Translations under genes and position numbers: made by a program
Part shown: positions 1 to 20,000 of the stretch, one piece after another
Numbering within the stretch: position 1 is the first letter of the stretch
How the letters are laid out: each line of letters opens with the position of its first letter
The notes under the pieces: generated by a model
What the model was told of the DNA's origin: nothing
Database searches by the model: none
The model's input: only the letters and a program-made list of their open reading frames with translations
Source of the DNA: Euglena gracilis
Taxonomy: Eukaryota
Reading direction: 5' to 3'
DNA length: 20,000 nt
NCBI GenBank assembly: GCA_039621445.1
Contig: CP154954.1
Coordinates: forward strand, 32,378,420 to 32,398,419

Positions 1-182
1 CGATTTTTTCGACTTTTTTGACCCAGTTTTGACCCAAAGTCAATGGGTCGGCGGTCCAAAACGGGGCGCTGGCGGGTCGAAATACGCTCGTTTTCGGCTC
101 AAAAACAGTTTTTCTGGGTCCGGGAGGCCAAAAAGCATCGTTTCGGGCAAAAAATTTTCGATTTTTTTCGAGTTTTTTGGCT

Positions 183-601
183 GAAAACGGCTAAGTCGAA
201 CAGAGGGAAAAGTGTACAAAATGGCCTGAAACGGCCCAAATTGGCCAAAAAAACGCCCGTATCTCGGGCTGGGCGGGGAGTTGTGGGGAAACCAAAATCC
301 CAGTAGATAGAGCGTTCCAAGGGCATCAATTTAGGTCTCCAGACATTTCCTTTGATTTTGCATCATTTTCGAGAAATTTTGAAAACATCGATTTTTTGAC
401 CCCCCCACCCCCCGAAAACGGCTAAGTCGAGTAGTGGGAAAAGTGTACAAAACGGCCATCTGCGGGCTGGGCGGGCGGGGAGTTGCGGGGAAATCAAAAT
501 ACCGGTAGATGGGGCGTTCCAAGGGCTTCAAATTAGGTCTCCGGACATTTCCTTTGATTTGGCTTCATTTTGGAGATATTTTGAAATATGACATTTTTTG
601 G
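183..601. repeat. Diverged tandem duplication, ~230-bp unit (copies start at 183 and 414), in an OSCP intron
   Basis: Both copies share GAAAACGGCTAAGTCGA...GGGAAAAGTGTACAAAA...GCGTTCCAAGGGC..CAA.TTAGGTCTCC.GACATTTCCTTTGATTT. Confidence 0.85.
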
Positions 602-1118
602 CAGTCCAAAGGGGGGGGGGCTTATCCAGGGGGGGGCGGGCCGATCCTACCCAGTTTGGACCCCTTCGCGCGTGAATAACTCGGGCCTGGCGGAGTTGGG
701 GGTCAAACCCAGGTGATTCGGAAACTAGAAATCCAGTCGCTCGCAACTGAAAAAAAAAATTCCGGGAACGGGGCCGGGATCATGGTGATAATCCGTCGGT
801 TCTCCTGGTGGCCCCGAGGGGGGGGGGGGGGGGGGGGGGGGCGGGGGGGGGGGTTTCGCCGGGGGTAAGCTTCGCTCTTACCCATAAAGGGATAAGAGCT
901 CAGCGACCCCTCCCTATCCCCCGAGGGGGGGGGGTCCAGCCAGCAGCCTTTTTGCCAGCCGGAGGCTGACTGGGGTCCTTAAGACCCCGATTCCCTGAGC
1001 TCAGCACTGCACAAAACCTGGGGTTGGGGTTTGAGCAGTTGGTGTTAGGGTATCAGCTTGGATGAAGAAACCGAATTTTCAAACGAATTTTCAAAAAGGA
1101 TCGTCCCTCCTTCTGCAG

Positions 1119-1217
1119 GAGCCAAGTGGAAACGACTTGGCGGAGATCAGGAAGCAAGTGGAAGAGCTTCACAAGGAAAGCCCCTTGAAAGATTACAAGC
1201 TGGTTCTTGAGACAAAG
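1119..1217 (+). CDS. ATP5PO: Mitochondrial ATP synthase OSCP (delta-family) subunit, internal exon (EPSGNDLAEIRKQVEELHKESPLKDYKLVLETK); upstream exons lie outside the window
   Basis: Acceptor tccctccttctgcAG before 1119 and donor GT at 1218. The 99-nt exon has a phase-0 donor. Spliced to the next exon it gives KLVLETK-VDPSIGGGYILEV, matching the OSCP/delta C-terminal 'xLxxxVDPSxxGG' motif. Confidence 0.8.
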
Positions 1218-1477
1218 GTTGCCTGCCCGCCCCATGGAGGGAGGTCGGGTTTTTGGTTTCCGTGCTGACCCAGGCAAACTCCCTTGAAAATGGTATTTTC
1301 AGGTCCCCGCTTGCCTTCAGCAAGGGTCAGGGTTCTATATCGAAAACTGTGTCTTGGACGCCGGTTCGGGTGGTAGCCCGAACCGGCGTCCTAGGCACCG
1401 GCTTCCCCAAATACCCATTTGGCGATTTTGGTCGGAATTTGTCACCGATCAAAATTGGTAGATTCTGCACTTCTGAA

Positions 1478-1798
1478 GCCATGTTACCCATCAATCGAAA
1501 GCTCTCCTCAAGGGCTTTCGACAGATGGCAACAGAATTCATCCATAGTGCATGAAGCTCCTGTTTTCAGCAATCGTGTATTTCAAAATTTGACACCTTGA
1601 TTTGTCAAATCCCAAAGTTCAGGTGCCATAGGCATATCAACCGATCGCTCTCCCCACTTGGTACCCACAGAACCAGCCACACTGCACAACGCTCCGAATA
1701 TCGACGATCCTATTTTCCGACCCTGTTTGCGAATTCGAAATTCCACTGTTTCACCTGCCATGTTGCCCCTTGATTAAAAGCTCTTCTCAAGGGCTTTC
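1478..1798. repeat. Degenerate intronic direct repeats, ~140-bp period
   Basis: GCCATGTT..CC.T..AT..AAAGCTCT.CTCAAGGGCTTTC at 1478-1519 and 1757-1798, with a weaker copy at ~1625-1650. Confidence 0.7.
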
Positions 1799-2729
1799 AG
1801 CAGAAATGAAGCTTGGATTTCAGCCATGCTTAGAATACCATGCCATGCATGGTATTCTATTTCCAAGAATCCCCAAATTGGCCAAAGGGAATTCATTAAA
1901 CAAAAACCCCCAATTTCTGGCCTTTTGACCTGAAATTGGGTAAATTTTGCAATATTTTCCTTTTGGTCAATTTTGGGGAATTTCTGAAATGAATACCATG
2001 CAGCGTGGCTGTCAGGCTTTTGCTTAAGGGATTGCAGTACCCCCCCCCCCGGGGGGGCTGGACTAGTGGGATTTCTAGCAGACCCCCCCGGGGGGGGTCT
2101 GCTAGCAGGGCTAGGTAGTGGGAAAAATTAAACGAAATCCGCAGGGGACGATTTTTTCGGCTGCAAACCACCAATAACTGATTTTTTTCAATTTTTTTTG
2201 AGACCGACCAGCATCAAAAATGCCATTCCCCCCCCCAAATTTGACGAAAATTGCCAATTTGGGGGGTTTCGGGGTCATTTTGGGGGGGGTCAGATTTTCA
2301 CCAACAAGACCGGGACCCCCCCCACCTATAACCCCCCCCCCTTCGGCTGACTAACCAAACCGGATCCAAATCTGATCCCAGGGCACACCGTTGTGCACCC
2401 GTGAACAGATCACGGGTGCACAGGGCATCACCAGTGAATGGAATCCTTTTTTTTAATTGTCCTTTTTTTTCTGTTCACCAGTGAACCATTCACAGTTGCT
2501 GTGGCGTTCACCAGTGAATGCACCCCGATTCCTCACATGGGGAAGCCCGTTATTGGTTTAACAGTTTTAAGGAAGTTCGCCCGGCAGCCATATTCTACTC
2601 CCCCCCGAGTGTCCAGGGAGGGGGAGAGCTTTCACTGGCCCCTTCTCAAATTCCTAAGCTGTTTTCAGCAATTTTGTTTTGGTTTTTGTGTTTGCACTGG
2701 GCACTGCTCTCCTTTTTTCCTTTTGCAAG

Positions 2730-2831
2730 GTTGACCCATCCATTGGTGGAGGATATATCTTGGAGGTGTGCAACCAGGTGGTGAACAGGAGTGCAGCTGC
2801 CGCCGCCGCAGAAACAGCTGCTTTGGCGAAG
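2730..2831 (+). CDS. ATP5PO: OSCP penultimate exon (VDPSIGGGYILEVCNQVVNRSAAAAAAETAALAK)
   Basis: Pyrimidine tract ccttttttccttttgcaAG precedes it and a consensus donor AAG|GTGAGT follows at 2832. 102 nt, phase 0/0. Encodes the VDPSxxGG...VNxS OSCP signature. Confidence 0.85.
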
Positions 2832-4265
2832 GTGAGTTCCGCATTGGCTGTCTGAGAATTTCTTTGAATGATTTCTCACTGTGCAGGAGAATGATGCAAA
2901 ACACAGTTCTGCTTCTTTTTTTTGTGTTCCCACCCCTTCCCCAGTTATTTCACTGCTGGTTTCTGATTTTTTTTTGACTCGAAAAATCCCACAATTTAGC
3001 CCCGATTTCCCCTGAGACCAAAGTAAAAAAGGGCGCAAAATGGTGAGCACTTAACGTGGGCCAGGTCTGTTGGGGGCACAATTGGGGGGGGAGCGCAGGC
3101 TTCTTTTTGCCACAAGGGGCCAAAGGCGCTTGGCCCCCGAAAATGGTCATTTTCAAGGGGAAATTGGTTTGATCGGCAGGCATGTGGATTTGCATGCGGG
3201 GTGCTTCTCACAGGCAGACCCCATGGCACAAGGCACCCCCCCCCCCCGGGTTGGCAAAAGAAGCCTGTATAACTCCAGCTGGGTTGGCATTTTCAGCCAG
3301 AAATTTGAGGTGAAGACCCAAAAACCACCCCAAAAATGTCATTCTTGGCCATTTTTGACCCTTGTTTTCAAAAAATTTCGGCGCAATTTTCGGTCCAGCC
3401 CCACTTCGCCGGGCTGGGCCAAATTTTGTTTCAGTGGACCCTCCCCCCCCCCCCCGGGAGAAGTCTGCAGCCTGGGGATAGATAAGGCAAGCCCAGATAA
3501 GGGACGGCAAGTTTTCATTTTCCCTTCAGGAGCGCCCCTTGAGGACCGCCCTTGGGCCCAAGGGACGGACAATGACCGATCCTGTGGCCGATCGAACAGG
3601 GCCAAAATTCAAAAAGTCAAAACGCATTTTTTGGCATTTTGGATGGATGGGCGATGGTCAAAAGGATGCCAGAAATCACTTTTCCCTCTGAAGCCGACGC
3701 ATTTTGGCAAAATATGGTCATTTTTTCGTCCATTTTTCCAATGAATTTTCATTGTGTTGGGATGGGAAGTTCTTTTTTCCGTTCAGGATCACCCTGCCCC
3801 AGCCCAGCTGGGAGGTGCTGGCTGGCTGAACCGCCCCCCCCCCCCCAAGGAAAGCCCTTGGCCTTCGCGCAGGATGGCCTTTTCAACCATTCCTGACCTC
3901 CCCCCGGGGTGTGGAGCTCGCTGGGCAGGGTGGCCCAGGCTGGGCCACCCTGCCTGAGTGGCATGGGGCAGAAGATGTTTGAGAGACATGGTTGCCGGCG
4001 GCCCAGCCCAAAAACCGCATTTACGACCACCCCCCGGTCACAGGTTGCAGGAACCCGGTCGTACGACAAGGGGGGGGGGCGGGTAAATGTATTTGGTTTT
4101 GCGGAGGGGAGAATGGGGGTTCCAGAATGCCCCCCCTCCCCGCTCAATTGATACCCTGCCCGGTGAGGGCCAGCTGGCTGCACCCCCTGGGAACTGACGA
4201 AATTCCCTGCCCCCAGTCCAATGTCAACGCTTCTCCCTCTGGTTTTATTCCGTTGCATCCCCCAG

Positions 4266-4415
4266 GCCTCTGCGGCACAAGTGGATTGGACGTCGCTGCC
4301 TGCTGCCCCGCCTCGCCCTTCCCCCTCGGCCCCCGACACCTTGATCCGTCTGCTTGGCTCGGTGGTGGATGACCTTGCAGATGCGGACAAGGTGGAACAG
4401 AAGTACGGGGCATAA
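4266..4415 (+). CDS. ATP5PO: OSCP terminal exon: Pro-rich linker plus C-terminal helical extension (ASAAQVDWTSLPAAPPRPSPSAPDTLIRLLGSVVDDLADADKVEQKYGA*)
   Basis: Branch-like CTGAC at ~4194, pyrimidine-rich tract and cccccAG acceptor ending at 4265. In phase with the previous exon and ends in TAA. Euglenozoan OSCP is reported to carry such a C-terminal extension (recalled knowledge). Confidence 0.75.
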   Translation, partial: ASAAQVDWTSLPAAPPRPSPSAPDTLIRLLGSVVDDLADADKVEQKYGA

Positions 4416-6145
4416 TCACGGTGTGCTTCCCTGCTGTGTAAATGAATCAGATCTATTTGGGAAACCTGTCCCATTTTGTTGGCGCCCCGAGGTGTTGAAA
4501 AAATTGGTGCCCCCACTGGCAAGTGCCCCCCCCTCTGATGCGCATGAGGGTTCTAAGGGAGATGGGAAAAATGGGTGAAAATTTGGCTGTCCGGGGGCGG
4601 CTGTGCCCTCCCGGGTCCCTGCCACTTCTTTTTTTGTCCTTTTTTGCCCAATTTTTAAGCTGTCCCCAAAATGTCCCCAGCAGGGGGGGGGGGCATTTTG
4701 AATTGAAATTTTGAAGGAAGAATTGGGGCCGAAAATGGGGAATTTTTCCAAATCAAAAATTCCCAGCCAGGGTTTTTTTGTCTTGGAAACCCTGGGGGGG
4801 AGGGAGGGGGAGGGGGGTGGGTCCGGCCGGTTCCTGCTGGGGGACGGAGGGGAAGCCGGCAGGCCATTTTTGATCAATTTTAATGTTGAAAACATCCAAT
4901 TTTGTTTTGACATGGTTCAGGACATGACTAACCCCGTGAGTAATTGCCGCGGTGACATTCACCACACAGCCAGCTGAGAACAATCTTCTGAGTTGGGCCA
5001 CGGGGGGGATTTGAACACAGCAGGCATCTTGCCACCAGGGGGTGGCCTTGTGCTATGGGATGCTTGATACAGCAGGGAGGGGTCACTGCAGTCAGTTTTG
5101 TGTCCTGACCAGGGGGGTAACCTTTTCGAAAACTCTCGCCTTAAAAATGATCCCTGGTACTGCTTTTTTAAAAAAAAAAAAAGGAAGCCTGGTGCCAGAT
5201 ATTTTGAAATGTTCGCCGACCTGGGAGGGTCACCAAACTACCTCTGGACCAGGGTTTTTTTTTAGTCGTGGACCCCGGGGGGGCAGGGGGGGGTGGGTCC
5301 GGCCGAGCCCCCCCCCCGGGGGGTCCCCCCGGAGGGGGGTGGGATATACTTTTCGGCGCTGCAGGCGCAGAAAAAATGCTATTTTTAGCACTTTTCGCGA
5401 TTTTTCGGCCATTTTTTTGTGGGTCCCCCGGGACCCCTCCGGGGGGTCCCCCCTCCAGGGACCCCCCCTCCCCCCCGGTCTTTAAAAAAACCCCTGCTCT
5501 GCACCTGGAACCTGTGCTCCAGACAAAAAATGATGGGAAACAAAAATGACTGGGAAGAAACACAAAAAAAATGTTGGGTAGATTTCAATTTGGAAAAATG
5601 AATAAATAAATTAAAATTTCGGAAATTGTGGCCATTTTGTGGGTCTTGTGATAAAGATCTTTCGCAACGATTTCTGTGGTGGTCTTCTTTGAGGTTTCTT
5701 TTCATGCAAAGAAGGCCCCGGAAACTGACCACATTTCACAACCCTGTGTTTTTGTGTCTGAGATTTGATTACACTGAAAGCTCAACAAAGGGTGTAAAAA
5801 TTTCTGGGTGAAAAAAAACGCCGGAGAAAATGACAGGAGAAATTGGCTTCATTTCTATTCCTGTTGTTTTTGTCCAGATTGTAATTCGAGATTATTGTTT
5901 AGCTCATGGATTCGCAACTTTTGGGTTTTCGCGAACCTTATTAAAGCTATTTTTCAGTCAGATCGACCGACCTGCTGCAGGTTCCATGTAATGTCTGAGT
6001 GAAGTCAGGCTCTGTTTAATTTTCCGGAATTTCGGAATAAGAGATCTGTGCGTCGTGGCTGAATTCTGAAGCCATCGTTGGACGTCTTGATGAAAAGAGC
6101 TTTCGATCGAGGGGCGACATCGCATTTACCCCGGGGGGTCCAGCA

Positions 6146-6513
6146 GGGTTCGATATAAGGAGGGCATACATGGTTTAGGTGGGGGGTGTCCCCCCCCACC
6201 GCCCTCCTGGCCCACCCCCCCCCACCCCGACCCGGGGGGGTACCCGGGACCACCCCAAAAAAGGGACAATTTTTTCCTCCGGCGCGAAGCGAAAATTTTT
6301 GCATTTTGGCCAATTTTTGCCCAAAAAGTGCGCAAAATGGCACTTTTGGTCGTTTTGGGGGGGTCAAAAATTTTCGGCCCGGCGCTTTGCGCCGGGCCAA
6401 ATCGGTCACCCTGACCGCGCCACTGTTTAGGTGGGGGGGTGTCCCCCCCACCCCCCCCCCCCCCGGCCCGCAGGGGGGGTCCGGACCACCCCCCCTCTCC
6501 TTATATCGAACCC
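6146..6513. mobile_element. MITE-like non-autonomous DNA transposon with perfect 17-bp terminal inverted repeats
   Basis: GGGTTCGATATAAGGAG (6146-6162) and CTCCTTATATCGAACCC (6497-6513). Internal direct repeat GTTTAGGTGGGGGG..TGTCCCCCCC at ~6174 and ~6425. No credible coding capacity. Confidence 0.7.
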
Positions 6514-7182
6514 AGCCTTTTTTCCTTTGCTTTTGGGGGGGGGGCAATTTCATAAAAAAATCTGCAAAACGACCGATTGTGATCGCTCTTCTGGTTGAAA
6601 CCATCTGAAATTTGCTTTCAAATGGTCCAGGAATGAAAAAAGCCAAGATTCAAATCCAGCGAGCTGGTTTGGCATTTTTCTATTTCAGCATACCTCCCCT
6701 CTTGGGGGAGGTCTGTTGCAGGAATTTTTTTCAAGACAGAACAAAAGCAGTTATGGCCGCGGTGGTTGGTGAGAAATTGTGTGATCCCAACCCCAGGGAA
6801 TCAGACGAGTTAAGCTTACTGGAATGGACAGCTTACTGGAATGCGGCTTCTGTGCCTGAGTGGCCGCTTGAAGAAACAGCATTTGCTCATTTCTTCAGGT
6901 TCTGAGGAGTGGACAGGACTAACCCATACACACATTTGTGTGTCGACCTTTTGGCTGCACTCAACGTTTTCTCGCAGCCTGTTGATCAAATGCCGCGCAA
7001 TCAAAAATCATCAGTGTTTCGCATTTCCGAGGTTTTTCCCGTTTTGGCCGGCTCACCTGCTTTTTCTCAGGGGTATCCATGGGGTGGATGGCCTGCAAAG
7101 GGAACCGAGGCCTCGGCCTTCTTCCTTCCCGAAAGCCGAGGATGGGAAATTAGTACCATACCAGGGAATTTCTTAAGCCGGG

Positions 7183-7902
7183 GGGTAAACCCCCCCCCCC
7201 ATTTAAACCGACCCGTCGGTTTAGGACTTTTGGGTTGGCGGAAATCCTGGAGGGGGTCGGTTTAGACGGGGGGTCGGTTTCAGGGGAGCACACGGCTGGC
7301 CACGGAAGCGGGTTGATGTTAGCAAGGCAATTTCAATTGGCAAATGCCCAATTTGGTCGGCCAATTCCTAAATTTGAGGGACAAATGCCTAATTTGGTCA
7401 GCCAATTCCTAAATTTGAGGGACAAATGCCCAATTTGGTCGGCCAATTCCTAAATTTGAGGGACAAATGCCTAATTTGGGATGCAAATGCTTAATTTTTG
7501 GGGGCAAATGCTGAATTTTGGGTGTAATATCCAATTTTTGGTGGCAAACTGCCTAATTTTGGGTGCAAACTTCAAATTTTAGATAGCAAATGCCAAATTT
7601 TGTAATTTTTTGGTTCCAACACCAAATTTTCGGAGGAAAATGCCCAATTTGAGGTGCAAACTCCAAAATTTGGAAGCAACTGCCTAATTTTGGGTGTAAA
7701 TCTCAATTTTGGGTCATCAAAACTATTCAATGAGCATGGACGCTCTTTCCGTTGGCGGCTTCCATTATGTTGTGCATGTTTGTCATCCAACTTGCCATGG
7801 GTCGGTTTATTTCTTTTTTTGGTTGAAATTCTGCAATGGGTCGGTTTGGAAGGGTAGGTCGGTTTAGAAGGGGAGTCGGTTTAAATGGGGGGGGGTTTAC
7901 CC
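7183..7902. mobile_element. MITE-like element with ~28-30-bp TIRs, subterminal GTCGGTTT motifs and an internal 21/42-bp tandem array
   Basis: GGGTAAAC(C)nATTTAAACCGAC at 7183-7212 and GTCGGTTTAAAT(G)nTTTACCC at 7875-7902, the latter followed by TA. GTCGGTTT recurs near both ends. Confidence 0.75.
7340..7712. repeat. Tandem array: 42-bp unit (GCCAATTCCTAAATTTGAGGGACAAATGCCYAATTTGGTCR) decaying into 21-bp degenerate units
   Basis: Three near-identical 42-mers at ~7360-7480, followed by CAAATGC..AATTTT.GG-like 21-mers. Confidence 0.85.
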
Positions 7903-8379
7903 TACCCCCCGGGGGGGTCCAGCTAGCAGCCCAAATTCAGGCTGGAAGCCCCCGGGGGTGAAGTGAAATGCAGTCGGGTCCAGCCCGGCCGGAGGCCGGG
8001 CCGGCCAATTGGGCTACCCAGCTCAGCTGTCCCTGAATTTCCCCCCTCATCGCAGCTTCCTCCATCACGGCACCCCGGCCTTGACCGAGACACCTCGGGC
8101 TCCGCACTTTGCCATTGTGAGGCCAATGGCATGCCTTGCTCGCCGGCGTTTGGTTGCGCGATTGTTTTGGTGCGCTGGGCTAGGAGGTCCCGCGTAGTGC
8201 CTTTTGTCGCCGGAGTTGGCTGACTCTTAACTTGCCCTTCGACAGCCAGAGAGGACAGGAACAGAGTTCACGAACGAGGAAGAACTGAGAAAAGAAGTCA
8301 ATATCAATTCAGTCTCCAGAGCACGAACCAGACGACTATCAATTGAGAAGTCAGTTGTCAAATTTCAATTTCGACTTCG

Positions 8380-9030
8380 ATGAGCAATGCAGTGGAGAAG
8401 AAATTGGAATTATATGGCCACGGACGTCCTGGAGGAGTGGCCGCAGCAGCTGGAGACCTTGGAGATGCGGTCAACACGTGGCAAACCGTGGCCGTTCTTC
8501 CCACCCAGCCCCCCACCCCAAAAATTTCACAGCACAAAAACCCCACCAATGACGGCCACGGTCCTTGGACCACTGTGGCCAGAAGGCCAAGAAGACAGAA
8601 GCCAGCCCCAGCCCTTGGTGGGCCAAGACTGGGCCATGGGGGCCCAAAATGCTTCACAATTGGACAATCAAAGCCCACACATCAGGGGCCAGAAGATGGG
8701 GAGATGGAATAAAGGCCAAGGAGGTCAACACCACAGGGGCCATGGGGACCAGTTTCACAAGCAAATCCCCTCAGGATGGGGCAGAAAAGGTCTGCCCAAC
8801 CCCCCCAATTCATCTATCACAACAGCCCCTCTCAAGGGGACAAGGGGGGCCACAGCAGCCCCCCTAGATTTCCAATGGGGTTGGAGGCCAAGAAGAAATC
8901 AAGCCTGGAAGACCACAATATGGATTATGGAAAAAAATTTACACATGGAAACCTTGGAGACCAGCAGGGTGGACCCACAGTGGCCACCAAGAAGCTAAGG
9001 ATGCTGCTGGAGAAATCAGTGTACGTCTGA
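8380..9030 (+). pseudogene. Possible decayed gag/ORF1-like frame of another retroelement
   Basis: ATG after a purine-rich leader; peptides WQTVA and GPWTTVARRPRRQKP resemble the 'WxxVxxKK/RR' motifs of retroelement ORF1/Gag proteins. The frame breaks repeatedly at homopolymers. Confidence 0.25.
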
Positions 9031-9253
9031 TTCCCAATTCCCCTTTCCCAATTCCCAAAAGCCTTCGCTTTCGCCTTGGCGCACCTACTTGGGAACTGAA
9101 AATCAGAGTAACAGTAAAAACCCTTTTCCCACTTCCCAAGAAGCAAAGCACGGAGCAATGCGGGGAGGACGGACTGGAAATCCAAGTCCGGTCCAAGGAA
9201 AGGAAGGAAAAGGTATCAGAAGAATACCACCTGTGGAGAGAGAAGGGGCACCC

Positions 9254-9392
9254 ATTCTATCTAATAGGATTCTATCTAATAATAATTCTATCTAATAATC
9301 TAATAATAACACTAATTCTATCTAATAATTCTATCTAATAATACCCATTCTATCTAATAATCATTCTATCTAATAATATTCTATCTAATATC

Positions 9393-9429
<37 letters not shown>

Positions 9430-9455
9430 TCTATCTAATATTCTATCCTAATAGG
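9254..9455. repeat. AT-rich mini/microsatellite: (ATTCTATCTAATA)n with an embedded (TAA)n run
   Basis: Repeated TTCTATCTAATA units are directly visible; pure TAA run at ~9392-9428. Confidence 0.95.
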
Positions 9456-10051
9456 ATCTGCTTCCATCCTAACTTCCTCAACGGAAGGGGACAGAAGCAT
9501 ACGCCTGGTACACATCCCCCTCCCAGGGCTATGCCCGATTTCCCCTTTGGACCAGGCATTCTGGCCACAGGGATTTCGGACACAGACCTGGTCTGTGGGA
9601 GGTGCACCCTGGCGCATCCACAGGGGCCCTTTCCGTCGCACAGGGGTCCACTCCAAGGGGGGGGGGGGGCGGAAAGGAGGGGACCCAAAAAGCCTAAAAC
9701 GCGCAAAATGGTTTCACCTATTCTGCGGTGGCTTATGGGTATATAGTATATTATAGCCCACTGGGGAAAATGGGGCTGGCAGGTTTCCTTGCCAAGCAAA
9801 CCCATCCACCCAGTTTGGGTGTGCCCAAGGCACTTGGGGTTGGGTCCATGGGCATTCCAGGAAAACCCCTGGGGAGGGTGTGGAAGGAGGGGGCCTCTGA
9901 CCAGTCAAACCTGGGCAGGGCGCATGGCCAGTCAAACCTGACCACGCAAAAGGAAATCCTACTCTACAAAACCAACTGCCGGCGACAGCATTTGCCCCGG
10001 GGGGAAAAGTAGAGTGGAGTGGGGGGTTGGCTTAGGCCAGAAAAGTTGTGC

Positions 10052-10340
10052 TGTCTGGCAGCCTTAAGGCCTCAAACGGCCGAAAAGAAAAGAAAGGGAA
10101 AGGAAAAGAGGCCGTCGGCCCTGTGCGCTGCGTGTCGCACGCCCGCAAGAGGGGAGAGGGGAGAGGGGTGTGCATGCATGCGCACGGAATCCTGCACATG
10201 GCAGCATCCCGGTGGGAACTTACTAGCGGCGAATACCGCAAAGGGTCTTCGAAGGGGCTGTTCGGGCGAATACTCAAACAGGGTGTCAGGCGAATACCCG
10301 ACGAGGGTGCTGAAAGACGCCGCATTGGCGCTGACAGACA
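10052..10340 (-). repeat. 3' long terminal repeat (289 bp)
   Basis: On minus it starts TGTCTGTCAGC and ends GCTGCCAGACA: an 11-bp terminal inverted repeat with one mismatch and TG...CA ends. It follows a purine tract directly. The partner LTR is not in the window. Confidence 0.8.
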
Positions 10341-10354
10341 CCTCACCTGCCTTT
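10341..10354 (-). promoter_or_regulatory. Polypurine tract (plus-strand primer), AAAGGCAGGTGAGG
   Basis: 12 of 14 nt are purines and the tract abuts the LTR's TG. It contains the TGA stop of the last ORF. Confidence 0.7.
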
Positions 10355-12574
10355 ATCGGCTGGGCGTTCGCGCACCTCACGCCAGTAGTCGTGTTGGGGG
10401 TCCCCTAATGGGTCCTCAACCAACTCCAGTTGGCGTGGGGAACGCGGCGGAGCTGATTCACTCCGAATGGTGTTGAGCTCCGGATCGTTGACATCAAAGG
10501 AAGGGGTCTCCCAGTCCTTGATCCAATTATCCGGCAGCTTCTCCCTGGTACGTTCAGCATGATGCTGAAGATAACGTTGGAGTTGCTCCCAGAAAATTCT
10601 GGGCAGCATCACCGGCCAGATGATGTAATTCATCCGGGGGTGATTCGCAGGCACCTGCGGGGGCATCCCCGGGGTCTGCTTGAAGTTGATGTCATACATC
10701 CACCTCGCTGTCCGAGCTCTTGCGGTATGGGGCCGTAATACAGCCGCCAACCAACCTCTGAAGTCCACCAAATCGTGTTCTTCAGGAGGCCACAGTGGCA
10801 AGGCGTATCCGCCATGCTGACGCTTGGAGAACAGGGGGTAAACCTGTGTCTCCCAGTCGCCATCAGTCCAGAGGTAAGGCATTCTTACCTTGGCGTGTTC
10901 CTCGACGGCGAGGCGCATTGCCCCAGCGTCGATCTGGAACTCACGGGCCATTCCCGTGTGGCGGTAGCTTTCTACCTTTCGGAAGTCGGAGTGCTTCAGG
11001 CGGCCTTCCACCTGCTTGTACTCCTTCTTCCACTTCTCCAATGTCTCCCAGTGCTGGGGGACAATGGTGGCGACTGCTCCATCAGCAGTCTGCACGAACT
11101 TGCCTCCTATACAGTTGATGCACAAGGCAGGGATATCCCTGTCGTGAGCATTCTCACTGTAGGAGTAGTTCAAGCTGTGCTTCCAGGCATTCAGGCACTC
11201 GCCACATACGAGCGCCACACAGTTCGGCACATATGCCCTGTGGTGGAACCACGAGGATTGCACCTGCCGCTTGCACACATGCACAAGCGGTTGGTTGTGC
11301 CGCACATGGTGGCACACGGTGCACGTCCAGGCAAAGGACGTGCCGTGCTGGAAATCCAACACGCAGTCCTCGCCAAAGTACTGTGCCAGTACTCTGGGTG
11401 AGCGCCTGTTCCAGAATGTCCAGGTATGTTCCGGGACATAGTGGAAAGGTTCTCCGCGGACGAAGAGGGGCTGAATCCATCGATTCAGTGACCCTGTCTG
11501 GTGCCTAATAGCAGCCAGTTTCTTCGTCCTCTCTTCCACGGTACCTAGTCTGGTCAGGATATCCTGGGTCCAGAGCTGGGCATCCGCAGACACAGGAGGT
11601 GAAGCAGGTTCATCCTGCTCCTCATCCGTCGATCCGGCGGAAGACTGGGCCTGTCGACCACGAGCCTTACCTTTCGGTTTGCTCTGGCCGTACCCGGACG
11701 ATGCAACGGCCGAATAGTCGTGCATTGTCGTTTGGCCTTTCGGCTGTCCGCCAGTCTGACCTCCAGCGCCACCTTTCGGTGGTGGTTTCCCATCACCGCC
11801 TTTGGAAGGGGGCTTACAGGGTGCAGCACCCGGTTTGCCTCCTTTCGGCTTCGCACTCCCGGAATCAGGAGGCGACGCCTGCGGCTTACTCCTGGTATCA
11901 GGAGCCGATGGTGCCGGAGTAGACGTTTGCCGTCTGGGCGAAGCGGGCATACTGACCGCTGGGTCCCGCATGACGCTCCGAGGGGTTGGCACTCGTTCCT
12001 GGGGTTGTTCAGCCGGCCGTCGCCGAACAGGTTCATCCTGTCCGACGAAGCGTGGCACTGTGGTCGTCACCGGAATCGGTGCTTCCACAGGCGCTGGCGC
12101 TCCCAGAAACTCTGCCATTGTCCTCGGGACGGCAGGGACCCTGCGCGGTGTCGGTGGTCGTGGGGGTATCTCCTCCACTTCCATTTCGACATCTGGTCTA
12201 GGAGGTTGATCCTCCACAACCGCTGGCGCAGGTGCTACGGGAGGTTGATCCTCCGCTGTAGCGTGTGCGACAGATGGCTCTGTCGCCTGGGGTTCATCCC
12301 CTGATGGTGGTTGCACTGCTGCCGGAGATGGGGGTGCGGGGACACCAACATCTGGTGTCTCCACGACCTCGGCGGCGGAGCTTGATGCTACGCCTCCACC
12401 TCGTGGCGTTAGTGCAGCAGCCACGGCAGTAATGCCAGTGACCACGGCGCCGAGCACACGGCCTCCTAACGAGGTGCGTGCTGTGGGGCTGGCAGGATCT
12501 TCGAGGATATCCTCGACGACCATACCAGTCACCTCGGCTGGGGGCTCAGCCGTCGGGACAGGCGTTGCAGCCAC
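10343..12574 (-). CDS. Retrotransposon-borne orphan protein, C-terminal part (743 aa): long Pro/Ala-rich disordered region, RING-like Cys cluster, globular tail
   Basis: Long ORF ending inside the PPT. CTVC...HVC...CVALVCGEC...CINC at 11111-11323. Confidence 0.78.
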   Translation of the reverse strand: MAATPVPTAEPPAEVTGMVVEDILEDPASPTARTSLGGRVLGAVVTGITAVAAALTPRGGGVASSSAAEVVETPDVGVPAPPSPAAVQPPSGDEPQATEPSVAHATAEDQPPVAPAPAVVEDQPPRPDVEMEVEEIPPRPPTPRRVPAVPRTMAEFLGAPAPVEAPIPVTTTVPRFVGQDEPVRRRPAEQPQERVPTPRSVMRDPAVSMPASPRRQTSTPAPSAPDTRSKPQASPPDSGSAKPKGGKPGAAPCKPPSKGGDGKPPPKGGAGGQTGGQPKGQTTMHDYSAVASSGYGQSKPKGKARGRQAQSSAGSTDEEQDEPASPPVSADAQLWTQDILTRLGTVEERTKKLAAIRHQTGSLNRWIQPLFVRGEPFHYVPEHTWTFWNRRSPRVLAQYFGEDCVLDFQHGTSFAWTCTVCHHVRHNQPLVHVCKRQVQSSWFHHRAYVPNCVALVCGECLNAWKHSLNYSYSENAHDRDIPALCINCIGGKFVQTADGAVATIVPQHWETLEKWKKEYKQVEGRLKHSDFRKVESYRHTGMAREFQIDAGAMRLAVEEHAKVRMPYLWTDGDWETQVYPLFSKRQHGGYALPLWPPEEHDLVDFRGWLAAVLRPHTARARTARWMYDINFKQTPGMPPQVPANHPRMNYIIWPVMLPRIFWEQLQRYLQHHAERTREKLPDNWIKDWETPSFDVNDPELNTIRSESAPPRSPRQLELVEDPLGDPQHDYWREVRERPADKGR

Positions 12575-14142
12575 AGGTATATCCCCTGCAGGTGCTTCGT
12601 CTGGCCTAGGCTGTGCCAGAGTAGCACGTTCTCACCTACCTCCTCAGGTAGTTCCTGGTCTCCACCTACCGGTGGACAGACGGAAGCCGCCGCGGGAGCC
12701 GGGGAAACCGATCGTTCCCCTGCCGCTCGCGGGGCAGAGACGAAGGATACAGCCGTTCCTGTCGGAGACGGCGGCGTTGCCTCCAGTATGGTGACGGAGG
12801 GGCTGCGGTCGCGTTCCTCCCGCCGCGGAATCGCAGTGGTGGAAGCGACTGACGCCTCACGTCTCCTTCGCGCCAGAGGTTCATCCTCTGGGGCGATGAA
12901 GGCGCGCAGATCCTCGGGCGAACGAGGATCGTCGGGGTGCCATCGGCATCCCTGGGCATCCGCCAGCCTGTAAAAGGCCAGCGTACTGCTACTGGCGCTG
13001 TTGGGCCAGGGTGGCGGCCATGATGGCTGCACCCAGGCGTTGGCAGGCCTGTTCGGGCCCAGGAAGCCGCGGTAACGCGTGTCCTCCCAGACCTCGAAAA
13101 AGCCCTCCTCGAACTCCTGAACGCATGCCAGAATCGGCATACGCTGGTCGAGGATGGCCTTCGGGTGAGACATCAGCGGAAGGAATACCTCCCGGTCGAG
13201 GGTACCGCCAAACTGTCGCCGCAAATGTTCCTCCAGGCTGATATCAGCCAGGTGCCAGTTGGGGCGCAGGTGGCCGAGAATCCGACGACGAGGACCCTCG
13301 ATGGCGTCACCGTAATCCGGTGGCAGGCTTTCCATACCAGGCCTATCGTCCTGGGGGTCACGGAGATGTATATACACCTCCATGACATAGGTGGTCCAGG
13401 CTCGCCACCAGAACTGCTGCAGCATAAAAATACGCTGCTTGTGGACGCGGCGACTTTTGCCCTGGACATCCGGGGCGTCGCGGCACACATGCATAAGCAT
13501 GCGGCGTCCCATCTCCAGGCCCGGGTTATCCCGAGGCGGTGGAGGACTTCCGCGCACGCCGAATCCCCAGAAGTCGACAGGAAATTCCTGCCGGCAGTAC
13601 TTACAACAGAGGTCATACCTCTGCGGGTAAGCCAGGGAAACAGGCCTAACGCGGAAGGTGGAGCCGTAACGGCTCACCAGCCATACCTGAAGGTTGTTGC
13701 ACCACAACACCTCGATCAGGCGTTCGATGTCGGGGTGTAGTGGGTAGAATTCCCACTGCACGCCGAGGGGTCCGACTGTATGAATACAGTCGAAGACTGC
13801 CTTCAGCCTTCGGGCCAACACACGCTGGTCCCGAAAACCCAACTGGTGCAGGTAACTGCGACCAGTGGAATCGCTGAAGAGACCCCAGTTCTGGCAGGGG
13901 TATCCCAGCCAAAACCAGAGTTCCCAGAAACCCGGCTGGGCATCCAGCAAGGGTCTGCCACCTTCACCTTCGAAGGCGTACAGATCTATTCCGTAATGGA
14001 ATAGTCTGACTCGGTTCTCGGTGTGGCGTAATACCACATCGATGACTGCTTGTGGAGGAGTGACGGGGCGGTTTCCTGCAACATGGTAATCATGCTGCAT
14101 TCGCCAGCCTTCGTCCTCCAGCTCCTCCTTGAACCTGAGCAT
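12529..14142 (-). CDS. Retrotransposon-borne orphan protein, N-terminal part (537 aa; probably 5'-truncated and frameshift-linked to the next ORF)
   Basis: Long ORF with globular, W/F/Y-rich composition and a CKYC...MHVC possible C2HC finger. It ends in an A/P/S/E-rich tract. No family recognised. Confidence 0.75.
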   Translation of the reverse strand: MLRFKEELEDEGWRMQHDYHVAGNRPVTPPQAVIDVVLRHTENRVRLFHYGIDLYAFEGEGGRPLLDAQPGFWELWFWLGYPCQNWGLFSDSTGRSYLHQLGFRDQRVLARRLKAVFDCIHTVGPLGVQWEFYPLHPDIERLIEVLWCNNLQVWLVSRYGSTFRVRPVSLAYPQRYDLCCKYCRQEFPVDFWGFGVRGSPPPPRDNPGLEMGRRMLMHVCRDAPDVQGKSRRVHKQRIFMLQQFWWRAWTTYVMEVYIHLRDPQDDRPGMESLPPDYGDAIEGPRRRILGHLRPNWHLADISLEEHLRRQFGGTLDREVFLPLMSHPKAILDQRMPILACVQEFEEGFFEVWEDTRYRGFLGPNRPANAWVQPSWPPPWPNSASSSTLAFYRLADAQGCRWHPDDPRSPEDLRAFIAPEDEPLARRRREASVASTTAIPRREERDRSPSVTILEATPPSPTGTAVSFVSAPRAAGERSVSPAPAAASVCPPVGGDQELPEEVGENVLLWHSLGQTKHLQGIYLWLQRLSRRLSPQPR

Positions 14143-14146
14143 ATGC

Positions 14147-16552
14147 TCAAAGTCCGAGAGGATGATCCTCAGGAGTCCATTTCTTAATGGCCTCCATCTT
14201 ACTGGGTGTGGCTTTACGCTGCCCGTTGCTCAGGATGTGTCCGCAAAACTTAATAATCTTGCGAAACAGGTGCATTTTGGAACCCTTCACAAAAAGCACA
14301 TGCTTTTGGAACGCGGATAATACCGCGCGCACATCGCGATAATGCGGGTCGAGGATATCCTCGCCCGATTTCGCGGATGGCGGTTGGGTTCCCACCAGTA
14401 CATCATCGATGTACACCAGAGCAAACGGTAAATCGCGCAAAACCCACTGGATCATGCGTTGAAACATGGCTGGGCCATTCTTAACACCCATGGGGAGTAC
14501 CGTCCATTGGTACACACCCTTGGATGTCACGAATGCCGTGTACGGTTGCGAATCAGGATGCAAATGCATCTGATGGAAACCGTCTTCCAGATCAAAGATT
14601 GACCACAACCGGTTATCCGATTGTTTTGTGATCAAATCCTCGATCAGCGGTAACGGGAAGGGGTCATCCTTCGTTTGGGAGTTCAGGTACCGGTAATCCA
14701 GCACTAGTCTCCACTTCTTCTGACCAGACTGGTCAGCGGGTTTGGGCACCACAAAAGCTTGTGATGTCCACTCGCTCTTGGAAGGGATAATCCACTTCCG
14801 CTGGATGAGCTTCTCAATCATCTCGTTGAGAGCCTGTTCGCGTTCACCCGAACAACGGAAAAATTTCCGGTGCATGGGTTTAGCGCCATCCTTGAGCTCG
14901 ATTTTGCATACACCGAACGGACCGCGAATCGCGGGGTCGATGTCGCAGGCGTAAACTGGATTATCCAGTACACCATGAAATTCGCGAGTAATTCGCGAAC
15001 AATAGTCAGCAGACTTGGGGTGTTGGTCCGCACTCTCAATGACCGCAGAAATCTGCGTTGAGGGTGTGGCATCCCCATTGGTACCAAGGTATCTTGGCAC
15101 ACGCAAATCGGATATTCCGAATGCGTCAAAGAAACAAACGCGAAAAATGATTTCTTTAACAGGTGGTAATAATATACCACAAAAATCCTCAAATAGTGGT
15201 ACATCAGCGGGTAAATCCCACCAATGAAAACACACATGGGATAGTTGGTGAAACCAATCCGCATTCTGATTGACGGGTATGAGGAGAGCTCCTCGCGCTT
15301 CATCGCGGAGGATTTTCTCCACCACATCCGGGATAAGTTTTGGGGGAGGGTGCATCCATAGCACCGTATCACCCCAAAATTTTAGAAATGCGTTGGTATG
15401 TCGCGACCAATATCGCGACAAGCGCGCATGCGCTTTTGATGAAAACGCATCAATTTCCAATGACAAATCGAAGGAATCAGCCAAAACCGCGATTTTGGAG
15501 AACCATTCCTCCAAAATACGGTATTGACCAAAATTAAATGCATTCCATACACGCATCCCGTATGTGTCGACCTGCTTCGCGGGTTGAAGAGCGGTAACGC
15601 AATTCAAGGATCCGCAAACATAGGTCAAGGGTGTGTCATCCACACTCCCAAGGGGCATTCCCAAGGGTTGATGGGTTGGATGGGTACATACCCAGTCCAT
15701 ATCATGCCAGATGGAGGTGGGGGAGGTGTGTGACACGGATTTCGCGGTCCCAAACAACAAGGCAATACCTCGTTGTTGGAGCACTTGATGTACAGTCGCG
15801 CATTGCGATCCGCAACCAAGTGTATGGGTCCGCGAAATAGGGATTAGTGTTGGTGTTTGGACTAAACATCCACAATCGAAATCTGGCTGGGCGGAAATTC
15901 TCCTACAGTGCACACGTTGGAAGAAAGTGTCGGAGTAGTGGTCCTGGTCGCGCATGTTGGTCTGGTGGGGGTGTGTGTAAAAGTTGGGATGCGCTGTTGT
16001 AGCTGCTGGGGGGTGTACAGATGTATCTGAAAGCGATACATCTGGTGGAAAACGGGGTATTAGTGCAGCTGGGCGACTACTCGACACCGTAATTACTTCA
16101 GGCCTTTGGGCTTTCGTCTTGTAACCCAGTGGAACGAGGGGGGTACCGCTACTTGCTTGCCCTGCCTCGCGGGGAACGGAAGTTGGTGTGTCAACGGGCA
16201 GGGGGTGAACTTTCTCGGTACACCCGGTGTGGAAAACGTTGGTTGGTGTGGTTGGTAACGGGGTAAAAGTTTTCGAAAACGGTGTGGAAAAATTGGTGGC
16301 TATCGCGGTTGACGCCACAGGTGATGAGGGTTTGGGGGGCAATGAGGAGAATGGTGATGTGCGCAAACCGTGGGAGTGGCAATCCACTACCAGCCGGTGC
16401 TGACGTAAAAAGGGGTATCCCAGAATTACGTCAGAACCATGGATTCCGGATTCATATCCCCAGGTATCCGGAAAATTTTGCGGTTGGGGGGGGTGAGTGG
16501 TGCTTGGGGACGAGGGGTAGGACAATGTCCAAAAAGCATCCCAAGTCACCAC
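14147..16552 (-). CDS. pol: Pol polyprotein fragment: protease C-terminus, Pro/Thr and Cys/His-rich linker, MTase-like domain, reverse transcriptase; truncated before RNase H
   Basis: RT motifs WRLVLDYRYLN, PFPLPLIEDLI, IFDLEDGFHQM, TAFVT..GVYQWTVLPMGVKNGPAMFQR, YIDD (14402-14413) and KFCGHIL. The ORF stops shortly after EAIKKWTPE. Confidence 0.93.
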   Translation of the reverse strand: MVTWDAFWTLSYPSSPSTTHPPQPQNFPDTWGYESGIHGSDVILGYPFLRQHRLVVDCHSHGLRTSPFSSLPPKPSSPVASTAIATNFSTPFSKTFTPLPTTPTNVFHTGCTEKVHPLPVDTPTSVPREAGQASSGTPLVPLGYKTKAQRPEVITVSSSRPAALIPRFPPDVSLSDTSVHPPAATTAHPNFYTHPHQTNMRDQDHYSDTFFQRVHCRRISAQPDFDCGCLVQTPTLIPISRTHTLGCGSQCATVHQVLQQRGIALLFGTAKSVSHTSPTSIWHDMDWVCTHPTHQPLGMPLGSVDDTPLTYVCGSLNCVTALQPAKQVDTYGMRVWNAFNFGQYRILEEWFSKIAVLADSFDLSLEIDAFSSKAHARLSRYWSRHTNAFLKFWGDTVLWMHPPPKLIPDVVEKILRDEARGALLIPVNQNADWFHQLSHVCFHWWDLPADVPLFEDFCGILLPPVKEIIFRVCFFDAFGISDLRVPRYLGTNGDATPSTQISAVIESADQHPKSADYCSRITREFHGVLDNPVYACDIDPAIRGPFGVCKIELKDGAKPMHRKFFRCSGEREQALNEMIEKLIQRKWIIPSKSEWTSQAFVVPKPADQSGQKKWRLVLDYRYLNSQTKDDPFPLPLIEDLITKQSDNRLWSIFDLEDGFHQMHLHPDSQPYTAFVTSKGVYQWTVLPMGVKNGPAMFQRMIQWVLRDLPFALVYIDDVLVGTQPPSAKSGEDILDPHYRDVRAVLSAFQKHVLFVKGSKMHLFRKIIKFCGHILSNGQRKATPSKMEAIKKWTPEDHPLGL
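15115..15530 (-). other. Dam-like/DIRS-type DNA amino-methyltransferase-fold domain within Pol
   Basis: IDAFSSKAHARLSRYWS...NAFLKFWGDTVLWMHPPPKLIPDVVEKILRDEARGALLIPV....DWFHQL aligns by eye with the DIRS1 MT consensus D(L/A)FAS..N.....Y.S...DAF...W.....(N/F)PPF.LI..VL.KI......L..P.W....WF..L. Confidence 0.75.
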
Positions 16553-16817
16553 CGCACATGGGGGTGTTGTCAGCCGTCGTAATTTTGATCGGCTTCTTGG
16601 CTTTCACCAAGAGGGGGGTTGGTATCAACCCGAACCGAAAAAGTAGTGCAATGCGACAACCAGTGTCAATGAGAATTTTGACTTTTGTACAAAAATTTTG
16701 GATTTTGATTTCCGCTTGGACCAAAAGTTCCATGGGGGGTAAGCAAAGTGAAGGGTCTGGCGAAAATACGTTTTCTTGCCAGCTTTCCCATGAACCCTTT
16801 CCTACTTTGCACAACAT
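16390..16817 (-). CDS. pol: Retropepsin-like aspartic protease, split by a +1 frameshift at the G8 run 16486-16493
   Basis: KILIDTGC active site (DTG at 16659-16667) and flap-like IKITTADNTPM in ORF 16452-16817. The C-terminal DVILGYPFL motif (~16407-16432) is in the next frame. Confidence 0.85.
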
Positions 16818-16938
16818 TCCGAGCGGAAAGTTGGAGTGGGGGGTGGGGGACCCGAAAATTTTCCGGGTACCGACCAGAAAGGCAGATGGGCAGGGGGGGG
16901 GGGCAGGGTTGATTAGGTCCTACCTCCATCTGTTCATC

Positions 16939-16977
16939 AGCCCAGAGGTCCGTGCCCTCGGACCTCGGGCTCCCCTA
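16939..16977 (-). promoter_or_regulatory. Candidate gag-pol recoding signal: UAG-GGG followed by a 13-bp stem-loop
   Basis: Minus strand reads TAG GGG AGCCC GAGGTCCG agggca CGGACCTC t GGGCT, and the frame stays open after the TAG. Confidence 0.55.
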
Positions 16978-17590
16978 CTCCAGGTCCGAACCGGCCGAAT
17001 AGCCGGCTATGGGCCTTTTAGAGGTATAAACGGATTTCAACGTGCGCACCGCCATGCGGGCCTCGTCGAAATCGGTATCCGTGGTCTCATCCCCCTCCCT
17101 GCCCGAAGCCGGGGTGTCATCCTCCAAACAAGATATCTTGAAACCGACTTTATGGCGGTTGGAGGAGTGACCCTTGTCACCGCGATTCATACCGCGATGA
17201 CGTTGGCCAGGACGGGGAGGACGAGAACGCGGGCATTTGGATGAGTGGTGATCACTCGATCCACAAAGAGAAGACCGAGATTTGTGTCGCGATTCTAGGT
17301 AACGGGGGGATCGGTTTCCCGATTTCCCGTCAAACCGTCGTGGTGAGCGGGTATCCTGTCGACCATGACCGGTGTATCGGGGTTTTCGTGATGAGGATCG
17401 CGAAGAAGATGATCCGCTTCGCGAACGCGATCGCGATGTCTCGCGATGAGAATCACGCTTCTTGGCCGGGGCACCGGGTGACCTACCCCGAGGGGTACCG
17501 TGTTTCCGCTCATCGCGGAACGGGATCCGGGGGCTAATACCACCGGAACGGGGACGCGATGACCGTGAATTGCCCGATTGGTGTGATTGC
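16975..17590 (-). CDS. gag: Gag C-terminal continuation in the +1 frame: RS-rich tract, degenerate second knuckle, acidic tail ending in TAG
   Basis: Manual translation of the +1 frame gives QSHQSGNSRSSRPRS...ETSRSRSRSGSSSSRSSSRKPR...SSLCGSSDHHSSKCP...GSDLE*. It is open to 16975 and continues the S/R/G-rich sequence after knuckle 1. Confidence 0.7.
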
Positions 17591-19927
17591 GGAAGAACCC
17601 GAACCTCGTGATGAGGTCGAGCCTCGCGGACTCTGAATACGCTTTCGCGCTTCAGGATTAGGACATTCCCGAGACATATGTCCCGATTTGTTGCACAAAA
17701 AGCACACTTTATCCGTGGCGTGGTCCGAAGAACGCGGGTATCGCGTTTTCGATCCCCTGGTGGGTGAAGTGGGTGAAACCGGTGATTTTTGCAATGCGTT
17801 TACCGAACCAGCCAGTAATCCAGCGGTTGGGTGTGCGGTATACGCGGATTGAATCTGACCAAGAAGCTGTGATAGCTTCAATTGCTTGGAAACGTAGTTC
17901 CAGCGTTGGTCAAGAGTCATTGCATTACCCGCCAACTCCTCACGGTGGATATCCTTGATGAGGCTAGGCGTGAAATGCATGAGAACAGCGTCAAACTGTT
18001 CGCGCATTTGCTTTTCACTGAGTTCATCCACTTCAGCGGCAAGTCCCAACCATTTGGCATACCAAAGGTCAATGGACTTCCATTTGCGATCGGGTGGGGC
18101 GCATTGCCGCCACTTGGTCTCCAGGGTAATCCTAGCGACCAAACTTGAACTGGTGGAAGCGTATTGCTCCACCAGGTCATCAAAGGAAACGCGGTAGCGA
18201 ATGACGAGTTGTCGCGCGCGCTCCTTCTCATCCCTAGGGAGGCAATCGATGAATTCCATCTTGATCACCTCCGGGTTTGTGTCCTGGGTTGGCCCTTTCA
18301 ATGCCCAGTAGTACTCCCAGTCCCGGAAAAACTGTCTCCATGTGGTTGGATCACCATTCCACTGGGGTTTCACCTTATTCGCGATTGCGATGGTACCCTT
18401 GAAGTCTTTCTGAAAAACCCGTTGGCCCTCGGTGGTATTCCGTGGATTCGGGCCCGGGTACGCTCGAGCACCAAGCGTATCCTTTCCGGATTCTTGTCGG
18501 AATCGCGAAATTTCTGGTGAAGGTGAATCCTGGTACCGGAAATCCGGTCGCAAACCCTGTTGGTCACCCGTAATAGGGAGACTCTCCGGTGTGGGGGTAT
18601 GTCGCGCATGCAACATGTGACCCACTCCCGGTGTACGGGTTTGGCTCATTCCACGCACAAGCATGGAATGATGGATTTCTTGGTGGAGACTTGGCGGAAT
18701 CGCCGTGTTTTCCGCGAATTCGGTTCCCGTAATGGGAGATTCATCCGAAAACTGGGTTTGGGTTGTGGACAAGGCCAATGGTGGCACAATTCGCGGAATC
18801 GCGGATTGTGACACTCGGGACACGGGTGGTGGTGGTGCATGTGCACCCAGAGCCGGGTTATGAAAACGCGACTCTGGAACATTTGGCGCATCTTCGGCAA
18901 TGCATACTGCCGAATTGCGGTGTGAAACCCGCTGTTGGTTGGACACATTATCCAAACCCACAGACAAGTCATGCACACTTTGCTCCAAATGCTCAACGAG
19001 TTGGAGTTGGCCGCAAATACGGTCAACTTCATCCTCCAAAGCGCGAATACGCTTACGGTAACGGGAAAAGTCATCCAAGTGCGGAATCCTTTCGGAAATT
19101 CCGGTAACATCTTGGACAAGTTTCCCGTGAGACTTATCCAATAATTGGAGTTGTCCCATTAATGCTTTTACAGCATTTGAGAGAATCTGCAAAGGTGATG
19201 TCACCTTGGTTGGTGTGGTGGTGGGTGCAACCGGTGCAGGGTTATCCGACAACACGGTTGTGGTACCCATGGGCAAATTTCCAGGTTGTGGGTTATCCAA
19301 CAACGCGGAAATTTGCTCATCCAACCTGGTAATCTCACTTTGCGTGGATCGGGCATTCCGATTCACCGATTCCTCAAGCCGTAATAGGCTGTTGCAGAAA
19401 TCTTGCAAGGTTTCCTGATTGTTAGTGAGCATTTTGTCATAAAATGCCTTGAATTCAGGGTTCTCGGTCATCCGAGAACTGGAACCTGCAGGTAGAGACT
19501 GCATTTCCGTTACTTTGGTAGACACCGATGCATACCGGGTCTGGAGTTCCCCAATAGCAGTCTGAATGCCGCTAATGTCCGGAACTCGGTGGGAAAGTGC
19601 GGAACAGCTTTGTTGCAAACCCGCAATGGCCGAGTTAATCCCGCCAATGTCGGATTGCAACTGCAACTGCAGGGAATCCTGCCGTTGTGCCATTTCCGCG
19701 ACTTTCGCGCTCAGATTGGATAATCCAACCTGATTCGCGTCACAATAGCAGGTTTTCTGCTCCAAACGGGAAAGTCGCTCCTCCAACTGCCGCACATACG
19801 TGTGGGGAGAAAAATTCTCGTTGGCTTGTGACTGGAATTGCCGAAACTTTTCCGTTTCATCGCACAACTGCATAATGCGGTGTTGCGATTCATGGAAAGT
19901 TGCGGACAATGTGGTGAAATGGTCCAT
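17534..19927 (-). CDS. gag: Gag polyprotein (coiled-coil N-terminus, capsid-like domain, CCHC zinc knuckle)
   Basis: First ATG at 19927, with an in-frame TAA at 19988-19990 upstream. Heptad-rich N-terminus; capsid-like KPQWNGDPTTWRQFFRDWEYY...FIDCLP; CFLCNKSGHMSREC (CX2CX4HX4C) at 17663-17704. Confidence 0.9.
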   Translation of the reverse strand: MDHFTTLSATFHESQHRIMQLCDETEKFRQFQSQANENFSPHTYVRQLEERLSRLEQKTCYCDANQVGLSNLSAKVAEMAQRQDSLQLQLQSDIGGINSAIAGLQQSCSALSHRVPDISGIQTAIGELQTRYASVSTKVTEMQSLPAGSSSRMTENPEFKAFYDKMLTNNQETLQDFCNSLLRLEESVNRNARSTQSEITRLDEQISALLDNPQPGNLPMGTTTVLSDNPAPVAPTTTPTKVTSPLQILSNAVKALMGQLQLLDKSHGKLVQDVTGISERIPHLDDFSRYRKRIRALEDEVDRICGQLQLVEHLEQSVHDLSVGLDNVSNQQRVSHRNSAVCIAEDAPNVPESRFHNPALGAHAPPPPVSRVSQSAIPRIVPPLALSTTQTQFSDESPITGTEFAENTAIPPSLHQEIHHSMLVRGMSQTRTPGVGHMLHARHTPTPESLPITGDQQGLRPDFRYQDSPSPEISRFRQESGKDTLGARAYPGPNPRNTTEGQRVFQKDFKGTIAIANKVKPQWNGDPTTWRQFFRDWEYYWALKGPTQDTNPEVIKMEFIDCLPRDEKERARQLVIRYRVSFDDLVEQYASTSSSLVARITLETKWRQCAPPDRKWKSIDLWYAKWLGLAAEVDELSEKQMREQFDAVLMHFTPSLIKDIHREELAGNAMTLDQRWNYVSKQLKLSQLLGQIQSAYTAHPTAGLLAGSVNALQKSPVSPTSPTRGSKTRYPRSSDHATDKVCFLCNKSGHMSRECPNPEARKRIQSPRGSTSSRGSGSSAITPIGQFTVIASPFRWY

Positions 19928-20000
19928 AGACACAAATCCCCCACTGCTGGATGTTGCAGACGAGGAATCTCGTGCATGCAACTGTTGTTACAAATGCAAC

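Follow-up and report, generated by a model that had tools for sequence, protein, structure and literature searches.

What is the long coding region in the centre of this 20,000-nucleotide window of the Euglena gracilis genome, and does it belong to the retrotransposon sequence beside it? A first-pass annotation took it for a giant orphan gene occupying the env position of an LTR element. Every feature in the window lies on the minus strand, and the two long overlapping ORFs on which that annotation was built are present:

12529..14142, minus strand: ORF A, 537 aa from the ATG at 14142, or 566 aa from stop to stop, beginning at 14229.
10343..12631, minus strand: ORF B, 762 aa from stop to stop, or 743 aa from a GTG (10343..12574), with its first ATG at 12523.

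The native sequence of ORF A begins at 14162, although its open frame reaches back to 14229. When 10343-14229 was shuffled 500 times, the longest open frame had a mean of 182 aa and reached at most 393 aa, compared with 762 and 566 aa in the window. Because these lengths exceed shuffled expectation and GC content follows a codon-position pattern (see below), the interval 10343-14142 is genuine protein-coding sequence, not a product of chance. As one part of the reading we favour, it is probably the relic of a single long gene of at least 1265 aa, longer in native copies.

The sequence around these ORFs resembles parts of an LTR-type retrotransposon:

17534..19987, minus strand: gag-like ORF, still open where the window ends; its CCHC zinc knuckle lies at 17663-17704 (zf-CCHC, E 2.1e-5).
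16656..16673, minus strand: retropepsin-like LIDTGC motif, in a frame that differs from the rest of pol.
16406-16426, minus strand: ILGYPFL motif.
14147..16603, minus strand: pol ORF with a Dam-like domain and a Ty3-type reverse transcriptase (RT), ending ...KKWTPEDHPLGL and a stop at the thumb start.
15245-15484, minus strand: Dam-like adenine methyltransferase domain, with WMHPPP at 15341-15358.
14231-14746, minus strand: Ty3-type RT, with YIDD at 14402-14413 (RVT_1, E 4.1e-27).
9460..10342, minus strand: non-coding 3' flank, multi-copy like the rest; LTR or PPT not demonstrated.

The best PDB sequence matches of the RT are to Ty3 RT (4ol8_A, E 4.7e-38; 7q5b_A, E 3.8e-37), a similarity that identifies the carrier RT as Ty3 type. 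The alignment covers residues 54-271 of the 478 in 4ol8_A, a Ty3 RT/RNase H chain, and thus ends where the thumb starts. RNase H, rve and Phage_integrase/recombinase profiles found no match in the five long ORFs at E<=0.1, nor at E<=0.01 in the 86 frames scanned out of 138 with at least 75 aa; the remaining 52 overlap the long ORFs or gag. The Dam-like domain matches PF05869 (E 6.7e-5) with 23.1 bits, below the 28.1-bit gathering cut-off, and its motif is HPP, not NPP. Indels relative to other copies are listed in the protease region at 16492 and 16893.

Other copies differ from the window at the point where RT and ORF A adjoin. The repeat is multi-copy and highly abundant in Euglena gracilis: 72,237 contig pieces of a DNA run (X1) fall on 9460-20000 and cover 30 of 30 bins, and contigs of a metatranscriptome run are also found in 30 of 30. 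Three further runs diverge from the window at the junction:

14162..14167, minus strand: breakpoint where the truncated RT meets ORF A and contigs diverge in X15, X16 and X17.

On the RT side, contigs of all three runs depart at 14167, and their consensus beyond this point reads, by hand translation, ...WTPE and then VIKTLTHLKG, a normal thumb. On the ORF A side, contigs of X16 and X17 depart at 14162 for at least 255 letters, with the ORF A frame reading ...REEEEEPAEV (again translated by hand), and record 12 of X15 extends 246 letters past 14162. The breakpoints are real. None of the contigs listed joins 14162-14167 as the window does, and this arrangement may be specific to the locus or an artefact of assembly. 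Since both sides continue differently in three other runs, we regard this copy as a defective deletion or chimeric derivative.

We therefore consider it probable that one long gene, carried by an abundant repeat, is here frame-broken and joined to a truncated Dam-Ty3 pol, making the locus a defective derivative and not an intact element with a gene in its env slot. The encoded protein would comprise domain A (~240 aa, with a CxxC...HxC zinc ribbon), a disordered linker of ~440 aa that bears a basic Lys/Gly patch, and a Cys/His-rich domain B (~395 aa). Two kinds of damage would account for its present state. A one-base frame break at about 12632 would have divided the gene into two ORFs, and the first codons would have been lost where the gene was joined, at 14162-14167, to a Dam-carrying Ty3/gypsy-type pol, itself apparently cut at the RT thumb and with no RNase H or integrase found. 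Full-length relatives may carry the gene downstream of integrase as an accessory ORF, in which case this copy would have lost everything from the RT thumb to the ORF start by internal deletion or template switching; we judge the chances of this to be about even.

It is possible, if somewhat unlikely, that ORFs A and B instead derive from a different repeat or a multi-copy host gene family, and that 14162-14167 is a chimeric join with a Dam-Ty3 element. Such a join could have arisen by nested insertion followed by deletion, by template switching between co-packaged RNAs, or by mis-assembly in a repeat-rich region. Third-position GC (GC3) is 0.68 in ORFs A and B but 0.52-0.53 in gag and pol, stepping from 0.52 to 0.68 at the junction, and the divergence of both junction sides in three runs, with no bridging contig among those listed, is what separate origins would predict. 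Domain A also occurs in short stand-alone proteins on contigs that lack RT (P0005, P0009), and unclassified repeats are reported to make up 32.7% of the Euglena gracilis genome (PMC11252322). However, the two parts share a strand and are directly contiguous, and multi-copy cover in X1 is comparable over the whole of 9460-20000. Moreover, the sequence is coding on either side of the join, which is not at an LTR edge, and internal deletion of one element fits this at least equally well.

The lesion between ORFs A and B falls within a low-complexity stretch:

11597..12912, minus strand: Pro/Ala/Glu-rich low-complexity linker, ~440 aa, spanning the frame break.
12624..12639, minus strand: frame break, with TGA at 12632-12634; the window's version is rare among copies.

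The first-pass annotation had observed that the downstream frame is open from just past this TGA and that a single-base change would fuse the ORFs, and our reading by hand agrees: the frame of ORF B is that of ORF A minus 1, and an extra base near GGTGAGAACGT would join ...ELPEEVGE to ERATLAQPRPDE..., giving a fused ORF of ~503 + 762 = 1265 aa. For the 100-nt overlap zone, GC content at the three codon positions comes to 0.85/0.67/0.42 if the downstream frame is read and to 0.67/0.42/0.85 if the upstream frame is read. The linker has 0.74/0.65/0.59 upstream of the break (frame A) and 0.80/0.63/0.47 downstream (frame B). Because the overlap zone, read in the downstream frame, matches the linker on both sides, the coding frame truly switches at about 12632. 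The pattern is continuous across the break only with this switch, and ORF A and ORF B were once a single ORF of about 1265 aa; the annotation had supposed one of ~1250 aa. In X1, depth is 11,823 at 12623 and 25,070 at 12627, against ~820,000 in adjacent bins (1.4-3%), and three contigs have a loose end at 12624. A contig of X17 carries +G and +A at the break and -1 at 13167.

The contigs that bridge the break have a net length of +25 (X16) and +13 (X17), both +1 mod 3. Record 11 of X15, which ends before the TGA, is also at +10, so the lengths of the bridging contigs can be read in more than one way.

It is very unlikely that the two ORFs yield one protein through recoding or splicing, by a programmed -1 frameshift or a very short intron. 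The -1 offset between the frames would suit the former, and deletion of a 29-nt GT...AG interval (12639-12611, read by hand), which fuses the ORFs exactly, would suit the latter. Yet a hand reading of the 100-nt overlap found no slippery heptamer of the form X XXY YYZ; usual spliceosomal introns are longer than 29 nt; and an RNA-library contig (X17, record 27) passes through the interval unspliced. The low depth of the window's sequence at the break, 1.4-3% of its neighbours, likewise points to a private lesion.

Two globular regions flank the linker, an arrangement that the first-pass annotation had recognized:

13450..14004, minus strand: domain A, conserved core of ORF A, ~185-240 aa.
13483-13605, minus strand: zinc ribbon in domain A, C209, C212 ... 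H247, C249, inside YPQxYxCxCxxC......DFWGxxxR.
10412..11596, minus strand: domain B, globular C-terminal region of ~395 aa, whose Cys/His cluster lies at 11111-11365.

The annotation had made its reading depend on purifying selection among copies, and for ORF B such selection is borne out. Of 742 copy differences, the best-supported 40 are listed, and 19 of these fall in ORF B: 14 lie at codon position 3, and 13 are synonymous where an expected share would be 29% (p=4e-4). The constraint on ORF B shows also in domain B, where 11 of 15 listed variants are synonymous (p=2e-4). ORF A contains none of these 40, and the constraint seen is that on ORF B. Records confined to the globular parts (X15 records 10 and 12, X16 record 18, X17 records 26 and 28) have 0 gap letters in coding sequence at 1.5-7% divergence. 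Record 17 of X16 has 2 gap letters, and single-base deletions in the 3' flank in X16 (9740, 10005) would explain both. Among the 32 records listed, all with at least 10 gap letters overlap the linker: X15 record 11 (10), X16 record 19 (25) and X17 record 27 (15). A transcript matching ORF B exists: P0011 (EG_transcript_25142, EukProt, Euglena gracilis) is identical at 228 of 230 positions to ORF B residues 303-532 (11036-11725) and has the majority alleles K379 and T521.

Could the gene nevertheless be the natural accessory or env-position ORF of a near-intact LTR retrotransposon, ending in the PPT and marred by one base only? It lies downstream of gag-pol on the same strand, it is real and constrained coding sequence, and its break resembles a single-base lesion. 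For this copy, the structure of the locus contradicts such a reading, which we consider highly improbable. The env position itself dissolves on inspection, with the RT just upstream stopping at the thumb and RNase H and integrase not found in the frames scanned; in addition, ORF A is without its native N-terminus and the protease is divided between frames. Nor was the claim that the stop lies inside the PPT confirmed: the tract around 10343 has 14 purines in 17, with no unbroken run longer than 5, and 425 of the 19984 17-mers on the strand are equally purine-rich. The window contains no long direct repeat or second LTR that would set an edge, and the 5' end lies beyond it.

Additional env-like ORFs downstream of pol are familiar from gypsy and Athila elements of the Ty3/gypsy group. 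Like them, the locus has a long additional ORF that follows pol on its own strand within an LTR-type element. Unlike them, that ORF has no signal peptide apparent in its hydropathy, one borderline hydrophobic segment and no Pfam similarity, and no integrase precedes it in this copy. Env was rejected as an identity: there is no Pfam match, and the sole hydrophobic stretch, a Gly/Ala/Val segment at ORF B residues 55-77 (12401-12469), sits mid-linker with a borderline Kyte-Doolittle mean of 1.6 over 19 residues. The first-pass annotation, which had also judged the protein not to be Env-like, overlooked this segment in reporting no signal peptide or transmembrane helix, though nothing comparable exists at the ORF A N-terminus (maximum 0.79). 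A basic patch rich in Lys, Gly and Pro also lies in the linker, at about residues 258-325 of ORF B.

Searches of 1.84 billion representatives returned nine family matches at E<=1e-3. Two of them, P0005 (332 aa, E 1.6e-6) and P0009 (470 aa, E 3.6e-4), are 31% identical to each other across 240 aa (E 2e-37). The family also includes P0004, a Euglena gracilis transcript protein (44% identical). P0002 and P0010 lengthen ORF A upstream with a Lys/Gly/Glu-rich N-terminus reading ...EPAEV and then LSDFEQML. Domain A columns P, Q, C, C, F, W, G, R and C are invariant across P0005, P0009, P0003 and P0008. These alignments place ORF A in a small family, as yet without a name, in which a CxxC...HxC zinc ribbon is conserved. 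Matches of P0005 to the zinc ribbons of Lar, a phage primase and GpA are weak (E 0.04-0.19). P0007 is a frameshifted fragment, and many copies are plainly decayed. P0005 and P0009 are short stand-alone proteins on contigs of 2.0-2.5 kb. Their lack of RT and the GC3 contrast both fit an origin outside the LTR family.

Neither domain A nor domain B appears to belong to a described family. Neither has a Pfam match, the threshold for ORF A being E<=0.1; ORF A has no PDB sequence match, P0009 and P0005 have no Pfam match at E<=1, and domain B has no PDB sequence match at E<=1. Structure prediction, which the first-pass annotation had suggested for both globular regions, gave poor AlphaFold models: that of ORF A is mostly helical with a pLDDT of 51.3, and a second reached 33.1. 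With the poor ORF A model, Foldseek found nothing at E<=1e-3, and the best hits were generic helical proteins (VIA, Z 5.5). By learned language-model features, P0009 came nearest to DUF6698 and DUF6532 proteins of Basidiomycota (score 0.94, 155 shared features, 14 of 30 matches), a lead only, as its recognition value of 1499 is under the 2300 mark and its shared features are under 170. DUF6698 (PF20414) was rejected, as its HMM matched neither P0009 and P0005 (E<=1) nor ORF A (E<=0.1), and so was a DIRS-like tyrosine recombinase, with no Phage_integrase match in any scanned ORF.

Pfam profile searches detected no integrase or chromodomain motif, in agreement with the first reading of the sequence. 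A highly divergent integrase in domain B, which would make ORFs A and B the continuation of pol, is doubtful in the extreme. By eye, the Cys/His cluster contains H-x3-H-x30-C-x2-C and is followed by D-x57-D-x35-E (LWTDGD ... WMYDINF ... IFWEQL), and ORF B shares its frame with the RT ORF. However, rve and integrase zinc-domain profiles gave nothing even at E<=10 with the whole of domain B and two sub-segments, domain B has no PDB match at the threshold given above, and ~111 aa separate CxxC from the first Asp. Where Cys/His and Asp/Glu are so frequent, chance alone should produce patterns of this kind, and the true continuation of the RT, a normal thumb, is seen in other runs.

The proposal that ORF A derives by degeneration from a C5 cytosine methyltransferase of the sort found in Euglena 'EpiLTRs' is close to refuted: a language-model look-alike search ranks DNA_methylase clusters first (score 0.89, 137 shared features; a lead only), DLYAFEGEGG and GYPCQ can be picked out by eye, and Dam-LTRs carrying a DNMT are reported in Euglena (bioRxiv 10.64898/2026.05.21.726589), but PF00145 finds no match at E<=0.1 with the whole of ORF A or at E<=10 with residues 24-276, the PCQ and FxGxG-like positions are not kept in P0005 (GYTGAN) or P0009 (GYTAHN), ORF A lacks a PDB sequence match, and its mostly helical model matches no methyltransferase, albeit at a confidence too poor to exclude a Rossmann-type fold.

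The carrier invites comparison with the Dam-LTR or 'EpiLTR' lineage of the same organism, described in that preprint as prone to chimeric or nested elements and as acquiring extra modules, namely a DNMT and a chromodomain (bioRxiv 10.64898/2026.05.21.726589). Here, too, pol appears to combine a Ty3-like RT with a Dam-like domain. Unlike those elements, ORFs A and B show neither DNMT nor chromodomain, and the Dam motif is HPP in place of the Asn-Pro-Pro described as near-invariant. The main text of the preprint makes no mention of an accessory ORF of uncharacterised function; its supplementary architecture figures may bear on this point. DNA methyltransferases captured by retrotransposons are recognisable DNMT cargo (PMC5890265) and embody the same idea, a retroelement with large host-interaction cargo, although the DNMT lead for ORF A failed.

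What might such a protein do? Under the reading we favour, of one long gene on an abundant repeat, it is conceivable, and we suggest it tentatively, that its zinc sites and basic linker let the protein bind nucleic acid or chromatin, and that it serves the repeat in host interaction or targeting. The anti-silencing or chromatin role named in the first-pass annotation is purely speculative. We also entertain, as an improbable proposal, that the protein of domain A, linker and domain B is not cargo but the protein that drives a so far undescribed class of repeats in Euglena, within the third or so of the genome reported as unclassified repeats, and that mobility would depend on a new kind of DNA binding or DNA cutting by its two zinc-binding domains. 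Should that improbable proposal be correct, the fusion to Dam-Ty3 pol fragments would represent modular exchange between unrelated mobile elements.

The main minus-strand frames of the locus are laid out as follows.

19987-17534, minus strand: gag-like ORF, with a CCHC knuckle
16603-14147, minus strand: pol ORF
14142-12529, minus strand: ORF A, 537 aa from its ATG (566 aa stop to stop, from 14229)
12631-10343, minus strand: ORF B, 762 aa stop to stop

Our data support the view that ORF A and ORF B were a single ancestral ORF whose fused product would be about 1265 aa long. The observed frames of 762 and 566 aa are not chance: when 10343-14229 was shuffled 500 times, the longest open frame had a mean of 182 aa and a maximum of 393 aa. 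As the first-pass annotation had claimed, the ORF B frame is the ORF A frame minus 1 and opens just after a TGA at 12632-12634; one extra base would join ...ELPEEVGE to ERATLAQPRPDE.... The further claim of one original ORF fits the GC content by codon position. GC1/GC2/GC3 of the linker is 0.74/0.65/0.59 in frame A upstream of the break and 0.80/0.63/0.47 in frame B downstream of it, and the 100-nt overlap zone gives 0.85/0.67/0.42 in frame B versus 0.67/0.42/0.85 in frame A. Only frame B retains the GC1>GC2>GC3 pattern there, which indicates that the coding frame switches at ~12632.

Twenty public runs contain the stretch, and contigs of four (X1, X15, X16 and X17) were compared with the window over 9460-20000. 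In the DNA run X1, 72,237 contig pieces fall on this interval and reach every one of its 30 bins. This makes the entire stretch, with ORF A and ORF B, a high-copy repeat. Summed X1 depth, which is not a copy number, is 11,823-25,070 at 12623-12627 versus ~820,000 in adjoining bins; three X1 contigs depart from the window at 12624, and a metatranscriptome contig carries two single-base insertions at the frame break. Few copies thus share the window's break sequence, suggesting that the lesion is confined to this copy or to a small subfamily. The length arithmetic of break-bridging records is only suggestive: two of them exceed the window in length, by 25 and 13 letters (each +1 modulo 3), a record ending short of the TGA is likewise longer (+10), and one base is missing at 13167 in the X17 copy.

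Removal of a 29-nt GT...AG interval (12639-12611, minus strand) would also fuse ORF A and ORF B in frame; the interval is retained in the sole RNA-library contig that spans it. Programmed frameshifting was rejected, as hand reading found no slippery heptamer in the overlap. At 12624, alternative copies (in X1 and in the database fragment P0006) read ...DILYAAL before PTLAQPRPDE when the ORF B frame is translated by hand. DILYAAL echoes an EDIL motif 35 residues downstream, and the linker may hold a variable tandem duplication.

ORF B shows coding constraint. We considered the 40 best-supported of 742 window-versus-copy differences. ORF B accounts for 19 of them and the 3' flank for 12; pol has 5 and gag 4, and ORF A has none. 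Within this set, 14 of the 19 ORF B differences are at codon position 3 and 13 of 19 are synonymous, against a fraction of 0.29 expected under the observed substitution spectrum (p=4e-4). Domain B, the C-terminal globular part, gives 11 of 15 synonymous on its own (p=2e-4); the corresponding counts are 5/5 in pol and 3/4 in gag. Both majority amino-acid variants (K379 and T521) are carried by the transcript protein P0011. Among the 32 listed records, those lying wholly in the globular parts diverge by 1.5-7% and are free of gap letters within coding sequence; the counts for the three linker-overlapping records are 10, 25 and 15. Record 17 of X16 has 2 gap letters, explicable by two single-base deletions of X16 in the 3' flank. 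The synonymous excess and the distribution of gaps together identify ORF B as a protein-coding gene, and at the DNA level ORF B was under purifying selection while the family spread.

Transcript collections also contain matches to parts of ORF B and ORF A. P0011, a Euglena gracilis transcript protein in EukProt, is identical to ORF B residues 303-532 at 228 of 230 positions (search of a 5.8-billion collection). It was the sole ORF B match when residues 330-762 were compared with proteins of 30-418 aa in a word-index search (1085 candidates); the same residues matched none of 3462 candidates among proteins of 419-1334 aa, and ORF A matched none of 8000 scored candidates of 295-940 aa. Part of ORF A has a counterpart of its own in a further Euglena gracilis transcript protein, P0004 (44% identity). 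On these two matches we assign the window to Euglena gracilis or a species very close to it. The transcript identifiers of P0004 and P0011 have no occurrence in five supplementary files of PMC6366073. All 30 bins are also covered by one metatranscriptome and by two runs that are presumably RNA, a weak sign of transcription.

ORF A belongs to a small protein family. HMMER against 1.84 billion representatives gave nine matches at E<=1e-3, three of them at E<=1e-10. Seven are short fragments with 44-87% identity; the five whose origin was looked up (all but P0006 and P0007) come from run assemblies (four) and EukProt (one). The other two, P0005 (332 aa, E 1.6e-6) and P0009 (470 aa, E 3.6e-4), are distant full proteins from environmental assemblies, 31% identical to each other over 240 aa (E 2e-37). 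The alignments define a core of ~240 aa, domain A, with invariant residues in the pattern YPQxYxCxCxxC......DFWGxxxR ... HxC, a predicted CCHC-type zinc ribbon. Six of the nine matches were scanned against Pfam and belong to no family, P0005 giving weak zinc-ribbon matches only. Single-protein scans found no relatives in metagenome contigs (queries ORF A and domain B), viral contigs (P0009 and P0005) or prokaryote genome contigs (P0009). Because domain A occurs in stand-alone proteins of environmental assemblies, it defines a small new protein family.

The function of the protein can be approached from its anatomy: two putative zinc-binding globular domains joined by a long linker that is rich in Pro and Ala and includes a basic Lys/Gly-rich patch. 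The reading we favour, at low confidence, is an accessory protein that would bind nucleic acid or chromatin in a zinc-dependent way. ORF A and ORF B match no family in Pfam (E<=0.1), PHROGs or NCBIfam, and nothing in the PDB by sequence or profile. The AlphaFold model of ORF A (nine sequences) has a pLDDT of 51.3, and 72 of its 445 residues reach at least 70; the single-sequence model of domain B has a pLDDT of 33.1. With these low-confidence models as queries, Foldseek against the PDB gave a best E of 1.7, and a wide VIA-align search gave a best Z of 5.5, with generic matches and no chain at Z>=8. Poor models and empty fold searches of this kind are uninformative and would be no evidence for a new fold.

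Several specific assignments were rejected. A cytosine methyltransferase ranked first for ORF A in a language-model search (0.89); P0005 and P0009 do not conserve the PCQ-like and FxGxG-like motifs of ORF A, PF00145 gives no match to ORF A, and the low-confidence model is mostly helical. P0009 scored 0.94 as a basidiomycete DUF6698/DUF6532 protein, under the tool's reliability marks and with no HMM support. Domain B shows HHCC-like and D,D35E-like spacings by eye; no integrase model matches it even at E<=10, and such spacings are expected by chance in this composition. Paralogy of ORF A and ORF B was dismissed on a best BLASTP E of 0.31, in low complexity, and an hhalign probability of 0.04.

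ORF B residues 55-77 (LGGRVLGAVVTGITAVAAALTPR; 12401-12469, minus strand) form a Gly/Ala/Val/Thr-rich stretch in a linker that is otherwise polar; their mean Kyte-Doolittle value is 1.6. The statement that the protein has no transmembrane helix does not hold, since these residues reach the usual hydropathy threshold of 1.6 over 19 residues. A composition like theirs is reminiscent of viral fusion peptides; no other Env features accompany the segment. The polypurine tract said to contain the ORF B stop is likewise unconvincing: it has 14 purines in 17 positions and no run above 5, and 425 of 19984 17-mers on that strand are as purine-rich. No LTR can be defined within the window.

The pol frame matches RVT_1 (Pfam E 4.1e-27) and has its best RT relatives among Ty3 RT structures (E 4.7e-38). 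The alignment does not extend past chain residue 271 of 478, which leaves the RT without its thumb and RNase H. The five long ORFs and 86 of the 138 window frames of at least 75 aa showed no RNase H, integrase or recombinase when scanned; the remaining 52 frames are those that overlap the long ORFs or gag. RT-side contigs of X15, X16 and X17 depart from the window at 14167 and continue, by hand translation, from ...WTPE into VIKTLTHLKG, as expected of a Ty3-type thumb. ORF A-side contigs depart at 14162, extend 246 to >255 letters and read ...REEEEEPAEV in the ORF A frame (hand translation). This matches the N-terminal extension of the ORF A relatives P0002 and P0010, a Lys/Gly/Glu-rich stretch ending ...EPAEV before LSDFEQML. 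Taken together, the two divergences make 14162-14167 a breakpoint, at which truncated pol is joined to N-terminally truncated ORF A. None of the listed contigs bridges it as the window does, and GC3 rises there from 0.52-0.53 in gag/pol to 0.68 in both globular domains. An apparent boundary at 9557 and a loose end at 13932 were rejected as element ends; they look like more divergent paralogous stretches.

The gag-protease region is also damaged. The protease motif LIDTGC (16656-16673, minus strand) is out of frame with ILGYPFL (16406-16426, minus strand) and the remaining pol. Compared with the window, other copies carry an extra GT at 16492 and an extra AA at 17585 and lack 4 nt at 16893, which points to several frame lesions in this copy. 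A 274-aa open frame at 16978-17799 (minus strand), Arg/Ser-rich (RSRSRSGSSSSRSSSR...), overlaps the gag end, has no Pfam match and may be a mere out-of-frame reading of this region. Residues 108-165 of gag (19492-19666, minus strand) match the baculovirus P10 family at E 6.6e-7, with 30.2 bits against a 29.8-bit cut-off, most likely as a coiled-coil heptad region and not by homology. Just past the 3' flank of the element lies a TAATAATTCTATC-type simple repeat (9250-9460, plus strand), and a tandem array of ~41-nt units, CAAATGCC.AATTTGG..., lies past the flank at 7300-7700 (plus strand).

Upstream of the RT, at 15245-15484 (minus strand), pol contains a Dam-like adenine methyltransferase segment (Pfam E 6.7e-5, score under the gathering score). 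Its motif at 15341-15358 reads V-L-W-M-H-P-P-P. Unlike this H-P-P-P, the Dam motif described in the available text of a preprint on Dam-carrying LTR elements is a near-invariant Asn-Pro-Pro followed by an aromatic residue (10.64898/2026.05.21.726589), and the domain may be inactive in the window's copy.

The window's copy is a defective deletion or chimeric derivative. The first-pass annotation was thus largely right in what it observed, a real orphan gene that encodes a giant protein with two domains, and wrong for this copy in its architecture: an RT without a thumb, no RNase H or integrase in the frames scanned, and an ORF A cut short at 14162-14167 do not make an env slot. Such a broken copy cannot by itself show that architecture, and the value of the locus is that it leads to the family. 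The gene may be cargo of the Dam-Ty3 family or part of another repeat, at close to even odds.

The Euglena gracilis genome is 2.37 Gb, with 21.8% LTR elements and 32.7% unclassified repeats according to the TE table of PMC11252322, where its repeats are mostly poorly classified. Dam-carrying retroelements of this species have recently been described as collectors of epigenetic modules (10.64898/2026.05.21.726589, 2026). That preprint was the sole relevant item from literature searches for a published description of such an ORF, and its main text, as far as available, says nothing of accessory ORFs whose function is unknown. What appears to be new here is a family of proteins, as yet without a name, that is associated with Euglena repeats. 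The protein at this locus would be at least 1265 aa long; it is constrained, transcribed and present in many copies, and neither of its two putative zinc-binding domains has a name. This protein is a concrete candidate for a further element-encoded host-interaction factor or, alternatively, a candidate core protein of an unclassified repeat.

Follow-up and report, generated by a model that had tools for sequence, protein, structure and literature searches.

The window, which is the whole stretch of 20,000 nucleotides of Euglena gracilis DNA analysed here, carries on its minus strand two long reading frames of a retroelement. The Gag frame (817 codons, 17534..19987, minus strand) is coiled-coil-like in its N-terminal half and bears a C-terminal CCHC zinc knuckle, CFLCNKSGHMSREC, which was placed at 17657..17707 (minus strand) from amino acids 761-777 of the frame. 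Two Pfam families matched this frame, zf-CCHC (PF00098, E 2.1e-5, aa 761-777) and NPV_P10 (E 6.6e-7, aa 108-165). The 5′ end of the element, with any LTR, lies outside the window, past base 20000. The Pol frame (14147..16603, minus strand) comprises 818 codons free of stops, which cover the C-terminus of a protease, a Dam-like domain and the reverse transcriptase (RT) up to its end. Over the shared part, it is 68 % identical to the metagenome protein P0001.

The aspartic protease (16366..16730, minus strand) is distributed over two reading frames in the window copy. Its DTG triplet is found at 16667..16659 in the frame 16919..16452, and its C-terminal GSDVILGYPFL...VVDC belongs to the Pol frame. 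The Pfam match is weak (Peptidase_A3, E 0.088); both the DTG and the GSDVILGYPFL of the window align with the proteases of relatives, and the alignment shows the same protease unbroken, in a single frame, in the relatives P0003-P0006 and P0009. A Gag CCHC knuckle and a retropepsin-type protease, the latter with its frame broken, are both present upstream of RT. In the linker between protease and Dam-like domain, the alignment of the relatives reveals a conserved Cys motif (15866..15916, minus strand). It follows the pattern CxxC-x10-CxC in the relatives (C..C.RI..Q.(D/N)(F/Y)DCGC) and has Arg for the first Cys in the window copy. A structure model that includes this motif gave pLDDT values of 55-68 there and below 50 in the linker, and no fold was assigned to the Cys-motif part.

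The domain with a predicted Dam-like class-I methyltransferase fold occupies 15107..15556 (minus strand; Pol aa 350-499, about 150 aa). The initial annotation had placed a methyltransferase-like block at 15115-15530, in frame upstream of RT. The block was confirmed: it is encoded on the minus strand inside the stop-free Pol frame 16603..14147. The location was right, and the proposed extent was slightly too narrow for the folded domain (15107-15556). IDAFSS (15437..15454, minus strand) stands at the motif I position, where the first strand of the model ends and passes into a loop. HPPP (15341..15352, minus strand; codons CAC CCT CCC CCA) is found exactly where it had been described; it stands at the motif IV position and aligns with the NPPF of the family. 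LLIP...WF follows, and RT starts 120 aa beyond it (Pfam RVT_1, 14231..14746, minus strand, E 4.1e-27, Pol aa 620-791), with its YIDD at 14413..14402 (minus strand).

The element ends a few codons past RT, at a break point located at 14162..14167. Pol of the window copy stops there, and RNase H and integrase are absent from it. Two defects mark the window copy as dead, a protease distributed over two frames and a Pol truncated at 14162/14167. The alignment to P0001 stops at KKWTPE, near the break point, and the sequence to its left is a different repeat. Other copies, seen as loose contig ends, read on at 14167 into the RNase H linker; such loose ends were found before 14167 in the sequencing runs X1, X15 and X16 and behind 14162 in X15 and X19. 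The family is very high-copy, with tens of thousands of fragments in the host. Run X1 gave 64,964 contig pieces on 12500-20000 at a likeness of at least 85 %, in a comparison made with contigs only, in which piece counts do not give copy number, expression level or strand, and in which contigs from RNA libraries that cover the domain may stem from carried-over DNA. Within the window, which contains neither element end, no long direct repeat was found on the two sides of the element; the name of LTR element is given here from the Pol domains only, the contig of P0001 being also cut.

Relatives were also sought in metagenome DNA: the first scan returned none, and the second only L001, a different and rearranged element, and L002, a weak RT match. 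The neighbouring ORFs 14229..12529 and 12631..10343 matched no Pfam family and had no homologue of near length in two word-indexed searches. For ORF 14229..12529, the Atlas clusters of C5-DNA-methylases reached only 0.84, which is below the 0.9 required of more than a lead, and a cytosine methyltransferase is not claimed; for ORF 12631..10343, the Atlas lead was only 0.77 and gave no identity. In the window, neither Rfam at the gathering threshold nor a tRNA scan gave any match.

By homology and by predicted structure, the segment between protease and RT is a genuine Dam-type class-I (Rossmann-type) methyltransferase fold. Pfam Dam (PF05869) matched the whole Pol frame with E 6.7e-5 (23.1 bits) and a 191-aa piece with E 6.9e-6 (26.3 bits), both scores staying under the gathering score of 28.1 bits. 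The match spans the region from the DxF of motif I to past motif IV (Pfam positions 22-105 of 169). When the 191-aa piece was searched with phmmer against 1.84 billion representative proteins, 413 proteins were found at E<=1e-3; of these, 96 reached 1e-10 or better and 11 reached 1e-30 or better. The Dam homology of the window domain is supported transitively, since 53 of 67 aligned relatives match Pfam Dam at E<=1e-3 (best 2.6e-12); several members of the lineage score 17-25 bits, under the threshold. The NCBIfam profile TIGR01712 matched the relative P0024 with E 3.7e-8 and the window piece with E 0.063, under both curated cut-offs, and a profile search of PDB sequences returned no match at E<=1. 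The family consensus reads ...VDAFAS...LWxNPPFS...VVxKI...P.W....WF..L, with D56 and F58 of motif I (VDAFAS) kept at 90 % or more. At the position of WMHPPP in the window, the consensus of the 413 relatives is LW(I/M)NPPF.

The AlphaFold2 model of the domain reached a pLDDT of 88.6 and a pTM of 0.79, with most of the domain exceeding 90, and a second model gave 80-97 per block. Strands are predicted at residues 55-57, where IDAFSS ends the strand, and at 85-88 (VLWM), directly followed by HPPP at 89-92. In the structural comparison by VIA-align, the highest scores were obtained with PCIF1 (Z 10.8, rmsd 2.5, 126 aa), PH1948 (10.2), KsgA (9.2) and METTL5 (9.1), followed further down by T4 Dam (8.4), M.BseCI (8.2), M.TaqI (7.9) and EcoDam (7.8). 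Only 18 of 48,161 chains had Z >=8, and those ranked highest are N6-adenine methyltransferases. The Rossmann methyltransferase fold predicted by the initial annotation is thus borne out by the confident model, the score with PCIF1, the 413 relatives and the Pfam matches of 53 of 67 among them. The AlphaFold and Foldseek check that it had proposed succeeded in its first half, with a confident methyltransferase fold; Foldseek against the PDB gave nothing at E<=1e-3, the best match being again PCIF1 (3.6e-3). The domain is a compact module of Rossmann type; the linkers on both sides of it are poorly conserved, and disorder is predicted for one of them.

We then compared the regions of Pol with P0001, the sole match among 340 candidates searched. 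By BLASTP, the Dam-like domain is 77 % identical with no gaps (67 % in the 340-candidate search), the linker between protease and Dam-like domain is 41 % identical with 45 gaps, and RT is 88 % identical; constraint is read here as protein identity to this one relative, not as dN/dS. Motif IV behaves otherwise. It is HPPL in P0001 and HPPP in P0008, both close relatives. Counted by hand over 140 aligned stretches, its first residue is N in 92, H in 29, C in 13 and another residue in 6, the share of H being inflated by the ranking of the matches by likeness to an H-type query. NPPF is the commonest form (49 of the 140 stretches), and the HPPP of the window departs from the pattern of Asn-Pro-Pro followed by an aromatic residue. 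In the alignment of the 12-member lineage, the first residue is N in seven members, H in four and Y in one, and the fourth residue is aromatic in three. The invariant positions of this alignment are W197, P200 and D166-A167-F168, the last three being the D, A and F of IDAFSS, in which an S is invariant too. The initial annotation had considered HPPP as a possible decay of the window copy; this does not hold in view of P0001 and P0008, and, in the sequences compared, HPPP is a trait of the lineage.

In motif IV, the Asn forms a hydrogen bond with the amino group of the target, and the aromatic residue provides stacking for the flipped-out adenine. Both would have been lost here, against an invariant DAFSS and an invariant scaffold, and the domain is therefore probably a methyltransferase that has degenerated or been repurposed, and not a canonical N6-adenine DNA methyltransferase. 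Against a loss of catalysis, however, 7 of the 12 lineage members retain the Asn, and His could still serve as hydrogen-bond acceptor. Pol is ordered as protease, Cys-motif linker, Dam-family domain and RT, with RNase H and integrase in addition in intact relatives. The domain is made as part of Gag-Pol and is therefore presumably packaged next to RT. In the scheme that we propose, motif IV would have drifted in this lineage from NPPF to HPPP or HPPL, losing the Asn and the aromatic residue, and the domain may be retained for binding of SAM, for binding of nucleic acid, or for recruitment of a host factor around or after reverse transcription. More specifically, and tentatively, a separate lineage of Gypsy elements, with PR, CxxC...CxC motif, DAM and RT, may retain a 'pseudo-Dam', in which the catalytic tetrapeptide has drifted and the fold, DAFSS and scaffold are invariant, the DAM being of benefit without methyl transfer. 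A role as recruiter of the host 6mA machinery would be an alternative within this reading.

The main competing explanation is that the domain is an active amino-methyltransferase in which His replaces Asn, and that the element marks its cDNA or RNA:DNA intermediate with 6mA, an idea put forward for DAM-LTRs in bioRxiv 10.64898/2026.05.21.726589. The intact fold and motif-I-like DAFSS, the conservation of both prolines of motif IV and the difference in identity between domain (77 %) and linker (41 %) are all in keeping with a working enzyme, and the occurrence of H-first motifs in 29 of 140 stretches would point to a stable state. More 6mA on DAM-LTR copies is also described, for ichthyosporeans and Euglena, in the available part of a recent preprint (Fernandez-Moreno et al., bioRxiv 10.64898/2026.05.21.726589, May 2026). 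But the adenine-stacking aromatic residue is replaced by P or L, as compared with the inactive METTL14 in the available text of PMC5023411, and, in the lineage, motif IV is variable at its first and fourth residues against an invariant scaffold. Moreover, even canonical DAMs of eukaryotes produced no 6mA in the E. coli assay reported in the same part of the preprint (10.64898/2026.05.21.726589). We regard an active enzyme as unlikely, and a degenerate or repurposed domain remains our preferred reading.

The class of the element was deduced from its RT and from the Pol of its relatives. Among solved structures, RT is closest to Ty3 RT (4ol8_A, E 4.7e-38) and Ty3 Gag-Pol (7q5b, 3.8e-37), RTs of MLV type following at about 1e-18; this class assignment is drawn from PDB relatives, which include no DIRS RT. 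The Pol of P0001 comprises RVT_1, RT_RNaseH_2, RT_RNaseH and Integrase_H2C2. Twenty long relatives were scanned. In six of them RVT_1 comes after Dam, and three of the six (P0018, P0029 and P0087) go on to RNase H and Integrase_H2C2 past RT, with rve also in P0029. Three other long relatives show a protease match ahead of Dam. The element is of Ty3/Gypsy type and not DIRS, because P0001 continues from RT to RNase H and an H2C2 integrase and because RT is closest to that of Ty3. No tyrosine recombinase family was matched by Pfam in the five window frames scanned. These results agree with the initial annotation, which had favoured Gypsy over DIRS for RT and had proposed the order PR-[MT]-RT, an order that recurs across many independent cluster representatives.

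It is very improbable that the element is of DIRS type, or that the Dam block is a piece of a DIRS element that came by chance to lie nested within the Pol of a Gypsy element. A Dam-like methyltransferase is classically a feature of DIRS1, in the order RT-RH-MT, as far as the available text of PMC3266345 goes, the relative P0120 has this very order, and DIRS RTs are related to Gypsy RTs. But a single frame of 818 codons runs here from PR through Dam to RT, and the same order is found in P0001 (67-68 % identical, with Integrase_H2C2) and also in P0003-P0006, P0009, P0018, P0029 and P0087. The element has a protease and a Gag with a zinc knuckle, none of the frames scanned matched a recombinase, and the read depth is the same over the Dam block as over RT and Gag. 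The least probable explanation, that an unstructured Pol linker lacks any methyltransferase fold and resembles one by chance in short motifs, could appeal to the Pfam score under the gathering threshold and to the non-canonical tetrapeptide, and is refuted by the 413 homologues (11 at E<=1e-30), by two independent high-confidence models and by a structural comparison in which only 18 of 48,161 chains had Z >=8.

Taken together, the window most likely holds a Ty3/Gypsy-type element on the minus strand, dead, 3′-truncated and very high-copy, with a degenerate or repurposed methyltransferase domain in its Pol. It adds an independent, very high-copy member to the newly described LTR retrotransposons with an adenine-methyltransferase domain of prokaryotic origin and points to a sub-lineage in which the domain is clearly conserved and the catalytic motif is not. 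If confirmed, this contrast bears on a question raised in the available part of the preprint, whether the DAMs of retroelements methylate or rather bind or recruit, and the lineage offers natural N-type and H-type variants for comparison. For annotation, a domain just under the Pfam threshold can be missed. If the 'pseudo-Dam' proposal is true, the benefit of a DAM to a retrotransposon needs no methyl transfer, and profile screens with strict thresholds under-count such elements.

The architecture has meanwhile been reported, and the initial annotation needs correction on this point. DAM-LTR retrotransposons are described in several eukaryote groups (Fernandez-Moreno et al., bioRxiv 10.64898/2026.05.21.726589, May 2026), the five lineages named in the available part of the preprint being green-algal chromovirus-like, Chloro-Ochrophyta, ichthyosporean, Pyropia and Euglena. 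The window element is a DAM-LTR in the sense of this preprint, having a DAM and RVT_1 in a non-DIRS, Ty3/Gypsy-like element. As in the DAM-LTRs described there, a Dam (PF05869-like) domain and RVT_1 share one ORF of a Ty3/Gypsy-like Pol, the compact five-strand fold is devoid of the prokaryotic N-terminal catalytic and target-recognition parts, and DIRS elements are the presumed source of the domain. The difference lies in motif IV, which is Asn-Pro-Pro and an aromatic residue in almost all DAMs of the available text, whereas it is His-Pro-Pro-Pro here, in a lineage largely without the aromatic residue. Since several lineage members score 17-25 bits, a screen at E<=1e-5 may under-sample them.

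DIRS1-like elements carry a methyltransferase of the same Dam-like family in a retroelement Pol, and its function is stated to be unknown in the available text of PMC3266345 and PMC5890265. According to the same text, these elements are ordered RT-RH-MT and have a tyrosine recombinase but neither protease nor integrase, whereas the domain lies here between PR and RT in an integrase-type element. With PR-MT-RT, the window element falls outside the DIRS1-like group as defined by recombinase, RT-RH-MT and lack of protease and integrase.

The small Dam of phage type (PF05869; TIGR01712, phage_N6A_met) shares the profile region from motif I to past motif IV; unlike it, the present domain has HPPP at motif IV and is part of a eukaryotic polyprotein, not a free-standing enzyme. 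The best structural match is PCIF1/CAPAM, the cap-specific mRNA N6-adenosine methyltransferase (PDB 6irx/6irw), and the relative P0120 matches Pfam PCIF1_WW over its Dam-like domain. Sequence identity to PCIF1 is, however, only 11-12 %, PCIF1 has large extra domains, and a common fold does not mean a common substrate. METTL14, the partner of METTL3, has EPPL without the stacking aromatic residue and is inactive but retained in a non-catalytic role, as given in the available text of PMC5023411. The likeness to METTL14 is an analogy with no close homology, and inactivity is only predicted for the retroelement domain; in both, an N6-adenine methyltransferase fold would have gone from (D/N)PP(aromatic) to xPP(aliphatic), as EPPL in METTL14 and as HPPP or HPPL in the retroelement lineage.

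Stop-to-stop reading frames on the minus strand of the window delineate the element. A Gag frame (19987..17534, minus strand) carries a CCHC zinc knuckle (Pfam zf-CCHC, E 2.1e-5), and a short frame (16919..16452, minus strand) contains the protease active site LIDTGC. The 818-codon Pol frame (16603..14147, minus strand) starts with the protease C-terminus (GSDVILGYPFL...VVDC) and closes a few codons beyond a reverse transcriptase (RT; RVT_1, Pol aa 620-791, E 4.1e-27). The methyltransferase-like block reported in the initial annotation was correct in place and content: it lies in this Pol frame, with IDAFSS at 15454..15437 and HPPP (CAC CCT CCC CCA) at 15352..15341, both on the minus strand. 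Gag has a long, coiled-coil-like N-terminal half, in which a Pfam NPV_P10 match at 19493-19666 (minus strand; Gag aa 108-165, E 6.6e-7) is probably compositional. From the Gag stop to the protease frame (16920-17533, minus strand) the window copy shifts reading frame more than once, and contigs of other copies differ slightly in length in this stretch; a third, Arg/Ser-rich frame (17799..16975, minus strand) lies in the Gag-protease interval.

Dam (PF05869) was the sole Pfam family besides RVT_1 on the Pol frame (E 6.7e-5, 23.1 bits for the whole frame). A 191-aa piece (window 15044-15616) gave E 6.9e-6 and 26.3 bits, both scores being slightly below the curated 28.1 bits. Searching 1.84 billion cluster representatives with this piece (phmmer) yielded 413 proteins at E<=1e-3, of which 96 reached <=1e-10 and 11 reached <=1e-30. 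When 66 of the shorter matches were aligned with the piece (67 sequences in all), the consensus was VDAFAS...W....DAF..W....LWxNPPFS....VVxKI..D.A.GI...P.W....WF..L, with D56, F58, W81, P91, K101, P114 and W121 conserved at >=90 %. Pfam Dam matched 53 of the 67 at E<=1e-3 (best 2.6e-12).

The AlphaFold2 model obtained from this alignment had a mean pLDDT of 88.6 and a pTM of 0.79, with pLDDT >90 across most of the domain (model residues ~31-170). In the model, IDA (55-57) forms a strand ahead of the motif-I-like loop, and HPPP (89-92) occupies the place where motif IV classically sits, between the strand VLWM (85-88) and a helix. With only lineage members as input, a second model reproduced the domain (pLDDT 80-97 per block) and left the linker ahead of it disordered (pLDDT <50). 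Foldseek gave no PDB match at E<=1e-3, the top one being PCIF1/CAPAM (6irw_B, E 3.6e-3). Structural comparison with 48,161 representative chains (VIA-align) placed PCIF1 on top (Z 10.8, rmsd 2.5, 126 aa), with further Z values of 10.2 for PH1948, 9.2 for KsgA and 9.1 for METTL5; the DNA methyltransferases T4 Dam, M.BseCI, M.TaqI and EcoDam scored 8.4, 8.2, 7.9 and 7.8. Among the best 50 matches listed, the titles were nearly all SAM-dependent methyltransferases or proteins of the same fold. A profile search of PDB sequences with the domain found nothing, so that only the fold links it to solved structures. The Pfam match, the 413 relatives, the model and the structural comparison bear out the proposed methyltransferase fold: the Dam-like domain is real and forms a folded module of the Dam family within the Gag-Pol polyprotein that a Gypsy-type element encodes. 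Its match to RNA N6-adenine methyltransferases exceeds that to DNA ones by ~2 Z units; we take this modeled likeness as a lead, not as evidence for an RNA substrate.

The solved structures nearest to the window RT were Ty3 RT (4ol8_A, E 4.7e-38) and Ty3 Gag-Pol (7q5b, 3.8e-37), in a PDB that holds no DIRS RT; MLV-type RTs were far behind (~1e-18). When the domain region was compared with 5.8 billion proteins in a word-indexed search, one of 340 candidates was retained, P0001 (1208 aa, 67 % identity). This protein is 68 % identical to the window Pol across the shared length and carries RT_RNaseH_2, RT_RNaseH and Integrase_H2C2 beyond its RT. No tyrosine recombinase was detected in the window frames scanned with Pfam, and no LTR was visible in the window, which is without both element ends. 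The Ty3 proximity, the domains of P0001 and the result for tyrosine recombinase thus agree with the Gypsy-type assignment of the RT.

Pfam scanning of 20 long representatives of the relatives gave a Dam match at E<=0.01 in 18, eight of them above the gathering score. Dam was followed by RVT_1 in six (P0004, P0018, P0024, P0029, P0060, P0087); P0018, P0029 and P0087 carry RNase H and Integrase_H2C2 downstream, P0029 additionally rve. Weak protease matches were found upstream of Dam in three others (P0003, P0013, P0042). By alignment, P0003, P0004, P0005, P0006 and P0009 have one common architecture of protease (LIDTGCRIP...GSDVIIGYPFL...VDCP), Cys-motif linker and Dam domain, with VS..IES.SPHP...DIDP.IRGPFGV downstream; P0003 and P0009 terminate near DIDP.IRGPFGV, and P0004, P0005 and P0006 extend into RT. 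The location of the Dam-like domain between protease and RT is therefore conserved in a lineage.

A four-Cys motif, CxxC-x10-CxC (C..C.RI..Q.(D/N)(F/Y)DCGC; window 15866-15916, minus strand), is conserved inside the otherwise fast-evolving protease-to-Dam linker. It is common to P0001, P0003, P0004, P0006 and P0009, nearly so in P0005, and has Arg at the first Cys in the window copy; it may be a zinc knuckle, modeled with low confidence (pLDDT 55-68). Other arrangements were also encountered. On the metagenome contig L001 (292-1707, plus strand; 3-446, minus strand), whose RT is 67 % identical to that of the window, a Dam domain with canonical NPPF stands directly past YIDDVLVGT in the same open frame, and a second RT fragment is placed upstream in head-to-head orientation, suggesting that the element is rearranged or nested. 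In P0116, a further phmmer match, the domain is flanked by an integrase core (rve) on one side and RVT_2, a Copia-type RT, on the other; another, P0120, has the DIRS-like order RT-RNase H-Dam-like, and its Dam-like part matches Pfam PCIF1_WW, not Dam.

The window HPPP aligns with the family motif IV in the phmmer alignment (151 proteins, 153 stretches, 140 with residues at the motif; hand-summed). NPPF was the mode (49/140), and the first residue was N in 92, H in 29, C in 13 and another residue in 6 of the 140, the share of H being inflated because matches were ranked by how closely they resembled an H-type query. The closest relatives read HPPL (P0001), HPPP (P0008, 75 % identical), NPPI (P0002, P0003, P0007, P0012), NPPV (P0005), NPPL (P0009), NPHY (P0004), HPMF (P0006), HPPF (P0010) and YPPI (P0011). 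When the window was aligned with 11 relatives (12 members), the first residue was N in seven, H in four and Y in one, and the fourth was aromatic in 3/12; W197, P200, D166-A167-F168, K211 and 16 other columns were invariant. HPPP was read correctly in the initial annotation and is no decay private to the window copy, since P0001 and P0008 carry HPPL and HPPP. In amino-methyltransferases with (D/N/S)PP(Y/F/W), both end positions of the motif are tied to catalysis: the first residue forms a hydrogen bond with the target amino group, and the aromatic one stacks against the flipped base. The lineage has relaxed exactly these two residues. The EPPL site of METTL14 has been called degenerate by the same residue logic (PMC5023411).

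Despite the relaxed motif IV, the domain as a whole appears constrained: window and P0001 share 115/149 residues (77 %) without gaps in the Dam domain, 109/267 (41 %) with 45 gaps in the linker between protease and Dam, and 225/257 (88 %) without gaps in RT. The domain would be made with Pol and carried into the particle beside RT, where it could encounter the RNA template, RNA:DNA hybrids and nascent cDNA; the same site of action has been proposed for DAM-LTRs (bioRxiv 10.64898/2026.05.21.726589). On sequence grounds we lean towards a loss or strong change of canonical N6-adenine methyl transfer in the H-type sub-lineage, in which case the module would be kept to bind SAM, nucleic acid or a host factor (the 6mA machinery, for example). 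That the domain is still an active methyltransferase seems rather unlikely. The same preprint describes higher 6mA on DAM-LTR copies in ichthyosporeans and Euglena; an E. coli assay in it showed no 6mA gain.

The window copy is dead. Its protease is split over two frames, a single frame in the aligned relatives, and contigs of other copies differ slightly in length where the window changes frame. The P0001 alignment ends at KKWTPE. At 14162/14167, 26 contigs of sequencing run X1, two of X15 and three of X16 match the element side before diverging and continuing, as read by hand, into the start of the RNase H linker as in P0001; contigs of X15 and X19 matching the left side continue into other sequence. 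Since contigs run past this point both ways, the element is cut off and abuts a different repeat. This repeat (10343-14229, minus strand), left of the break at 14162, is GC-rich (58-64 %) and equally high-copy. On its minus strand, two long frames of 566 and 762 codons matched no Pfam family, and two database searches returned no homologue for them; the 762-codon frame has a Cys/His-rich stretch, and for the 566-codon frame the Atlas feature search offered no more than a weak lead (0.84) to C5-DNA-methylase clusters, which Pfam does not support. The window also holds a tandem array of ~260-380 bases at 7339-7721 (41-base period, 20/21-base sub-period), an AT-rich microsatellite-like block including (TAA)12 at 9253-9453 and a 36-base G run at 818-853.

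The family is very abundant: X1 placed 64,964 contig pieces on 12500-20000 at >=85 % likeness, 19,034 of them at >=99 % and 4,713 at <90 %. Summed contig depth over the Dam block was about that over RT and Gag, which argues against a private insertion. The stretch or part of it was present in 20 runs, 14 being DNA-type runs of one organism. One contig of X19, a leaf-litter metatranscriptome library, spans 14828-15808, including the entire Dam domain, and aligns there without gaps and with 31 differences; this is compatible with transcription and no proof of it. In X15 and X16, from two other organisms, 903-base contigs cover 15159-16061 with 19-20 differences.

These data confirm the observation of the initial annotation and support its interpretation. 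Its central idea, a Gypsy Pol with a captured Dam-like domain, was right but not unreported: full-text literature searches found one work with Dam domains in integrase-type LTR elements, the DAM-LTR preprint of May 2026 (bioRxiv 10.64898/2026.05.21.726589). It describes 10,030 eukaryotic DAM proteins, 53.9 % associated with retrotransposon features, at least four independent transfers from DIRS to Ty3/Gypsy-like elements, five DAM-LTR lineages, and an Asn-Pro-Pro triplet conserved in 'almost all' DAMs. The preprint text leaves the DAM position relative to PR and RT unstated, and its figures or supplements may already show it. Pfam Dam scores of 17-25 bits in P0003-P0006, P0009 and P0018 fall below threshold, and a screen of that type at E<=1e-5 may under-sample the present lineage. 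To the DAM-carrying LTR elements the window adds a further, very high-copy member, and it draws attention to a lineage of the form PR-CxxC...CxC-DAM-RT in which the catalytic motif is relaxed, the interest coming mainly from the non-canonical motif IV shared lineage-wide. A Dam-like MT domain of unknown function has long been described in DIRS1-like elements (PMC3266345; PMC5890265), where the order is RT-RH-MT (PMC3266345), whereas in the window element the domain lies between protease and RT.
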